From contig CANIZL010000003.1 in the NCBI GenBank assembly GCA_947471985.1, forward strand, positions 747-64,746: a stretch of 64,000 nucleotides of DNA, read 5' to 3'. This stretch comes from Verrucomicrobiota bacterium. GTDB taxonomy: Bacteria; Verrucomicrobiota; Verrucomicrobiia; Limisphaerales; UBA9464. The notes under the pieces are model-generated. The model was not told where the DNA came from and did no database searches. It worked only from the letters and a program-made list of their open reading frames with translations. The position numbers were made by a program, and so were the translations under genes. Shown here one piece after another: positions 1 to 64,000 of the stretch (position 1 is the stretch's first letter; every line of letters starts with the position of its first letter).

Positions 1-2
1 AG

Positions 3-125
3 CAGTTCATTCGGTTTCGGGACCGCTTCAGTCCGAAGCGGAAGGATGGGGCCCGCCCCATCCGAGGCGTCCCACTCCCCGGAATCACCGTGCTGCGCGA
101 CCTGCGCGTCGACGCCATCGGCTGA
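3..125 (+). CDS. 3' end of an unidentified CDS entering from the left edge (partial)
   Basis: Frame 3 is open from the window edge to TGA at 123-125. It reads QFIRFRDRFSPKRKDGARPIRGVPLPGITVLRDLRVDAIG, with G/C-rich third codon positions like the confident genes. No family recognised. Confidence 0.3.
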   Translation, partial: QFIRFRDRFSPKRKDGARPIRGVPLPGITVLRDLRVDAIG

Positions 126-377
126 CGGCTCAAAGAACCGGTCCGTTAACAGGCCGAACCGGCGCAATCCCTGCGCCGGAAAGGGAGAACTCTGCCCATT
201 GAAGGCAACCTCGGTCCGCCCGGTGCATAGCGAGGAACAAAAGTAAGCTGAGCACCGGCCAAAATAGCCATCCCGGTCCAATTCCTCCGCCCAAAGTTCA
301 CTCCGCCGCCTGTTGCATCACCAGCGGTGATGCCCCCCGCAAGATATTGAGGCTGGCTCCCTATCCGGCGAAGATAG

Positions 378-524
378 CGAACCTGGCACGATCGCTACGC
401 TGGGCGAACAGGGAGGTTGGCACCATCTTTAGGGGGATCGAATGGGGAGCCCGGCACGATGGTTTAGGCAATGAACCTGGCACGCCTTGCAGCGGGGCTG
501 GGAATATTGAACCTGGCATCTTGC
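378..524. repeat. Five phased copies of the GAACCTGGCAC-type motif (same family as 60851-61228)
   Basis: GAACCTGGCAC at 379-389, GGTTGGCAC ending at 423, CCCGGCAC ending at 457, TGAACCTGGCAC at 472-483, TGAACCTGGCAT at 508-519. The (T/C)GGCA(C/T) cores start at 384, 418, 452, 478 and 514. TTTAGG blocks are interspersed. The region is intergenic, upstream of the DUF4197 gene. Confidence 0.75.
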
Positions 525-611
525 GTTTGAGTTTTCATAACCGGGTCCCGTGAGCGGGCTACCCCAGTTGTATTCGGACCATCGCGGACTAGGGTGGAAC
601 TCTTGTTCACC

Positions 612-1442
612 ATGAAAACAACCTCCCGCCCAGTTTTTCTCCAGGCCCTATCGCACTCCCGGCGGCCGCTTGTGAACTTGAGCCTGGGGTTGGGGCTCGC
701 TATCGCCGGGTCGGTGTCAGCTGGTTTTCTGGATTTTCTGGGCGCAAAAGGGGGCAAGGCAGCGGCACCCTCCGCAGTGCTGGCCGGTGCCCTGAGTGAT
801 GATCAGATGATAGCCGGCTTAAAGGAGGCCTTGGGGAATGGAGTGAAACAAGCCGTCAGCCAGTTGGGACGCGAAGGCGGATTTCTCACCAACGTCGCCG
901 TAAAAATTCCGGTTCCCGAAAGCTTGAAACGCGTGGAGCGTCTCGCCCGGGCCGCCGGACAGGAAAAACTGGCCGACGATTTTGTGGCTTCCCTCAATCA
1001 TGCCGCGGAGAAGGCCGTTCCGGAGGCCGCGGCCGTCTTTGGCGAGGCGCTTCAGCAAATGTCCATTGAGGACGCCAAGAATATCCTCACCGGCCCGGTC
1101 GATTCCGCCACCCAGTTCTTCGCCCGAACCACCCGCACCAATCTTTACACCCGCTTCCATCCTCTGGTGGAAAAGGCAACCACCGAGGCCGGGGTGACCG
1201 GAGCCTATAAAAAACTGTCCAACCGAGTGGCCGATGCCGATCTGTTGGGCGGTGGATTGGTCGGAAACCTGAGGAAAGCAGTGACGGACCAGAAGGCTCC
1301 AGATCTGGACGGTTACGTGACCGACAAGGCGTTGGATGGACTCTTCAAAATGGTGGCCGAAGAGGAAAAGCGCATCCGGGAAAATCCAATCGCCCGCACC
1401 ACCGACCTGCTGAAGACGGTTTTTGGTTCCTTGAGCCGCTGA
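612..1442 (+). CDS. DUF4197 family secreted protein/lipoprotein
   Basis: ORF 594..1442. The ATG at 612 gives MKTTSRPVFL followed by a hydrophobic signal-like segment. The body (LSDDQMIAGLKEALGNGVKQAVSQLGREGGFL...VKIPVPESL...MSIEDAKNILTG) matches the DUF4197 pattern I recognise. Confidence 0.85.
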   Translation: MKTTSRPVFLQALSHSRRPLVNLSLGLGLAIAGSVSAGFLDFLGAKGGKAAAPSAVLAGALSDDQMIAGLKEALGNGVKQAVSQLGREGGFLTNVAVKIPVPESLKRVERLARAAGQEKLADDFVASLNHAAEKAVPEAAAVFGEALQQMSIEDAKNILTGPVDSATQFFARTTRTNLYTRFHPLVEKATTEAGVTGAYKKLSNRVADADLLGGGLVGNLRKAVTDQKAPDLDGYVTDKALDGLFKMVAEEEKRIRENPIARTTDLLKTVFGSLSR

Positions 1443-1545
1443 GGAAGGAGCCGAGTCGCCTGCGGGTGATCGCCTACCGAGGTTGCGCGTTCCCTGCCTT
1501 GACTCCCGGAGGCGTCCCCGTTTCTGTCGGGTACCAGGATATTCC

Positions 1546-2688
1546 ATGAGCGAGATGCAAGATCCCTTCCGCGAGCAGCGAACGACGACCGGTGTGTTTC
1601 CCGGCCAATTCCAAGGCGAAGAAGTGCCCATGATCCTCCGCCACGAAGATGTGCGACGCGCCGCCAAGGATTGGAAAACTTACAGCTCCGACGCTCCTTT
1701 TCGCGTTCCCATCCCTTCGGAAGAGGACGTCCGCTCCATGCGACAGCTGCCGGTCGAGACCGATCCGCCCGACCACACCGATTACCGGGAAATCGTCGAA
1801 CCTTTCTTCCGACGCGCCAAGGATCCCGGCGTGGTGGCCCAAGTCGAGACCTTGATGGAGCGGCTGCTGACCGACGCTTTGAGCCGGGATTCGATTGAAA
1901 TCGTCCGGCAATTTGCGCTCCCTTTGCAGTCCCGCGCCCTGGCGTACCTGCTCAATGTCCCGGAGGCGGAATCGGAGGTCTGGATCAGCTGGGGAACCCA
2001 TGTGTTTCGCGACGGCGGCAACGGGCAAAAGAAGGGGCAGGCGTTGGAGATCTACCTGCAGGGCCGTTTGGATCAGGCACTCGCCGAACCAGGCGAGGAT
2101 TTCTTCAGTGCCCTGACCCAAGCCAAGTTCCGGGGCCGGCCGCTGACCCGGGAGGAAATGATGGGGTTCGCCAACCTCACTTTCGCCGGCGGCCGCGACA
2201 CCATCATTCATACCGTTTCCTCCGTGCTCGGCTATCTGGCGCGGCGTCCCGAGGCCTTTGAATTCCTACGGCAGGATCCCTCCCGCGTGGTCCACGCGTG
2301 CGAGGAATTCTTCCGGGTTATCACCCCGCTGACGCATATTGGCCGGGTTTGTCCGGTGACGACGGATGTCCATGGGCAGACCGTCCCAGCCGGGGGACGG
2401 GTTTCCTTGTGTTGGGCTTCGGCGAATCAGGACGAGGCCGCATTCGATGCCCCCGGCGAGGTGCGGCTGGACCGCAAACCCAATCCCCACCTGGCCTTCG
2501 GTTTCGGGGCGCATTTGTGTCTCGGGGCCGCCCACGCGCGACTGCTGGTGCGAACGCTCCTGCAGCAATGCCTCGAACGGGTTTCCGCCATCACCATTCT
2601 TTCCGCGCAGGAACGGGTGGAGGACGAGGCGCGTTACCAGCGGGTCATGGGCTACGAATCACTGGTGGTGAAATTGACCCCGCGCTGA
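1546..2688 (+). CDS. Cytochrome P450
   Basis: ORF 1483..2688, with a likely ATG at 1546 (MSEMQD). The heme-thiolate loop FGFGAHLCLGAAHAR is near the C-terminus and an EEFFR (ExxR-like) motif lies upstream of it. Confidence 0.9.
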   Translation: MSEMQDPFREQRTTTGVFPGQFQGEEVPMILRHEDVRRAAKDWKTYSSDAPFRVPIPSEEDVRSMRQLPVETDPPDHTDYREIVEPFFRRAKDPGVVAQVETLMERLLTDALSRDSIEIVRQFALPLQSRALAYLLNVPEAESEVWISWGTHVFRDGGNGQKKGQALEIYLQGRLDQALAEPGEDFFSALTQAKFRGRPLTREEMMGFANLTFAGGRDTIIHTVSSVLGYLARRPEAFEFLRQDPSRVVHACEEFFRVITPLTHIGRVCPVTTDVHGQTVPAGGRVSLCWASANQDEAAFDAPGEVRLDRKPNPHLAFGFGAHLCLGAAHARLLVRTLLQQCLERVSAITILSAQERVEDEARYQRVMGYESLVVKLTPR

Positions 2689-2732
2689 ACGGGCGACCGG
2701 GTGACCGGGCGACCGGCTGTCCGTCGAGTCCT

Positions 2733-3884
2733 TCAGAGGGTCGCCGCCAAATTCCGGGTCAATTTTTCCAACCACAGCGCAGCCTCCGCCTTCGCTTCGG
2801 TGGCCGGTGCCAGGTCCGGTACGATGGCCCGGGTGGACGTAAAGAGTTGCTGTTCCGGCGAGAGGTCGGGCACCGCTTCCACCACACCGGCCAATCCGTG
2901 ACAAGGCTTGCCCGCCGCCCGCGCCAAGGCAGCAATACGCCCCGTGCCCTTGCCCATCAGCGTTTGTCGATCGAGTCCGCCTTCACCGGTTAGCACCAAA
3001 TCCGCCCGGGCAATCTTTGCCTCGAGCCGGGCCAGATCGGCGAAGATCTCAAAGCCCGATTCCAATCGCCCGCCCAAAAACGCCCGCAGGGCGAACCCCA
3101 GTCCGCCCGCCGCACCGCTGCCGGCATCAACGGCATAGTCATGGCCGAGCTGCTCGCGCAGCACCTGGGCGAGACGTCCCAAGGCCGCGTCCGCCAGCGG
3201 TTGATCTGCTGCCGTCAGGCCCTTCTGCGGTCCGTAAATGGCCGAACAACCGGAGGGGCCGAGCAGGGGATTGCTGACATCACACGCTCCAATCACTTCA
3301 CCGGACCACGTCTGCAGGGGCGGCACCCAGGTGTGCAGGCGGGTGAGTTCGGTCCAACGGGTGATCTCCCGTCTGTCCGCGTCCAGGAAACGGCCGCCCA
3401 GAGCGCGGGCGAGACCGAAGCCCGCATCGTTGGTAGCACTGCCTCCCAACCCGATGATGAGTCGCTGGGCTCCATACTGCACGGCCGCGGCGATGGTTTC
3501 CCCCAAGCCCCGGGTATCGAGGTCGAACGGATGAAATTGCCCGGTCGGGAGCAACGCCAAACCAATGCTTTGGGCGGATTCAATGATGGCCGTGCGCGTG
3601 GTTGGATCCCATGCCCAACCCGCAATGCGGGGACGGTGCGCGGCGTCCATCGTCTCCACCGTGCGACTCTCGGCTTGCAACAGTTCCGCCAGCACGAGAC
3701 TGAATCCGTCCCCGCCGTCGCTCATGGGCAACAACTCCAGACTGTCGTCGGGGTACACCTGTCTCCAGCCCCGCGCCATCGCTTCGGCGGCGGCGCGGGC
3801 GGTCAGTGTCCCCTTGAACTTGTCGGGGACGACCAAGAGGTGGCGCGGTGCCCGGGAGGGACGACGCGAGGTGTCGGGGCTCAC
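2733..3884 (-). CDS. Glycerate kinase
   Basis: 383-aa ORF with a GTG start at 3884. N-terminal LLVVPDKFKGTLTA, then SDGGDGF and GGSATNDAG blocks typical of the glycerate kinase family. Confidence 0.85.
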   Translation of the reverse strand: MSPDTSRRPSRAPRHLLVVPDKFKGTLTARAAAEAMARGWRQVYPDDSLELLPMSDGGDGFSLVLAELLQAESRTVETMDAAHRPRIAGWAWDPTTRTAIIESAQSIGLALLPTGQFHPFDLDTRGLGETIAAAVQYGAQRLIIGLGGSATNDAGFGLARALGGRFLDADRREITRWTELTRLHTWVPPLQTWSGEVIGACDVSNPLLGPSGCSAIYGPQKGLTAADQPLADAALGRLAQVLREQLGHDYAVDAGSGAAGGLGFALRAFLGGRLESGFEIFADLARLEAKIARADLVLTGEGGLDRQTLMGKGTGRIAALARAAGKPCHGLAGVVEAVPDLSPEQQLFTSTRAIVPDLAPATEAKAEAALWLEKLTRNLAATL

Positions 3885-3895
3885 CGCTGGGAGGA

Positions 3896-4792
3896 TCAGC
3901 GCTTGGCCGGGCGCTTGGCCGGGCGCTTGGCAGCCGGGGCCTTCAGGCGTTTGAACTCCTTGGTCAGATTCGTGAGTGAAGCCTCGACGCCCATGCGCTC
4001 CAGCGAACTGGCCCCGACGAAGCCCACCGCGTCCGTGCCTTTGAGCACGCGTTCGGCATCGGCCGGCGTATTGATTGGTCCGCCGTGGCAGAGGAAGAAC
4101 AGATCCTTCCGGACGCGTGATGCGGCATCGATAATCTCCTGCGTCCGCTTCAAGGTGAAGTCCCAGCTGACGACCGATTTCGTGACGCCGATGGAACCGC
4201 CGACGGTGGTGCCCACGTGGGCGATGATGGCGTCAGCGCCGGCCTTGGCCATCTCCACGGCCTCCTCGGGCGAGCCGACGTAGACGATGGAGAACAGGTC
4301 CATGCGTCGGGCCAGGGCGATCATTTCGTACTCCTTCTTCACGCTCATGCCGGTTTCCTCCAGCACGCCGCGGAAATGGCCGTCGACGATGGTGTGGGTC
4401 GGGAAATTGTTCACGCCGGAGAAGCCCATCTCCTTGACCTGGCCGAGCCAGTGCCACATGCGGCGGCGGGGATCGGTGGCGTGCACGCCGCAGATCACCG
4501 GTACCTCTTCCACGACGGGCAGCACTTCGTACTCGCCGATCTCCATGGCGATCGCATTGGCGTCGCCGTAGGCCATCATGCCGCAGGTGGAGCCGTGGCC
4601 CATCATGCGAAAACGGCCGGAATTATAAATGATGATCAGGTCCGCTCCGCCCTTTTCAATGAACTTGGCGGAGATGCCGGTGCCGGCTCCGGCGGCAATG
4701 ATGGCGTCGCCGCGTTTGAGGGTATCGCGCAGGCGGGCGCAGACTTCCTTGCGGGTGTACGGGTTTCCTTTTCCGGTCCAGGGATTCGGCAT
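3896..4792 (-). CDS. Phosphoenolpyruvate hydrolase-like TIM-barrel protein (PEP_hydrolase/UPF0261-partner family)
   Basis: 298-aa ORF. IIAAGAGTGISAKFIEKGGADLIIIYNSGRFRM...GVNNFPT...CHGGPI matches the family I recognise. The C-terminal tail is AKRPAKRPAKR. Confidence 0.75.
   Translation of the reverse strand: MPNPWTGKGNPYTRKEVCARLRDTLKRGDAIIAAGAGTGISAKFIEKGGADLIIIYNSGRFRMMGHGSTCGMMAYGDANAIAMEIGEYEVLPVVEEVPVICGVHATDPRRRMWHWLGQVKEMGFSGVNNFPTHTIVDGHFRGVLEETGMSVKKEYEMIALARRMDLFSIVYVGSPEEAVEMAKAGADAIIAHVGTTVGGSIGVTKSVVSWDFTLKRTQEIIDAASRVRKDLFFLCHGGPINTPADAERVLKGTDAVGFVGASSLERMGVEASLTNLTKEFKRLKAPAAKRPAKRPAKR
3899..3931. repeat. 12-bp tandem repeat (GCGCTTGGCCGG x2 plus a partial third copy) at the 3' end of the CDS
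   Basis: GCGCTTGGCCGG at 3899-3910 and 3911-3922, then GCGCTTGGC at 3923-3931. On the minus strand this encodes (AKRP)n immediately before the stop codon. Confidence 0.9.
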
Positions 4793-4967
4793 GGCAATGA
4801 TGACTGGTTAAAACGTGTCGTGAAACAATCGCGTGGTACGACTGGGAGCATGATGCCCGATGGTCCGTTGGCAACCATGCCCGAAAGCCACCGGTAGCTA
4901 TGGGAAATGCAGTCGGGGCGATGCGCCGCTGACGCGAGTTGGGTGGGATGCGAGCGGCGGAAAGGAC

Positions 4968-5876
4968 CTAAGGAGCAGCCGGTCCGGGGGCGTTGGAGGC
5001 CAGTTTTTGGGCCAAATCGGCTTCGAGATCCCGCAGCGCGGGAGTGGCGCGGAGGCGTTCGGGGAGCTGTCGGCAGGCCTGCAGGGCCTTTTGCCAGGCG
5101 GTCCGGGCTTCGGCGATCCGGCCGGCGGCGAGCAGCACATCCCCACGTCGGGAGAGCCAGGACTCCTGCCGATCCGACTCCGCGGCCAGGGCATCCACCC
5201 GGGCGAGGGCATTGGTGTAATCCCGGGCGCGCAGAGCGATGTCGAGGGCGAGCAACTGCAATCCCGGCACGGGTCCCAGTCGGGCCAGTCCCGCGTCGAG
5301 TCCCGCCAGGACGGCGCTGAAATTGGTGGGTGAGGCGGCCAGTTGAGCGCGGGCCCGGGCGAGAAAGCTTTCCGCCCGGGGATCCTTCTGACGCTGCAAG
5401 GCCTCCGAGTACGACGTCACGGCCTCCGCCGGGCGGCCGCACTTGACCAGGGCCTCCGCTCGCAAGAGGTGCACCGTGGCGATTGGGTTGGTTCCGGTCA
5501 GGGCCTGGTCCAATCGCCGCAGGGCATTGGTGAATTCACCGGATGCCAATTCCAAGCGGGCCATGCCGAGTTGCGCCGACAGCAGGTGCGGACTCGCCCG
5601 TAAGACGTAAGCAAAATCTTCCCGCGCCATGGCGACCGTGTTGGTATCGCCGGGACGCGGATGATCCCGCAGCAGTTCACCGCGCCGCAGCCGGGCGGTG
5701 AGATCCTGCGGGTGGCGTTCCAACTGGGCCGTCAGTAGGCGAATTTGATCGTCCTCCGGTCCGTGGGCGAACGTGATCCCGACGATAGTGATGGCCAGCA
5801 GCCAGCCGCGGCATCCGGCCGACCGCCGCAATCGCCAGCGGGACGCTCCGGTGGCACGGCGGCCGGGCGGCTTCAC
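4968..5876 (-). CDS. TPR-repeat protein with an N-terminal membrane anchor
   Basis: This is the C-terminal ~300 aa of the 500-aa ORF 4968..6470. A GTG at 5876 overlaps the dapF stop (GTGA overlap at 5873-5876). A hydrophobic WLLAITIVGITF segment is followed by Ala/Leu/Arg-rich TPR-like helical repeats. Confidence 0.65.
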   Translation of the reverse strand: MKPPGRRATGASRWRLRRSAGCRGWLLAITIVGITFAHGPEDDQIRLLTAQLERHPQDLTARLRRGELLRDHPRPGDTNTVAMAREDFAYVLRASPHLLSAQLGMARLELASGEFTNALRRLDQALTGTNPIATVHLLRAEALVKCGRPAEAVTSYSEALQRQKDPRAESFLARARAQLAASPTNFSAVLAGLDAGLARLGPVPGLQLLALDIALRARDYTNALARVDALAAESDRQESWLSRRGDVLLAAGRIAEARTAWQKALQACRQLPERLRATPALRDLEADLAQKLASNAPGPAAP

Positions 5877-6694
5877 GACGGCAACGGCATCCGGCCTTCG
5901 AAGACAAACGTCGCCGGGCCGGTGAGGCGCACGTCGCTGAACTGTCCGTGGTCCTGGCGGAACGCGACCTCTAGATGATCGCCGCCCTGCACCTGCACTT
6001 GCACCGGAGAGGTGAAGCCATGGACGGCGGCGCTGATCATGGCGGCGGCGCTGACGCCGGTGCCGCAGGCCAGGGTTTCCCCTTCCACACCGCGTTCGTA
6101 GGTCCGCACGCGAATGAAATTCGGGCCCTGAATCTGGGCGAAGTTCACGTTGGTGCCGCGCGGTTTGAAATGCGGATGATAGCGGAGTTCGGCGCCGAGT
6201 TGCTGCACCGGGGTCTTGTCCGCATCCGGCACGAACACCACGGCGTGGGGGACGCCGGTGTTGAGCGAGCTGACTTCCAACGTCCCGGACGACGTCGGCA
6301 CGGACTCCTTGAGCTTGAGCTGGTGCGGCGGGGTGAGGTTGACTGTGACCCGTTCGCCATGGAATTCGGCAGTGATGACGCCGGCCACGGTTTCGAACGT
6401 GACGCTCGGGTGGACCCATTCGGTGACGCGCTGGATGAACCGGGCAAAGCAACGGGCGCCGTTGCCGCACATTTCCGCATCGGAACCATCATTGTTCCAG
6501 AAACGCCAGGCGAAATCCGCCTTACCGGAGTGACACGACACCAACAGCATCAGCCCGTCCGCGCCAATGCCGAATTGACGGTGACACAACCGGACTACCT
6601 GGGCGCGGCTCAGTTCCGACAGCCGACTCAGGCGGTCGTCCACCAGGATGAAGTCATTGCCGGCACCCGACATCTTTGTGAATTCCAAAATCAT
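5873..6694 (-). CDS. dapF: Diaminopimelate epimerase
   Basis: 273-aa ORF starting MILEFTKMSGAGNDFILVDD, with MCGNGARC and ACGTG active-site Cys motifs. Confidence 0.92.
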   Translation of the reverse strand: MILEFTKMSGAGNDFILVDDRLSRLSELSRAQVVRLCHRQFGIGADGLMLLVSCHSGKADFAWRFWNNDGSDAEMCGNGARCFARFIQRVTEWVHPSVTFETVAGVITAEFHGERVTVNLTPPHQLKLKESVPTSSGTLEVSSLNTGVPHAVVFVPDADKTPVQQLGAELRYHPHFKPRGTNVNFAQIQGPNFIRVRTYERGVEGETLACGTGVSAAAMISAAVHGFTSPVQVQVQGGDHLEVAFRQDHGQFSDVRLTGPATFVFEGRMPLPS

Positions 6695-6800
6695 CGCGGG
6701 AGCACGGTAGTAGCCGCCGGGCGTTTGAACAATGGAGAGAGGAGGGGACGAAAAAGGACGGCCAGCGGGTCGTACTTCAACGTGCGCCTCCGTGCCGTTG

Positions 6801-8255
6801 TCAGGCGCCGAGGCGCTCTAGAATGTTGCGTGTGATCCGGCGCACGAATGGGTCGCCGCCCCGCAGGCCATGCGCCCAATCCGTGCTGCCGCAGGTGAAG
6901 ACTGTGCCGCCGCGCGTATAGACGCCCAGCACGGCGTTGCCTTTCCGCCCGTTCTCCCATTCGTCGTACCATTGGCAATCGTCCGGATGCCACTGCGCCG
7001 GGGCGGTGCCGAGGATTTCGAAGGACTCCGGCGTGCCGTCCTTGTGGGTGGGGAAGGGGAGTCCGTCGCGCCAGGTCAACTGGCAGCCATCGCACTCGTA
7101 GCCCACGATGGTGTCCTTGCCGCCAAACGCATCGCCCCGCTTCAGGTCGGTGCCGGCGAAGAGCCAATGTTCCGGCCGGTGCACCGTGAAGGCACCGCTG
7201 CCGTCCATCAATTGGCCGTGGCTCAGATGGTATCCGCCCCACAGGAAGCCGACGCCGGTGAGTTCGTTTTCGGGGCGTCGGACCAGGTAATGGCTCCACA
7301 GCGACGACAACGTCGACCGACTCTGCCGCGCCTGATAAATCGGGTCGGAATGGTAGTTTTGTTTCCAGCAGGCGAGGGCCTGCCCCTGGTCTTCGCTGCG
7401 CACCTGCCAGCAACAGGTGTTGCCGCTGAAGAAGGCGACGTTGCCGCCTTGGGCGATGAATTTCTCCAGCGTGTCCCGCATGGGCGCGGACCAATATTCA
7501 TCGTGGCCCACACTCAGTACGAGGCGGCGATCGGTGAGGATCTCCGGATGGAATTCCAGATCGTTGTTGGCGGCGTAATCGAGGGCGATGCCATTCTGTT
7601 CGGCCCAGATGACGAAGGGTTCCTCCCAGTTGGCGAATTGACTGGCGGGCGGGCGTTGGAAGGAGACGCGGTGACCCTGATTGCCATCGCGCCCGTTGTA
7701 GGCGTACAGACTGAAGCCGCCGTAGTTGTTATACGCGTTGTAGGTGTTGGTGGAGAGCTGCAGCAGGATTTTGGCGCGGGGCGCTCCGGGAGCCGGGCGC
7801 AGGATGAAGAAACAGGTGCCGCTGGCGGTGGGATGGTCCGGGGTCCGAAGACGCACCTGATAATACCCGGTCCGCCATTCTGCGGGCAGTTTCAGGGAAA
7901 CGCTGACGGGCCAATCGCAACCGTGCGAGGAGGCGGTGGGGGGGACGGCCCGTCGTTCGGTCGCAATCCCGTCCCGGCGCCAGACCGATTCCGGTTTCGC
8001 CCCGAGCCGGAGAAGTTCCACCGAGCACGTCGGAGTCGAGGTGGAGAGGTGCAGGGTTAATTCCTCGCCGGGAACGTAGCTGACGCGCCCGGCATAACCT
8101 TCGAGCACCGGGGCATTGGCTTCGGCGGCCGCGGCGACCGTGCCGGCCAGGGGCAGGAGAACGGCGGCGGTGGCTAACGTGCGGCACGCTTCGCGACGGG
8201 GAATTAGCTTTCCATTCACCCGCAAACTGTGCGGCCCTCCGCGGCCCGGAGGCAA
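6801..8255 (-). CDS. Secreted N,N-dimethylformamidase beta-subunit-like family protein (function unknown)
   Basis: 484-aa ORF with a signal-like N-terminus (RTLATAAVLLPLAGTVAAAAEA). Blocks LQLSTNTYNAYNNYGGFSLY, VGHDEYWSAPMR and GGNVAFFSGNTCCWQVR resemble the DMFase large-subunit-like family as I recall it. Confidence 0.6.
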   Translation of the reverse strand: MPPGRGGPHSLRVNGKLIPRREACRTLATAAVLLPLAGTVAAAAEANAPVLEGYAGRVSYVPGEELTLHLSTSTPTCSVELLRLGAKPESVWRRDGIATERRAVPPTASSHGCDWPVSVSLKLPAEWRTGYYQVRLRTPDHPTASGTCFFILRPAPGAPRAKILLQLSTNTYNAYNNYGGFSLYAYNGRDGNQGHRVSFQRPPASQFANWEEPFVIWAEQNGIALDYAANNDLEFHPEILTDRRLVLSVGHDEYWSAPMRDTLEKFIAQGGNVAFFSGNTCCWQVRSEDQGQALACWKQNYHSDPIYQARQSRSTLSSLWSHYLVRRPENELTGVGFLWGGYHLSHGQLMDGSGAFTVHRPEHWLFAGTDLKRGDAFGGKDTIVGYECDGCQLTWRDGLPFPTHKDGTPESFEILGTAPAQWHPDDCQWYDEWENGRKGNAVLGVYTRGGTVFTCGSTDWAHGLRGGDPFVRRITRNILERLGA

Positions 8256-8405
8256 GCGCTGGAGTGGTCTTCCGTCCCGCCCGTGACGGGCGCGATCGCT
8301 GCATCACGGCGCAACGCGCGGCGTGGCGGACGGATGGGGTGGCGGACGGACGTGGTGTGATGGAAGCCTTGTTTCAGGCCCCGCCCCTCGGCCTGTCCCG
8401 GCGAA

Positions 8406-8900
8406 TCAAAACGGCAGGCGATTGCGCTCGCGCAGTTCGCCGAGGGTTTGGGCCATCACCATCGCGGTCTGGGCGGCCTCGACGCCGCGATTGGTCTTGG
8501 GATCCAGACATCGCGCTTTGGCCTGGGATTCGTTTTGCACCAGCAACACTTCGTGAACGCAGGGAATCCGGTAACCGATCTGCAAGTGCATCAGGGCGTC
8601 GGTGATCGCCCGGCCGATATGTTCCGCGTGCGTGGTTTCTCCCTGAATGATGACTCCGAGGCACACGATGGCGTCGGGTGCGTCCGGTGCGCTGTGGGCC
8701 AACTGGCTGGCCACGACGGGAATCTCGAAGGCTCCGGGCACGCGAATCACTTCCACCTCGCAGGGGCCGCCGGCGCGTAAGGTGGCCACGGCGGCTTTCA
8801 ACATGCTGTCAACGTATTTGGCGTTGTAGCGGCTGGCGATGATGACAAAGCGTTTTCCGGCGGATTTTGCCCCGGTCTTCTTTTTGTTGGGTTTCAGCAT
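8406..8900 (-). CDS. ribH: 6,7-dimethyl-8-ribityllumazine synthase
   Basis: ATG at 8900 (MLKPNKKK...), inside the longer ORF 8406..9479. FVIIASRYNAKYVDSML...VPGAFEIP...LGVIIQGETTHAEHI is the lumazine synthase signature. Confidence 0.9.
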   Translation of the reverse strand: MLKPNKKKTGAKSAGKRFVIIASRYNAKYVDSMLKAAVATLRAGGPCEVEVIRVPGAFEIPVVASQLAHSAPDAPDAIVCLGVIIQGETTHAEHIGRAITDALMHLQIGYRIPCVHEVLLVQNESQAKARCLDPKTNRGVEAAQTAMVMAQTLGELRERNRLPF

Positions 8901-8929
8901 GGGATTTTTGGGGTAATGGCCCGACGTTG

Positions 8930-9388
8930 TTACCGGGAGATATCGGCTTGATACAGCACCCGGAACTGATGTCGACGGAAGGATTCCTCCGCGGTGTCGG
9001 GACATTCGAGGCTCATGACCAGTGCGGGTTTGCTGCCGGGCCGGATGAGAAAGGGGTAGATGTAATGCAGGTTCAATTCGGCTTCGCACAAGGCCGCCAG
9101 AATCTCCTGGAGCTGGTGTTCGTAGTCGAATTCCACACAAACGACCGGATTTTCCGTAAAGGGGAGGGCGTGCTCGTCCAGCAAGGACCGGGCCCGGTCC
9201 GGATCGTCCACCAGAAACCGGAGAATCGTGCTGTCGGTCGTGTCGAGCACGCTCAGCGCCACCACGTGGACCTCCCGCTCCGCCAGCAGGCGCACCACCT
9301 GGTACATGCGCCCCATGCGATTCGGCACGAACACCGAAAACTGGTGTACGGGTTCCGATGGACTGGCGACCGCGGTTTCCTCTGCCAT
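8930..9388 (-). CDS. ACT-domain-like small regulatory protein
   Basis: ATG at 9388 (MAEETAV...), inside ORF 8930..9685. Two beta-alpha-beta-beta-alpha-beta-like halves (FSVFVPNRMGRMYQVVRLLAEREVHVVALSV and VVCVEFDYEHQLQEILAALCEAELNLHYIY) are typical of tandem ACT proteins. Confidence 0.6.
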   Translation of the reverse strand: MAEETAVASPSEPVHQFSVFVPNRMGRMYQVVRLLAEREVHVVALSVLDTTDSTILRFLVDDPDRARSLLDEHALPFTENPVVCVEFDYEHQLQEILAALCEAELNLHYIYPFLIRPGSKPALVMSLECPDTAEESFRRHQFRVLYQADISR

Positions 9389-9647
9389 GTCCGGAAAGTG
9401 ATGGTGGAATCGACATTTCCAAGCGCCAAGTGGCGGCGCCCGGAATGAGCTGTTGACGCCCCAACCTCCCGCCGCACAATGGCTTCTTTCACCGACGGCG
9501 TGAAAGTCTGTTCCGCCCGCCGCGTTCCCGGTCTCGGGGCGCCGGGGCCAAGACCCCGATGGGTCCGGACCTGCTGTAATGATTAGTGCCATGCTGCAAA
9601 ACTCGCCCTGCCCGCCGCCGCCCCCGGTGTTGTCAGGGGGCGGTTGG

Positions 9648-12290
9648 ATGCGCTTGGTAGTGCTTTTTCTGCTCTTGAGCGCCAATTCCCGGAGCGCGTT
9701 GGCCCGTCAATTGGTCACCAATCTGGCGCAATTGCACGCTCTCTCGGCGGACGAAATCGCGGCCGCACCGTCCGCCCGGCTGCGCGCGCAGGTAACTTTT
9801 AACGACCCCCAATGGAACGTGCTTTACCTGGCGGATACGTTCCGCGGCGCCTCCGTCCATCGCTCCACGGCGTTCACCAACCATCCGGTGGGTGCCTGGG
9901 TGGAGGTCACGGGCGAGGTGAGAAACACGCCCAACGGCCCCACCATTCAGGTGACCGACATCCGGGAATTGCCGGCGGATGAGGTTGCCCTCCCGCCGCT
10001 CCAGCCGCGCCTGGTGTCGCTCGATGCATTGGTGCTGGGGCATGACGATGCGCAGTGGGTGGCCATCGAAGGGGTGATCCGATCGATCCTGCCGGAGGTC
10101 GGCTCCTGGACGATGGAATTGGGCAATCCCACGGCGTCGGTCACCGTGCATCTGGTGGATCCTTTGTCGGCGACTTCGCAACTCGCAGCGGATCTGATCA
10201 ACGCCCGGGTGCGGGTGGTCGGTGTGTGTACGGCGAGCGAGCCCGGCCGTCCCGTGACCGTCTATTGTGGCCGTCGGTCGGATATTCGCGTGCTGGCAGC
10301 CTCGCCCGTGACGTTGTTTGAAGAAGCTTTGGTGCCGCTGGGGGCTTTGTCGGGTATGGCCGATACATTTGAGGCGGCACATCGGATCCGGGTGCGGGCA
10401 ACGGTGACCTATGTGGATCCGGAAAAAACGATCTATCTGAGCGACGGACAGTACGGTCTGGCGGTCGATCCGCAGGGCGACGAGTCGGTGCAGGATGGGG
10501 ATGCCTTGGAGGTGGCGGGGTTTTTATCGCTCCGGAATGAGGAACCCCGACTGGTGCTGGCGGAGATCCGGCTACTGGGTCCCGGTGTTGCTCCCCCGCC
10601 GATCCTCGTCGGATCGGACACGCATTTTGGCGCCGCGCATTTGGCTGGGCTTATCCGGGTGCAGGGGCGTCTGGTGGTCCGCGACCGCGCCGCCGGACAT
10701 TATCTCCTGACCCTGGCCCGGCCGGAACTGGACGAATTGTTTGTGGCCGACCTCCGGTTTGAGCATCCGGCCACGAATCTGGGCCCGTGGATGCCGGACA
10801 GTTTGATGGAAGTGACCGGGATTTGGGTGGGGCTGTCCCCCGAGCGCGGACTGGCGGGCACGCTCCTGTGTCGGACGCCGGCGGATTTGCGGGTGGTGCA
10901 ACTGCCCCATTGGTGGACCCCGAAGCGGTTGCGGCTACTGGTATCGGCCGTGGCGGTGTTCAGCATCGGGGCCGTTCTCTGGGCGATCCACCTGCGGGGC
11001 CAAAATCGCGCCAAGGTCGAGCAGCTTCGCCGGCAGGTGGCGAACGAACTGGTGGTGGAACGGCGGTATCGCGAGCTTTTCGAAAACGCCACCGACACGC
11101 TGCTGATCCTGGATGCGGAAAGTACCGTGCTGGATTTGAATCCCGCAGCGGAGTTGGTGTTTGGTAAACGAAGTTCCGAATTGATGGGGCGTCCGTTGAT
11201 GGACGAACTGGGCCCGGCCAGCCAGGCGCATTTGCGCGAAATCCTGGAGTCTTCGTTAACCACGCCCTTGGAAGAACGTTTTGAATTGTCGCTGCCGCCG
11301 CGGGCCGACGGACGCGTGATCACCCTGGAAGTCTCCAGCTGCCGTCGCCTGCGCCGTCCCGTCGGCGAGCAGGTGCAGATCATCGCTCACGACATCACGC
11401 AACGGAAACAGGCGGAAGCCGAGCTGGCGGAATTGAATCGCCGACTTCTGGAAACGTCCCGCCGCACGGGCATGGCGGAAGTCGCCACCAACGTCCTGCA
11501 CAACGTGGGGAACGTGTTGAATAGCGTGAACGTCACCACCACGCTGATCCACGACTCGATGCGCGATTCCAAAGTCGCGAGCCTGGACCGGGTGGTCGCG
11601 CTGCTGGAGGAACATCAGCAGGATCTGGGCGGTTTTTTTACGAGTCATCCCAAGGGAGTCCAGGTCACCCAGTATCTGCGCCAGTTGTCCACCCACCTGC
11701 TGGGCGAACAGGCCGCCCTGTTGGCGGACGTGAAATCGCTGGCCCGCAATGTGGAACACATCAAGGGCATCGTGGCCCGGCAGCAGGACCATCGCGGTGC
11801 GGTGGGCCTTCGGGAGCGGGTGATGCTCGCGCAGTTGGTGGAGGAGGCGTACGTTCTCTGCGCTCCGCCCGGGACGCCCGGCGCGGTGGCGATCGTGCGT
11901 GAATTGGCGGTGATGCCGCCCGTGCCCCTGGATCAGCATCAGGTCCTGCAGATCCTCGTGAACCTGCTCCGCAATGCCCTGCAATCGGTGGAGCGGGCCG
12001 GGCCGGGGGAGCCGGGGGCCGGAGTCACGATTCGTACCGAATGGGACGGCGCGGAATGGATCCGGGTGCAGGTGAGTGATACCGGGGTGGGGATTGCCCC
12101 GGAGAATCTCACCCGAATCTTCGCCCACGGCTTCACCACCAAACCCGGCGGCCACGGATTTGGCCTGCACTCCAGCGCCCTGGCTGCGCGGGCGATGGGC
12201 GGCTCGCTTCGGGCGGAGAGTGCCGGTCCCGGATTCGGGGCCACCTTTACGCTCGAACTCCCCGTGAAACCCGCCGTTGAATCCGTATGA
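9648..12290 (+). CDS. Membrane sensor histidine kinase (large periplasmic domain, TM, PAS, kinase core)
   Basis: ORF 9579..12290, with the ATG at 9648 giving the signal-like [16 protein letters not shown] segment [20 protein letters not shown], a PAS-like region, the H-box-like [14 protein letters not shown], and ATPase G-boxes DTGVGI and GGHGFGLH. Confidence 0.85.
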
Positions 12291-14134
12291 AAAAGGACAC
12301 CCCGCCCGCCCGTATCCTGGTCATCGACGACAGTGTGGCTCTGCACGAGGATTACCGTCGCATCCTGTGCCGCCCGGCGGATCGCGCGGCCTTGAACCAG
12401 TTGGAGGCGCTCTTGTTTGACCAACCGGAGCCGGCGGAAAACGGTTTTTCGTGTGAACTGGATTTCGCTCATCAGGGGGACGAAGGCCTGGCGTTGGTGC
12501 GCCGTTCGGTATCGGAGGGGCGAAATTATGCCGTGGCCTTTGTGGACATGCGCATGCCGCCGGGTTGGGATGGTCTGGAAACCGTGCAGGAACTTTGGCA
12601 GGCGGATCCCGATCTACAGGTCGTCGTTTGCACCGCCTACGCCGATTACTCCTGGCGGGAAATGCTCCGGCAGCTGGGGCGCAATGATCGGTGGCTGATC
12701 CTCAAGAAGCCGTTTGAAAATATCGAGGTGCTCCAACTGGCGAGCGCCCTGACGGAAAAGTCGCGCCTCGTCCGGGCGAACCGCCGGAGCATCGGGGCGT
12801 TGGAGGATGCCGTGCGGGCGCGGACGCGGGAATTGGAGGAGTCCAACGCGCAGTTGGTGCGGGCCAAGGAAAACGCGGAAGCCGCCAACCGGGCGAAGAG
12901 CGTATTCCTCGCCAAGATGAGTCATGAGATCCGTACACCGATGAATGGCATTCTTGGTTTCACTGATCTTCTGGGCAGCACCCCGTTGGAGGGGCCCCAG
13001 CGGGAATACGTGGAGATCGTTCGCGAGAGCGGACAGGCCCTGCTGCGGGTCATTGAGGATGTGCTCGATTTTTCCCGCATCGAGGCCGGAAAATTCCAGG
13101 TGCAGGCAGAGGCCTTTGATCTCCTGTTGCTGGCCCAGGAGGTGGCGGAGTTCCTCGCCCCGAAGGCTGAAAAAAAGGGACTGGAGCTCGTGGTGGATCC
13201 CTGTCAGGGAGTGGATCCGAATGTCCTGGCGGATCGCGGGCGGGTTCGACAGGTGTTGCTGAACCTCGTGGGCAATGCGCTTAAGTTCAGTGACCGCGGC
13301 CACGTGCTCATCTCGATCCGCCCCGAAACGGGCACGAGGGGAGATCAGCTCTGCTGCTCCGTGACCGACACGGGCATTGGGATTCCGCCGGAGAAGCAGC
13401 CGCTCTTGTTTCAATCGTTTACGCAGGTGGACAACTCGCTCACCCGGCGTTTCGGTGGGACGGGCTTGGGCCTGGTCATTTCCAAGCGCTTGGTCGAGTT
13501 GATGGGGGGCACGATCGGCCTGCAGAGCGAACCGGGAGTGGGCTCGACCTTCGCGTTTACGATGCCAGTGGCACCGGCCACGGCGGAGCGGGAGGCGCCG
13601 CCGGATCTGGCGGGGCTCCGGGGGCTAAGGCTGCTGATCGCGGATCCGGGTGAACTCAATCGCCGCAAATTAGTGGAACAATTCCGCTGCTGGGCGATGG
13701 AGGTCGAGGACGTGGGATCGTCGTCGGAAACCCTGGCGCACCTGCGGGAAGCGCAGCGGGCCGGCCGGCCGTTTCAGGTGGTCGTCGTGGCGCATGAGCC
13801 CCCGGTGACCGACGCCGAGGCGCTGGCGCGGGAGATTCAGGCCGACGGCGGATTGCGCGGCACGCCTCTGATCTATGTGTTCGCCCGCTCCCAAAGCGTG
13901 GAGGTGGCACGCTTGCGGTCGGTCGGTTTCACGGCGTTTCTGCCGAAGCCGATGGTCCGACAGGGCCCGCTACTGGCCGCGCTGCGGACAGCGATCCAAA
14001 CCGGCACTCCGAGGGTCGAGTCGGCAGGAAACCGCGGCGATCCGACCGCCATGCCTGAGTCTCGTTCGCCCGAAGCCCCACCCTCCGCGGCCGCTTCCGG
14101 GTCGGCGACACCATTGCCGGGCCAGCGTCTTTAA
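12287..14134 (+). CDS. Hybrid REC-HisKA-HATPase kinase with a C-terminal receiver-like domain
   Basis: ATGA overlap with the upstream kinase. The N-terminal receiver has ILVIDD, FVDMRMP and KKP. H-box [14 protein letters not shown]; [18 protein letters not shown]. The C-terminal receiver-like fold reads VVVVAHEPP where the acceptor Asp is expected. Confidence 0.85.
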
Positions 14135-14137
14135 GCC

Positions 14138-15280
14138 ATGACTGAGCGCAGTTCTGCCATGCTTGACCAAAAAGCCCGCATACTGATCGTCGACGATGAG
14201 CCGAGGAATCTTCGGTTGATCGAAGCCATGCTCGGGCCCGATGGACACATCACGCTGACGGCCGCCAATGCCGCGGAGGCCTTGGCATTGGTGGCGCGGC
14301 AGGCGCCCGATTTGATCCTGCTCGACATCATGCTGCCTGACCGGTCGGGTTTCGAGGTGGCCAGCCAGTTGAAATCGAACGCCGCCACCAAGGGCATCCC
14401 GATCATCATGGTCACCGCGTTGGATGACCGCGAATCGCGTCTGGCCGGTTTGAACGCCGGGGCGGAAGAGTTCATCACCAAGCCGGTGGATCGCCCCGAA
14501 CTCCTGATCCGCGTCCGGAATCTCCTGCGTTTGAAGGAGTACAGCGATTTCCTGGCGGACCACAATCGCATCCTGGAAAAACAGGTTCGGGAACGCACCG
14601 CCACGCTGGCCGAGGAGATCCAGGAGCGGAAGCGTCTGGAACAAGAGATTCTCGAGATCAGCGATCATGAGCAACAGCGGATCGGGCGGGATCTCCACGA
14701 CAGTGTCTGCCAGCAACTGACGGGCATCGAGCTGATGAGCCACGCCCTGCGCAAGGCCCTGCCTCCCACCGCGAAGAATGAAGCCGAGCTGGCGGGGCAG
14801 GTGGCTTTCTACACACGGGAAGCCATCGCCGAAGTCCGCATGATCGCGCGCGGACTCTGCCCGGTCATTGTGGAACCCGATGGCCTGATGTCGACGCTGC
14901 CGCAATTGGCGGAAACGGTCACCCGGATGTTCAAGGTCACCTGCGTCATCGAGTGTCCGCGCACGGTGCTGGTCCATGACAATAACGTCGCCACCAACCT
15001 TTATCGCATTGCCCAGGAAGCGTTGAGTAATGCGATCAAACATGGCCGGGCCCGCCGGACAGAAATTCACCTGACCGCCGATCCACAGGAACTGGTGCTC
15101 ACCATCCGGGACGATGGCCAAGGGCTGCCCGCGCAACCGATCCGCTCGGGATTGGGGCTCGGCATCATGCAATACCGGGCCAACATGGTGGGGGGAAGTT
15201 TGGTCATCGAGCCGCAGCCGACCGGCGGTACGGTGGTGATCTGTCGGGTGCCGTTGCCGGCGCTCTCCGCTCGGGGCTAG
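14138..15280 (+). CDS. Response-regulator receiver fused to a HisKA_3-type histidine kinase
   Basis: Starts 3 nt after the previous stop. Receiver motifs ILIVDDEP, LILLDIMLPD and ITKPV. The dimerisation/His box RIGRDLHDSVCQQLTGI is the NarX/DegS type. ATPase motif GLGLGIMQYRANMVGG. Confidence 0.85.
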   Translation: MTERSSAMLDQKARILIVDDEPRNLRLIEAMLGPDGHITLTAANAAEALALVARQAPDLILLDIMLPDRSGFEVASQLKSNAATKGIPIIMVTALDDRESRLAGLNAGAEEFITKPVDRPELLIRVRNLLRLKEYSDFLADHNRILEKQVRERTATLAEEIQERKRLEQEILEISDHEQQRIGRDLHDSVCQQLTGIELMSHALRKALPPTAKNEAELAGQVAFYTREAIAEVRMIARGLCPVIVEPDGLMSTLPQLAETVTRMFKVTCVIECPRTVLVHDNNVATNLYRIAQEALSNAIKHGRARRTEIHLTADPQELVLTIRDDGQGLPAQPIRSGLGLGIMQYRANMVGGSLVIEPQPTGGTVVICRVPLPALSARG

Positions 15281-15537
15281 GATTGCCGTGCGTGGACGCG
15301 GCCACCGGCGTGCCGGTGCGCGGGGGGGGGCGTTTCGGCGATGGGTCGCAGGGAATCAACGCATCCGTCGTGGGGGATTCGCACCGTGCGGGTGCCCGTT
15401 GGAGAGCACTATTGACTCACCGGGGTGGTGTTGAATGATGCAGTGTGGCAAATTTTGGGTCGCCCACGGCAAGATCCGGAAAGCGCTCCGACCCTTTGTC
15501 ACAGAGCGTTCCGGCCGTCGTGCCGGTTCTATCAGTC

Positions 15538-18066
15538 ATGGATCCCCAGTCTGCCCCGAGCGGTGTCACCGCTCGGGGAACCGCGTCCGGGTGTTTTCAT
15601 TGCGGCCTGCCGTGTCCTCCCACGGTGGAAGCCGGTCGCAATCCCGCCTATTGCTGTGTCGGTTGCCAGACGGTGTCCGAGATGTTGCTCAACAATGGCC
15701 TCGGCCATTTCTACGATCTGGTGCCCCGGGCCGGTGTGCGTCAGGAGGCTGAACCAGCGGTGGAACGGTACCAGTTTCTGGATGAGGCGGCCGTGCGGGC
15801 GCGCTTTGTGGATTTTACCGACGGCCTCCAGACGCGGGTCACCTTCCGCCTGCCGACGATGCACTGTGTGGCGTGCATCTGGCTGCTGGAAAATCTCTTC
15901 CGCCTGCGCCCCGGCATCGGGGTTTCCCGGGTCGATTTCCCCCGCCGGCAAATCGCCATCGCCTTCTCGGATGCGGCGGTGAAGTTGAGTGAAATCGCCC
16001 AATTGCTGGATCAGCTGGGCTACGCGCCGGACCTGAATCTGGCCGATCTGGAAGCTGGCGTGGGCGCACGCAAGACCCCGCGCGGGCTGTGGTTGCGAGT
16101 GGGCGTGGCGGGCTTTGCCTTCGGCAATTCCATGCTGCTCAGTCTCCCGGGATATTTTGGGCTGGATCGGTTCATCGGGCCGGATTTTCGCCATCTCGTG
16201 GGCTGGCTGAGCTTCGCCCTGGCGGTGCCGGTGGTCGTCTTCAGCGCCAGTGACTATTGGCGACGGGCCTGGGTGAGCTTCCAGCTCCGCCGCATGAGCA
16301 TCGAGGTGCCCATCGCCCTCGGCATCGCTGCGCTTTTCCTGCAGAGTCTTTTCGAAGTCGCCGTCGGTCGGGGAGACGGATACTTCGATTCCCTCGCCGG
16401 TCTGTTGTTCTTTCTGCTGTGCGGCCGCCTGTTTCAGGAAAAGACCGTCGATCGCATGGCTTTTGACCGGGATTACAAATCGTTTTTCCCGCTGTCGGTT
16501 CGTCGACTGAAGGGCGATCAGGACGAATCCGTGAGTCTCGACCGGCTGGCGGTGGGGGATCGGATTCACCTGCGCAATGGCGAGCTGATTCCGGCGGACG
16601 CGCGCCTGCTCCGGGGGCCGGCGATCATCGACTATAGTTTCGTCACGGGTGAGGCGGATCCCGTGAGCCGGGCACCGGGCGAAACGATTTACGCGGGCGG
16701 GCGGCAGACCGGGGCGGCCATCGTGCTCGAGCTGATCAAACCCGTTTCCCAAAGCTATCTGACGTCCTTGTGGAATCAGGACATTTTCAAAAAGGAAAAG
16801 CTCGATTCCTTCAATAATTTAACCAATCGCTACAGTCAGCGCTTTACCTGGAGCATTCTGGCGATTGCGCTGGTTTCGGCGGCATTCTGGGCGTGGGCGG
16901 ATCCCGCAAAGTCGGTGCGGGCTTTGGTGGGGGTGTTGATCGTGGCGTGTCCGTGCGCCCTCGCTCTGGCGGCGCCGTTCACGCTGGGGACCGCCCTGCG
17001 CGTCCTGGGTTGGTATAAGGTTTTTCTGCGGAAGGCGGAGGTGCTGGAAAACCTCGCCCGCGTGGATTGCGTGGTCTTCGATAAAACGGGCACCCTGACC
17101 ACTCCGGGTACGGGGGAGATTGCTTTTGAAGGGCAACCCCTCGCGGCGGCGGAGGCTGCGTGGATCCGTGAACTGGCCCGGCAATCCACCCATCCCCTCG
17201 CGGAACGGCTGGCCACCAGCCTGACAGGTGCCGCGACCACCTTCGTAACCACCGACTTTCAAGAAGTGGCGGGCGGCGGCATGGCGGGAACCATTGACGG
17301 ACACCTTATTTTGCTGGGTTCGATTGCGTGGTTGCGTCGTTCCTTGGGGACGGCAGCCGAGGCGGCGGGAGTGCCCGCGGGCCGGGGACACGCGGAGGGC
17401 AGTGTGGTGAGCGTGGCCATCGATGGACGTTACCGCGGGCATTTTACCGTGGCGAGTCCCTTGCGCCTGGGCACGACCGACATGGTGAACGCGTTGTCGG
17501 GGGCTTACGAAGTCTCCCTGCTCAGCGGCGATAACGAGCGCGATGCCCAACGTTTCGCCAGCCTGTTCGGCCCCGGCGTCGAACTGCGCTTCAATCAAAG
17601 TCCGCACGACAAGTTAAACTTCATCCGCGCACGGCAGCAGGCGGGACGGTGTGTGATGATGGTCGGCGACGGACTCAATGATGCCGGTGCATTGCAACAA
17701 AGTGATGTCGGGGTGGCAGTGGTGGAAAATGTCGGGGCCTTCTCGCCGGCGAGCGATGTCATTCTGCATGCGCCGCAATTGGCGATTGTTCCCGCCATGC
17801 TGCGGTTTGCGCGGCAATCCGTACGGATTGTCCGGTGGAGCTTCATGCTCTCGGCCGCCTACAACGTCGTGGGCCTGGCCATCGCGGCCAGCGGCCGCCT
17901 CGAGCCCATCACCTGTGCGATTTTAATGCCGCTGAGCTCCGTCAGCGTGGTGGCCTTTGCCGTCGGCTTGACCCACTGGGCGGGCCGCACCGTTCCCCGC
18001 GATCTTGCGGGGGCGGCAAAGACAAATTTCGGGTTGGCGATGACAAGGAAAGAGCAGCACGCATGA
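15538..18066 (+). CDS. ccoI: Copper-translocating P-type ATPase of the cbb3 assembly type (CcoI/FixI)
   Basis: ATG at 15538 inside ORF 15445..18066. N-terminal CFHCGLPC, HMA-like MHCVACIWLLE, CPCALALA, DKTGTLT and GDGLNDAGAL. It sits at the head of the cco cluster. Confidence 0.88.
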   Translation: MDPQSAPSGVTARGTASGCFHCGLPCPPTVEAGRNPAYCCVGCQTVSEMLLNNGLGHFYDLVPRAGVRQEAEPAVERYQFLDEAAVRARFVDFTDGLQTRVTFRLPTMHCVACIWLLENLFRLRPGIGVSRVDFPRRQIAIAFSDAAVKLSEIAQLLDQLGYAPDLNLADLEAGVGARKTPRGLWLRVGVAGFAFGNSMLLSLPGYFGLDRFIGPDFRHLVGWLSFALAVPVVVFSASDYWRRAWVSFQLRRMSIEVPIALGIAALFLQSLFEVAVGRGDGYFDSLAGLLFFLLCGRLFQEKTVDRMAFDRDYKSFFPLSVRRLKGDQDESVSLDRLAVGDRIHLRNGELIPADARLLRGPAIIDYSFVTGEADPVSRAPGETIYAGGRQTGAAIVLELIKPVSQSYLTSLWNQDIFKKEKLDSFNNLTNRYSQRFTWSILAIALVSAAFWAWADPAKSVRALVGVLIVACPCALALAAPFTLGTALRVLGWYKVFLRKAEVLENLARVDCVVFDKTGTLTTPGTGEIAFEGQPLAAAEAAWIRELARQSTHPLAERLATSLTGAATTFVTTDFQEVAGGGMAGTIDGHLILLGSIAWLRRSLGTAAEAAGVPAGRGHAEGSVVSVAIDGRYRGHFTVASPLRLGTTDMVNALSGAYEVSLLSGDNERDAQRFASLFGPGVELRFNQSPHDKLNFIRARQQAGRCVMMVGDGLNDAGALQQSDVGVAVVENVGAFSPASDVILHAPQLAIVPAMLRFARQSVRIVRWSFMLSAAYNVVGLAIAASGRLEPITCAILMPLSSVSVVAFAVGLTHWAGRTVPRDLAGAAKTNFGLAMTRKEQHA

Positions 18067-18260
18067 TTGTGATCCTCATACTCATCCCCGTCAGTCTGGT
18101 GCTGGCGGCAGGGTTCCTCGGCGCATTTTTCTGGGCGGTTCGTTCCGGTCAATACGAGGACACTTGTACGCCCGCCATGCGGATCCTCACCGATGAGGAA
18201 ACGCAGCCGATCCGTGTTCGTGCAGTCAGACCTTTGGCAGAGAATTCACATGAAGATTGA
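18063..18260 (+). CDS. ccoS: cbb3 oxidase maturation protein CcoS
   Basis: The ATG at 18063 overlaps the ccoI stop (ATGA). The 65-aa product MIVILILIPVSLVLAAGFLGAFFWAVRSGQYED... has the FixS/CcoS signature. Confidence 0.85.
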   Translation: MIVILILIPVSLVLAAGFLGAFFWAVRSGQYEDTCTPAMRILTDEETQPIRVRAVRPLAENSHED

Positions 18261-20427
18261 ATCCTTTAAATACGACAATCGAATCGTCCGGGCCTTCGCC
18301 ATTGCGACGGCGATCTGGTCGATCGTGGGCATGAGTGCGGGGCTTCTGGCCGCCATCCAGCTCTTCTGGCCGGAAGCCAACCTCAACTTCCAGTATGTCA
18401 CCTTCGGACGCTTGCGGCCGCTGCACACCAACGCGGTCATTTTTGCGTTTGTCGGCAACGGCATGTTCATGGGGATCTACTATTCCCTGCAACGCCTCTG
18501 CAAGGCCCGGATGTTTAGCGATGCCCTCAGTTGGATAAATTTCTGGGGCTGGAACGCGATCATCGTGGCCGCGGCAGTGACGCTTCCGCTGGGCATCACC
18601 ACCAGCAAGGAATACGCGGAACTGGAATGGCCGATCGATATCGCGATCGCCCTGATCTGGGTCGCGTTCACCGTCAACCTGCTCGGGACCATCTATCGTC
18701 GCCGGGAGAAGCATCTGTATGTGGCGATCTGGTTTTACATTGCCACCGCGCTGACGGTCGCGGTTCTGCACATCGTCAATTCCGCCGAGGTGCCGGCTGG
18801 CTGGTTCAAGAGCTATTCCCTGTACGCCGGCGTGCAGGACGCCCTGGTTCAGTGGTGGTACGGCCATAACGCCGTCGCCTTCTTCCTCACCACGCCGTAT
18901 CTGGGCCTGATGTATTATTTTCTACCCAAGGCGGCCAATCGCCCGGTGTTCAGCTACCGGCTGTCGATCATCCATTTCTGGGCGCTGATCTTCCTCTATA
19001 TCTGGGCGGGTCCGCACCATCTCCTGTTCACGGCCCTCCCGGATTGGGCGCAATCCCTCGGCATGGCCTTCAGCGTGATGCTCGTGGCGCCCTCTTGGGG
19101 CGGGATGCTCAACGGGCTTCTGACCTTGCGCGGCGCCTGGGATAAGGTCCGCCAGGATCCCACGCTCAAGTTCCTCGTGGTCGCACTGACCGCCTACGGC
19201 ATGGCGACGCTCGAAGGACCGCTGCTCTCCATCAAGTCCGTCAATGCACTGTCCCATTACACGGATTGGACCATTGCGCACGTGCACACCGGCGCGCTGG
19301 GTTGGAATGGCTTCTTCACGTTTGCGATGCTGTACTACCTCTTCCCGAAGCTGTATCGCACGCCGCTGTTCTCGCAGAAACTGGCCACCTGGCACTTCTG
19401 GCTCGGACTCCTCGGCATCATGTTCTATGCGATCCCGATGTATTGGGCCGGCATCACCCAGGGCTTGATGTGGAAGGAATTCACCAAGGATGGCTTCCTG
19501 CAATATCCCAATTTCCTGGAAACCGTCCTGCAGATCGTGCCCATGTACCGGCTGCGGGCCATCGGTGGTTCCATGTACCTCGTGGGTTCGATTGTCGGTG
19601 TTTACAATCTCTGGCGCACGGCGCGCAGCGGCAATTTCGAGGCCGAGACCGAAGCTCAGGCTCCCGCCTTGCAGGCCGACACGGGTGCGAGCCCGGACAA
19701 GGGGCATCGCTGGTTGGAATCCAAGCCGGCCATCCTCACGGCGCTGGCGGTTGTTGCCATCGCGATGGGTGGCTTGGTTGAGATCATTCCGATGTATCTC
19801 ATTCAGAAAAACGTCCCGACGATTTCCAGCGTCAAACCGTATACGCCGCTGGAATTGCTCGGACGCGATCTGTACATCCGCGAGGGCTGCGTGGGGTGCC
19901 ATTCCCAAATGATTCGTCCGTTCCGCTCCGAAACCGAGCGGTACGGCGAATACTCCAAGGCCGGCGAATTTGTCTTTGATCACCCGTTCCTGTGGGGTTC
20001 CAAGCGGACCGGTCCGGATCTTCATCGCGAAGGCGGGAAATATCCCGATGCGTGGCACTACAACCACATGGAGAATCCCCGCTCCACTTCGCCGGGATCC
20101 ATCATGCCGGGTTATCCCTGGCTGCTGACCCAGGAACTGGCCACCAATGCGCTTCCGGCGCGGATCAGCGCCCTGCGCAAAGTCGGTGTGCCGTATCCCG
20201 CAGGCTACGAAAACGGACAGGCCTTGAAGGATCTGCAGGTGCAGGCCCGCAAGGTGGTCGCGAACCTGCGGACCGGTTCCGTCAGCAACGCCCCCGCCAA
20301 CACCGAGATCATCGGCATGATCGCCTACCTGCAACGTCTGGGCACCGATATCAAGACCACCAACGCGGTGCAGGCCGAAGTCCTCGTCCCGGCGACCCCC
20401 GGTCTGGTCCTCAACCCCACTCATTAA
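18250..20427 (+). CDS. ccoNO: Fused cbb3-type cytochrome c oxidase subunits I and II (CcoN-CcoO)
   Basis: ATG at 18250 (MKIESFKYDN). The CcoN part has WWYGHNAVAFFLTTP, GPHHL and HVHTGALGWNGF. The C-terminal ~250 aa are CcoO-like, with one heme motif CVGCHSQMIRPF and WGSKRTGPDL. Confidence 0.9.
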   Translation: MKIESFKYDNRIVRAFAIATAIWSIVGMSAGLLAAIQLFWPEANLNFQYVTFGRLRPLHTNAVIFAFVGNGMFMGIYYSLQRLCKARMFSDALSWINFWGWNAIIVAAAVTLPLGITTSKEYAELEWPIDIAIALIWVAFTVNLLGTIYRRREKHLYVAIWFYIATALTVAVLHIVNSAEVPAGWFKSYSLYAGVQDALVQWWYGHNAVAFFLTTPYLGLMYYFLPKAANRPVFSYRLSIIHFWALIFLYIWAGPHHLLFTALPDWAQSLGMAFSVMLVAPSWGGMLNGLLTLRGAWDKVRQDPTLKFLVVALTAYGMATLEGPLLSIKSVNALSHYTDWTIAHVHTGALGWNGFFTFAMLYYLFPKLYRTPLFSQKLATWHFWLGLLGIMFYAIPMYWAGITQGLMWKEFTKDGFLQYPNFLETVLQIVPMYRLRAIGGSMYLVGSIVGVYNLWRTARSGNFEAETEAQAPALQADTGASPDKGHRWLESKPAILTALAVVAIAMGGLVEIIPMYLIQKNVPTISSVKPYTPLELLGRDLYIREGCVGCHSQMIRPFRSETERYGEYSKAGEFVFDHPFLWGSKRTGPDLHREGGKYPDAWHYNHMENPRSTSPGSIMPGYPWLLTQELATNALPARISALRKVGVPYPAGYENGQALKDLQVQARKVVANLRTGSVSNAPANTEIIGMIAYLQRLGTDIKTTNAVQAEVLVPATPGLVLNPTH

Positions 20428-20432
20428 TCGCC

Positions 20433-20642
20433 ATGATTCGCAATGTTCTGAGTCATATCGGTGGCGTCGGTCTCTACGGCGTCATTTCGATCCTGCTCTT
20501 CTTCGTGACCTTCACCGTGGCCGTGCTGTGGGCCCTGCTGCAACGACGTTCCCTGATGAACGAGCTTGCCGCCCTGCCGCTCGCGGAGGACTCGACCACC
20601 GTCACTTTATCCGGAGAACACCAAAATGAATCCGACAAATAA
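20433..20642 (+). CDS. Small single-TM cbb3 subunit (CcoQ/FixQ-like)
   Basis: 69-aa ORF starting at ATG 20433, inside the listed ORF 19992..20642. Single hydrophobic helix GLYGVISILLFFVTFTVAVLWALL. Its position between ccoNO and ccoP fits CcoQ. Confidence 0.65.
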   Translation: MIRNVLSHIGGVGLYGVISILLFFVTFTVAVLWALLQRRSLMNELAALPLAEDSTTVTLSGEHQNESDK

Positions 20643-21222
20643 ACCTGATCGCGATCCGCTGCTGCTGGACCATGAGGCCGACGGCATCCAGGAGCTGGAC
20701 AACAATCTGCCCCGCTGGTGGGTCTGGTTGTTCTACATAACCATCGCCTTTGGTTCGAGCTATATGGGGTATTACCACGTGCTCGGCATGGGAACCCTGC
20801 AGATCTCCGCTTACGAACAGGAAATGGCGGCCGGCAACTTGATCAAACAGGCGGCGCAGTCCCAGTTCGAGGCCGCCTTGGAGACCCTGCAACCGTCCAA
20901 GGACCCCGGCGTCATTGCCAAGGGTGCCCAGTTGTACGGAAATTATTGCTCGCCCTGCCATCGCCCGGACGGCGGCGGATTGGTCGGTCCGAATCTGTGT
21001 GACGATTACTGGATTCACGGGGACAAATATTCGGATAACCTGAAGACCATCGTGAATGGTATTCCGGAGAAGGGCATGCTCACCTGGAAGGGGATTCTGA
21101 ATCCCTCCGACATCCAGGCGGTGGCGAGTTTTGTCTATACGCTGCGGGGCACCAAGCCGCCGAATCCGAAGATCCGCGAGGATCAAGCTCCGGTGAATAC
21201 CGGACCTAATGAGTTCGAATAA
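20626..21222 (+). CDS. ccoP: cbb3 oxidase subunit III (CcoP), only one heme-c motif visible
   Basis: ATG at 20626 ([40 protein letters not shown]), which is the typical CcoP N-terminus. Single CSPCH motif. Confidence 0.85.
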   Translation: [198 protein letters not shown]

Positions 21223-22720
21223 TCCCATTCCTCCTGACGCGGAGCGGGCGGCAGCGCCCGCTCCGGGGGCGGAGCCGCCGCCCGGGGCCACGGACACCTA
21301 TCGGGCCACCCGGGCGGTGAAGTGGGCGGATTTCCGCGAGCATCTGGCGACAGCCGAGCGCGATGGAGCCCGGAAATGGATTTACGCCAAGAAGCCGTCC
21401 GGCCGCTGGTATGATCGGCGCACCTGGTTGGGTTGGGTGCTCCTGGTGGTGATGTTCTCCGGGCCGCTGATCAAGATCCACGGCAATCCGCTGCTGATGA
21501 TGAATGTCGTGGAGCGGCGTTTCTCCATTCTGGGACACATCTTTTGGCCGGAGGACGGAATCATCTTTGCGGTGGCGATGCTGACGTTCTTCGTGGGCAT
21601 CATGATCTTCACCGCGGCCTTCGGGCGCCTGTGGTGTGGTTGGACCTGCCCGCAGACGGTTTTGATGGAATTGGTATTCCGCAAACTGGAGTACTGGATT
21701 GAGGGTGATGCCCACCAACAAAAGGCGCTGGATGCCGCTCCGTGGAGCGTGCACAAATTCGGGGTCAAGCTGGTGAAACATGTCCTGTTTTTCGCCATCT
21801 CGTTCCTGATTGGGAACACGCTGCTTTCCTACCTCATCGGTAGCGATCAACTGTTCCACATCATCGTCGACAACCCGCTGCGGCACCTGGGTGGATTGAC
21901 CTTCATGGTGCTGTTTTCGGTGGTGTTTTATCTGATCTTCGCCCGTTTCCGGGAGCAGGCTTGCACGTTCATTTGTCCGTACGGACGATTCCAATCCGCC
22001 TTGCTGGATGAGAACACCATGGTGGTGGCTTACGATCCCCGCCGGGGCGAGAAGCGGGCGCCGTGGAAGCGCGATCAACGTCTTGAATTGCGCCGCGAAG
22101 AAGGCAACGGGGATTGCGTCAACTGCCACCAATGCGTCTCCGTCTGCCCGACGGGCATTGATATTCGCAACGGTCTGCAGATGGAATGCGTCAACTGCAC
22201 GGCGTGCATTGATGCCTGCGACAGCGTGATGGATCGCCTGAAGCAGCCGCGGGGTTTGATTCGTTTTGCGTCCCTGAGCGGACTGCAGACGGGCCAGCCG
22301 ATGCGGTTTACGGCCCGGATGAAGCTCTACGCCGGCGTGCTCGTGGCCCTGATCTCGCTGTTTCTCTATCTGGTGGGAACGCAGGCCGAGGTGGAAGCCA
22401 TTTTCCTGCGGGCGCCGGGCGCAATGTTCCAGAGCGCTGGCGAAGGGCGACTGAGCAATCTCTACACGGTCAAGGTGGTCAATAAATCGCACCACGATCT
22501 GCCCATTGAATTCCGCCTGCTGAACCACGAAGGCAATGTCCGCGTCCTCGGCGCCGCCCGGTTCGTCGCTCTGCAGGAACGCATTGCTGAGACCTCGGTG
22601 CTGGTCGATATTGCGGCCAATACCCTGACTAATTCGAGCACACGTTTGGAAATCGGGGTGCTGGCAGATGGCAAACAAGTGAGCATCGTCAAAACTGGTT
22701 TTATCGGTCCCCGTCATTGA
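21209..22720 (+). CDS. ccoG: Cytochrome c oxidase accessory protein CcoG/FixG (polyferredoxin)
   Basis: 503 aa. Contains WCGWTCPQT, CTFICPYGR, CVNCHQCVSVCP and CVNCTACIDAC. Overlaps the ccoP 3' end by 14 nt. Confidence 0.9.
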   Translation: MSSNNPIPPDAERAAAPAPGAEPPPGATDTYRATRAVKWADFREHLATAERDGARKWIYAKKPSGRWYDRRTWLGWVLLVVMFSGPLIKIHGNPLLMMNVVERRFSILGHIFWPEDGIIFAVAMLTFFVGIMIFTAAFGRLWCGWTCPQTVLMELVFRKLEYWIEGDAHQQKALDAAPWSVHKFGVKLVKHVLFFAISFLIGNTLLSYLIGSDQLFHIIVDNPLRHLGGLTFMVLFSVVFYLIFARFREQACTFICPYGRFQSALLDENTMVVAYDPRRGEKRAPWKRDQRLELRREEGNGDCVNCHQCVSVCPTGIDIRNGLQMECVNCTACIDACDSVMDRLKQPRGLIRFASLSGLQTGQPMRFTARMKLYAGVLVALISLFLYLVGTQAEVEAIFLRAPGAMFQSAGEGRLSNLYTVKVVNKSHHDLPIEFRLLNHEGNVRVLGAARFVALQERIAETSVLVDIAANTLTNSSTRLEIGVLADGKQVSIVKTGFIGPRH

Positions 22721-22724
22721 ACTT

Positions 22725-23195
22725 ATGAACGCCGCCACTCCTGCGCTCCCCGCTTCCTACAACCCCTGGCCCCACGCGATCATGGCGTTCTTCGCCGTGC
22801 TCCTCCTCGCTCTTGTGGGGGTGGTTTGGATGGCTGTGCATCAGCCCAGCGAATTGGTGAGCACCAACTATTACGATCAAGAGATCCTGTATCAGGGCCG
22901 GATGGACGCCGTGCGGCGGACGCAGGCCTTGGGCTCGCAGGTTTCGGTGGTCTACGCCGGGTCGCAGGTGGTGGTGTCGCTGCCGCGCGAGCATGCCGCG
23001 GCGGTTGGCAAGGTGCACTTTTTCCGGCCGTCCGATTCGCACATGGATCGCGAGTTTGCGCTGAAACTGGATGCCGCCGGTCGCCAGACGATCGATGTGC
23101 AGGGCTTGGGCAGCGGTCGCTGGCGGATTCGGGTGGAATGGGCCGCCGGGGGCGAGACGTATTTCCGCGAGGAAAATGTGGTTCTCGGTCGGTGA
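22725..23195 (+). CDS. FixH family protein
   Basis: 156 aa. The N-terminal NPWPHAIMAFFAVLLLALVGVVWMAV followed by NYYDQEILYQ matches the FixH/CcoH-type pattern. Its position after ccoG supports the call. Confidence 0.8.
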   Translation: MNAATPALPASYNPWPHAIMAFFAVLLLALVGVVWMAVHQPSELVSTNYYDQEILYQGRMDAVRRTQALGSQVSVVYAGSQVVVSLPREHAAAVGKVHFFRPSDSHMDREFALKLDAAGRQTIDVQGLGSGRWRIRVEWAAGGETYFREENVVLGR

Positions 23196-23204
23196 CGGCC
23201 GGAG

Positions 23205-23915
23205 TTGAGTATGCTTTGGACCGCGTTTTTACTGGGATTGGCGGGCAGTCTGCACTGCGCGGGTATGTGTGGCCCGTTGGTGTTGGCGGCCTGTGGTCCG
23301 GCGAACGGCGGCGGTTCCTGCGGCTCGAGCGTTTTGCGGGCGGCGCAGGTTTGGGGGTGTCTGGCGTATAACTTTGGACGGATCGCCACGTATGCGGTCT
23401 GGGGTTTATTGTTTGGCCTCGTGGGGCAATCTTTGGCGCTCTTCGGCGTGCAACGTTGGGTTTCCATCACCATCGGGGTGGTGATCCTGGTGGCCCTCTT
23501 TGCGCCGGCGGGGCGGTTTCGGGCGGGATTCCTGACGCCGCTGGTGGCGGCGTTGAAACGCACGTGGAGCCGAGGATTGAAACGTTCGACCCTCCCCTCC
23601 ATGGCGCTGCTGGGGCTCTTAAACGGGTTATTGCCGTGCGGCCTGGTTTACGCGGCGGGTGGCGCGGCGGTGGCGGCCGGTGGTTGGTTGGCGGGCATGG
23701 AGTACATGATCGTTTTTGGTCTGGGCACGCTGCCCATGATGCTGGGCCTGGCCGTGTTCGGTAAGGCGATGCCGTTCCGGTGGCGGTTGCGCCTGCAAAG
23801 CCTGACGCCCGTCGCGCTGGGGTTGGTGGCCGTCTTGTTGATCGTGCGCGGTCTGGGCCTGGGCATTCCCTACCTCAGCCCCAGTTACGCCGCCGGTTCA
23901 GTGCTCTGCCATTGA
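23205..23915 (+). CDS. TauE/SafE- or DsbD_2-like membrane protein of the cco cluster
   Basis: 236-aa polytopic membrane protein with the N-terminal motif GSLHCAGMCGPL. This type commonly closes ccoNO-type clusters. Confidence 0.7.
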   Translation: MSMLWTAFLLGLAGSLHCAGMCGPLVLAACGPANGGGSCGSSVLRAAQVWGCLAYNFGRIATYAVWGLLFGLVGQSLALFGVQRWVSITIGVVILVALFAPAGRFRAGFLTPLVAALKRTWSRGLKRSTLPSMALLGLLNGLLPCGLVYAAGGAAVAAGGWLAGMEYMIVFGLGTLPMMLGLAVFGKAMPFRWRLRLQSLTPVALGLVAVLLIVRGLGLGIPYLSPSYAAGSVLCH

Positions 23916-23975
23916 CTCGCGGACGGGCGTCCCGCGACGGCAATGCCATTTTGTTGCGGGTTTTCCGGACCGGGT

Positions 23976-25907
23976 TCAAGCCGCCAAGCGGAATCGCTCC
24001 TGCAACACGCACGCGCTGAGCACGGACATCAACAGGGGATCCCACGCGACCCGATCGCCCTCGGTCATCGTCGGCAGCCGATCCAGCAGATTGATCACGC
24101 TCCGGGAATCAAAGAAGGGCAGGGCCGTCAGGGCGGGGCCGCGCAACGTGTCCTGCAGGAGTTCGTGGAAACGCTCGCCGGGCAGCGTGGTGACGGGCGG
24201 GGACAAGAATGGATGTTTCTGACGGCGGTAAACCGTGTCGGTGAGCACGTGTCGCGTCGCCTCGCGCAATACGTATTTCTCGGTCATGCCGCGGATCTTG
24301 AGCGACACCGGCAGTTGGCGCAGGCATTCGACCACGTGGTGATCCAGGAACGGCACCCGGCCTTCAATCGAGTGGGCCATTTCCATGCGATCCCCGAGCA
24401 GGACGAGGATGTAATTGGGGAGGAAGCTCCGGCTCCAGAGATATAGTGCTTGGTTGAGCGGATCGCGACCGGTCAATTGGCCGCGGATGTCCACCTGATC
24501 GAGGAACGCCCGCGCGCTGTCGCGGCCGGCGAATTGGGCGCGATGCTCCGGCGACATGACTGTAAGCCGTTTGCTGGCCATGTTGGCGGCGATCTCGAAC
24601 CAGGTCGGCACGAATCCCAACATGCGCCGCACGCTGTCGAGGGGCAGGGCGTCGCCCGACGGCAGCAGCAGCCCGCGGGAAACAGAATTGTTCGCCTCCA
24701 GTTCCGCCAGTAACCGGGTGACCTCCTGCAGGTCCTGTCCCTGCGGATTGTGCAGCAGCAGGTCGCGTCGGAAATGGGCGTACCCGCCCAGGACTTCGTC
24801 GGAGCCTTCCCCGGTGAAGACCACCTTGTATCCCGCATCGCGCACGGCCCGACTGAGCAGATATTTGGAAATCCCGTGCCCGTTGTAACACAGGGTTTCC
24901 GCGTGCCCGATGGCTTCGGCGAAATGATCCGCCAGATCGGATTGATGAATGGCGATGGGATGAAAATCCGCGCCGGCGTGCTGCGCCATCTCCCGGGCGA
25001 TGGCGCCTTCATCATACGCCGCCTGATCAAACGTGAGCGTGAAGGCCTGAATGGGCCGGCTGGCATGGCGGGCGGCGAGCCCGAGTACGGCGCAGGAATC
25101 CAAGCCTCCACTGAGGTAACAGCCCACGGGCACATCCGCCCGCATCCGGAGCCGGACGGAATCGTCCAGCACCGCGCGAAACTCTTCGATGTAAGACGCA
25201 TCGTCCCGGCGATTCCGGGCCAGTTCCACGGCAGTGGGATAATCGAAATCCCAGTACTTGAAGAGGCGGCAGCCGTACTGCGTGGCGATCAGGTAATGGC
25301 CGGGCGGGACCTGGTGGACGCCGGCGTAAAGCGTGCGGTCGTTCAGGGAGGGGCCGGTGGCGTGCTGATGGAAATACTCGTGATCCCAACGGGCGGGGAC
25401 TCCCGCCGCGAAGAGGGCTTTGACCTCCGACGCCAGGTAGAGGGTGTCCTGGTGCCAGGCGTAATAGAGCGGCTTGATGCCAAAGCGATCGCGCGCGGCG
25501 AAAAGGGCTTGCTGCGAAGCGTCCCAGAGAGCGAAGGCGAATTCGCCGCGCAGATGGGGCAGGCACTGGGTGCCAAAGTCCTCGTACAGATGCAGCACGA
25601 TTTCACTGTCAGAGCGGGTCCGCAGTGTGTGCCCGCGCTGTTGCAAGTCCGCGCGGATACGCTCGAAGTCGTAAAACTCGCCGTTGACCACGAGGTGAAG
25701 GCTGCCGTCCTCGTTGGCCAGGGGTTGGTCCCCGCCGGTGAGGTCGATGATGCTGAGCCGGGAATGGCCCAGGCCCACCCGTTGATCCGGCGCGATCCAC
25801 TGCCGTTGGCAGTCCGGGCCGCGATGTTGCAGGGCCGCGGTGGCGGCCCGAAGGGCGTCGATGGAGACGGGGAGACGGCGGGAGAAACAGGCAACTAGGC
25901 CACACAT
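23976..25907 (-). CDS. asnB: Asparagine synthase (glutamine-hydrolysing)
   Basis: 643 aa. The N-terminal MCGLV provides the Ntn catalytic Cys2, followed by RGPD and the PP-loop YLSGGLDS. Confidence 0.9.
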   Translation of the reverse strand: MCGLVACFSRRLPVSIDALRAATAALQHRGPDCQRQWIAPDQRVGLGHSRLSIIDLTGGDQPLANEDGSLHLVVNGEFYDFERIRADLQQRGHTLRTRSDSEIVLHLYEDFGTQCLPHLRGEFAFALWDASQQALFAARDRFGIKPLYYAWHQDTLYLASEVKALFAAGVPARWDHEYFHQHATGPSLNDRTLYAGVHQVPPGHYLIATQYGCRLFKYWDFDYPTAVELARNRRDDASYIEEFRAVLDDSVRLRMRADVPVGCYLSGGLDSCAVLGLAARHASRPIQAFTLTFDQAAYDEGAIAREMAQHAGADFHPIAIHQSDLADHFAEAIGHAETLCYNGHGISKYLLSRAVRDAGYKVVFTGEGSDEVLGGYAHFRRDLLLHNPQGQDLQEVTRLLAELEANNSVSRGLLLPSGDALPLDSVRRMLGFVPTWFEIAANMASKRLTVMSPEHRAQFAGRDSARAFLDQVDIRGQLTGRDPLNQALYLWSRSFLPNYILVLLGDRMEMAHSIEGRVPFLDHHVVECLRQLPVSLKIRGMTEKYVLREATRHVLTDTVYRRQKHPFLSPPVTTLPGERFHELLQDTLRGPALTALPFFDSRSVINLLDRLPTMTEGDRVAWDPLLMSVLSACVLQERFRLAA

Positions 25908-26203
25908 GGGAAGAGCGGGTAGGGTAGGGCAGGGGACATCGGCGGGGCAGAGGCCCAGCGGGCTGCGGCGGGTGTCGAGAGGAAGAACGGTACAAAGGTG
26001 TCCGTCGCGACTTTGCAGTCGGGGGGAAGCAGTCCGCAGTACGTGTCCATTTCAGTAGCCGGGGCATTACATTCCAGCGGGTAACCGACGGGTATCCTAC
26101 TGAGCTGAGTCACGGCGATGGCGACGATGGTAGAACGCGACCTCCCCGGTGCGCCACTCGGAGAAAGCCCGGGCGCCGCCGCACCTTACCGTGCCTGACA
26201 CGA

Positions 26204-27064
26204 GTGGGGGATCCACGGAGAGTTTACGGGGCTTTCCTGGCGATCCCAACAGTCAGTCTTTCGGCGGTCGCGGTGGCCGCCAATGGCAACCTGCTGGCTA
26301 AAGGGATTGATAACGCGTCATCCTCCAACGGGATGGCGATCTGCACAATGGATACCGAAGGCGTTGTGTTGAAGACGAAGATTCCGGCGCCCACCTTCAA
26401 TGGCAGCCTGAATGGAATTGCTGTTACATCGGAGGGTGATTTCCTGATGCTGACTTACTCGACCATCTTCAGACTCAGCCCGGCATTTAATTTTCTCGAT
26501 GCCTTTCCCGTCCCGCTCGGTTCGGGAAGCTCCGTGGTGTCGACGGGCATCCGTGTGGATCAACAGGGTCAAATACTGTCCCTGCTTCTCGACCACAACA
26601 TCCGGGGAAGAACGATCAACATTCCGGACTCTCAGGGCAACCTGATGGCCACGCTGGGACCCTATTCGTTCGAAATCCAGGCCCTTGAAACGGGGGGCAA
26701 ACGACATCTTTATTACGCCAAGGCGGGTGGTGCTCAACCCTATTTTGGCCCGTCCCGAATTGTGGAGCTGGATGAAAAAGGAGTCGAGGTGGGATCTTTT
26801 CTGGCGCCCATCCGGGTTGACGGGATGACGATCCTTCCGCTGGATCAAACGCCCGTACTTCGGATGAATTGTCTGGATCACGACGTTTTCATCCAATGGC
26901 CCGCCGCATCCACGGATTACCAGCTTCAATCGGCAGCTGCGACCTTCCCTCCAACTTGGATCAAGGTAAATGTCAGGCCCACCATCGTTGAGGAGACTGC
27001 CTCGGTGAAAATGCGGGCGGAAAGTAATGGGATGCATTTTTGGCTCGTAAGGACAAGCCAATAG
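26204..27064 (+). CDS. Hypothetical secreted protein with a C-terminal W..YQLQS...F[WF]xVR domain
   Basis: 286-aa ORF with a GTG start. Signal-like RRVYGAFLAIPTVSLSAVAVAA, a beta-rich body, and a C-terminal IQWPAASTDYQLQS...MHFWLVRTSQ. Visibly lower GC than the flanking genes. Confidence 0.6.
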   Translation: MGDPRRVYGAFLAIPTVSLSAVAVAANGNLLAKGIDNASSSNGMAICTMDTEGVVLKTKIPAPTFNGSLNGIAVTSEGDFLMLTYSTIFRLSPAFNFLDAFPVPLGSGSSVVSTGIRVDQQGQILSLLLDHNIRGRTINIPDSQGNLMATLGPYSFEIQALETGGKRHLYYAKAGGAQPYFGPSRIVELDEKGVEVGSFLAPIRVDGMTILPLDQTPVLRMNCLDHDVFIQWPAASTDYQLQSAAATFPPTWIKVNVRPTIVEETASVKMRAESNGMHFWLVRTSQ

Positions 27065-27159
27065 TGAATACTTTCCCAGGCCCCACGTACGAATCACAGG
27101 GTTGCCCACGCGAAATCAGCATCGATCGCGACGAAAGGGCAGGCTTGCTACTGCAGCGG

Positions 27160-28908
27160 ATGTGGTCCTTTTTGGGAATGAATCAGCTTATGAGACTCCG
27201 ATGCTTGGTTTTGCGCTCTCCGGGGCGGTCGCAGCCGGGTGGCGCGGCCCGGGGTGGCCGGGGATTGCCGGGCGCGGGGTGGGTCGTTCTGTTGGTCATG
27301 GTGGGGGTATTTTATGCCTGTCCCGGCATCATTGCGGCGGCAACCGAGGGGCCCCCTGCGCGAATTCGGAAGGCGGTGCGCTTGCCCACCATCACCGTCT
27401 CATTCCAGTTTGGCTTCGAGAATTCGCAGGACTGGCTGAGTGAGCCCGAAGTGGCGGATCCGGCGGCCGAGATTGTCCGGCTGCGCTCCCAATTGAAGGG
27501 GGATTTGCGGGATGCGGTAATTCTGGCGGAAATTGCCCGGGCCACGGTCCAGCTGGGCGATGGGGCCGCCCGCGCGGCCGCCGGAAAGGAGTCGGTTGCG
27601 GCCTGGCGGAAGTGGGCTGCTGCGGCCCCGGAGGATCGTACCGTCGGCGTGGGATTGGCCAAGGCCTTGCGCCTGCAATTGGAGTATGAGGAGGCCGAGA
27701 CGGTTTTAAGGAAAGCGATCCAGGGCGCGGAGCCTTCCTGGGAGTTGCAATATGAATTGGCGACGACGCTCGGGGAGCTGGCCTTCCGCCAGTTCTATGG
27801 CAAGTCCTCGGGAGACGCGGATTCGCTTTCGCGGGGGGCGGCGGGGAAGGCGTCCGATCGGGAAAAAGTCGCGCGCTACCTGAAGGAGGCCCTCCAGTTG
27901 GCCGACGCTCTGGTGACCTCGGATCCGGGGAATCCCCGCGGATGGTCCCGGCGCGCACGCTTGTTATCCAATCAGGGGATGATTCGAATTGCCACCCAGG
28001 CGGAGGCGGCGTCTGCGGGTGCCGAGGGAATGCGGCGAATGTATTTGGCGATGCTGCCGGAAGTGGCGATCAAGGATCTGGAGACGGCCGTGTCCCTGCG
28101 ACCCAACGATCCGCGTCTGCTGATGGTTTTGTTGATGCATCGGCTGGCGGGCGATTTGCCGGACTTGGCGGCGGCGGCCATCGGCGGGACGAAGGGTGAG
28201 GGGGGCGGACTGGCGGAACTATCGTCCGCGAAGCAAGCCGCAGTAGGCCGCACGATTTCGGCGCTCGATCGTCTGGGCGAGAGTGCGGATCATCTACTGG
28301 CGGCGACGGCGTTGGAACATTCGGCGATGTTGAACCTGATTGTCCGGGGTGACCGGACCCGGGCGGTGGAACGCGCGCGTCGAGCGATGCGCCTGGGTTC
28401 GCCGCACCAGGAAGCATTTAGCGTGGCGATGCTGGGGACCACGCGCGGTGAAAACCATGATTGGAATCTGGCGGAGGAGATTGTCCGGGAGCGCCTGCGG
28501 GTAAAACGCGATGGCAGCACCTGGCTTTTTCTGGTGAAGATCTTGAACGAACAAGGGAAGCCGGCCCCAGCGTTGGAGGAGGCGCATGCCGCCCTGAAGG
28601 CGCTGCCGGATGATGCGGGGTTGGCCGTGGCTCACATGGCTTTGCATCTTCGCGACGGCAGTTTTCCCGGAGCCGGGAGTGAGAGTGAGATTCCGAATTT
28701 TGCCGAGATCGAGAAACAGATCAGTGCCTTGCCGGATGGTGAATTTCGGGAGGCTCTGGGGATCAATTATCTGATCACTTCAGCCGTGTTTGTCGGCCTC
28801 AGCGGCGATTCAACCACGGCCCGGAAACTTGCCGAAAGAACGGCACGACAATTTCCCCAGGACGAGTATGCGAAGCTGATGAGCGAGTTGTTGAAGTCGT
28901 TGCCCTAG
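27160..28908 (+). CDS. Membrane-anchored helical-repeat (TPR-like) protein
   Basis: ORF 27040..28908. The ATG at 27160 avoids overlap with the upstream gene, but the start is uncertain. TM segment GWVVLLVMVGVFYACPGIIAAA is followed by a long Ala/Leu/Arg-rich helical repeat region. Confidence 0.6.
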   Translation: MWSFLGMNQLMRLRCLVLRSPGRSQPGGAARGGRGLPGAGWVVLLVMVGVFYACPGIIAAATEGPPARIRKAVRLPTITVSFQFGFENSQDWLSEPEVADPAAEIVRLRSQLKGDLRDAVILAEIARATVQLGDGAARAAAGKESVAAWRKWAAAAPEDRTVGVGLAKALRLQLEYEEAETVLRKAIQGAEPSWELQYELATTLGELAFRQFYGKSSGDADSLSRGAAGKASDREKVARYLKEALQLADALVTSDPGNPRGWSRRARLLSNQGMIRIATQAEAASAGAEGMRRMYLAMLPEVAIKDLETAVSLRPNDPRLLMVLLMHRLAGDLPDLAAAAIGGTKGEGGGLAELSSAKQAAVGRTISALDRLGESADHLLAATALEHSAMLNLIVRGDRTRAVERARRAMRLGSPHQEAFSVAMLGTTRGENHDWNLAEEIVRERLRVKRDGSTWLFLVKILNEQGKPAPALEEAHAALKALPDDAGLAVAHMALHLRDGSFPGAGSESEIPNFAEIEKQISALPDGEFREALGINYLITSAVFVGLSGDSTTARKLAERTARQFPQDEYAKLMSELLKSLP

Positions 28909-28929
28909 GCCGATTTCCGCTTCCGGGGC

Positions 28930-29002
28930 GGCCAATGAACCTGGCACCGTGTTCCCGGCACGGATCGCGACGTTGTGAGTCACCCTCCGCCAGCCTGCCC
29001 GC
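28930..29002. repeat. Solitary copy of the TGAACCTGGCAC repeat family
   Basis: GGCCAATGAACCTGGCAC, with the 12-mer at 28936-28947; compare AGGCAATGAACCTGGCAC at 466-483. Also CCGGCAC at 28955-28961 and AGCCTGCCC at 28992-29000; compare GAGCCTGCCCCCCC in the 60.9-kb array. Intergenic. Confidence 0.55.
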
Positions 29003-29098
29003 CAACGATCCGGTCGGATTGCCTCCCCCCCAATCGCGCCGTCATTGTGTGAGCCGGAATTCGCTGTACGGCCCATCGCCACCAATTCCTTCGAAGCG

Positions 29099-29614
29099 AT
29101 GGGGCGTCAGTGTTGTCCCAACAACCATGGTCTTGCCGTGAAAAAATGCGTACCTGACGCGATTTCGGGAGTCTCGCTCCCGACGGAGCAGGACTTCGAC
29201 CCGTACGGTGGCGACCTCGACGCCCGGAGTGCCTGTCGTAATTTCGGCGGCCGCTCCATCGCCGACGCTCTGGAGCGGTTCCGCGGGAATCCACTGTACT
29301 CTCAAGAGGATTTTATGTTCATGGGTGCCCGCGCTTTCGCCTTCTATTTCCCGGTATTGGAAGCGTTCTTGCAGGAATTTCGGGTCAGCGATGCGGGAAA
29401 CGAGTCCATGGCCGCCCTTCTTGGTTGGAGCATTGCGAAACAGCTCCAGTCGTCCTCCGCCGCGGACCTGGCGCCGATCCACCCCGCCATTCGCGCCCTC
29501 GCGGACTACGTTTGCTCGCATACCGAGCTTCTGGGCTCGGCCCCGGCGGAGCAGCAAAGGATCGCCGAAAATTGGCAGTCCGTGTACCAGGCTCTCGACT
29601 CAGGCGCTTCATGA
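29099..29614 (+). CDS. Hypothetical protein
   Basis: ORF 29045..29614 opens at a TTG; the first ATG is at 29099. The composition is protein-like (FRGNPLYSQEDFMFMGARAFAFYFPVLEAFLQEF). No family recognised. Confidence 0.5.
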   Translation: MGRQCCPNNHGLAVKKCVPDAISGVSLPTEQDFDPYGGDLDARSACRNFGGRSIADALERFRGNPLYSQEDFMFMGARAFAFYFPVLEAFLQEFRVSDAGNESMAALLGWSIAKQLQSSSAADLAPIHPAIRALADYVCSHTELLGSAPAEQQRIAENWQSVYQALDSGAS

Positions 29615-29744
29615 AACGGCTCGGCCACAATCAGTCGTCAACGTTCACCGCTGGCATGGCCTTGGTGGCGGCGGATGCTTCATGCCATCCACTTCAACGA
29701 ACAGGTGGCCGGAGCTGCTGTGTTGAGAATGCCTTGGTGCTGGT

Positions 29745-30056
29745 ATGAAGACCCGACTGGCGATCTGGCTCGGAGCGGAGTTTTTCCTCGCCGTCATCTT
29801 CGGTACCGGCTCATGCCTGCTCCGACGCGATGAGGTTGGGGCGTTCCGCGCCTGGCGCGACCACGCCAATGCTGAAACCCGAGCCGAATTGGCTCGGCAA
29901 CGAGGTATTACCCGCCAGCACCAGCTCGCTTTTGCAGGGATTTTGTGGTTCATCATGGCCGGCATCACGGTTCCGATTGTTGTTACGGTTTCCCGACGCG
30001 GTTCACGACCAGAACGCAGTGGGACGGCAAAGGAGTGCCCCGGTATTAGACGTTGA
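29745..30056 (+). CDS. Small two-TM membrane protein (hypothetical)
   Basis: 103 aa with two hydrophobic helices (LAIWLGAEFFLAVIFGTGSCLL and LAFAGILWFIMAGITVPIVVTV). Confidence 0.45.
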   Translation: MKTRLAIWLGAEFFLAVIFGTGSCLLRRDEVGAFRAWRDHANAETRAELARQRGITRQHQLAFAGILWFIMAGITVPIVVTVSRRGSRPERSGTAKECPGIRR

Positions 30057-30193
30057 TTGCTATCCTCCGCAGAGTGGCCGGAGCCTGAAGAAGCTCCGGC
30101 GCGCCCAGGACTTCCAACATTGGGGCCGTAAGTGTTTCGGAGTCGACGGTTTTGGACACTGGGTGCGGGCTTTGGGCGGTGCTTCAGTCGTGA

Positions 30194-30718
30194 TTACCGA
30201 TCGCGCCTCTCGTGATGTTCGTCATTAGACTCACAGGGTAGGTGGCACTTTTCGGCGGCATCGCGAATGGCTTCGACCTGCTTCTCCGTCAGGACACGGC
30301 TTTTCCGCAAACCACGGAGGAACCGTTCCAAACCGCTCTCGAACTGGCCGCGATTCTTGGCCGATGCCTGCAATGCGGCGATGGAATCCGATATGGTGCA
30401 TTGGGTCGAGGCATCGATTACCAGATTGGGCACACCCGAGTCCCGGTCGCAGAGGATGACCGTGGCATCAACGTCCCATTCGAGGACGTAACCACCGATT
30501 GTACCGTCACTGCCTTCATCGTTCCAGCCAGAGAGGATCGTCGGGTGTGCTGGGCGCCCCTTTTGCCCTGGTAAGTCGGTCTTGACCGCGATCGTCCGGC
30601 TCTGAGGTTGATATCGTTTGGCAGTTTTGACTCGTAGGATCTCTTCATTGGCGCGGTGTCGTTGGACGAGCCGACCAATAATCATTGCTATAAAATCGCG
30701 GACGGAATTTACGCTCAC
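30194..30718 (-). CDS. Hypothetical protein (orphan)
   Basis: 174-aa ORF in the lower-GC stretch, with an AT-rich upstream region (CAATTATTAATAAAC). No family recognised. Confidence 0.5.
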   Translation of the reverse strand: MSVNSVRDFIAMIIGRLVQRHRANEEILRVKTAKRYQPQSRTIAVKTDLPGQKGRPAHPTILSGWNDEGSDGTIGGYVLEWDVDATVILCDRDSGVPNLVIDASTQCTISDSIAALQASAKNRGQFESGLERFLRGLRKSRVLTEKQVEAIRDAAEKCHLPCESNDEHHERRDR

Positions 30719-30790
30719 AATTATTAATAAACAGCCCGTGCCCTAGTGCCGGGAGATCCGGAATGATTCAACGGTGCGAGTTTTTGAAAA

Positions 30791-31162
30791 ATGAAACCTA
30801 ATATTGTTTGGTACGATATCCCGGCGATCGATTTGGATCGCGCCATTCGGTTCTATTCGGCGGTGCTGGCGGCGCCGGTGCTGAAGGATCTGGTCGAAGG
30901 CGTTCCGATTGGATGGCTGCCCACTGAGGACGGCCAGATGATGGGCTGCCTTTGTGTCGTGCCGGGTTTCAAGCCGTCCGCGGACGGGGTGATGATCTAC
31001 CTGGGCGTCAACGGACGGCTGCAGTCCGCGGTCGCCGCCGTGCGGGAGAATGGCGGCACGGTGCAGTCCGAAATTCACTCGATCGGTCGACACGGCTTTC
31101 GCGCCGAGGTGTTGGATTCGGAGGGCAATTGCCTCGCCCTTCATTCGATGACGGCGGTATGA
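30791..31162 (+). CDS. VOC (glyoxalase/bleomycin-resistance fold) family protein
   Basis: 123 aa. The N-terminal IVWYDIPAIDLDRAIRFYSAVL and C-terminal FRAEVLDSEGNCLALHS are typical of small VOC proteins. Confidence 0.75.
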   Translation: MKPNIVWYDIPAIDLDRAIRFYSAVLAAPVLKDLVEGVPIGWLPTEDGQMMGCLCVVPGFKPSADGVMIYLGVNGRLQSAVAAVRENGGTVQSEIHSIGRHGFRAEVLDSEGNCLALHSMTAV

Positions 31163-31680
31163 TCGAGGGTTCCTTCAGTTCGAGTGCGCTGCGGATTCGG
31201 GATACCGTTCCGGAGGATGCCTCGGCCGTTTCCCTCCTGATCGATACCGTGGCTCGCGAACGACGCTTCCTGGCGGGCACCTCTGGGTTTTCGGTGGAAT
31301 CGACGGCGGCGTTTATTGCCGGCGTCCGGGCCGCCCAAGGGGTTCACCGGGTGGCGATCCTGAACGAGGCCATCGTCGGGTGGTGTGATATTACGCCGCT
31401 GTCCTTCGAAGGCATGGTGCACGTTGGCCGGCTGGGGATGGGCGTGCTCGCGGGCTTTCGTGGGAAGGGGATCGGGAAAGCCTTGCTGAAGTCGGCCCTG
31501 GAGCAGGCGTTTCATCAGGGCTTGGAGCGCGTCGAGTTGGAGGTGTTTCGGTCGAATGCGGCGGCGATTTGCCTTTATGAAGCGCACGGATTTATCCGGG
31601 AAGGCGTCAAGGTGGCGGCGCGAAAACTGGACGGAACGCCCGACGACATTGTGCTTTTCGCCAAGTTTGGGAGTGTCTGA
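31159..31680 (+). CDS. GNAT family N-acetyltransferase
   Basis: The ATG at 31159 overlaps the VOC stop (ATGA). Acetyl-CoA motif GFRGKGIGKALL, then ERVELEVFRSNAAAICLYEAHGF. Confidence 0.85.
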   Translation: MIEGSFSSSALRIRDTVPEDASAVSLLIDTVARERRFLAGTSGFSVESTAAFIAGVRAAQGVHRVAILNEAIVGWCDITPLSFEGMVHVGRLGMGVLAGFRGKGIGKALLKSALEQAFHQGLERVELEVFRSNAAAICLYEAHGFIREGVKVAARKLDGTPDDIVLFAKFGSV

Positions 31681-31734
31681 GCGCGGGGTGTAATGGCGGT
31701 CGCGTTGATGAAGTAGTGGCGAGAATGCTCACTT

Positions 31735-32970
31735 ATGAATGATCCCAAAACCATCTGGCGCGCGGCGGAGAGTGCGGTGATTGCTGGTGACGTATTGACC
31801 CTCGAGCGTTTGCTCCGCGAGCACGGGAAGATGTTTCAGGAACAGCCTCCCGAATCCAGTTGGTGCGGCGGTCTGGCGCCCAGCTACGCCGGCGGTGAGG
31901 CCCGAGCCATTATCGCGCGGGAACATCATTTTGCGGATTGGGCGGAGTATGAAGCGAACGCGACGGCGATGCGTCTGGTCGATTCCAGTGAGGCGTGGTT
32001 TGAGGCGGCGGTGGATGCCGTCGTCGCTGGTGACGTGATGGCGCTGCAGCGCTTGCTGGAGCAGCATTCGGAAGGGGTTCGTCTCCGGTCGGGTCGACGG
32101 CATCGGTCCACCTTGTTGCATTATGTGGGCGCCAATGGCGTGGAAGGTTGGCGTCAACGAACCCCGGCCAATGCGGTTCAAGTGGCGGAACTGTTGTTCC
32201 AATTCGGCGCCGATGTCGATGCCGTGGCGGAGATGTATGGCGGATCGACGACCTTGGGGCTGGTCGCGACCAGCATTCATCCCCTGCGGGCAGGCTTGCA
32301 GAATGCGCTGATCGATATTCTTCTGGCGCACGGCGCCCGTTTCGAGGTGGCCGTGGCGCCGAATTATACCTCGGGAAATTTGATCAACGCCTGCCTGGCG
32401 AACGGGCGTCCGCAGGCCGCGGAATATTTGGCGGAACGGGGCGCGCCGTTGGATTTGGAAGCCGCCTGTGGGGTGGGGTGGTTGCGGCAGGTGAAGACGT
32501 ACTTCGATGAATCCGGGCAGTTGAAATCCGCCGCCACGCAGGCCCAGATGAACTCTGGATTTCAATGGGCCTGCGAGTACGGGCGGATCGACGTGGTGGA
32601 TTTTCTGCTCTCGCAGGGCATTGCGGTTGGCGTGGTGCATCGGGGCCAGACGGGATTGCATCAGGCGGCCCTGGGTGGGCAGGTGGAGGTCGTTCGGCTG
32701 CTCCTGGCGCATTCGGCGCCGGTGGAGGTTCGTGATTCGGCGTGGCGGGACACGCCGCTCGGCTGGGCGCTGCATGGATGGGCGCATCCGCCGCCCGATG
32801 TGTCGGGTTCCCGCTACCTCGAAGTGGTGACCCAATTGGTCGCCGCGGGGGCGATCGTCGAGCCGGCGTGGCTGGTCGGTGGAAAAGTGCGGGGCGATGC
32901 AGCAATGTGGGCGGCGTTGCGCGGGGAAGCGCTGCCGCCGGACAACCACGGAAGTTCGCGGCAGCCGTAG
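31735..32970 (+). CDS. Ankyrin-repeat protein
   Basis: 411 aa. Repeats such as STLLHYVGANG and GQTGLHQAALGGQVEVVRLLLAHSAPVEVRD...TPLGWALHG. Confidence 0.8.
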   Translation: MNDPKTIWRAAESAVIAGDVLTLERLLREHGKMFQEQPPESSWCGGLAPSYAGGEARAIIAREHHFADWAEYEANATAMRLVDSSEAWFEAAVDAVVAGDVMALQRLLEQHSEGVRLRSGRRHRSTLLHYVGANGVEGWRQRTPANAVQVAELLFQFGADVDAVAEMYGGSTTLGLVATSIHPLRAGLQNALIDILLAHGARFEVAVAPNYTSGNLINACLANGRPQAAEYLAERGAPLDLEAACGVGWLRQVKTYFDESGQLKSAATQAQMNSGFQWACEYGRIDVVDFLLSQGIAVGVVHRGQTGLHQAALGGQVEVVRLLLAHSAPVEVRDSAWRDTPLGWALHGWAHPPPDVSGSRYLEVVTQLVAAGAIVEPAWLVGGKVRGDAAMWAALRGEALPPDNHGSSRQP

Positions 32971-33100
32971 ACCCATTCTCCAATCCCGTTGTCCGGTGAT
33001 CGCGCCTATTCGCGTAGGTATTCCCCCCGGGTGCGGCTGCGGTAACCGTGGAGTGTTCTGGGGGCTGGATCCGCGGGGCGGGTGGGCGTAGGTTGTCGGC

Positions 33101-34978
33101 ATGACTCTCCGTTCGATCCGCGCTGAGTGGTTTGGCGTCCGATTTTGGTGCGTTTGGGCGGCCTGCTGGATGGCTTTGGCCGTTCGCGGGGCGGGACCCG
33201 GGGCGGGAGCCGGGGCGGGGGAGTCCACGCTCTACGCACTGATTCAGGGCAGCACGTTTACCGCCGGTGGACGCGCGCCGCTGGTGCCGCTGCGGGGCGC
33301 GTTTCGCCTGACGCCGCAGATCAGTCCGCTGGATCGGCAGTTCTATCGCGTGGAAGGCGTGCGTTTGGAAATCGGGGGCGGCGCGGGGGCTCGTACGGTG
33401 TTGCGGGGCGGGGGATACTATTCCCTCGGTGGTCGGGGAGCCCAGACCCAGCAGTTGGTTTTGGATCTCACCGATGGCGAGGCTTCGCGGCATTTTGATT
33501 CCGGTCTGGTGTCGGCGGACGGCGCCTTTCCGGAATTGGATTTGTCGCTGTTCGGCGACGCTCCGCTGCGACCGGCGATCCACTGCCGCGCGGTGCCCGA
33601 ATTATCGCGTCAGCGCTACTCCACCGTTCTGGGGACCTCGATTCTGGATGACTGCTCGATCTGCGATCGGTTGGCGCGCTACGTGCCGCTGGCGGGCAGT
33701 TTTGATTTGGTGCACACGGGCGGCAATCCGCTGTTTGAGCGGTATCATGTGTTCAATCTGCAGTTGAGAGATTCGGCGGATCCGGTGGGCTTGGAAGTGA
33801 CGGGTGAAGGAACGCTGGAGGTTGGTGGCGAAGTCGCTTTGCAACAGAAGTGGACGCTCGAACTGACGATTCGCACGCCGACGGAGAGCCGGACGATCAC
33901 GCTGCGCAATGAAGATTCACGCGTCGGCCGGCTCTGGCCCATGCTGCGGGTGGATTTGGCGGAGGATGGCGGGACGGTTTTATCGCGATATTTTCTGACG
34001 CTGGCCGCGGCACCGTTTCGGGAACTGTGGTTTGGCATTCCCCACGGATTGACCCCAGGCGCCGCCGGGGGCTCGACGAAGCATCTTGGCCCGGCGGATA
34101 TCTTGAGCGACTCGGGGCGGGTGGTGGTGCCGGGTGATTCGTGGTTGATGGCGACGGGATTGGCGGCGGACGTCGGGTTGGACGCGTTTGATGTGGTCCC
34201 CGGGGGAGCGGGAGTGATTGCGGTGTCGCCTGACCGCGAGGCGATCAGCTCGCAACTCGGGCGCGTGGGTGAAGGGGATCTTTTGGGTTCCGACGGTACG
34301 GTGCGCGTCCGCAATGGCGCCTTGGTGTCGGCCTTTGGCTTCATGCCGGTGGTGCCCGACCTGGGATTGGACGCGGTTTTTCAGCGGTCCGCGAAAGAGT
34401 GGCTCTTTTCGACGCGCCGGGCGGCGTTTTCCGAGCGACTCGGTGTGACGATCGGCCGCGGCGATCTGCTTTCGAGTCAGGGCGCTGTGGTGCGGCGTCA
34501 GGCGGAGTTGCTGGCGCACTTTCAACCACCGGCCGGCAAGCCGGATTACGGGCTGGACGCCTTCCATGTTTGGCCGTCGGGGGAGATTTGGTTTTCGCTC
34601 GAAAGCGGGTTTCAAGATGCGGCGCTCGGCCCCATTTCGGACGGTGATATCCTCAGCGATCAGGGGTATGTGGTGGGACGCAATCTGGATCTATTGCGAC
34701 CGTTTCAACCCTTGGAGGACGTGGCCAATTTCGGGTTGCAGGGACTCTGGGTGGTTTCCGATGTCGCGGTCGCGGGACCGGCGCTGGCCCGCTGGACGAC
34801 GACTCCTACCGGACCCGCCCTGCGGTGGTCGGGGCTGGGGCGGGTTTTTCAGGTGGAATCGACCGAGCGACTCGACGATCCGTTCGTCGCCGCCGGGCCG
34901 CTGACACCCGCGGTGGATTGGCCGCTGCCGCCGGCGCCCGCGCTGCGGCAGGGTTTTTTTCGGGTGCGATCGTGGTGA
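33101..34978 (+). CDS. Secreted protein with four ~62-aa internal repeats and a C-terminal W..FQVES...FFRVR domain
   Basis: 625 aa. Signal-like FGVRFWCVWAACWMALAVRGAG. Repeats carry GD[IL]LS.xG.VV and GLDAF.V. The C-terminal tail is ALRWSGLGRVFQVES...QGFFRVRSW. Confidence 0.7.
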   Translation: MTLRSIRAEWFGVRFWCVWAACWMALAVRGAGPGAGAGAGESTLYALIQGSTFTAGGRAPLVPLRGAFRLTPQISPLDRQFYRVEGVRLEIGGGAGARTVLRGGGYYSLGGRGAQTQQLVLDLTDGEASRHFDSGLVSADGAFPELDLSLFGDAPLRPAIHCRAVPELSRQRYSTVLGTSILDDCSICDRLARYVPLAGSFDLVHTGGNPLFERYHVFNLQLRDSADPVGLEVTGEGTLEVGGEVALQQKWTLELTIRTPTESRTITLRNEDSRVGRLWPMLRVDLAEDGGTVLSRYFLTLAAAPFRELWFGIPHGLTPGAAGGSTKHLGPADILSDSGRVVVPGDSWLMATGLAADVGLDAFDVVPGGAGVIAVSPDREAISSQLGRVGEGDLLGSDGTVRVRNGALVSAFGFMPVVPDLGLDAVFQRSAKEWLFSTRRAAFSERLGVTIGRGDLLSSQGAVVRRQAELLAHFQPPAGKPDYGLDAFHVWPSGEIWFSLESGFQDAALGPISDGDILSDQGYVVGRNLDLLRPFQPLEDVANFGLQGLWVVSDVAVAGPALARWTTTPTGPALRWSGLGRVFQVESTERLDDPFVAAGPLTPAVDWPLPPAPALRQGFFRVRSW

Positions 34979-35022
34979 TTGTTGGGCGCCGCGATCCCCG
35001 ACTTGGGGAATAGTATTTTTCT

Positions 35023-35802
35023 TTGTTGGGTTTGCCATTATCCTTAGCGCTCGTGGAAGATGTCTTGGAGGATCCATTGCCGCGGTCGGCGCAGGCGGAG
35101 TTTCAGACCACCCATTGGAGTGTGGTGTTGCTGGTGGGCGGTGCGTGTGAATCGGCAGCGCAGCAGGCGCTCGAAGAGCTCTGCCGGGCTTATTGGTTTC
35201 CCTTGTATGCCTATGTGCGGCGGCAGGGTCAACGGCCGGAGGACGCGCAGGATCTGACCCAGGAGTTTTTCAGTCGCTTTTTGGAACGGGGCAATTTTGA
35301 GCGGGCGGATCCGGGTCGGGGGCGATTTCGCACGTATCTCCTCACCTGTCTCAAACGGTTCCTGAACGAGGAATGGCGTCGGGCGAACCGTCAGAAGCGG
35401 GGGGGTGGGCGCTTCGCCCTTCCCGCAACGTTGCAGGACGCGGAGCTCCGTCTCGCCGTGGAGCCCAGCGATCAGCTGACGCCGGACCGGCTCTATGACC
35501 GCCGCTGGGTGGAGGCTTTGCTGGAGCGCGTGCTGGTGCGGCTGCGGCGGGATTATGAATCCACCGGCCGCACCACCGTTTACGCCCAGTTGCAGCAGTT
35601 TCTCTGGGGACCGCAGACGGAGATCTCGTACGTGGAGATGGGCCGGCTCCTGCAGATGAACGAAGGCGCCATCAAGGTGGCGGTGCACCGGCTGCGGCAA
35701 CGCTATCGCGAATTGCTCCGCGAAGAGGTCGCCCACACGGTCGAGCGTCCCGAGCAGGTGGACGAGGAGTTGCGCCATATGTTGAGCGTTTTTGGCGACT
35801 GA
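35023..35802 (+). CDS. ECF-type RNA polymerase sigma factor (kinase-associated type)
   Basis: The ORF opens at a TTG at 35023, with an alternative GTG at 35053. Contains TTHWSVVL, region 2 (YWFPLYAYVRRQG...DAQDLTQEFF) and region 4 (EGAIKVAVHRLRQRYRELL). Confidence 0.8.
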   Translation: MLGLPLSLALVEDVLEDPLPRSAQAEFQTTHWSVVLLVGGACESAAQQALEELCRAYWFPLYAYVRRQGQRPEDAQDLTQEFFSRFLERGNFERADPGRGRFRTYLLTCLKRFLNEEWRRANRQKRGGGRFALPATLQDAELRLAVEPSDQLTPDRLYDRRWVEALLERVLVRLRRDYESTGRTTVYAQLQQFLWGPQTEISYVEMGRLLQMNEGAIKVAVHRLRQRYRELLREEVAHTVERPEQVDEELRHMLSVFGD

Positions 35803-35830
35803 TCGCCGAGGGTTTCCTGGTTTCCCGGCC

Positions 35831-38800
35831 ATGGCTACGTGTCAGAAATGCAGCACGACGGTGATGTCGCCCCTCGGGGTGGGGCTTTGCCCGCGGTGCC
35901 TCATCGAGGACGGGCTGGAGGTGGAACCTGAGGTCGGCCCGGGGGAACCGGCGCCGCTGGTGAATCCGTTTTCCCACCGGGTTTTCGGCGATTACGAGCT
36001 GCTGGAGGAAGTGGCGCGGGGTGGCATGGGGGTGATTTACAAGGCGCGCCAAAAGAGTCTCGGGCGTACGGTGGCGTTGAAGGTGCTGTCGTCGGGTGAA
36101 TTTGCCCGACCCGAATACGTGGCCCGGTTTCGGGTGGAAGCCGCGGCGGCGGCCCGATTGCAGCACCCTAACATCGTTTCGATCCACCAGGTGGGCGAAC
36201 ACGATGGCATTCCGTACTTCACCATGGACTTGGTGGAGGGCCCGAATCTGGCCGACTGGATGCAGGGCCGCACGCTGCCGGCGGATCGCGCGGCGGGCTA
36301 TTTGCGGACGTTGGCCGAGGCGATCCAGCATGCGCATGATCACGGTATTCTGCACCGGGACTTGAAGCCCTCGAACATCCTGATGGATCCGTTTGGGGAG
36401 CCCCGGATCACGGACTTTGGATTGGCGAAGGAAATGGCGGGGGAGTCCGAGTTGACCGTGACCGGCCAGGTCGTGGGCACGCCGGGATATCTACCGCCGG
36501 AACAAGCCGATGCGATTTTTGGGCCGGTGACACCGCGTTCGGATGTCTATGCGCTTGGAGCGTTGCTGTATTACCTGCTGACGGCCCGGGCGCCGTTCGT
36601 GGCGGGCTCGCTGGCGGAGATGTTGCGGCAGATGCTGTCGACCGATCCGGTGGCGCCGCGTTTGTTGAACCCGGCGGTGCCGGTGGACCTGGAGACGATC
36701 TGTCTCAAGTGCCTCGAGCGCGATCCGGTCCGGCGGTACCAAACCGCCGCGGCTTTGGCGCAGGACCTGACGCGCTTTTTGGCGGGTGAACCCATCTTGG
36801 CCCGACCGCTGTCGGCGCCGGGACGATTTGTCCGTTGGTGTCGTCGTCGTCCGGCGCTGGCGGCGGCGTGGTTTCTGGCGGTGGCTCTGGCGGTCGGTTC
36901 GACCCTTTCCACCGTTCTGGTCGTCCGGGCGTGGCGTCACACCGGGGCCGCGTTGGTGCAGGTGCGTTCGGCCGAGGCGGCGGGACGCGAGCGACTGCGG
37001 GAAGCCCGGTTGGCGGAGGCGCAGGCCATTCGCCGAACCACCCTGCCCGGACGACGGGAACGGGCCTTGAAGGCTTTGGCGGAGGCCGCTGGAGTGCGGG
37101 GCGGAGATGATCTGCGAGAAGAAGCCCTGGCGGCGCTGCTGCTGACCGATGTGCAACCAGTGGAGCAATGGGATCTGCATCCCGGCGTGCCAGCGGAGAT
37201 TGCGTTTGATCCGTCCGGGACCACTGCGGCGGTGCGACTGATGGAGTCGGACGGATTGGCCGCCGGGGCGCCGTCCTTGCGAACCTGGGGCAGCAGCAAT
37301 CCGCCGGTGGTGCTCGATATGGCGGGATCTACCAATACGCTGGGGCCCCTGCGGTACAGCCCGGATGGAGGCCTGATGCTCGCGCGGCTCGATGACGCGT
37401 GCGTGCGTCTCTGGCGAACGGCGAATGGACAGTCGGTGTTGACCTTGACCAATCGCCCGCGTCCCGGCGGGGAAATGATGACGAACCCTTTAATGAGGAC
37501 TGTGCCTTCACACCCGACGGACGGCATTTTGTCGTGGGCTTGCCGGAGCGGGGATTGTCCCTGCACCGGGTGACGGATGGGGCGGAAGTGGCGCGTTGGC
37601 CCGAGGGCAGTCGTTTCACCACGGTGCGCATGGCGCCGGACGGACGGCATCTCGCGGCGGCGGTGCTGGGAGGGTCGCCGACGGATTCGGTGGAGATCCT
37701 GGAGCTGCCCGGTCTGCGTGGGGTGCGGAAGCTGCCGGTGGGTACGCGCTTCAGTGGCATGTGCTGGGCCGCGGACAGTCATACGCTGGCCATGATGACC
37801 AGCGAAAACACCCTCGCGATTTACGACGCGGTGGAAGGCCGCCTCTTGAAGCGCCTGGTTTGTCCGGGCACGGGACCGGGCGAGTTGCATTTCCTGGGCA
37901 ACGATCGACTGCTGGCGTATCGCGGCCGGGGGACGTTGCTGCGGGTGCTGAATCTGGGCAGCGGGCAGGAGGATATTGTGCTCGATGGCTACGGCGTGAG
38001 CAGTCTCGCTGCGGCGCCGGGCGGTGATTCCTTTGTGTTTTCCTCCATGGCGGGATTGGCCACGCGTTTTCGGTGTCAATTGCCCACGGGTTATCAGACG
38101 CTGCCCGCGCCGGCGCCGGATGGTGTCGAGATGGCCATGAACAACTGCTGTCTCGATTTCACGGCGGATGGTCGCTGGGTGGCCACCAGTCACGGCCGCT
38201 TTCTATTTATACGGGATGTGCGGGACGGTCGCCTGGTGGAATCCTTCGACGCGGGATCGCCGCATGGGCTGGAACTCAGCACCGTGATGTATTGTGACGG
38301 TGGACGGGCCCTGTTGCGACACTCCACCCACTCAGGTTTGCGGCGTCATGAACTGGTCCCGGACCGCGACGGAGTGCCGCATCTTGGCCGGGTGCAGACA
38401 TTGAATTCCGATCTGGGTTGGACTCTGACGGACCGCACGGCCGATGCGCATCGATTGTTTTTGATCCATAGCCGCCAGGAGCGGGTCCGGGTGTTGCAGG
38501 TGGAGGGGAGCTCGTCGCAGGTGGTGAGCGAATGGTCGGTGCCGGGAGTGTATTCGGGGGCCTTCAGTCCGGAAGGCGATCGGGTGCTGGTGAATTGCGG
38601 GGCGGTGGGTACCAACTTTTCTGGATTGCGGATCCGTCTCCATCGGGTGAGCGACGGCGCGGTCCTGCGGGAATTGCCGGCTCCGATCTCCTGTGATGTC
38701 GCGTGGAGCGACGACGGACAGACCGTCATGACTTCCAACGGTCAGGAGCAGAGCATTCTGTGGGACGCCCGGACCTGGACGCAAAAGGCCAACTTAAAAG

Positions 38801-39069
38801 GTCTCATGGGCGGCGACATGACGAGCTTTGCCCTTTCACCGCAAAGTTCGTACTCGGTGATTACCCGGGATGAGACTGTGTTTCTGGTGGGTTTGGACGG
38901 GCGGGTCCTGGCCCGGTTTGATCTGCCGGGAACGTCGGGGTTGGCGGCGGGAATCCGCTTTCTGCCGGACCGCCGCCGTGTGGCGATCTTGTGGCGCGAC
39001 GGTCGCCTGGATCTCCTCGATCCGGAAGCGCTGCACGCTCAGTTGAACCGATTGGGATTGGGGTGGTGA
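35831..39069 (+). pseudogene. Ser/Thr protein kinase with zinc-ribbon, TM and WD40/beta-propeller region, interrupted by a frameshift
   Basis: Two ORFs, 35792..37573 and 37399..39069, lie in different frames. The first has CQKCSTT..GLCPRCL, the kinase motifs HRDLKPSNIL and DFGLA, a TM segment, and the first propeller blade. The second continues with FTPDGRHFVVG, MAPDGRHLAAA and AFSPEGDRVLV blades. Adding one G in the GGGG run at 37469-37472 joins the two frames. Confidence 0.8.
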
Positions 39070-39244
39070 AATGACGTGCCCGGCCCAGCGGAATCGGGGA
39101 TGACGTGTCGGCACCGATTGCGGAAGTGGAGGGGGGCGAGGACGGGGGAAATGTTTCCTTCACCGCTGCATGCCATTGTCGGTTGGAGGTTGCCGCGCGG
39201 AGGGGATTTGGTCCGGGTGGGCATCGTCCGCTAGGCTCGGGAGG

Positions 39245-40282
39245 ATGAAGGTTGCCATTGTGGGCTGCGGCGCGCTGGGAAGTTATTACGGAGCCCGGTT
39301 GTGTCGGGCGGGGCACGAAACCCATTTCCTGCTTCGATCGGATTTCGCGGCGGTCGCCCGCGACGGGGTGCAGATCGTGGGGCTGCCGGGGACGGAAGCC
39401 GGATTTCAAGTGCGTCCGCACTGTGCGGACCGGCCGTCCTTGATCGGCCCCAGTGACCTGGTGCTGATCGGCCTGAAGACGACGGCCAATGCCGCCCTGG
39501 CGGACCTGTTGCCGCCGCTGTGCGGGCCCGGTACGGCGGTTTTCACCCTGCAAAATGGTTTGGGCAACGAGGCCTTTCTGGAGCGCTTGGTACCGCCCTC
39601 GTCCATTCTCGGGGGCTTGGCCTACGTTTCTTTGAATCGGCTGGCGCCCGGGGTGGTGCGGTGTCAGGACCCCGGATCGGTGGTCTTGGGCGAGTGGTCC
39701 GGGCCCTGGCGGGATCGGACCCGGGAATTGACGGAGGCGTTGAATGCAGCGGGGGTGGCGACGACGGCGACGGATCACCTGCGGCTGGAACGTTGGCGTA
39801 AATTGGTTTGGAACATCCCGTTCAATGGCTTGGGAACCTTGGGGGCAGAGGGGATCGTGCGGTTGCTGGAGGAGCCTTTCCGGCCGGTTCCGACCCGCGA
39901 CGGGATCGTGCCGACGGATCAGCTGCTGGCTGAGCCCCGTTGGCGGGAATTGGTGCGGGACCTGATGCTGGAGGTGCTGGCGGTGGCGCGATCCGGTGGG
40001 CACAATCTGCCGGACAGCTGGGCGGACTCGGAACTGGCCCGGACGCGAGTGATGGGGTCCTACAAGCCGTCGACGACGGTGGATTTCGAGTTGGGTCGGC
40101 CCTTGGAGTTGGAGGCGATTTTTGGCGAGCCCTTTCGGCAGGCGCAGGCCAGTGGAGTACCCATTCCGTGGTTCAAGCGGCTGATTCAGGGGCTGCGGGT
40201 CCGGGCGGGCTGGTCGGAAAATGCTAATTTCACGAAGAAATCCCCCGAAATCCGGGTTTCGGAAGACTTTGGAAAAAAGTAG
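39245..40282 (+). CDS. panE: 2-dehydropantoate 2-reductase (ApbA/PanE family)
   Basis: ATG at 39245 inside ORF 39170..40282. MKVAIVGCGALGSYYGARL is a Rossmann fold, followed by GLKTTAN, LQNGLGNE and KPSTTVDFELGRPLELEAI. Confidence 0.75.
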   Translation: MKVAIVGCGALGSYYGARLCRAGHETHFLLRSDFAAVARDGVQIVGLPGTEAGFQVRPHCADRPSLIGPSDLVLIGLKTTANAALADLLPPLCGPGTAVFTLQNGLGNEAFLERLVPPSSILGGLAYVSLNRLAPGVVRCQDPGSVVLGEWSGPWRDRTRELTEALNAAGVATTATDHLRLERWRKLVWNIPFNGLGTLGAEGIVRLLEEPFRPVPTRDGIVPTDQLLAEPRWRELVRDLMLEVLAVARSGGHNLPDSWADSELARTRVMGSYKPSTTVDFELGRPLELEAIFGEPFRQAQASGVPIPWFKRLIQGLRVRAGWSENANFTKKSPEIRVSEDFGKK

Positions 40283-40396
40283 TGGCGCAAGGGGGGTCGG
40301 TTGCTAGTTTCCGCGGCCTTCGTTCCGGGTCAGGAATTCCGCTTGTGCGGTTTTTTAGTTACCCGGATCAAGCTGGATCCATACCTTGAAGTTTCT

Positions 40397-41047
40397 GTGT
40401 CTGTAAAGAAACCGCTTCCCGCCAAGAAGCCGGCTCCTGTAGCCGGCAAAGGTAAACCTGCGCCCAAAGTAGTGGCGCCAGCCAGCATTGCGTCGATTTT
40501 GGGACGAGATCCCAATAAGGGTGGTAAATCCGCGGGCGGCGCGGTGGCCATTGCCTGGACCCCGGCTTCCAAAGTGCGTCCTGAGTGGAAGAAACATTAC
40601 CAGGATCTGTTGGACCGTCACGATCAGCTCCGTTTGCAGATCAGTGGGTTGCAAAAGGAATCCCAGGCCGAGATGGAGAGCTACAGCCTGCACATGGGCG
40701 ACTCCGGCACGGATAATTTTGATCGCGATCTGGCTCTGGGGATGCTTTCCTCGGACCAGGAAGCGATGTTTGAGATTGAAGAAGCCCTGCGACGGATTGA
40801 AAAGGGCACCTACGGGGTGTGTGAGTTGACCGGGAAGAAGATCCCGAAGACCCGGTTGGATGTGAATCCCTGGGCGCGCTTTACGGTGGAAGCTCAGTCC
40901 CAACTTGAGAAGGAAGGGGCCCTCCGTCAGCGCAACCGTATTGGTTCGCTGGGCAGTGTCGAGACGAGCAGTGCCTCGGATAGCGACGAGGATGACGACG
41001 GCGATGAGAAGCCGGCGGCACCCAAGGCCAGCAGCAAGGAAGACTGA
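40397..41047 (+). CDS. DksA/TraR-family protein lacking the zinc-finger cysteines
   Basis: ORF 40301..41047, with a candidate GTG at 40397; the start is uncertain. Lys/Pro/Ala-rich N-terminus, a coiled-coil, then IEEALRRIEKGTYGVCELTGKKIPKTRLDVNPWARFTVEAQ. Only one of the four canonical Cys residues is present. Confidence 0.7.
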   Translation: MSVKKPLPAKKPAPVAGKGKPAPKVVAPASIASILGRDPNKGGKSAGGAVAIAWTPASKVRPEWKKHYQDLLDRHDQLRLQISGLQKESQAEMESYSLHMGDSGTDNFDRDLALGMLSSDQEAMFEIEEALRRIEKGTYGVCELTGKKIPKTRLDVNPWARFTVEAQSQLEKEGALRQRNRIGSLGSVETSSASDSDEDDDGDEKPAAPKASSKED

Positions 41048-41053
41048 TTTTTT

Positions 41054-41221
41054 ATGCCGCGCGAAATAGTGACCATTGAGTGCACGGAAGCGAAGAAGCT
41101 GGGCAAGCCCGTTTCCCGTTACCAGACCACTCGTAACAAAAAGCTCCAGACCGATAAGGTGGAAAAGAAGAAGTTTAATCCCTTCCTTCGCCGCCATACC
41201 CTCCATCGGGAGATTAAGTAG
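41054..41221 (+). CDS. rpmG: 50S ribosomal protein L33 (Cys-less, C-minus form)
   Basis: Not in the ORF track because it is under 60 aa. My translation is [55 protein letters not shown], which has the L33 signature (RY.TT.N...KKFNP..RRHT.H.E.K) without CxxC pairs. Confidence 0.85.
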
Positions 41222-41224
41222 ACC

Positions 41225-41470
41225 ATGCCACGCAAGAATAAGCCAGACGACAAGAAACGCCGTAATGCCACCCCGCGGACTCCGCGGCCCAAGCCGAAGG
41301 TGGATTTCACGGTCGACGCAATCGACTTCAAGAACGTTGCGCTGCTCAAGCAGTATGTGACGGACAACGGTCGGATCCTGCCCCGCAAGTACACGGCACT
41401 GCCGGCGCATTATCAACGCAAGCTGACGACTGCCATCAAGCGGGCGCGTCAGTTGCTGTTGATGAAGTAA
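41225..41470 (+). CDS. rpsR: 30S ribosomal protein S18
   Basis: 81 aa. [48 protein letters not shown] is the S18 signature. Confidence 0.92.
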
Positions 41471-41495
41471 CCGCCAACTGCCCGAGCAAAAATCA

Positions 41496-41526
41496 CCCGT
41501 CGGCCTCCGCCGACGGGGTTTTTTGT
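41496..41526 (+). terminator. Rho-independent terminator after rpsR
   Basis: CCCGTCGGC (41496-41504), loop CTCC, GCCGACGGG (41509-41517), then G and a TTTTTT run. Confidence 0.85.
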
Positions 41527-41893
41527 TGGGCGCAATTGGTTGGTGGAGTCGTGCTGCCGCCGGAATTTTCAGCGGATGGGCAACGGTATTCTCCGTGTGC
41601 CTTGGGTGTTCTCGTGTCCCCGAGCAAAGTGGTAGCGGACGACCGCACTCCCCGACGCTGGCGCGACGGCTCACACGGCAGGTGAAGGCCGCAAGGTTTT
41701 GGACTGCGGCAGTCCTCTACCGCTTTGGAAATCCAACGTGCGAGCCGAATAGGCGCCGAAATTATCAGCGGGCGGGCACTGAAGTTCCGCGACCGCTCCG
41801 CACGCCGGCAGTAAAAGCCCTGGCGACGGTCATTTCACGACAATTCGTTTTGGACGTTCCGCCATTGGATCCCGACGGTGGCGCTCTCTTTTT

Positions 41894-42220
41894 ATGAACA
41901 AGCCCGCCTGTCCGATGTGTGAAATGACCGAGGTGTTGGAACATGCTGACCGCTGGGAATGCGTCACCTGTGGTCACGAATGGGAGCGCGAACCCGAGCC
42001 CGAAAAGGCGCGGGTGGTCAAGGATGCCCACGGCAACGTGCTGGTGGACGGCGACTCCATTACCCTCATCAAAGATCTTCCGCTGAAGGGCTCGTCGCAG
42101 GTCTTGAAGGGCGGTACCAAGGCGAAGGGCATTCGTTTGGTCGAAGGTGATCACGAAATCTCCTGCAAAATCGAAGGCAGCGCCATCGCGCTAAAAGCGT
42201 GCTACGTGAAAAAAGCCTGA
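41894..42220 (+). CDS. yjdM: Zinc-ribbon protein YjdM/PhnA family
   Basis: 108 aa. CPMCEMTEVLEHADRWECVTCGHEW is followed by VKDAHGNVLVDGDSITLIKDLPLKGSS..LKGGTK...GDHEISCKIEG. Confidence 0.88.
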   Translation: MNKPACPMCEMTEVLEHADRWECVTCGHEWEREPEPEKARVVKDAHGNVLVDGDSITLIKDLPLKGSSQVLKGGTKAKGIRLVEGDHEISCKIEGSAIALKACYVKKA

Positions 42221-42556
42221 ACGGAAACCGGGACACCGGGGCGCTGTCGTTGGCCCCGCGGAACCGGCGTTTTTCCGGGGGGGGCGGAGTTTTTCCGTTC
42301 CCCGGCACGTTGGGGCCCGTGGGAACTTCCGGGCGGGGCGATTCGCCACTCCGGCAACGGGGACGGAGTTTTGGAGCCGGGGGACAGTGGATCGGTTGGC
42401 TGTTTTGATCCGTTTTTATTGGAGTTTTGCCCTAAATAGGGCCGGCATTGTGAATGCTCCGCGCGAATTCCGGCTGGCGGCTCGCCCCCGGATTTCGTCC
42501 GCTCGCCACCAACGGCTTCATTTTGTCGAGGGGACCGCTAGAAATGGTGGCATTCC

Positions 42557-43660
42557 ATGAAGCACTCTCTGCCAACCTTGTTGGGCGCACTGGCTTGTGC
42601 CCTGCCGATCACTTTTCAATCCAGTGTCTCCGCCCAAGGCTGCGTAGCCGTCCGGGGCGGCGGCATGTGTTCGCTGCATCTCGGGGAGCCGGGCGCGGAC
42701 GTCGAGGAGAATCCCTGGCTCGCCAGTGTCTCCTACCGGTACATCCATTCCTTCCGGCACTTCGTCGGCGATGTAGAACAGTTGCAGCGCGCCGCTGCGG
42801 CCAACCAGGTCATCAATCATTCGCACTTCATTGATTTCGGCGCCCAGTACCGGATCAACTCCCATTGGGACGTGGCGGTGACGCTCCCGTTCGTGACCTC
42901 CACGCGCTCCCAGGTGGTCGGCACGCCGGGTACCCGCTTCGAAACCAGCTCCAGTGGCATCGGCGATGCGCGGCTGACCGGGTATTACTGGATTTTCGAT
43001 CCCAAAAAGGAACCCAAGGGCAACATTCAAATCGGTCTGGGTTTGAAGGCGCCGACCGGTGACCACAACGTGCAGGACACCTTCCTGACCGCGAATGGAA
43101 CCACGACGGTGCGCGCGGTGGATCAGTCGATTCAGCCGGGTGACGGCGGTTGGGGCACGTCCATCGAGTTGAATGCCTTCCGGGAGCTTATGCCCCGCAC
43201 GGTGGCGTTTCTTCAGGCGTCCTACCTGCTGAACCCGGAGGATACCAACGGCACCGTCACCGGCCGGTTCCGCAACGATCCCAAGACGGCGGGTTATTAT
43301 GAAAATCTAATGTCGATCCCCGACCAATACTTCGTCCGGGGCGGCCTTGGCTACAATCTGGTGCCGAAGTGGGGTCTGACGGTCAGTCTCGCAGGCCGCT
43401 TGGAAGGTGTGCCGGTGAATGATTTGTTGGGTGCCAGCGATGGCTTCCGCCGTCCCGGCTTCGGGGTCAGCATTGATCCGGGCATCCAGATCGCCAAAGG
43501 CCGATTCACGTTTAACGTCAACGTGCCGTTCGCCTTGTATCGTAATCGCGAACGGAGTGTCGCCGACCAGTTGGCGACGGCCGCCAAGGGCTCGGATGTC
43601 CACGGCGACGCGGCGTTCGCCGACTACGTCGTAACGGCGGCGATTGGCATCCGTTTCTAA
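42557..43660 (+). CDS. Outer-membrane beta-barrel transporter-like protein (MetA/phenol-degradation-type inference)
   Basis: 367 aa. Signal peptide MKHSLPTLLGALACALPITFQSSVSAQG, alternating beta-strand pattern, and a C-terminal ...AAIGIRF aromatic terminus. Confidence 0.65.
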   Translation: MKHSLPTLLGALACALPITFQSSVSAQGCVAVRGGGMCSLHLGEPGADVEENPWLASVSYRYIHSFRHFVGDVEQLQRAAAANQVINHSHFIDFGAQYRINSHWDVAVTLPFVTSTRSQVVGTPGTRFETSSSGIGDARLTGYYWIFDPKKEPKGNIQIGLGLKAPTGDHNVQDTFLTANGTTTVRAVDQSIQPGDGGWGTSIELNAFRELMPRTVAFLQASYLLNPEDTNGTVTGRFRNDPKTAGYYENLMSIPDQYFVRGGLGYNLVPKWGLTVSLAGRLEGVPVNDLLGASDGFRRPGFGVSIDPGIQIAKGRFTFNVNVPFALYRNRERSVADQLATAAKGSDVHGDAAFADYVVTAAIGIRF

Positions 43661-43935
43661 GTCCGGATTTCGGCCTGCAGGTTGGGTTTTCGAAGGCGGT
43701 ACCCTCGTGGTGCCGCCTTTTCGCGTTTGTGTCGGGCTAGGGTGGCACCGAGGGTGGAAGCTGAAGAAGTCGGAGGGAAAGGACGCCGACTGGGAAGTTA
43801 GCGCGTACCGCCGGTTTTTCATCGGCGATTTGGGCCGGCCGCTGGTCGGCCGTTTTCCAAACATCGAACCCGGGATGGGTGCATCGAGTGTTTCAATTCG
43901 CCATCCGAGCGGGAATTTGGTATTCGAGATGACGC

Positions 43936-44313
43936 ATGCACTCACCCGAAGTTCCTCCGCCCGTGCCGCCGCCGGTTCCTGGTGTGGGCGGCGTGTTGTT
44001 GATGTGTCTGGTCCCCGCGGCGACCCTGTTGATCGCCGCGCTTCTGGGATACAATCCCACTCGGACCGTGCCCGTGCCGGTCACGGTGTTGCTTGCCGTT
44101 TCCTTCCTGGCGCCGGCGTGGGCGGCGTGGGATTTGCATCGGCGTCGTCGAGCCATCGGGAAGAATATGTTACCCAACGCGTGGATCGCCGCGGGCGCCG
44201 GAGCGCTGGCCGGAGTGCTCTTCTGTATGGCGGCGTGCATCCTCGCCGTTGTGGTTTTCGTGTTGGTGATGTTCGGCGTCTGCGTTTTGAATGGTGGTCG
44301 ACTGGGCGGCTGA
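43936..44313 (+). CDS. Hypothetical polytopic membrane protein with a Pro-rich N-terminus
   Basis: 125 aa. PEVPPPVPPPVPG is followed by about four hydrophobic helices. It ends 36 nt before the radical SAM gene on the same strand. Confidence 0.5.
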   Translation: MHSPEVPPPVPPPVPGVGGVLLMCLVPAATLLIAALLGYNPTRTVPVPVTVLLAVSFLAPAWAAWDLHRRRRAIGKNMLPNAWIAAGAGALAGVLFCMAACILAVVVFVLVMFGVCVLNGGRLGG

Positions 44314-44349
44314 AACGCCTTTTCCAGCGAACCACCTCCCGTCTTTCCC

Positions 44350-45750
44350 ATGACTTCCGAATCTGCGATCGCTCTACGCCCGGCGCGTGAGTTGCTGAAA
44401 CGTACCACCACGCGCTGCCCGGTTTGCCGTGAACCGGTGCCCGGTGAGGTCTGGCGCGAAGGACGGCATCCGGCCCGGGTGATCCTGCGGCGAACCTGTC
44501 CCACCCACGGGCCGGCCGAGGCCGTACTCGCCAGCGATGCCCGTTTTTACTGGCTGGCGCAGGGAGATCGCGCGTCGGGGGGCTGTTGCGGGGGCGCGTG
44601 CCACGCCGCCGAGGGACCGGCTACCGGCACACTGGGGCGCAATGCCGGAGTGGTCTTCGCCGAAGCCCCCGCCACGTCGAGCGTCCGTTGCGAAACGTTG
44701 TCCACGTGTCTGGCCCTGATCGAGATCGTCCACTCCTGCAATCTCGCCTGCCCGACCTGTTATGCCGACTCGCCGATCGGCGCTGGCGCCAAGGTGGATG
44801 CCGTTCCGTTGAGCGATCTCCAACGACGCATCGAGGGCGTCATTGAGCGGAAAGGACGGATAGAAATCCTGCAATTGTCCGGCGGTGAGCCGACCCTGCA
44901 TCCGCAGTTTTTTGAACTGTTGAACTGGGCGCAGGCGCACGAGAAGATCGATTTTACCTTGGTGAACACCAATGGCGTGCGGCTGGCGCAGGATCCGGAG
45001 TTTGCCCGCCAATTTGGCGAGGCGGCGGCCCGCAAAGGCGTACAATTGTACCTCCAATACGACGGCCCCCAAGCCGCGGGGCAGCGGGAATTGCGGGGCG
45101 CGGATCTGCGGGTCCTGCGGGAGCGCACCTTGGAGGTCTGTGGGCGGATCGGTCTCCCAGTCACCCTCGCGATGACGGTCACTGCGGACAATCTGGCTCA
45201 CGTCGGGGACGCCATCGCCTTTGGTCTGGCGCAACCGCACGTCCACGGCCTGACCTTTCAGCCCCGCTTCCTAAGTGGACGCACTCCGACCCGCGACGCG
45301 GACGCCGGGAATGCCCCCCGTTTAAACACCGCCGACATCCTGCTCGCGGCAGTGGCGCAGAGTGAAGGACGATTGCGCTTCGAGGACTTCACACCGTTGC
45401 CGTGTGGGGATCCCAATTGCGCCACGATTGGGTATCTCTTGCGCCTGGGCGAACAGGTCCGCTCGGTGAGTGAATTCGTCGACTTCGCCCAATTGCAGGG
45501 CTTCCTGCACGACAAGATCAACTATCGACTGGAGGATCTGGTGCAATGTGGCTGCGAAACCGAGCCATTGGGACACCTCTTGAAAGGACTCGAATTGCAG
45601 CCCGGCATCGCGTTTCGCTTGATGGTCAAACCCTTCATGGATGCCTGGACCTGGGATCAGGATCGCATCGACCGCTGTTGCACGCATGTGATCCGTCCCG
45701 ACGGCCGTCTGGACTCCTTCTGCCACTACTACAGCGGATTTGCTCCGTAA
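44350..45750 (+). CDS. Radical SAM protein with an N-terminal zinc-ribbon (COG1964-like architecture)
   Basis: 466 aa. CPVCREPV...CPTHG zinc-ribbon, then IEIVHSCNLACPTCYADS (CX3CX2C), LSGGEPTL, and a C-terminal CGDPNC...CGC...CCTHV Cys-rich region. Confidence 0.85.
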   Translation: MTSESAIALRPARELLKRTTTRCPVCREPVPGEVWREGRHPARVILRRTCPTHGPAEAVLASDARFYWLAQGDRASGGCCGGACHAAEGPATGTLGRNAGVVFAEAPATSSVRCETLSTCLALIEIVHSCNLACPTCYADSPIGAGAKVDAVPLSDLQRRIEGVIERKGRIEILQLSGGEPTLHPQFFELLNWAQAHEKIDFTLVNTNGVRLAQDPEFARQFGEAAARKGVQLYLQYDGPQAAGQRELRGADLRVLRERTLEVCGRIGLPVTLAMTVTADNLAHVGDAIAFGLAQPHVHGLTFQPRFLSGRTPTRDADAGNAPRLNTADILLAAVAQSEGRLRFEDFTPLPCGDPNCATIGYLLRLGEQVRSVSEFVDFAQLQGFLHDKINYRLEDLVQCGCETEPLGHLLKGLELQPGIAFRLMVKPFMDAWTWDQDRIDRCCTHVIRPDGRLDSFCHYYSGFAP

Positions 45751-45756
45751 ACCGGT

Positions 45757-46542
45757 GTGATTCCTGGAACCTGGCCCTTGAACACGCTCCTCGCCGCGGT
45801 AGATCGGATTCCGCTCAATGACGGTGCGGTGCGGCCCCCGTTTTATGGAGCGCTGCTGCTGCTCGGACTCGCGGGCAGTCTCTGGTGGTGGATGCGGCTG
45901 GCGCGACGGGATGAGCGACTGTTGCTGCTCTGGGCGATCGCGCTCGTCAGTGCATTTCTGGGGGGGAAACTGGGTTATCTGCTGGCGGAAGGTTGGCTCG
46001 ACTACGGTCAGCCGGATGTCTGGCAGCGGTGGCTCACGGGCAAAACCATCGTGGGCGCGCTGCTTGGTGGCTATGCCGGGGTCGAATGGGGCAAGCGCCT
46101 GCTGCGCTATCGAACTGTCACGGGCGACTGGTTTGCGTTCGTGGTTCCGGCGGGAATTGCCCTGGGACGGGTGGGATGCTGGTTGCAGGGGTGCTGTCTC
46201 GGCCAGGTTTGCGCCACCCCCCACTGGTGGACAGTTGCGGATACCCACGGACTTCCGCGCTGGCCGGCGGTCCCGTTGGAGTTGGGTTTCAATGTCGCGG
46301 CGATCCTGCTCTTTGCGGTCTTACGCTGGAGCCATCGGCTGCCAGGACAGCATTTTCACCTCTATTTAATGGCCTACGGGCTGTTCCGCTTTGTGCATGA
46401 GAGCTGGCGCGATACCCCCCGGATCCTCGGGCCCTTGAGTGGGTATGCTGTGATGTCCCTCGGACTCATAATCCTGGGCGGCGTCCGATTTGTTCAGCGT
46501 CAACGGGCCTTGGCGGGGGAGGCCAGTGGCGGCAGCCGGTGA
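45757..46542 (+). CDS. Prolipoprotein diacylglyceryl transferase (Lgt)-family membrane protein, divergent
   Basis: 261 aa, with a GTG start 6 nt after the radical SAM stop. Polytopic membrane protein. GKLGYLL, VGALLGGY, the GRVGCWLQGCCLG loop and HLYLMAYGLFRFVHESWR resemble the Lgt family. Confidence 0.7.
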   Translation: MIPGTWPLNTLLAAVDRIPLNDGAVRPPFYGALLLLGLAGSLWWWMRLARRDERLLLLWAIALVSAFLGGKLGYLLAEGWLDYGQPDVWQRWLTGKTIVGALLGGYAGVEWGKRLLRYRTVTGDWFAFVVPAGIALGRVGCWLQGCCLGQVCATPHWWTVADTHGLPRWPAVPLELGFNVAAILLFAVLRWSHRLPGQHFHLYLMAYGLFRFVHESWRDTPRILGPLSGYAVMSLGLIILGGVRFVQRQRALAGEASGGSR

Positions 46543-46774
46543 GTCCGGTGGGGGGCGACGGTGCCCGCCGAGGCGATCGTCGGACGCCCGCGGACCGGCG
46601 ACCGTGATGCCATTTGCGTGCTTATCGCTCCCAAGGCTAGTCTTTCCGGCAGTGCGAGAAGTGAGACGACAGATCCCTGTTCAAGATACCGGTTCACCCG
46701 TTCGGCCGGAGCGCTTGGGCGCAGGCTGGAGCCGTTGTGCCTAGTGGATTTGCCCTCTCGCTGATCCTCCCGTC

Positions 46775-47686
46775 ATGAGTTTCGCCCAACGTTTGTTCAA
46801 GCCCGAGTATTGGTTCCGGCCGCGGCAGGTTTATCACCGCCTCACCCGTCGTGGTCCGCGTCCGGCCGATGCCGATGTCATCACCCCGTGGGGATTGCCC
46901 ATGCGGGTGCATCCCAGCGAGGACATGGGCATGGTGATCTGGCATTTGGGCGTCATTGATTTGGTGGTGTGCGAGGCGTGCTGGCGGTTGCTGGATCCGG
47001 GCGAGACCGCCTTGGATGTGGGCGCCAACATCGGTCAGATGACCGGGCTTCTGGCTCGTCGAACGGGACCGACGGGTGAAGTCTGGAGTTTTGAACCGCA
47101 TCCCGAAGTGCGCGCCGAACTCGAACGGCATGTGGCCGCCTGGCGCAAGACGGATCTGCCCCTCGGTCACGTCCGGGTTCATGGCGTCGCCTTGAGCAAC
47201 GCGTCCGGAGCCGCTGCCCTATTCGAACCGCGCACGTTTTCCGGGAACCGAGGTACCGCCAGTCTGGAATTGGTCTCCACCGAATCCGGAGGCGCCAACG
47301 ATGCCGGGGGACGGTCCTTCACTGTACCGACCCAGGCCTTCGATGAAGTGTTTCCCAAGGATCGTCGCGTGGGTGTCCTCAAGATCGATGTCGAAGGACA
47401 TGAGCCGCAGGTTTTCGCCGGCGCGCTGCGCACCCTGCGGGATCGGCGGATCCGGGATATTGTTTTCGAGGAACACCAGAGTCTGCCCAGTCCGGCGTCG
47501 AAGCTGCTGACGGACGCCGGTTATACCCTCTTTTCCCTCGAGCAGGCCTTTTGGGGCCCGCGCATCCATTCGCCCACGGAAGCGATCAATCGTCCCCACT
47601 GGCTGCCGCCGAACTACCTGGCGACCTTGGATCCTGCCCGGGCCATTGCGAAGTTCCGTCCGGGCGGCTGGCAGGTGCTGCGCTGA
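46775..47686 (+). CDS. FkbM-family methyltransferase
   Basis: 303 aa. ALDVGANIGQMTG, VWSFEPHPE, GNRGTASL and LKIDVEGHEPQVFAGA. Confidence 0.8.
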   Translation: MSFAQRLFKPEYWFRPRQVYHRLTRRGPRPADADVITPWGLPMRVHPSEDMGMVIWHLGVIDLVVCEACWRLLDPGETALDVGANIGQMTGLLARRTGPTGEVWSFEPHPEVRAELERHVAAWRKTDLPLGHVRVHGVALSNASGAAALFEPRTFSGNRGTASLELVSTESGGANDAGGRSFTVPTQAFDEVFPKDRRVGVLKIDVEGHEPQVFAGALRTLRDRRIRDIVFEEHQSLPSPASKLLTDAGYTLFSLEQAFWGPRIHSPTEAINRPHWLPPNYLATLDPARAIAKFRPGGWQVLR

Positions 47687-47747
47687 TAATGGGGGCGGCG
47701 TTTGGGATTTGCCGCGATCCGTAGCGGCCCGATTCTGCGGGGTCATC

Positions 47748-50700
47748 ATGTTTCCCCGTCTAACGCTGCTGATCGTCCTCCTGCTGGTGGGTCCATGGAG
47801 TTCCCCACTCCGTGCCGACGTGTCTTTCCGGACCAACGCCACCGTGTTGTTCTACGGCAATTCGCTGATGGAACGATTGGCGGAACACGGCGAATTGGAG
47901 GCTTGGGTGCAGCTGGCACATCCGCAGCAGCACCTGCATTTCCGCAGTCTGGCGTGGACCGGCGACGAAATCGGCCATCAACTGCGCGCCGAGGGCTATG
48001 CCGATTACATGAAGGGCTTGCTGGCCGAGTGGCCGGCGCAGGTGGTCCTGATGGGGTTCGGCATGAATGAGTCGTTCGCGGGCGCCGCGGGCTTGGCCGA
48101 TTTCCGCGCGCAACTGGCGACCTATCTGGAGCAACTCAGCCGGCGACATCCGCAGGCGACCTTGGTGCTGCTCGCGCCGACGGCGGTGGAATTGGGGGGA
48201 CAAGTGCGGGACACGTTGGGACGCAATCGGGATCTCGCCGCGTATGCCCAGGTCATGGAGGAAGCCGCCCGGTCGCGCGGGGTGTTGTTCGTGGACCTGT
48301 TTTCCGCCACCCGCGACGCCATGGCGAACACGGTGGAGCGGCTCACGGTGAACGGGATGCATTTGAACGCCGCGGGGAATCGGGTCGTGGTGCAGCTCAT
48401 CGCTCGGGCGTTGCTCGGCGACGCGGCTTTCCAACGGATCTCGCCGGCGCGCGTCCTGGAGGTTGCCCCGGCTGCTGCGCGAAAAAATCATTTCGTCGCG
48501 GAGGTGGCGCGCCCAAAGAATGCCGATCTCTACTACGGCGTCCGCAAACGGCCCGAAGAATATGCGGCGGAGATTCCGCGGTATCACCGCATGATCGCCG
48601 CCACCGAGGCCCTCGAGTATGAACTCGCCGCGTCCCCGGATCGCCGGTTCAACAGCACCTCCACGCCCTGGCTGGAACCCCTGCCGCCCGGGGCCGGTCA
48701 CGACGACGGCAAGAGCACGGGCATCATCAAGAGCCCGGCGGAGGCTCTCGCGGAAATGAAGATGGCCGACGGTTATGCCGTGAATCTCTTCGCTTCCGAG
48801 GAACAGTTTCCGGACCTGAAGAATCCTGTGCAGATCGCCTTCGACGCCCGCGGCCGCCTGTGGGCCGTCACCATGCCGTCCTTTCCCCACACGGTCCCGG
48901 GGATGAAGCCCGACGACAAAATCGTCGTGCTCGAAGACACGGATCACGATGGCCGGGCGGACAAATTGACGGTGTTCGCGGACGGACTGGATGCGCTGGA
49001 CGGTGTGGCGTTTCACGAACGCGGGGTGATTGTTTCCGAACAACCGCGGTTGTGGTTGATGCAGGACACCGACGGCGACGGCCGGGCGGATTTCAGGCAG
49101 GAGTTACTCCGGGGCATCGACGTGACGGATTCGCATCACGGGGGAATGATCGCCACCGATCCGCTGGGCCACGTGTGGTTTTGTGACGGAGTGTTTCACC
49201 GGTCCCAAATCGAGACGCCGCAAGGCGTGGTGCGGGCGATTGATGCCACGACTTTCCGCCTGAATCCGCGCACCGGCCGGGTGGATGTGGAATGGCAGAG
49301 CATCACGCCGAATCCGTGGAAGATCACCTTCGATCGTTACGGAAATGTTTTTCAGATGTATGGCGACGGATTGGTCCTGGACGGCTTGCCGCTGACCTGG
49401 ACACCCCTCGGCGTGTATCACCCGTTCGCCTACGCCAAGACGGTGGACTACGGCAAGGGCTCGGCCGCGGCGAGCATTTCGAGTCCCAATTTTCCGCCCG
49501 AATACCAGCAGGGAATGGCCTCCGCTGCGCTCTTGGGACGCTACAGCGTTTCGTTGACGAAATATGATTTCGCCGAAGGCATGGTGCGCGGCTCGGGGCG
49601 GCTCGACATACTGACGTCGCCGAACCCGGCTTTCCGCCCGGCCGATGTGGAATTCGGCATGGATGGCGCGCTGTACGTTTCCGATTTTTGCAGTGCGATC
49701 ATTGGGCACGCGCAGCATCCGATGCGGGATCCGCATTGGGATCACACGCACGGCCGGATTTGGCGCGTGGTCTACTCGGGGCGGCCGGTGGTGAAGACGT
49801 GGCCGCAGATCGAAGGCGCGAGTGTCCCGCAATTGCTCGCGTTGCTCCGCGATTCGCAGGATCTGGTGCGGCACCATACCCGCATTGAATTGCGCCGGCA
49901 CGGAGCGTCGGTGCTGCCCGCGCTGGAGGCCTGGGTGAGTGCGTTGGATTCCGCCCGGCCGGAATCCGAAGCCGCGTTGCTGGAGGCCGTTTACGTGGCG
50001 GAGGGCCTGGGGCAGACGCGTCCCGCCTGGTTGACCCGTTTGGCGCAGTCGCGCGACCCGCTGTATCGCGCCGCGGCCACCCGCTTGATTCGCTATCAGG
50101 CCGATCGCCTGCCGGATGCCACCGAGCGTCTCCAAACAATGGCGATGGATCCGCATCCGCGGGTGCAGATGGAAGTGGTGGACGCGGTGGCGCACCTGCG
50201 GCCGACGCTCCCGGCGGCGGAGCACGCGTTGCACGCACTGACTTCGACCAACGCGGATGTGAAGCACATGATGGCCGATTTGCGGCACGGCACTCGACCG
50301 GCCAAGGGACGCAGCGTTCCCGTGCTGGAGACGGCTCCGGAGACTCGCTTGAACGAATGGCATTGGCTGGGCACCGCGGGTTCCGGATCGGCCACCCGCT
50401 ACCGCGCCGGCGGCCCCAAGGGCGGCACGCCGCCGCCGGGCAGCGGCGTCTATCGCACCTATTTGCAGGCCACGGCGGCGCAGCCCGCGACGCTGGCGGT
50501 GAGGTATAGTTTCCTCGACATCTCGGTGAACGGCGACCAGCTGCTCTCCCACGACTCCCAGTGGAGCAGCGAACAACAGGTGCAATTTGATCTGCGCCCC
50601 GGCTTGAATGTGATCGACGTGGAACTGCGCCGGCTCAACGGCGCCCCGCCGGCGATTTACCTTTATGACCCCGTGGGCCAGCCCCTCGCCAACGTGCGTT

Positions 50701-51137
50701 TGGCGTCCGATGAAGCCAGCCTGCGCGAGCTGTCGACGGCGTGGAATCAGGCGAACGCGCCGCAAGCGGGTACGCTGCGGGTGCAGGCGGGGGCCGGGCT
50801 CCAGTTCATTCCCCGGGAATTGCGCGTGAAGGCCGGCACGCCGGTGCATCTGACCTTCGAAAACCCCGACCTGATGATTCACAACTTCGTACTCGTGGCG
50901 CCGGGTGCGGCCGACGAGGTCGGGGACCTGGCCGACCAGTTGGCGAAGCAGCCGTACGGGTTGTCCCGCCAATACGTGCCGGAGACGCCGAAAATCCTTC
51001 AATCCACCCGGCTGGTGAATCCCAAGGCGAAGGCCCAGCTCGATTTCACGGCGCCCAATGAGCCCGGGCGTTATCCATTTCTCTGTACCTTTCCCGGCCA
51101 TTGGCGCCTTATGAAGGGCACGCTGATCGTTGAGTGA
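47748..51137 (+). CDS. Large secreted multidomain protein: SGNH-like, membrane-bound-dehydrogenase-type propeller, HEAT repeats, C-terminal cupredoxin
   Basis: ATG at 47748 gives the signal [23 protein letters not shown]. Contains [30 protein letters not shown], and HEAT-like [17 protein letters not shown]. The C-terminal type-1 Cu ligand pattern is MIHNF...[16 protein letters not shown]. Confidence 0.8.
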
Positions 51138-51156
51138 ACCTCCGTTGTCTCACCCT

Positions 51157-52260
51157 ATGAAAATTACCCGCATTCTCGCTTATCGCGTGGAACTGCCGCT
51201 GCACGAAACCACCTACAAGTGGTCGGGCGGCAAGTCCGTCACCGTTTTCGACAGCACCATCGTGCGGGTCGAGACGGACACCGGTCTGGTGGGCCATGGC
51301 GAAGTTTGCCCACTGGGGCCGTTTTACCTGCCCGCTTATGCGGAGGGCGTTCGCGCCGGGATACGCGAGCTGGGCCCGCACCTGCTGGGCGCGGATCCGC
51401 GGCAATTGGCCAAGCTCAATCGGCTCATGGATGCCGCTCTGAAGGGGCATCCGTATGTGAAGAGCGGCATCGACATCGCGTGCTGGGACATCCTGGGTCA
51501 GGCCGCGGGGATGCCCGTGTGCGAATTGCTCGGCGGCCGTTACGGGGCCGATTTTCACCTCTATCGGGCGATTTCCCAGGAGTCACCCGAGAAGATGGCG
51601 GATCAAGTCGCCGGGTATCGCTCGCAGGGCTATCGGCGGTTTCAACTCAAGGTGGGCGGGGACCCGGATGTCGACATCGCGCGCATTGAGGCCGTGTCCG
51701 CGAAACTGCATCCCGGCGATCGCCTGGTGGCGGATGCCAATACTGGTTGGGTGCAACACGAAGCCGTGCGCGTGGCCCGGGCGGTGCGGGACGTGGATGT
51801 CTACATCGAACAACCGTGTCTCACCTACGAGGAATGCCTCGCGGTTCGCCGGCAGTGTGCGCATCCGTTTGTCCTGGATGAAAATATCGACGACCTCGGC
51901 ATCCTCCTGCGGGCGAAGGCGGATCTGGCGATGGATGTGGTAAACTTGAAGATCAGCAAGCTGGGCGGGCTCACGAAGATCCGGCAGGCGCGCGATTTGT
52001 GCGTGAGCATGGGCATCGCCATGACGCTGGAGGATTCCTGGGGCGGGGACATCGCGACCGCGGCCATCGCGCATCTGGCGCACAGCACGCCGACGGAATT
52101 CCTGTTCAGCACCACGGACTTCAACAGTTACGTGACCGTCAGTACGGCCACGGGAGCGCCTCAGCGATTGGACGGTCGCATGGCGGCGTCCACGCAACCC
52201 GGGCTGGGCATCCAGCCGCGCATGGAAGTCCTGGGCACGCCGGTGGTCGACGTTCACTGA
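51157..52260 (+). CDS. Enolase-superfamily enzyme (mandelate racemase/muconate lactonizing family)
   Basis: ATG at 51157 ([15 protein letters not shown]). Contains FQLKVGG (KxK), ADANTGW, IEQP, LDE and NLKISKLGG. Confidence 0.85.
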
Positions 52261-52317
52261 GGGACGAGTTGGGGAATCGGTATGCGTTTGGATCTGGGAC
52301 GGCGGCGATCTGCTTTC

Positions 52318-53061
52318 ATGAAACTTCACCTTCGTACGGCAATCCGTCGCGGTCTCGCCGCCGTCCTGCTGGCGGGAACCTTGAGCACGCAGCCGGCCGG
52401 CTCAGCCGACGTCGAGCCGCTCGCGGTTTTTCGTCGCGGCGCGCGGGTGCTTTTTCAGGGCGATTCGATCACCGATGGCAATCGCGGTCGCAGCGCCGAT
52501 CCGAATCATATTCTGGGCCACGGCTACGCGTTCATTGTCGCGGCGAAGTATGGCGCGGCTTTTCCCGAGCGGGAACTGACCTTTCTCAATCGGGGCATCA
52601 GCGGCAACACGGTGACGGATCTGGCGGGGCGCTGGGCGAAGGACACGGTCGAATTGAAGCCCGGAGTGCTGAGCATTTTGATCGGCGTGAACGATGCCGC
52701 CAAGAAGGTCCCGGTCGCGGAGTTTGAGCAGGCTTACGATGAATTGCTGACCCAAACGCGGGCCGCCCTGCCGGGAGTTCGCCTGGTGTTGGGCGAGCCT
52801 TTCCTCCTGCCGGTGGGTGTGCGCAAAGAGGGCTGGGAAACGGCGCACGCCGATATGGTGTTGCGACAGGAAGCGGTCGCCCGGCTGGCGCGAAAGCACG
52901 GGGCGGCGCTGGCGCGGTTTCAAACTGCGTTGGATGCGGCCAGCCGCCGTGCCGCCCCGGATCACTGGATCTGGGACGGCATTCATCCGACGTATTCCGG
53001 CCATCAAATTCTGGCCGAGGAATGGGTGCGGGCGGTGAAGGAATTTTGGCCGTCGCCGTGA
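52318..53061 (+). CDS. SGNH/GDSL hydrolase family protein
   Basis: ATG at 52318 gives a signal peptide. Catalytic blocks FQGDSITDG, NRGISGN, LIGVNDA and WDGIHPT. Confidence 0.85.
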   Translation: MKLHLRTAIRRGLAAVLLAGTLSTQPAGSADVEPLAVFRRGARVLFQGDSITDGNRGRSADPNHILGHGYAFIVAAKYGAAFPERELTFLNRGISGNTVTDLAGRWAKDTVELKPGVLSILIGVNDAAKKVPVAEFEQAYDELLTQTRAALPGVRLVLGEPFLLPVGVRKEGWETAHADMVLRQEAVARLARKHGAALARFQTALDAASRRAAPDHWIWDGIHPTYSGHQILAEEWVRAVKEFWPSP

Positions 53062-53077
53062 CCGTACCGCAGCGGAA

Positions 53078-53410
53078 TTACTTCTTTTCCGCCTGCTTCT
53101 TGGCTTCCTGCTGCTTCACCGCCGTGGCGAGTTTGGTGAGGTACTTCGCCTTGTCCTTGTTGAAGTCCTTCACGCAGTTCTTGCAGCAGAACTTGATGGT
53201 CTGGCCGTCGTTCACCATCTCGAAGGGCTTCATATCGCTGCCGGCGAATTTCTCGTCCGAGACCAGGCAGTACTCGAGCGGATACGGCTTGGCCTTCGCT
53301 TCCTTCGCGGAGGCGGCGGGCTTGTTGGCGGGTTCGGCTGCGCGGACGGAAAGCGCGGGGATCGCGCCGGCAAGCAGGAGGGCGGTGAGGCAGGAGTTCA
53401 CGAGTTTCAT
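53078..53410 (-). CDS. Small secreted Cys-containing protein (YHS/TRASH-like metal-binding inference)
   Basis: 110 aa. Signal MKLVNSCLTALLLAGAIPALSVRAA, then YCLVSDEKF...GQTIKFCCKNCVKDFNKDKAKYL. It is the last gene of the minus-strand ECF block. Confidence 0.65.
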   Translation of the reverse strand: MKLVNSCLTALLLAGAIPALSVRAAEPANKPAASAKEAKAKPYPLEYCLVSDEKFAGSDMKPFEMVNDGQTIKFCCKNCVKDFNKDKAKYLTKLATAVKQQEAKKQAEKK

Positions 53411-53448
53411 AGGATTTGGTGAGGAGTGTACTTACTACGGTAAAGGGA

Positions 53449-54042
53449 TCAAACCAGGGCCAGCCAGCGGGAGAGGCGTTGGCGGAGTTGTTGGCGGGCG
53501 CGGTAGAGGCGGGATTCGATGGTTTTGGACGTCGTGGTGAGCAGCCCCGCGGCTTCGGTCACGGAACGATCCTCCAGTTCGCAGAGGATGACCGCTTCGC
53601 GGAGATCCTCGGGCAGCTCGGCGACGGCTTGGCGCACGGCGCGTTGCCGTTCGCCGGCGAGGGCGTCGTCGGCGGGACTGCCTCCCGTCGCGGGCAGCCG
53701 GTCGGCCAGACTTGGGGCGCCATCCGTCGTGCCCGCCTCGAGGGAGACTTCCGGGCGACGCTGGCGGGAGCGCAGATGATTGCGGGCGAGATTGCCGGCG
53801 ATGGTGAACAGCCAGGGGGAGAAGCGGGCGCCCGCCTGGAATTTCCCGCGATGTTGGTAAACCCGGACAAAAGTTTCCTGGGCGAGATCGTGGGCAGCTT
53901 CCTCGTCGCCCACGAAGCGGCAAAGAAACCCGAAGAGCACTCCGGCATGACGTTCCATGAGGGCGGAGAGGGCCGCCTCTTGTCCGGCGGCGAGGCGCAC
54001 CATGTCGGCCTGGTCCAAAGCCTCGGTTTCATGGGGACTCAT
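53449..54042 (-). CDS. ECF sigma factor (sigma-70 family)
   Basis: 197 aa. Region 2 is DEEAAHDLAQETFVRVYQHRGKF...FSPWLFTIAGNLARN. Region 4 is REAVILCELEDRSVTEAAGLL.TTSKTIESRLYRAR. Confidence 0.9.
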   Translation of the reverse strand: MSPHETEALDQADMVRLAAGQEAALSALMERHAGVLFGFLCRFVGDEEAAHDLAQETFVRVYQHRGKFQAGARFSPWLFTIAGNLARNHLRSRQRRPEVSLEAGTTDGAPSLADRLPATGGSPADDALAGERQRAVRQAVAELPEDLREAVILCELEDRSVTEAAGLLTTTSKTIESRLYRARQQLRQRLSRWLALV

Positions 54043-54520
54043 GCGCGGGGTGAGCCATCGATTCCACCATCCCGCCCGGCAGGCCGAGGGTCAGGCGTTG
54101 CATTTCGGCGAGGTACCGCTCGCCCTGCGCGCGGGGCAGGGTACGGGCGATCTCCTGAAAGTGCCGGAGCATCCGGGCCTGACATTCCGCACGTAGGGTG
54201 GCGATCTCGATCAGCTTTTGTTCGACGTCCGGTCCAACATTGGTCCGGCCCCGCAGTGTGCTGGCGAGTTCGGTGTTTTTGGCGGCCAGCCGGCGGCACA
54301 TTTCCTGGCACTGGGTTTGATAGCCCTGATGCAGGGGACGGATGCGCGAGAGATCGGTCTCGCTGAGTTGAAATTCATGGCACAACCACGCCAGATCGTC
54401 GGACTGGCGTTCCGCGGTGGTGACCCGTGCCCGTGAGGCGGCCCAGTAGCACAGGGCGAAGAGCGCACCGCCGGCGGTCAGGGCGAGGAGCAATCCGACC
54501 AGCGGGCGCAGGGTCTTCAT
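54029..54520 (-). CDS. Membrane-anchored periplasmic sensor-like protein (Spy/CpxP/CnrX-type helical family)
   Basis: 163 aa. The N-terminal TM segment is followed by a helical domain with degenerate LTxxQ-like motifs (QLSETDLSRI, LPRAQGERYL). It overlaps the sigma gene start by 14 nt. Confidence 0.6.
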   Translation of the reverse strand: MKTLRPLVGLLLALTAGGALFALCYWAASRARVTTAERQSDDLAWLCHEFQLSETDLSRIRPLHQGYQTQCQEMCRRLAAKNTELASTLRGRTNVGPDVEQKLIEIATLRAECQARMLRHFQEIARTLPRAQGERYLAEMQRLTLGLPGGMVESMAHPAHESP

Positions 54521-54849
54521 GGCATTGATCGGTGGAACGGGCTTACGGACGCCAGATAGCGCGTCTGCTCCACCTGTTGTACCCGGGTGTCACCCGAGCG
54601 AAGTCCCAGCCAGCCGCCGGTGAGCATCAGGGCCGCCAAGCCGGCGACAGCGAAACCGGGACGGAAGAGTTGTTGCACCCAGCGATCCAGCCAGGTCCGT
54701 GGCGAGACCTCCTCCAATCGGAGTTCCTCCAGTTCCAAACGGCGCCAGACCCCTTCCTGAAACCGCGGCGGCAGGGCCGGAACCGGGTGCGCCTCCTGCA
54801 AAAGGCGGCGTAGCTCGGAATCTTCGGGTGGGAGTGGGGTGGCATTCAT
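54517..54849 (-). CDS. Small single-TM protein, putative anti-sigma factor
   Basis: 110 aa. The cytoplasmic N-terminal ~55 aa precede one TM segment (FAVAGLAALMLTGGWLGL). ATGA-type 4-nt overlap with the downstream sensor gene. Confidence 0.55.
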   Translation of the reverse strand: MNATPLPPEDSELRRLLQEAHPVPALPPRFQEGVWRRLELEELRLEEVSPRTWLDRWVQQLFRPGFAVAGLAALMLTGGWLGLRSGDTRVQQVEQTRYLASVSPFHRSMP

Positions 54850-54857
54850 GGCCGGAG

Positions 54858-54882
54858 GGGCGGCGGTGCTGGACCGCCGCCC
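54858..54882 (-). other. Intercistronic GC hairpin
   Basis: GGGCGGCGG (54858-54866), a 7-nt loop, CCGCCGCCC (54874-54882). It lies between the His/Cys/Met-rich gene and the anti-sigma-like gene. No U-tract, so it is not a classical terminator. Confidence 0.35.
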
Positions 54883-54903
54883 GGGGTTGATTCGGCGGTG
54901 GAT

Positions 54904-55227
54904 TCAGTGCCTGGTGTGGGCCTTCGCGCCGCTGCAACAGCCCATTTTGGAGTCGCCCGCCTGAGCCATGGAACACGATGCCATGGCGGATTTATGGGCG
55001 CTGCACATGCCCGCGGCAACTTTGGTCTCCGGCCGCGCCGCATTGGCGCGGGGGGATCCCAAGGGCTGCGTGCCGTGCACGTGATCGTGATCGCCACCCA
55101 CTGTGGCGGCTTCCGTCGTTGCGTCCGGCGCGGTTTTGGCCGGGCTCAGGACCAGCGGCACTCCGGCGACCACGGCCAGCGTGGCGGCGGAGGCGAGGGC
55201 AGTGAGGGTCAATTTAAGGAATTTCAT
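54904..55227 (-). CDS. Small secreted His/Met/Cys-rich protein (putative metal-binding)
   Basis: ATG at 55227 gives the signal MKFLKLTLTALASAATLAVVAG. The mature part contains GGDHDHVHG, MCSAHKSAMASCSMAQ and KMGCCSGAKAHTRH. Confidence 0.6.
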   Translation of the reverse strand: MKFLKLTLTALASAATLAVVAGVPLVLSPAKTAPDATTEAATVGGDHDHVHGTQPLGSPRANAARPETKVAAGMCSAHKSAMASCSMAQAGDSKMGCCSGAKAHTRH

Positions 55228-55411
55228 GGAGGTGAAGTGTTGTGTTTTCGGTTGGGGCGACGAACCAATCATCACCCTTCATCCTCGCTTACCCCGCCAC
55301 CCCGAAAATCCCGCAGAAATTCTTCCGGAATTTGGGAACTCTGAAATCCGCCCGTCCCCGGGGGCCGCCGGATCCGGGCAGGGCGGCCCGGTCGGCGGTG
55401 CATCCTGCGCC

Positions 55412-55867
55412 TTATTGCTTCCCGCGCGTCGCGTCGAGGCGGCCGGCGGCGTATGCGGTGAAGACCCGCTGGATTTCGTCGCGCACCTGTCGGAACACTT
55501 GCAGTCGCTCGGCTTCGGAGCCGACCGCGTGGGCCGGGTCCAGGAAAGGCCAGTGATGACGGTTCAGCTGTCCGGGAAACACCGGGCAGGCCTGGTCGGC
55601 ATTGCCGCACACCGTGATGACGGTTTCCACGTTGCGAGTGAGGAAATCATTCATGTGCTTCGACGTATGGCTGCGGATGTCGATGCCGATTTCCCCGAGG
55701 GCGGCAACCGCCATGGGATGCACATAGCCGGCGGGCTTGCTGCCGGCGCTGGCCACTTCAAAGCGGCCCTGGGCGGCGGCACGCAGGATGCCTTCGGCGA
55801 GGTGGCTGCGACAGGAATTGCCGGTGCAAAGAATGAGCACCAACGGGAGCGGGGTGGAGGGATTCAT
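55412..55867 (-). CDS. arsC: Arsenate reductase, LMW-PTPase/thioredoxin-coupled type
   Basis: 151 aa. P-loop LCTGNSCRSHLAEG, plus the downstream Cys pair VCGNADQACP. Confidence 0.88.
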   Translation of the reverse strand: MNPSTPLPLVLILCTGNSCRSHLAEGILRAAAQGRFEVASAGSKPAGYVHPMAVAALGEIGIDIRSHTSKHMNDFLTRNVETVITVCGNADQACPVFPGQLNRHHWPFLDPAHAVGSEAERLQVFRQVRDEIQRVFTAYAAGRLDATRGKQ

Positions 55868-55897
55868 GCTTTTTAGGGAAAGATTCGGGACGTGCGG

Positions 55898-56569
55898 TCA
55901 CGCCGCCGCAGTTTCGGCAGCGCAACAGTCGGGACCGCGCAGGGCGCGGCACGTGGGGATGGCCAGCCAGGCGCCCAGGACGGGGGCGGTGAGGTAAATC
56001 CAGAGGTGCTCCAGCTGGCCGCTCACGACGGCGGGGCCGAGGGAGCGCACCGGGTTCATGGAAGCCCCGCAGATGGGGCCGGCGAACATGGCTTCGAGGG
56101 CAATCATCGCACCGATGGCAATGCCCGCCGTCACACCCTTTTCCTTGGCGCCGGTGGACACATTGAGGATCACCAGCATCAGCATAAAGGTGAGGACAAC
56201 TTCCAAAATAAAGCTCTGACTGGCCGCACCGGCCGGGAGGGTTCCTCCGAGGCCCTTCGCGGTGGGAAAGAGGAATCGCAAAAGACCGCTGGCCGCCAGT
56301 GCGCCGGCGATTTGGGCGGCCACATAGCCCGGGACCTGGCGCCAGGAAAAGCGGCCGGCCACGGCAAAAGCCGTCGTCACCGCCGGGTTCATGTGGGCGC
56401 CGCTGATGTCGCCGAGGGTGTAGATCAGCGACAACACCACGAGGCCAAACGTCAGGGCCACCCCGGCGTGGGTGATGACCCCGTGGGTTTCCTGATTGAT
56501 CACGATGGCTCCGGTGCCGGCGAAGACGATGACGAAGGTGCCGAGGAATTCGGCGAAGGATTGTCTCAT
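55898..56569 (-). CDS. MIP-family aquaporin/aquaglyceroporin in the ars operon
   Basis: ATG at 56569 (MRQSFAEFLGTFVIVFAGTG), inside ORF 55898..56767. First NPA box SGAHMNPAVT; second box is NPV (GASMNPVRSLGPA). Confidence 0.85.
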   Translation of the reverse strand: MRQSFAEFLGTFVIVFAGTGAIVINQETHGVITHAGVALTFGLVVLSLIYTLGDISGAHMNPAVTTAFAVAGRFSWRQVPGYVAAQIAGALAASGLLRFLFPTAKGLGGTLPAGAASQSFILEVVLTFMLMLVILNVSTGAKEKGVTAGIAIGAMIALEAMFAGPICGASMNPVRSLGPAVVSGQLEHLWIYLTAPVLGAWLAIPTCRALRGPDCCAAETAAA

Positions 56570-56967
56570 GGCGGGCAGGTCGATCGACGGGATTTGGTGC
56601 ACGAGAAACCAACGCAGCAGGCGCCGGCATCGCGGAGGGTTAGTCGTTTTTGCAGCCGCCGGGCATCGGCCCGTAGCGTGCGGTCGTTTGCCAGGGATTC
56701 CGAAAAGGCTTCGAAGAGCAACGCCAGTGGCTGCTCGGCCGCCGTGGCGATGGCATAATAGCTCCACTTGCCCTCGCGGCGGGTTGCGACCAGCTCGGCT
56801 CGGCGCAGGACCTGCAGGTGCGTGGAGAGCGTCGACTGCGTGACCTGGAGGGCGTCACACAATTCGCAAACGCAAAGTTCGCCCCCGCGCAGGCCTGCGA
56901 GAATCCGAACGCGCGTGCGATCGGCGAAGGCCTTCGTGGCGGAAAGGAACTGGAGACGGCGACTCAT
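56566..56967 (-). CDS. arsR: ArsR/SmtB family metalloregulator
   Basis: ATG at 56967 (MSRRLQFLSATKAFADRTRVRIL). Metal site ELCVCELCDAL and a wHTH. A C-terminal Cys-rich tail is present. Its stop overlaps the aquaporin start. Confidence 0.88.
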   Translation of the reverse strand: MSRRLQFLSATKAFADRTRVRILAGLRGGELCVCELCDALQVTQSTLSTHLQVLRRAELVATRREGKWSYYAIATAAEQPLALLFEAFSESLANDRTLRADARRLQKRLTLRDAGACCVGFSCTKSRRSTCPP

Positions 56968-56970
56968 CGA

Positions 56971-56986
56971 ATCGGTACTTACCGAT
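56971..56986. promoter_or_regulatory. Perfect 7-2-7 inverted repeat immediately upstream of arsR (candidate ArsR operator)
   Basis: ATCGGTA CT TACCGAT at 56971-56986, which is 4-19 nt upstream of the proposed arsR ATG on the minus strand. Confidence 0.4.
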
Positions 56987-57197
56987 ACGTAGTTTGCCGT
57001 GAACGCCCCGGGCAAGCCATTTGGTTGGGGCAATTCGTCACGCGGGGGCGCGGAGCCGCGGAGCCGCGGAGAGGAACGGGCGAAGGGGTGATCAAATCAG
57101 GCACGCCGGGGTGTGGAGAAGAAATAGGGAATAAACCCCAACAAAACTGCTTCTCCTCCGCGTGCTTTTTCAGGAAAGCTCCGCGGGATGCCGCCGC

Positions 57198-58049
57198 TCA
57201 GAACTCGGTGCCGATTTTGAAACGGATCTCCAGGCGTTCGCGATCGTCCAGATGCAGGCCGCCGGTGCGGGTCGCATCCGGCCAGCCGCAGATCTGCGGC
57301 AGGACCGTCAGCGTCGCGTAGAAGTGCTCCCCCGAGTAGTGCAGCGTCGGCCCGGCCGAGAAGGTGAGGTACTCACTGCGATTCAAATCGGCATCCACGA
57401 ACTCCGTGTCGAGGCGCGTTTCGACGCCGAGGAACCAATGATCAGCCAGTCGCCACGAGGCGCCCGCGGACCATTCCATCGACAGATTGGTCTCCCAATC
57501 GCCGCCGCGGTCCTTTTCGAATTCGGGTTCGAGCGTGTAGTTGAAAACCGTGATCAGGCGATTGGCGAAGAAGTTCTTTTGGAAGATCAACTTGCTCTCG
57601 AGTTCGATTTCATCGTGACGATCGCCGCTCGCCCGTTTGATGGTTTTGTAGCCGGGTTCAAAATACAGCGACAAGCCGAACGCGTCCTGCGCCGGATTGA
57701 AGATCTGATATTTCATTTCGAACGAGGTGCCGTTGAGTCCGAAACGATTGCGATCCGCAAACACCTCGGAGCTGCCGACGGCGTCGTGGGTGAAGTGGTA
57801 ATCGGTGAGCAGGTACGCCGCGACCTGGAAGCGATCGGTGACGCCGTACTCCAATTCGGTGGCGACATCCATGCCGAGGTACCGGCCGGCTTCCTTGCCG
57901 ACGCGGCTGGTGACCCATTGGGTGAGTTCCCATTCGCCCTTGGCTTCGCTCTGCGCCCCGCGCAGGTAGCCGAAGGGTTCCTCGTGGGCGAGGAGGGCCG
58001 CGTTCAACATGACGACCCCGAGACCGCCGAGAATGAACTTTCGTATCAT
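57198..58049 (-). CDS. Outer-membrane beta-barrel protein (hypothetical)
   Basis: 283 aa. Signal MIRKFILGGLGVVMLNAALLA, alternating amphipathic strands, and a C-terminal ...RFKIGTEF. Confidence 0.65.
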   Translation of the reverse strand: MIRKFILGGLGVVMLNAALLAHEEPFGYLRGAQSEAKGEWELTQWVTSRVGKEAGRYLGMDVATELEYGVTDRFQVAAYLLTDYHFTHDAVGSSEVFADRNRFGLNGTSFEMKYQIFNPAQDAFGLSLYFEPGYKTIKRASGDRHDEIELESKLIFQKNFFANRLITVFNYTLEPEFEKDRGGDWETNLSMEWSAGASWRLADHWFLGVETRLDTEFVDADLNRSEYLTFSAGPTLHYSGEHFYATLTVLPQICGWPDATRTGGLHLDDRERLEIRFKIGTEF

Positions 58050-58216
58050 AAGGGCCGGCAGGGTGGGGGGGCGGCCGCGACGGCGCTAACGGCCGGTTGC
58101 CATTTCCTGACGACGCCTTGCGGGGCGTTGTTGGGCGTTGCCGGGGCTTCCGGACTGCATTGTCCCAACGTTTCCCGGCTTTCGACTCCGGCTTCCTCCG
58201 CTAGCGTGGACGTTCC

Positions 58217-58645
58217 ATGAAAGATCGTGAATTCCAGCTGACGGATGTTGCCCGCGAAACGGCCTTCGCCGTGCATCGCTATCTTGGGCCCGGTCACTTG
58301 CCCGCGGTCTATGAAAACGCGCTGGTGCACCGCCTGCGCCGTGAGGGGTTCAGCGTGGAACAGCAAAAGGCGCTGACGGTGCACGACGAGGATGGAACGG
58401 TAATCGGGGAGTATTTCGCCGACATCGTGATGGAAGGGATCCTCCTGCTCGAAATCATGGTGAGCCCCGCGCTCTCGGAGGAGCACTACACGCCGATCCT
58501 CGGCTATCTGCGCGCCGCCCGTTTGGAACACGGCGCCCTCTTGAACTTCGGTGCGGCCAAATTTCAAATCCGCAAACTGGCCGTCTCCGAATCCCGCCAC
58601 CGCTCCGAGGGCGAGAGCGGCCGGCTGGGGCGGGATTTAGTCTGA
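58217..58645 (+). CDS. GxxExxY family protein (PD-(D/E)XK-like)
   Basis: 142 aa. AFAVHRYLGPGHLPAVYENALVHRLRREGFSVEQQ...GEYFADIVMEGILLLEI...LNFG matches the GxxExxY family pattern. Confidence 0.8.
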   Translation: MKDREFQLTDVARETAFAVHRYLGPGHLPAVYENALVHRLRREGFSVEQQKALTVHDEDGTVIGEYFADIVMEGILLLEIMVSPALSEEHYTPILGYLRAARLEHGALLNFGAAKFQIRKLAVSESRHRSEGESGRLGRDLV

Positions 58646-58735
58646 AATTCGGGAAAGCTTTATCCGAAGGAAATTAAGGGGACGTAGACTCGGAGAGTGT
58701 GCGAGGCTCGGCGTTTGCTGTTGGCTTTTTCCGCC

Positions 58736-60754
58736 TCATCTAGGCAGGCGTCTCGCGTGCCGCCACGTTTCGTCGAAGTAGCCGGCTGCGCGCACTTCTT
58801 CGGGAAAGTCCCGCATTCCGGGTTGCCACAATTCCGCACCGGGGCGGGCTTGCAACAGCGCCCAATCGCCGAGGCGCGGGAAAAGAAGATAGTTAAACGC
58901 GGCGAACTCGGCTTCGTGGAAGGTGTGGCCGCTGTTGAGGACCAGATAGTGTTCGCCGGCCCCGGGAAGCGGACTGGCACAGATGAGGGCGGGGACGTGA
59001 TCAGTGGACGACTCACGCCGGCCGCCCAAGGTTACCTGGTTGCGGGTCCAGGTCAGCGGGAGCCGCGGCAGTGCCTGGCGGATCCAGCGGTTGCTGCCGG
59101 GGTCGCCGAACAGAACCAGATGACGGGTGCGGATGTCCTCGTCGGTGACTTCAAAATCATTCTTCACGGGCAGATCGCCGCGCATGTAACGCGCCCATTC
59201 ATACGTGAAGCGCCGCAGGGTCGCGTCGGCCCAGGTGCCGATGGCGGGATTCCATGGCCGACCGGTGCCGCGCACGCAGAGGAACGGCGCGGTGAAGGCG
59301 TCGTCGATCGGGCCCGGCAATCCTGGGCGCTTGTCGGTTCGAGCGGGGGCATTGTCCGCGAGGGTGCAGCGCCAGTGGGCGTTGTGCCGCGTGAGAATCA
59401 GGGCGCGGGCGGCCGTGCCTGCGGGGCGTCGGGGCAGGCGGACTTCGCGTCCCCCGATCCGCAGTTTTGCATCAGCGGCGGACAGAATCGGCGGGTGCAG
59501 GGCGAACTGACGGATATTGCCGGTTTCCTGAATGTCCACGGAGCCGTCGTCGGCCACGTCGGCGATGAATTCCGTGCGCGCGTAGTGTTCCTGGAGAGCG
59601 AGCACTTCCAGCCAGTGGCAGCGATTGTATTTCAGCGTCCAGGTGACAAAGCGGAGGTGACGGGGCTGGGGATCGCGCCCGGCGGCGGCGTGTTCACCAA
59701 GGCGGCGCAGCTGTTCCCGGTGCGTGACCGGATCGATCACGTGCCCCGTGCCGGGCGAGATCAAATTGATCATCGGCAGGCCTTCCCGTGCCAGCGCTGC
59801 GCCCATGATCACGTGGGCTTGGAAGAAGACATCCTGATCGCCGATGGCCGCGATGGCGGGCACCATTCCGGCGTTGGCGGCGTAATCCACCGAGTCGAGC
59901 AGGTGCAGGCCCAACTCCTGATGCGGCGGCAGCGGGCCCACGCGGATGAATCCAGGGATCGGAGTCTCGGAAAAACGATGCGTGTCGACGTAGCCGCAGT
60001 AGGGACCGATCGCGACAAACCGATCCGGATGTTTTAAACCCAGATGCCAGGTGCCCGACGCGCCCATGGACATGCCGCGCAGGACAATGCGGTCGCGATC
60101 AATCCGGTAATTGCGACAGACGGCTTCGATGGCTTCGAAGACATCGGTTTCGCCGGCCCAACGATAGCAATTCTCCACCCGGCCCAGCGGGTGCACTTCG
60201 AGGTAGTCGACGTCCGGGCCGGTGCCGGGTCCGACGTCGCCGGTGGCGTCGTCAAAACGCGCGCCGAAATTCAATTCACTGAGCCCCACGGGCTGACTGC
60301 TTCCGTGCAGGACGACGTCGAGGCGGACGGGGCGTTGGTCATCATAGCCCGCGGGCACGAGGACGCCGTAGGGTTGAATGGAGCCGTCGACTCGGGAAAC
60401 AAAGCCACGGAGCACCCGTCCGCGACGAGTGCTCCACGGTGCCTGTTGATTCGCCAACGCGTCCGCCCGTTGCGTGCCGCGATCCAGGGCGCGGCGCAAG
60501 CGGACGATCTCATTGGAGCCCAGCTTGGGTTCATAGCGCAGCGCCCAAGTCACGGCTTTGGCAAACACACCGGCGTCGGCGGCCAGATCCGGGTTGGTAG
60601 ATGTGAGATTCGCCAGCCGCGATTGCAGGCGCGGCAGCTCGGCCTCCAGCGCCGCGATTGCGGCGGCGTTGGGATTGGGCGCGGCCAGCTCGCTCGCCCC
60701 GGCGAGGGGACGTAGTGCCATCAGAAATATCCAGCCAGCCAGCCACACCTTCAT
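58736..60754 (-). CDS. Secreted alpha/beta-hydrolase (S9 peptidase/esterase-like) protein
   Basis: ATG at 60754 gives the signal MKVWLAGWIFLMALRPLAGA; the longer ORF start at 60973 lies in the repeat array. Nucleophile elbow VLRGMSMGASGTWH, with a large C-terminal domain of unknown function. Confidence 0.65.
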   Translation of the reverse strand: MKVWLAGWIFLMALRPLAGASELAAPNPNAAAIAALEAELPRLQSRLANLTSTNPDLAADAGVFAKAVTWALRYEPKLGSNEIVRLRRALDRGTQRADALANQQAPWSTRRGRVLRGFVSRVDGSIQPYGVLVPAGYDDQRPVRLDVVLHGSSQPVGLSELNFGARFDDATGDVGPGTGPDVDYLEVHPLGRVENCYRWAGETDVFEAIEAVCRNYRIDRDRIVLRGMSMGASGTWHLGLKHPDRFVAIGPYCGYVDTHRFSETPIPGFIRVGPLPPHQELGLHLLDSVDYAANAGMVPAIAAIGDQDVFFQAHVIMGAALAREGLPMINLISPGTGHVIDPVTHREQLRRLGEHAAAGRDPQPRHLRFVTWTLKYNRCHWLEVLALQEHYARTEFIADVADDGSVDIQETGNIRQFALHPPILSAADAKLRIGGREVRLPRRPAGTAARALILTRHNAHWRCTLADNAPARTDKRPGLPGPIDDAFTAPFLCVRGTGRPWNPAIGTWADATLRRFTYEWARYMRGDLPVKNDFEVTDEDIRTRHLVLFGDPGSNRWIRQALPRLPLTWTRNQVTLGGRRESSTDHVPALICASPLPGAGEHYLVLNSGHTFHEAEFAAFNYLLFPRLGDWALLQARPGAELWQPGMRDFPEEVRAAGYFDETWRHARRLPR

Positions 60755-60850
60755 GCCGGAAACTTCCTCGGGAACCCGCGGATTCCAAAAGCGATTGCGG
60801 GAGCGGTGGCGATTATGGCCGGGGCTTTCAGATCTGAGGTGGATTGGGTG

Positions 60851-61228
60851 GGGCAAATACTGAACCTGGCACGAAGTTCCTACGGCTCGTTTAGGGAGCC
60901 TGCCCCCCCATTTCGCCGAAGCCGATTGGGGAACCTGGCACCTCATCCAACCCTCACTCCCACAGGGCGCCACCTTGAACTTGGCACACCATCCCGGGGG
61001 GGAAGCGCGCAGGGCAAATACTGAGCCTGGTACGAAGTTTTTACCGCCCGTTTAGCGAGCCTGCCCCCCCAGTTCGGCTGACCCCGATTAGGGAGCTTGG
61101 TACCCACTCCAACTTTCACGTCGCCAAGGCGTGACTTTGAGCTTGGCACGCCATTCGGGGGGGGGCGCGAAGGTCAAATTTTGAACTTGGGGCGGCGTTT
61201 GCACCCCCCCGTTTAGGGAGCCTGCCCC
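60851..61228. repeat. Diverged tandem array, about 2.4 units of 160-161 bp, built on a TGAACCTGGCAC-type core
   Basis: Units start at 60851, 61012 and 61172. The 12-mer variants are at 60861, 60930, 60976, 61022, 61092, 61138 and 61182. The conserved block CGTTTAG[GC]GAGCCTGCCCC occurs in all three units. C7 and G7-G9 tracts occur in units 1 and 2. Confidence 0.9.
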
Positions 61229-61370
61229 AAATTCAGCCGCGTGGGCGTCGGTACCGAAGGTCGGGTCAACCAATTGCAAGCCTCCGGAACCGGGTGGGAA
61301 ATGTTTTGCCTTGGTTCGCGAATGCCCGCTTTACCCGCGGTCGCGGGTGGGGCAGTATGCGCGCCTACCC

Positions 61371-62723
61371 ATGAAATCGCCGTCTCGCGCGCCGTCCCGG
61401 CGCCAGTTCCTCGGTCTCACCACCGCCGCGGCCGCCGCCACTGCCACGTTCGGTTTTCCCGCCGTGCTGGGCGCCGGTTCCCCCAATGCGAAATTGAACC
61501 TCGCCATCATCGGTTGTGGCGGGCGCGGCGCGGGCAACCTGGGCGAGGTCAGCGGGGAAAACATTGTCGCCTTGTGCGATGTCAATGAGCGCAATCTCGA
61601 CGCCGCGGCGAAGAAGTTTCCGAACGCCCGCAAGTACGTCGATTTCCGCCGGTTGTATGAGAATGCGAAGGACATCGATGCGGTCGTGGTCAGTTGTGCC
61701 GAACATACGCACGCCTTTGCCACCCTGCCGGCGCTGCAGATGCGCAAGCACGTCTATTGCGAGAAACCCCTGACGCATTCGGTCTGGGAGGCGCGGATCA
61801 TCACCGAGGCCGCCCGACGCGCCAAGGTGGCGACCCAGATGGGCACGCAGATCCATGCCGGCACGAATTACCGTCGGGTGGTGGAACTGGTGCAGAGCGG
61901 GGCGATCGGACCGGTGACCGAGGCGCATGTTTGGGTCGGCCGCGCCTGGGGCTTGCAGAGCGAGGCGGCGGCGAAGCGGAATCAGGACATCGTCTACGTG
62001 GCCGAACGTCCGCGGGAGGCGTCGCCGATTCCCGCCGGCCTGCATTGGGATCTCTGGCTGGGACCGGTGCCGGATCGGGCGTTCAACGACGTCTATTTTC
62101 CCGGACCGAAGTGGTATCGCTGGTGGGATTTCGGCGGCGGCACGATGAGCGATCTGGGCAGTCATTGGAACGATCTCCCGTTCTGGGCCCTGAAGCTGAA
62201 ACATCCGCTGACCATTGAAGCGAGCGGGCCGCCCCCGCACCCGGATTTGGCGCCGGCGTCCATGACGGCGACGTACGAATACGGCGCCCGCGACGGAATG
62301 CCGCCGGTCAAGCTCACCTGGTACCAGGGCGAGGAAAAGCCGGCCCTGTGGCGCGAAGGAAAGATCCCGCAATGGGAGAGCGGCGTACTGTTTGTCGGGA
62401 GCAAGGGCCAATTGTTGGCCGACTACGGCAAGCACCTCCTCTTGCCGGAGAATCAATTCAAGGATTTCGTCCGCCCGACCCCGTTTCTGGCGGACAGCCT
62501 CGGACACCACCGTGAATGGATTCAAGCCTGCAAGACCGGCTCCCCGACCACCTGCAGCTTCGACTACAGCGGCCCGCTGACGGAGGCGAATCATTTGGGC
62601 AACGTCGCCTACCGGGTCGGCAAGAAGCTGCACTGGGACCACGCCAAGCTCCGAGCCACCAACGCCCCCGAAGCCGCCCACTTCCTCCGCCGCGAATACC
62701 GCAAGGGGTGGAAACTGGCTTGA
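61371..62723 (+). CDS. Gfo/Idh/MocA family oxidoreductase with a twin-arginine signal
   Basis: ATG at 61371 inside ORF 61311..62723. [19 protein letters not shown], Rossmann [10 protein letters not shown], and EKPL. Confidence 0.88.
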
Positions 62724-62989
62724 TAGCGCACGGGAGACCGCGCGGACTCCTGGTTGGAGGCAGCACAAGGGTAATTCTTCGACACAACGAAGAACGGTCA
62801 CTGTGCCAGTTCCAGCGAAGCCTTGGTGGGCATTGTCTGGATTCACTCGCTGAACAAACCGGCCGGCCCGGTCAGTCCGGAGGGGATCCCCGCAGTGAAA
62901 ATGAATTCTAGTTTGGCCCTGGCGCCCGAAGGTGTTGCCCCCCTCCGTTGGTTTTCGGCGGGCGGCGGCGTTGTGTCCTTTCAATCCGC

Positions 62990-63724
62990 ATGAGTGCTTC
63001 CCGGTCCCCCGACGATTCAGTCGCGATTTTCCGCAAGTCCTGGACGCTTTACGACGCGATCACGGAGCGAAACTACATGTTCCACCGGGAGCTGTATGCG
63101 GAGGTGGCCGAGCAGGTGGCTCAGGTGGGACGATTCGGTCCGTTCCGCCTGCTGGATCTGGGCTGTGGCAATGCCCGCTTCCTGGCGCCGTGCTTGGCGG
63201 CGACGCCGCCGGTTCATTACGAGGGCGTGGATCTCTCCGCGGCGGCCCTGGCGGAGGCCCGCGAACATTTGAAAACGTTGCCGGCGGCCGTGTTCCACCA
63301 GCAGGACATGCTGCAGGCCCTGGAGGAGGGCGAGTCGACGTTCGAAATCCTCTTCAGCGGCTTTGCCGTGCACCATCTGGATTCCGCGGCCAAGCAACGG
63401 TTCTTCCACGCGGCCGCCCGTCGACTCAAGCGGGGCGGTCGATTCCTGTTGATGGATGTGGTGCGCGACGAGGGGCAATCTCGCGATGAGTACCTCCGCG
63501 ACTACCTCGGCTGGATGCGAACCACGTGGACGGAGATCCCGGTGGAGCAGTTGGAGGAAGCCTGCACCCACGTCGCGGCGTACGATCACCCGGAGCAGTT
63601 TTCCGACCTCGTTCAAATGGCGCGCCGGGCGGGCCTGACCGAAACACCGCTCCGGCACCGTTTCGAGCGGCACTATTTGGTGGGGTTTGTAGCCTTGGAA
63701 TCATCTCGTGTGAATAGTGAGTGA
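62990..63724 (+). CDS. Class I SAM-dependent methyltransferase
   Basis: ATG at 62990 inside ORF 62948..63724. Motif I LLDLGCGNARFL; post-I GVDLS; FSGFAVHHL. Confidence 0.8.
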   Translation: MSASRSPDDSVAIFRKSWTLYDAITERNYMFHRELYAEVAEQVAQVGRFGPFRLLDLGCGNARFLAPCLAATPPVHYEGVDLSAAALAEAREHLKTLPAAVFHQQDMLQALEEGESTFEILFSGFAVHHLDSAAKQRFFHAAARRLKRGGRFLLMDVVRDEGQSRDEYLRDYLGWMRTTWTEIPVEQLEEACTHVAAYDHPEQFSDLVQMARRAGLTETPLRHRFERHYLVGFVALESSRVNSE

Positions 63725-64000
63725 ATCAATTCAGCGCAGGAAACGCTTCACCGTATTGGTTTGCTGGTTCCCAATACTACACTCTGAAGGCAAGGGAAAT
63801 GTCCGGGATATAAATGCAGCCAACAGCAAGGGCGGAGGTGGATCCGCCCTTGCTGACCAGGCCCGGTTGGCTTTTCCCGTCCCGAATATAACGGGTAACC
63901 CCGTTCTGATATTACTGCCCCGTTCCACGAAACAGCTCAATCGTCATTACCATAGTCGTCTCGCTGAGGCCGATCAGCGGGGACAGCAACGGTTCGAGCA

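Follow-up and report, generated by a model that had tools for sequence, protein, structure and literature searches.

Three adjoining genes in a 64-kb window (the whole stretch of DNA that was analysed, 64,000 nucleotides), encoding a small membrane protein, a radical SAM enzyme and an Lgt-like membrane transferase, are functionally linked, and the module that they form is widely conserved. We interpret them as a module dedicated to protein lipidation, with the radical enzyme acting to remodel the lipid. This reading is preferred over its rivals, although its chemistry is inferred and it could as readily prove wrong as right. Lgt lipidation is seen as one universal housekeeping route; if our interpretation is true, there is a second, specialised protein-lipidation route, in which a dedicated, divergent Lgt paralogue serves acceptors encoded with it and is partnered by a radical enzyme. 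No description of the module was found in the literature searched.

All three genes lie on the forward strand. The small membrane protein (125 aa; 43936..44313, +) was taken from the ORF list and is also called as a gene, the radical SAM enzyme (466 aa; 44350..45750, +) was assigned using Pfam, NCBIfam, and PDB sequence and AlphaFold fold matches, and the Lgt-like membrane transferase (261 aa; 45757..46542, +) was assigned using Pfam LGT and a profile match to 5AZB; for this last ORF an alternative start at 45778 is possible. An earlier note, made from the sequence alone, had described three same-strand genes with gaps of 36 and then 6 nt, which held against the ORF list. The three ORFs are considered coding because their third-position GC (0.72–0.75) fits, and the same three genes were called by an independent gene caller on the source contigs. 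The earlier note had also placed an OMP gene upstream and an FkbM methyltransferase gene downstream. The latter held in Pfam and NCBIfam scans, while the former is plausible only: the start of the upstream 367-aa protein resembles a signal peptide and its last residue is Phe, but family scans found no family match for it. Both genes were considered as parts of the module and rejected, as they are kept only in near-identical contigs; having been overweighted in the earlier note, they are local context only, and neither is conserved with the enzyme pair. A promoter scan of the locus returned 0 promoters and a terminator scan gave counts at chance level, and both were uninformative.

The pairing of the two enzymes is conserved across genomes. 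The radical SAM gene was immediately followed by a same-strand Lgt-like gene in 65 of the 74 species genomes with enough sequence, while 7 of these 74 loci had no Lgt-like gene within 6 kb. In the reverse test, a radical SAM gene was found upstream of the Lgt-like gene at 33/35 metagenome loci. Four distant relatives (loci L168–L171), whose radical SAM proteins are ~38–44% identical to the window protein and whose genomes have 35–46% GC, all have an LGT-family gene that adjoins the radical SAM gene and lies upstream of it. Finally, two single polypeptides (P0271 and P0293), one for each Lgt-like motif type, combine LGT, Zn-ribbon and Radical_SAM domains. Lack of conserved adjacency in relatives would have counted against the coupling; instead, the adjacency is conserved in both directions, outlasts changes in gene order and also occurs as fusions. 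The clade comprises 479 loci in a one-genome-per-species collection.

The radical SAM protein matches the Pfam models Zn_ribbon_HMPTM and Radical_SAM, with the latter spanning residues 124–285, and the motifs previously reported in it (CPVC...CPTHG and CNLACPTCYADS) are present. The four residues of a rubredoxin-like zinc or iron ribbon (C23-x2-C26-x23-C50-x2-H53; 44416..44508, +) are invariant in alignment A1, as is the radical SAM cluster motif (C130-x3-C134-x2-C137; 44737..44760, +). The N-terminal auxiliary [4Fe-4S] cluster of GDGT-MAS has three Cys and one His as ligands; here, within an N-terminal region with the pattern GCCGGxxC, C80 is invariant and C84 is nearly invariant in the same alignment; this region was left unaligned by HMMER and has a pLDDT below 50 in the AlphaFold model, which is of moderate quality overall (pLDDT 67). 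In a sequence search of solved structures, the sole strong match was GDGT-MAS (MJ0619, 7TOL; E = 1.2e-33, in three stretches), which couples lipid tail ends (PMC9433317). Foldseek comparison of the model with 7TOL gave E = 1e-26 and TM-scores of 0.60/0.57, with SkfB as the runner-up (8e-10). The kinship to MJ0619/Tes drawn in the earlier note held, with 7TOL as the sole strong structural match. Membership of a non-lipid radical SAM subfamily, which would have weakened a lipid-related reading, was not borne out, as the sole close relative is GDGT-MAS/Tes, a lipid-tail-coupling enzyme.

The protein is a full-length member of the GDGT-MAS/Tes superfamily and belongs to neither of two curated families, Tes and TrsS. 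It shares with GDGT-MAS/Tes the CX2C...CX2H ribbon (C9X2C12X20C33X2H36 in GDGT-MAS; PMC9433317), a Cys-rich N-terminal region that may hold a cluster, the CX3CX2C core, a C-terminal cluster domain that aligns with that of GDGT-MAS, including RCC...C, and the full length, and GDGT-MAS/Tes is its best match both by sequence and by fold. However, it does not meet the cut-off of the Tes equivalog NF045702 (149.6 bits, against 450), and its nearest relatives fall below as well. In addition, K427, an invariant Lys in alignments A1 and A4, stands opposite the labile Met439 ligand of GDGT-MAS in the sequence alignment, the host here is bacterial (Verrucomicrobiota) with ester lipids, and the pairing or fusion of this clade with an Lgt-like enzyme and Cys-motif proteins is unreported for Tes. 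TrsS (NF045646), reportedly described by Haft & Tolstoy 2025, belongs to the same superfamily and is the best-scoring curated family (201 bits), but its cut-off of 490 bits is not met, 0/10 of the nearest representative relatives reach it, and the radical SAM gene here has no in-frame selenocysteine codon. Mss and the bacterial Tes homologues put forward for brGDGT synthesis are likewise radical SAM enzymes thought to join bacterial lipid tail ends; no Lgt-like or Cys-motif partner is mentioned in the literature that we examined on them, so the present clade may differ in role. As for existing labels, homologues are named ‘7,8-dihydro-6-hydroxymethylpterin dimethyltransferase’ in some databases, and some pipelines already label the clade ‘tetraether lipid synthase’. 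More distant relatives carry a fused AMP-binding domain, of a type known for activating fatty acids.

The 261-aa partner matches Pfam LGT with 95 bits, but scores only 53.5 bits against the lgt equivalog TIGR00544, whose cut-off of 118.9 is not met; the LGT partners at the four distant loci score 34–45 bits. A phmmer search with the protein alone against solved structures found nothing, and a family profile was needed, which matches E. coli Lgt (5AZB) with E = 1e-12. In the profile alignment to 5AZB, R143, R239, Y235, E243 and R246 of E. coli Lgt, including its catalytic arginines, correspond to R138, R211, Y207, E215 and R218 here, which are invariant or nearly so in alignment A2, and E202, Y26, G142, G145 and G154 are also conserved in the Lgt-like family. 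Other residues differ from those of E. coli Lgt. At the position of H103, in the HGGL motif, the family has Leu or Val, within GKT(I/V)(L/V)G, and N149 is also not conserved. Where E. coli Lgt has its signature GRLGNFINGELWG, the protein has GRVGCWLQGCCLG, a replacement of the canonical loop that had been noted before and that held, and both N146 and E151 become Cys. This Cys-rich motif (G137-R138-V-G140-C141-WLQ-G145-C146-C147-L-G149-QV-C152; 46165..46212, +) consists of columns that are invariant in alignment A2, and the first three Cys of the signature GRxGCxxxGCCxG are kept in 146/148 full-length Lgt-like neighbours. The AlphaFold model of the protein has a pLDDT of 84, with low confidence at residues 141–170; the four Cys could not be placed, and whether they form a disulfide or a metal site is undecided. 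In E. coli Lgt, H103 is essential and the E151A/Q variants are inactive. The full catalytic set, the presence of which would have pointed to an ordinary Lgt, is thus lacking here (H103, N146 and E151 are replaced).

These data bear on the simplest rival explanation, namely that a housekeeping lgt happens to sit beside an unrelated radical SAM gene or, as a variant, that the radical SAM protein is the pterin methylase of methanopterin synthesis. In its favor, the Pfam LGT domain is present, and the variant is suggested by the Pfam/JGI names (HMPTM) and by the database names of homologues. However, a housekeeping lgt is contradicted by the conservation and residue data, as the adjacency is reciprocal, deeply conserved and also found as fusions, the TIGR00544 score is below the cut-off, and H103 and E151 are missing. 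For the variant, the pterin methylase assignment of MJ0619 was not reproducible, and MJ0619 has instead been demonstrated to be GDGT-MAS (PMC9433317). We consider this explanation very nearly ruled out. The earlier suggestion that the protein is probably not the housekeeping Lgt is supported by the lost residues and the low TIGR00544 score; no second LGT gene was found within the 64-kb window.

The third component, the 125-aa protein, has a Pro-rich N-terminus, ~3 membrane helices and an RRRR loop ahead of the last helix. (The earlier note gave ~4 transmembrane helices; the difference lies in the final hydrophobic segment, which is long and can be read in more than one way.) A lipobox-like F113-G114-V115-C116 (44272..44283, +; alignment A3 and motif statistics) ends the last helix and is followed by a 9-residue tail, VLNGGRLGG. 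In a six-frame translation of the window, this was the sole ORF with the C-terminal motif. No Pfam or NCBIfam model matches the family to which it belongs, whose hallmark and only common feature is a last helix ending in F-x-G-C or F-G-x-C and then a tail of 2–20 residues. For counting, a motif ORF was defined as a helix, x-[G/A/S]-C and a tail of ≤20 residues, and the ORFs considered were those on the same strand and no more than 2 kb from the enzymes. Such ORFs made up 107/819 near the enzymes, as compared to 1/1176, 0/794 and 0/1105 in controls, and a metagenome replicate gave 58/433, with 0/534, 0/434 and 1/598 in controls. No motif ORF was seen at 16/80 loci. At the fusion loci of P0271 and P0293, likewise, no protein with a clear C-terminal F-x-G-C was seen; another conserved membrane protein takes its place, which was rejected as a core part because it was not found at other loci or in the window.

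In alignment A3 of 87 family members, the Cys (C116 here) is the sole invariant column, with Phe at position −3 in 54/87 and Gly at position −1 in 74/87. Similarly, the only invariant feature among ~190 neighbouring small proteins is a Cys positioned like that of a lipobox. In the consensus, a full helix follows a basic loop and leads into [F>>L][AVLFGI][G>>AS]C or F-G-x-C, with the latter form also found at the four distant loci. Measured against the canonical lipobox ([LVI][ASTVI][GAS]C), the motif is similar but not canonical: it has Phe at −3, the position of its Gly shifts, and the ‘signal’ is a full-length helix that comes after others. Members with a Zn-ribbon mostly have 3 or 1 helices past the ribbon, which would place the Cys outside. 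At four loci, a 3-helix + F-[L/I]-G-C module is followed by a ~220-aa domain, which is the layout of a lipoprotein signal. As with the acceptors of E. coli Lgt, the Cys of the candidate acceptors is predicted to lie at the outer end of a hydrophobic helix after a basic loop; unlike those, they are encoded next door, with a non-canonical motif, and their Lgt-like enzyme has a radical SAM enzyme as its coupled or fused partner. The ‘lipo-invert C-terminal anchoring domain’ (NCBIfam) was tried and rejected, as it gave one weak match (E = 0.26) and did not recur in the 87 small proteins. Overall, the 125-aa protein is a member of a family of probable acceptor substrates, with the acceptor role of the Cys being inferred. 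The earlier note treated the Pro-rich protein as a neighbour and missed this membership.

A second rival explanation is a ribosomal lipopeptide route, analogous to the DAG-RiPPs, which are short ribosomal peptides with a lipobox Cys that are encoded beside a modifying enzyme (PMC13056109). In this scenario, the radical SAM enzyme would first act in the cytoplasm, on either the C-terminal tail or the F-x-G-C region, while the last helix is still to be inserted; lipidation of the Cys by the Lgt-like enzyme would follow, and signal peptidase II would then free a lipidated peptide of 3–21 residues. The arrangement of the small genes is in its favor: several paralogous small genes adjoin the enzymes, and their products combine a conserved ‘leader’ with tails that vary and fall into subfamilies (including ...GG(K/R)MDF(K/R), ...GRIAP and ...SHMQF), and a conserved leader with variable tails is typical of RiPP precursors. 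DAG-RiPPs also prove that short peptides traverse the lipoprotein pathway (PMC13056109), and both systems have Cys-bearing small ORFs adjoining the gene of a modifying enzyme. Near one distant locus, there is a gene for Lnb_N (DUF4105), the family to which the Bacteroides lipoprotein N-acyltransferase belongs. However, Lnb_N was seen at this one locus only; searches of the other loci and of the window did not find it, and it was rejected as a core part. The radical SAM enzyme has as its closest relatives enzymes that act on lipid tails rather than on peptides, and a Pfam scan detected no peptide-recognition domain in it. The tails have no common motif for a single enzyme to recognise, some members bear the ~220-aa domain instead of a tail, and the existence of fusions between radical SAM enzyme and membrane transferase better suits a shared lipid. 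Nor are the features of DAG-RiPPs (a classical signal peptide, an MNIO enzyme and the housekeeping Lgt/Lsp/Lnt; PMC13056109) met with here: in the module, the Lgt-like enzyme is divergent and dedicated, the ‘leader’ has several helices, and the modifying enzyme is a radical SAM enzyme of lipid type. We consider this route unlikely.

A third possibility, a pathway for lipids only, is also doubtful. Here the radical SAM enzyme would couple acyl tails to give membrane-spanning or macrocyclic lipids, along the lines suggested for bacterial Tes homologues and brGDGTs, the Lgt-like enzyme would shift glyceryl or diacylglyceryl groups between lipids, and the small proteins would be accessory or regulatory. 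It is widely assumed that bacterial Tes homologues produce membrane-spanning lipids (PMC8941075, PMC11868695), the loss of phosphatidylglycerol-selecting residues suggests a different lipid partner for the Lgt-like enzyme, and the fusion of distant radical SAM relatives to an AMP-binding domain is also consistent with this pathway. However, it leaves unexplained both the lipobox-like Cys, the sole invariant feature of the small proteins, and the variants with a large domain past the Cys. In addition, every characterised Lgt, to our knowledge, uses a protein Cys as its acceptor.

We therefore return to the protein-lipidation module, whose three parts, coupling and residue patterns are shown. 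In the mechanism that we propose, the last helix of the small protein would insert from the inside to the outside, leaving the invariant Cys at the outer face of the inner membrane, a position that would mirror that in a lipoprotein signal peptide. The Lgt-like enzyme, predicted to have kept the Lgt transfer centre but not the residues by which the phosphatidylglycerol head group is selected, would transfer a glycerolipid onto this Cys. A radical SAM enzyme must be cytoplasmic, and the Tes-like enzyme would act from the cytoplasmic face, docked on the Lgt-like enzyme or, in some organisms, fused to it. Its radical chemistry would be directed at the hydrocarbon tail ends of the lipid handled by the Lgt-like enzyme, either the donor or the attached product, and the expected product would be a tail-modified anchor (e.g., cross-linked, macrocyclic or membrane-spanning). 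We infer, rather than observe, that the Cys is the acceptor, which lipid is the donor, and how and when the radical step takes place. The undescribed membrane-lipid or lipoprotein modification pathway suggested in the earlier note is supported to this extent, and the pathway itself remains an inference.

Several points stand against the lipidation module. There are no experimental data. Considering that H103 and E151 are absent, a different chemistry, or no phospholipid donor, is possible. As the Cys is predicted at the outer face and the radical SAM enzyme is cytoplasmic, direct action on the Cys is unlikely, and the target of the enzyme is unproven. The motif of the small proteins is no canonical lipobox, given its Phe at −3, its shifting Gly and a full-length helix with others ahead of it. 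The equivalent of Met439 is an invariant Lys, and the Cys-rich loop is poorly modelled. Lastly, there are the loci without an Lgt-like gene (7/74) or without a motif ORF (16/80), and the fusion loci without a clear F-x-G-C protein.

A bolder reading, which we regard as no more than possible, is that the module makes a new protein-lipid conjugate, with the Cys thioether-linked to a glycerolipid whose tails are radically joined. This would cover small membrane proteins, or short peptides cut from them, anchored by a macrocyclic or membrane-spanning lipid. Metagenome surveys count bacterial Tes homologues as possible sources of the branched tetraether lipids that are used in paleoclimate proxies (PMC8941075, PMC11868695). 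The present clade seems linked to protein lipidation rather than to these lipids, and the reading of such counts would change accordingly; if the bolder reading is true, a large clade of ‘bacterial Tes homologues’ is no marker of brGDGT synthesis. The module was found in a cultured Verrucomicrobium as well as in MAGs assigned to Prosthecobacter and Chthoniobacter, and, as it comprises only three genes, it is open to direct experiment.

Three same-strand ORFs make up the module: a 125-aa small membrane protein (43936-44313, + strand), a 466-aa radical SAM protein (44350-45750, +) and a 261-aa Lgt-like protein (45757-46542, +), with gaps of 36 nt and then 6 nt. The earlier note had described this layout and these gaps, which held in the ORF listing, and every sequence motif it quoted was found. 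All three ORFs have a codon-position GC pattern consistent with coding sequence, and the same genes were called by an independent gene caller on identical metagenome contigs. The window is 63% GC, and almost all of its relatives are labelled Verrucomicrobiota. The note's flanking OMP and FkbM genes proved to be a local feature only, as neighbourhood comparison showed no conservation of OMP-like or FkbM genes with the enzyme pair across the compared loci. The 367-aa protein at 42557-43660 starts with a signal-peptide-like segment and has Phe as its last residue. It is conserved in near-identical contigs only, belongs to no Pfam family, and its only match, a weak one, is FapF-like (E = 1.7e-4); it is a possible outer-membrane barrel. 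A very large protein (47646-51137; 1129 aa in the source gene call, which starts later) combines a GDSL lipase domain, DUF7133 (a PVC-type haem-binding region), HEAT repeats and a C-terminal cupredoxin.

Four independent lines show that the radical SAM and Lgt-like enzymes are linked. A one-genome-per-species collection held 479 loci with a radical SAM relative; the best 80 were analysed, 74 of which had room downstream, and an Lgt-like gene lay directly downstream on the same strand in 65 of these 74, frequently with a 4-nt overlap. In the reverse test from the Lgt-like protein, which counted metagenome loci with at least 1.5 kb of upstream sequence, a radical SAM gene was upstream in 33/35. 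Four distant relatives (radical SAM proteins ~38-44% identical to that of the window, genomes of 35-46% GC) all have an LGT-family gene adjoining the radical SAM gene, but upstream of it, so the pairing survives rearrangement. Finally, two natural proteins (P0271 and P0293) carry an LGT domain, a zinc ribbon and a radical SAM domain in a single chain, one with a three-Cys and the other with a single-Cys motif. The rival that these observations address, chance adjacency of a radical SAM gene to a housekeeping lgt, is all but excluded. Lgt has seven helices and a periplasmic head according to the E. coli literature, and its C-terminus is reportedly cytoplasmic (Pailler et al, 2012). As the LGT domain is N-terminal in the fusions, this topology would place their radical SAM domain in the cytoplasm.

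A multi-helix membrane protein bearing a C-x6-C-x2-C-x7-C motif is conserved in both fusion loci (L172, 4686-6065; L173, 3-806; 39% identity, E = 4e-48); it is fused in L172 to a rhodanese (sulfur-transfer) domain and was not found in the window or Verrucomicrobial loci. Other superfamily fusions occur in the distant relatives P0355 (981 aa) and P0372 (688 aa), one joining a Tes-like radical SAM domain to an AMP-binding (acyl-activating) domain and the other joining radical SAM to DUF5714.

Pfam places an HMPTM-type zinc ribbon and a Radical_SAM domain in the 466-aa protein. Its top NCBIfam families are TrsS (201 bits, cut-off 490) and the tetraether synthase Tes (150 bits, cut-off 450), and neither cut-off was reached by any of its 10 nearest representative relatives. 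By sequence search, the sole strong match to a solved structure was GDGT-MAS, the MJ0619 product (7TOL), in three stretches (ribbon, core and C-terminal cluster domain). When modelled with AlphaFold (moderate quality, pLDDT 67), the protein matched 7TOL at E = 1e-26 (TM-score 0.60), the second-best fold match being weaker by 17 orders of magnitude. C23/C26/C50/H53 follow the rubredoxin-like pattern seen in GDGT-MAS, and a CX3CX2C motif plus ten further Cys are conserved among relatives; in contrast, the labile ligand Met439 of GDGT-MAS aligns with an invariant Lys. Considering the sub-cut-off scores, the 7TOL matches and the shared Cys/His patterns, we infer that the protein is a relative of this lipid-tail-coupling enzyme outside the curated Tes family. 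Two names are given to members of the clade (window 44350-45750 and homologues P0016, P0035 and P0116) by public pipelines, "7,8-dihydro-6-hydroxymethylpterin dimethyltransferase" and "tetraether lipid synthase"; evidence for the clade supports neither, and the first is obsolete.

The 261-aa protein has a Pfam LGT domain and scores 53.5 bits against the lgt equivalog model (cut-off 118.9), while a profile built from 28 relatives matched E. coli Lgt at E = 1e-12. By E. coli numbering, the family keeps R143, R239, Y235, E243, R246, E202 and Y26, and changes H103 to Leu/Val, N146 to Cys, N149 to Gln/His and E151 to Cys, yielding an invariant GRxGCxxxGCCxG(xxC) motif. In E. coli Lgt, H103 and E151 are described as essential, E151 being part of a proposed phosphatidylglycerol-selecting filter. 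Residue conservation thus suggests a retained transfer centre with altered donor recognition. A second, canonical lgt is absent from the 64 kb of the window, the rest of the genome not being covered. Another radical SAM-linked LGT type (L051, 197-940, and the Lgt-like genes of the distant loci L168-L171) has the motif GR(I/V)GCxLxGxxD(A/G)T, with the first Cys only and the canonical RHPTQLYE kept; Cys in place of N146 is the sole feature common to both types. One of these loci (L169) encodes a Lnb_N (DUF4105) protein at 3439-4287, two genes upstream of its Lgt-like gene; the Bacteroides lipoprotein N-acyltransferase belongs to the DUF4105 family. Lnb_N was found in no other locus examined.

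The neighbour listing revealed that small ORFs beside the enzymes end alike, with a hydrophobic helix, F-x-G-C and a short tail. The motif was defined after this listing and then counted by distance and strand. Near the enzymes on the same strand, it occurred in 107/819 ORFs from genome loci and 58/433 from metagenome loci, vs 1/1176 and 0/534 farther off, 0/794 and 0/434 near on the opposite strand, and 0/1105 and 1/598 farther off on that strand. Of the genome loci, 64/80 contained one or more motif ORFs, frequently two to four in total, which can lie to either side of the radical SAM gene. When 87 members were aligned, no column other than the Cys was invariant (Phe at -3 in 54, Gly at -1 in 74); 2-20 residues follow it, most commonly 10. 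Six-frame translation of the whole window gave a single motif ORF, the 125-aa protein (...VMFGVC-VLNGGRLGG), whose F-G-x-C form is also used in distant loci. About a quarter of these proteins have an N-terminal zinc ribbon; none matched a Pfam or NCBIfam family, and no description was found in the literature searched. Separately, about a quarter of genome loci also carry, upstream of the small proteins, a conserved 4-helix protein of ~135 aa (L020, 4589-5026; L054, 4636-5052; ~17 further loci) that lacks the C-terminal Cys motif and belongs to no Pfam or NCBIfam family.

A basic loop leads into the last helix (1.8 Lys+Arg in 14 residues vs 0.7 in the tail), and three helices or one follow the ribbon in 22/25 zinc-ribbon members; the Cys is therefore predicted to lie at the outer face, like a lipobox Cys. 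Four loci encode ~315-325-aa proteins in which the same three-helix and F-[L/I]-G-C module precedes an uncharacterised ~220-aa domain (LDL(T/S)PFY...FDVRG, no Pfam family; L012/L085, 4632-5576; L047, 4245-5189; L049, 7805-8779; L164, 268-1239). Lipoprotein precursors are laid out in this way; from this layout, without experimental data, we argue that attachment or processing takes place at the Cys. Two alternatives remain possible: modification of the peptide itself along a RiPP-like route, by analogy with DAG-RiPPs, or a pathway acting on lipids only, in which the small proteins would serve as accessory subunits. A dedicated lipidation module is the best-supported reading, on computational evidence alone and with slightly more doubt than confidence. 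Under the lipidation reading, the small proteins would be acceptors, the Lgt-like enzyme a transferase whose donor selection has changed, and the radical SAM enzyme would act on lipid tails from the cytoplasmic side; step order and product are inferred. That the two enzymes share a lipid is made plausible by the fusions and by the Lgt cavity, whose floor is hydrophobic and faces the cytoplasm.

Pairing of Tes-like and Lgt-like enzymes was undescribed in the literature searched, a comparison that did not cover TrsS gene context. Several third-party MAG records with a locus of the Verrucomicrobia type (L015, L020, L026, L039, L044, L048, L053 and L060) bear the names Bifidobacterium, Klebsiella, Saccharimonadales or Sulfotelmatobacter in their titles, probably through labelling or binning errors.

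Follow-up and report, generated by a model that had tools for sequence, protein, structure and literature searches.

A tandem array of short cores between two divergent genes

We analyzed a 64,000-nt stretch of a Verrucomicrobiota genome (hereafter, the window) and identified a tandem array within the 616-nt spacer (60755-61370) that separates the divergent genes of an S9 peptidase and an oxidoreductase (Table 1). TRF describes the array as one tandem repeat with a period of 161, 2.3 copies, 77% matches and 3% indels. A second repeat search recovered the same 161/162-nt register. A sequence-only reading of this DNA had reported a ~160-bp tandem array here, and we find the array, its 12-mers, its C7, G7 and G9 tracts and the flanking gene starts where that reading placed them. 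The peptide WGGRL[AP]KRAV.TS.Q.QYLP occurs twice, in spurious minus-strand open reading frames that cross the array. Since the period (161/160) is not a multiple of three, the array is non-coding and the crossing frames merely translate the repeat, as had been proposed.

The 161-bp unit comprises four sub-repeats, with a spacing of approximately 35, 35, 46 and 46 nt. Their shared core is 12 nt long (TGAACCTGGCAC), is usually preceded by ATA-N and can be generalized as ATA-N-TGAACCTG[G/T]CAC. Only three variants of the 12-mer had been counted per unit. These copies are present, but the unit holds four cores rather than three, because the block CGTTTAG[GC]GAGCCTGCCCC is itself a diverged core (GGAGCCTGCCCC). 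The diverged core at 60895 resembles copies (GAGCCTGCCAC and GGGAGCGTGGCAC) in the flanks of a RAYT-like gene described below. The array thus contains about ten core copies, all in one orientation. The 12-mer is not at chance frequency: with up to one mismatch, TGARCYTGGYAC occurs 12 times in the window against 1.23 occurrences expected, an approximately 10-fold over-representation, and 0 of 100 shuffles reached 12.

The persistence of these blocks had been read as constraint rather than recent duplication. Between units 1 and 2, however, identity is 85% in the cores and 82% in the spacers (Fisher p = 0.65), and this comparison detects no extra selective constraint on the cores since the tandem duplication. 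Three strains have equal copy numbers at the array and differ at only three positions, around the G9 tract. As the strains L001 and L002 carry the same number of copies, there is no sign of recent activity. In both of these strains, core copy 9 reads TGAACTTGGGAC (13.9 bits in L001).

Table 1. Genes, arrays and core copies in the window and in the flanks of the RAYT-like gene. Positions are those of the window unless preceded by L123.
Feature	Position	Strand	Basis or remark
RAYT-like Y1 HUH gene (322 aa), last 41 codons and stop (123-125)	1-125	+	Full gene at L123:8546-9514
5' array, six inverted cores	L123:8263-8453	reverse orientation	Just outside the window
3' terminal array, six forward cores	348-519	+	Cores at 348, 378, 412, 446, 472, 508
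Solitary core, intergenic	28936-28947	+	17.7 bits; follows the stop of a TPR gene at 28908
Peptidase_S9 gene	start 60754	-	Flanks the array
Tandem array, 2.3 x 161-bp block	60851-61228	+	TRF, repeat search, unit alignment
Core copy 1, TGAACCTGGCAC, 5' extension ATAC	60861-60872	+	25.1 bits, matrix from RAYT-flank copies
Core copy 2, GGAGCCTGCCCC, diverged subtype	60895-60906	+	12.0 bits, family matrix; previously noted as the 'CGTTTAGGGAGCCTGCCCC' block
Core copy 3, GGAACCTGGCAC	60930-60941	+	17.8 bits
Core copy 4, TGAACTTGGCAC	60976-60987	+	15.3 bits
Core copy 5, TGAGCCTGGTAC, 5' extension ATAC	61022-61033	+	21.8 bits
Core copy 6, CGAGCCTGCCCC, diverged subtype	61056-61067	+	11.6 bits, family matrix
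Core copy 7, GGAGCTTGGTAC	61092-61103	+	14.3 bits
Core copy 8, TGAGCTTGGCAC	61138-61149	+	20.2 bits
Core copy 9, TGAACTTGGGGC, degenerate here	61182-61193	+	Strain alignment
Core copy 10, GGAGCCTGCCCC, diverged subtype, array end	61217-61228	+	Block matches 60895-60906
Gfo/Idh/MocA oxidoreductase gene, twin-arginine signal SRRQFL	start 61371	+	Flanks the array

Dispersed copies of the core

The core recurs in two further parts of the window, with six copies (some degenerate) at 348-519 and one at 28936. All are intergenic and on the plus strand. The spacing of the array's sub-repeats resembles the 26-36-nt spacing of the copies at 348-519, and the 28936 copy (TGAACCTGGCACCGTGTT) shares an 18-nt stretch without mismatch with one of the copies on the 5' side of the RAYT-like gene. 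Beyond approximately 15-29 nt around the core, neither 348-519 nor 28936 has significant similarity to the 161-bp unit. A blastn search with the unit against the window and all loci likewise returned only the short core elsewhere, and we rejected the possibility that the unit itself is dispersed. The dispersed entity is thus a short site, often preceded by ATA-N.

We then scanned the window with a 20-nt weight matrix that was trained on 16 copies wholly outside it, drawn from the 5' array of the source genome and from the flanks of the RAYT-like genes at four related loci (L133-L136). This matrix gave 15 hits at ≥12 bits (Markov-shuffle mean 1.7, maximum 7), comprising six at 348-519, one at 28936 and eight at 60861-61149. 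Every one of the 15 lies on the plus strand and within three intergenic regions, and core copy 1 (60861) scores at least 14 bits with this matrix too. Because a matrix trained elsewhere recovers the array, the array is part of the same repeat family as the terminal arrays of the RAYT-like cassette.

These results bear on the simplest alternative, in which ordinary intergenic DNA was duplicated in tandem and neither a dispersed family nor an enzyme was involved. Such neutral duplication would account for the uniform divergence of the units, the single copy number shared by the strains and the absence of matches between the non-core parts of the units and the rest of the window. It does not account for the eight array sites found by the outside-trained matrix, against 1.7 hits expected in the whole window, or for the ATA-N 5' extension that the copies share. 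In addition, the sub-repeat structure within the unit predates the 161-bp duplication. Neutral duplication is therefore already disfavoured, and we consider it very unlikely.

In the approximately 82 kb of the source genome that we inspected, there are two core loci beyond the flanks of the RAYT-like gene (28936 and 60861-61228), and all hits are intergenic. Given this extent, the term 'genome-wide' would here refer to the flanks of that gene and three loci. The entire window has a positive GC skew, and its dispersed copies are all on the plus strand. The insertion sequences IS608 and ISDra2 insert on the lagging-strand template. The single-strand bias of the copies, at three loci, fits insertion of this kind and is weakly suggestive of it.

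A wider scan for the core was uninformative. Among the matches listed for the pattern GAACCTGGCAN{20,50}GAACYTGGCA over genome contigs, most are probably coding tandem repeats from unrelated taxa, as judged from their periodic spacings (often 15-42 nt) and from the fact that GAACCTGGCA reads Glu-Pro-Gly. In the literature, a search for the 12-mer led only to eukaryote papers, in which it matched unrelated sequences such as PCR primers.

A RAYT-like gene between inverted arrays of the core

The start of the window holds the 3' end of a gene for a RAYT-like protein, which lies approximately 60 kb from the tandem array. We located the complete gene by looking up the adjacent DUF4197 gene (612-1442) in other assemblies of the same organism. 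The cores of the array on its 5' side read, as reverse complements, GTACCAGGTTCA, GTGCCAGGTTCA, GTGCCACGCTCC, GTGGCAGGTTCA, GTACCAGGCTCC and GTGGCAGGCTCG. The reverse complement of this 5' array aligns core by core, and colinearly, with the 3' array over approximately 200 nt. The gene is thus enclosed by long imperfect terminal inverted repeats, each consisting of six direct sub-repeats.

The same architecture is present in relatives of the gene. An independent lake-metagenome contig (L137), which encodes a protein with 95% identity, has an equivalent arrangement with 6 + 5 cores. Three loci at 87-89% protein identity (L133, L170 and L215) have a partial inverted-array arrangement, which at L133 amounts to 4 + 1 cores at ≥12 bits. 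Between the source and L133 (87%), homology is confined to the array-gene-array segment (L123 8244-9814, 83% over 1.57 kb), and the genes around the L133 cassette are unrelated to the source neighbourhood. We found no tnpB in the examined neighbourhoods of the RAYT-like gene and its homologues.

The 322-aa product of this gene scores 44.4 bits with the Pfam model Y1_Tnp (cut-off 23). Its best NCBIfam model is REP-associated tyrosine transposase (NF047646; 53.4 bits, E = 2.4e-14), for which the equivalog cut-off is 80. By these scores the protein is related to the curated RayT family and is not its equivalog. It contains the HuH motif NHFH (H60, H62) and the tyrosine motif YIDLNP (Y169). Across 39 homologues, H60, H62, Y169, D171, L172 and N173 never vary, and P174 almost never does. 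Homologues of approximately 322 aa are common in Verrucomicrobiota, and JGI labels several of them 'REP element-mobilizing transposase RayT'. An AlphaFold2 model of the protein (pLDDT 84.3, pTM 0.87) has as its top Foldseek match in the PDB E. coli TnpA-REP bound to a REP hairpin (4er8; E = 5.6e-6, TMt = 0.74), followed by IS200/IS605 transposases.

We rejected the identification of this locus as an IS200/IS605 insertion sequence. The protein has 322 aa where a TnpA of that type has ~150, its tyrosine motif is Y---NP and not Y---Q, hairpins and tnpB are absent, and the IS200 model NF033573 gives 18 bits against a cut-off of 55.

The presence of the core at 348-519 and 28936, together with the inverted arrays around the RAYT-like gene, identifies the tandem array as a locally duplicated cluster of a RAYT/TIRYT-associated, non-palindromic repeat family. 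A REP-like element had been among the roles suggested for the array, and this suggestion holds in the form of a non-hairpin type. We put at roughly three in four the probability that the array consists of about ten same-orientation copies of the putative cognate site of the RAYT-like protein (TnpA-Y1 class 2, HUH/tyrosine). As for resemblance to a known IS or MITE end, it is the cores that match, and their counterparts are the inverted arrays at the two ends of a transposase-like gene, a finding that comes close to such a match without being identical to it.

The inverted arrays also bear on a suggestion that the array is a structured leader or tandem non-coding RNA in which C tracts pair with G tracts. 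In minimum-free-energy folds of units 1 and 2, the C7 and G7/G9 tracts do pair, across approximately 90 nt. Yet neither the units nor the whole spacer fold with better energies than shuffled sequences (z = +2.1, 0.0 and -0.2, the first two for whole units), and Rfam was negative both with gathering cut-offs and at E ≤ 10. There are no terminators, the C7 tract of unit 3 is placed elsewhere, and orthologous regions show no conservation. The same cores, moreover, stand in both orientations around the RAYT-like gene. An RNA function is thus highly improbable.

A promoter-proximal site across the gene family

We assembled a comparative set of 80 further relative-encoding loci from metagenomes together with L134-L136, and counted sites in the 65 loci that have <85% identity and >80 nt of upstream sequence. 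At 59 of these 65 loci, the 200 nt upstream of the gene contain GTGNCAGGTTCA in the sense orientation with at most one mismatch, and at 50 of the 59 the first base of the site is 51-55 nt from the start codon. A TTGAC(A/T) -35-like hexamer comes a few nucleotides after the site, and in those loci that we inspected a TAGGNT -10-like hexamer stands approximately 17 nt further on. The distant homologues have no downstream copy, no conserved 3' element and no second site. Other 1-mismatch hits at these loci appear to fall in conserved, apparently coding sequence and are missing the extended motif and its flanks.

From the location of the site beside a -35-like hexamer at 59 of 65 homologous loci, we conclude that the core is an ancestral cis-element of the gene family, in a position that would suit an operator or a promoter-overlapping end bound by a transposase. 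Only the clade with ≥87% protein identity changed TGTCAC to TGGCAC or TGCCAC and multiplied and dispersed the core. Small duplications of the site are sporadic in distant relatives (L136, L144 and L159).

This placement raises the possibility that the array is a co-opted regulatory element, with the RAYT-like protein acting as a DNA-binding regulator and the ten sites either controlling the promoters of the S9 peptidase and the oxidoreductase or titrating the protein. Most family members have their single site directly next to the -35-like hexamer of the gene itself, as expected of an operator or activator site. On the minus strand of the array, the TGAAC-type cores read GTGCCAGGTTCA-GTAT-TTGCCC and ...TTCA-AAAT-TTGACC. 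They thereby mimic the ancestral arrangement of core-N4-8-TTGAC in the direction of the S9 peptidase gene, whose start codon is 107 nt from the end of the nearest core.

Several observations speak against such a role. First, the upstream regions of the orthologous oxidoreductase genes lack the motif in four relatives (76-82% amino-acid identity), where the neighbouring genes differ, synteny is absent and the two genes are not adjacent. Second, the copies at 348-519 and 28936 lie downstream of genes, and in the like orientation they would drive antisense transcription. Third, the cores have been no better conserved than the spacers since the duplication. Finally, we rejected sigma-70 promoters within the array, since no copy has a -10 element at a fitting spacing and a consensus scan of the region was empty. 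The proposal that the array is a set of operators for its two neighbours thus finds no support at orthologous loci. We regard a regulatory role as unlikely, and a dedicated function of the array for the two neighbouring genes is most likely absent.

Alternative sigma factors provide a related explanation. TGGCAC is the -24 consensus of sigma-54 promoters, and TGAAC/GGAAC resembles the -35 elements of ECF-type promoters, so the array could in principle be a stack of such promoters. The sigma-54 consensus consists of TGGCAC (-24) followed after 5 nt by TTGC (-12). No copy in the array has TTGC/GC at this obligatory spacing, where pentamers such as TCCTA, CCAAC, CCCGG and TTTTA are found. The spacing from TGAAC to CGT is approximately 22 nt, as against 16-17 nt in ECF promoters, and the TGTCAC of the relatives' core destroys the GG dinucleotide. 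Stacked alternative promoters are accordingly the least probable of the explanations that we considered.

Relation to described repeat systems

RAYT-like genes flanked by terminal inverted repeats (TIRs) that are not REPs have been described, and copies of these TIRs form dispersed families that include dimers and clusters (Di Nocera et al., 2013; PMC3733652). A GGGGWSAS motif is common to many but not all TIRYT TIRs and is not obligatory (PMC3733652). These TIRtron/TIRYT repeat families are the closest described kind to the system reported here (PMC3733652), followed by REPtrons. As in TIRtrons, a Y1 HUH gene lies between non-hairpin terminal inverted repeats, the repeat recurs elsewhere (here as one single copy at 28936 and one ten-copy cluster), and proliferation is restricted to some lineages. 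The system differs in that each TIR consists of approximately six direct sub-repeats of ~34 nt that share a 12-nt core and in that the dispersed copies seen here are all in one orientation. Furthermore, GGGGWSAS is not conserved in the arrays, whose core is TGAACCTG(G/T)CAC, and this core is retained throughout the protein family as one site close to the promoter.

REP, REPIN and BIME sequences and REPtrons are similar in that short extragenic repeats cluster and flank a single Y1 gene in inverted orientation, and the predicted fold of the RAYT-like protein is closest to E. coli TnpA-REP. The copies described here, however, are direct and not inverted doublets. We also rejected a classical REP/REPIN hairpin, whose hallmark is an imperfect palindrome of 20-40 nt that folds into a stem-loop: single-stranded DNA folds of nine sub-repeat intervals on both strands gave z scores of -2.1 to +1.5 and no recurrent stem. 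The minus-strand cores start with GTGC, GTAC or GTGG (GTGA in relatives). These tetranucleotides are GT[AG]-like, as is the conserved GT[AG]G at the foot of a REP stem, but here they adjoin no stem. The protein itself is twice as long as RAYTs (322 aa against ~165) and falls below the NCBIfam cut-off. The lack of hairpins in the sub-repeats is a point against our preferred explanation, that the core is the cognate site of the RAYT-like protein. To our knowledge, every structurally characterized Y1 enzyme recognizes a hairpin. The NCBIfam score below cut-off, the equal copy number in L001 and L002 and the lack of REP-like sequences reported for the protein subclasses 2.1 and 2.3 (Quentin et al., 2018; PMC6006769) also count against this explanation.

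The ends of Tn7, Mu and the plant element En/Spm contain multiple subterminal transposase-binding sites. These elements use DDE transposases and are demonstrably mobile. The cassette described here likewise has several direct copies of a short site at each end, inverted between the ends, but it encodes an HUH Y1 enzyme and its mobility is putative.

Within the TnpA-Y1 scheme of Quentin et al. (2018; PMC6006769), the Y---NP signature (YIDLNP) places the 322-aa protein in class 2. With its NH[YF]H HuH motif (NHFH), the long insertion between the HuH and tyrosine motifs, the long C-terminal tail and a length near the subclass 2.3 median of 325 aa, it resembles subclasses 2.1 and 2.3 (PMC6006769), a resemblance of motifs, length and insertions. 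No REP-like sequences were found for these long-C-terminal subclasses (Quentin et al., 2018; PMC6006769), whereas the protein family described here has a conserved putative cognate site, together with a repeat family in one of its clades. What distinguishes this system is the combination of ends with six sub-repeats on a non-palindromic 12-nt core, arrays in one orientation, a family-wide promoter core and a protein type reported without cognate repeats.

A possible origin of the array

These observations can be assembled into a tentative history of the repeat family. In the ancestral state, the gene would have had a single upstream site next to a -35-like hexamer. The site would then have multiplied, in the source clade (≥87% protein identity), into two terminal inverted arrays of approximately 200 bp, with up to six sub-repeats each, to give a TIRtron/REPtron-like cassette, and further copies may have reached intergenic regions unrelated to it. 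The four-site block of 161 bp at 60851-61228 would have been tandemly duplicated about 2.3-fold, by slippage or by unequal exchange between sub-repeats, and the array copies would since have drifted apart uniformly.

By analogy with E. coli TnpA-REP and its REP sequences and with the TIRYT and TIR families, we infer that the RAYT-like protein binds the core, and its binding to the array is plausible. The same analogy suggests that HUH/tyrosine chemistry, or recombination between copies, may have spread the core, possibly on the lagging-strand template.

A broader and more speculative possibility, to which we give some weight but which we hold to be improbable as a whole, concerns the Verrucomicrobial TnpA-Y1 family of approximately 322 aa. 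Its members could be domesticated HUH enzymes that recognize a linear, non-hairpin site of 12-20 nt, normally present as one promoter copy with possible autoregulation, while one clade copies the site into arrays and new loci. If true, this would represent a hairpin-independent mode of recognition and propagation for relatives of Y1 transposases and would capture in nature the emergence of a REP-like family out of what had been an operator.

The analysis thus turns an unexplained repeat into a member of the RAYT/TIRYT-associated families, in a branch (long Y1 proteins resembling subclasses 2.1 and 2.3) without reported cognate DNA. It also supplies a precise candidate binding site, present beside a -35-like hexamer at the 59 of 65 homologous loci and expanded into arrays in one clade. 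The candidate site sequences are ATACTGAACCTGGCAC and ATACTGAACCTGGCACGAAG, and the ancestral form is TAAAGTGACAGGTTCAAAGT. With such a site and one expanded clade in hand, both binding by a domesticated HUH protein and the origin of a REP-like family can be put to a direct test that needs no more than a short oligonucleotide and a single purified protein.

For genome annotation, arrays of this type should not be read as operators or non-coding RNAs of the adjacent genes. Such arrays also appear to break short-read assemblies.

Organization and variation of the array

On the minus strand of the array, each TGAAC-type core is followed after 4 nt by a TTGCCC or TTGACC hexamer. These elements reproduce the ancestral promoter layout, in which the core is separated by a few nucleotides from TTGAC, and they are directed toward the S9 peptidase gene. 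We also compared the 616-nt spacer that holds the array with its counterpart in L001 and L002, which are further assemblies of this organism. All differences fall within 36 nt (61157-61192), and the G/A difference leaves core copy 9 nearer the consensus in L001 and L002 than in the window.

Coordinates of features in the window and in related contigs
Feature	Location	Detail
Minus-strand TGAAC-type cores	60851-60875, 61012-61036, 61172-61196	After 4 nt: TTGCCC, TTGCCC, TTGACC
Differences, window versus L001/L002	61175 (T/A), 61192 (G/A)	Also G9 versus GGGGGGTGGG
C7 tract and CAGCCTGCCCGCC stretch	29025-29031 and 28990-29002	~90 nt downstream of core 28936
GC-rich hairpin, array-bearing clade	L123:8490-8530, L133:9945-9985, L137:332-372	GGAACCCCGCCCCGTTGGGCGGGGTCC
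Multiple promoter-proximal sites, distant relatives	L136:9852-9895, L144:~680-740, L159:~1305-1345	L136: ATAGAGTGACAGGTTCAATG twice, perfect tandem
Palindromic repeats, oxidoreductase spacer	L119:1277-1872, L120:1538-2133	AATCCCAACGGGATT..., GCAACCCC..GGGGTTGC
Hairpin repeats, several intergenic sites	L119, including 3380-3408/3549-3577	CCCTCTCCCC/GGGGAGAGGG type

Core sites at the RAYT-like gene and elsewhere

Members of the array-bearing clade have a conserved GC-rich hairpin just upstream of the RAYT-like start codon, whereas distant relatives have a compact core/-35/-10 arrangement in its place. The promoter-proximal site of these distant relatives occasionally occurs in two or three copies. 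The extra copies look like incipient amplification that would be independent of the source clade. Many contigs encoding RAYT-like homologues are scarcely longer than the gene itself. In addition, four independent Logan contigs (L128-L131), each from a different sequencing run, share exactly the same starting position, base one of GAACCTGGCAC (window 379), which looks as if the assembly graphs had broken at this repeat.

The solitary core at 28936 (region 2) is accompanied downstream by a CAGCCTGCCCGCC stretch similar to the GAGCCTGCCCC subtype and by a C7 tract. Region 2 may thus have started out with two sites and since decayed, instead of being a single site. Every dispersed core copy sits on the + strand of the window. 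Over positions 1-64000, all 8-kb blocks have a positive GC skew (overall +0.07), and the + strand also carries most of the genes from 9.5 to 53 kb; it is therefore probably the leading-strand sequence.

Our genome contig scan identified GAACCTGGCA pairs, 20-50 nt apart, in very many unrelated genomes. Among the matches listed (L003-L116), most have periodic spacings (15-42 nt). This periodicity, together with the Glu-Pro-Gly reading of GAACCTGGCA, suggests that most of these matches are in-frame coding tandem repeats. Such pairs are a trap for any pattern search with GAACCTGGCA.

Repeats in the closest relative

In the closest relative, whose oxidoreductase is 82% identical, the spacer upstream of this gene is as long as that of the window, ~600 nt. 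A different repeat family, palindromic in type, occupies it; its repeats include a 34-nt inverted pair that is 88% complementary. The oxidoreductase gene is thus preceded by repeat-rich DNA in both lineages, with repeats that are unrelated to each other. The relative's contig also contains a 122-nt direct repeat with 86% identity (L119:3284-3405 and 9569-9690), which together with the intergenic hairpin repeats represents another candidate repeat family.
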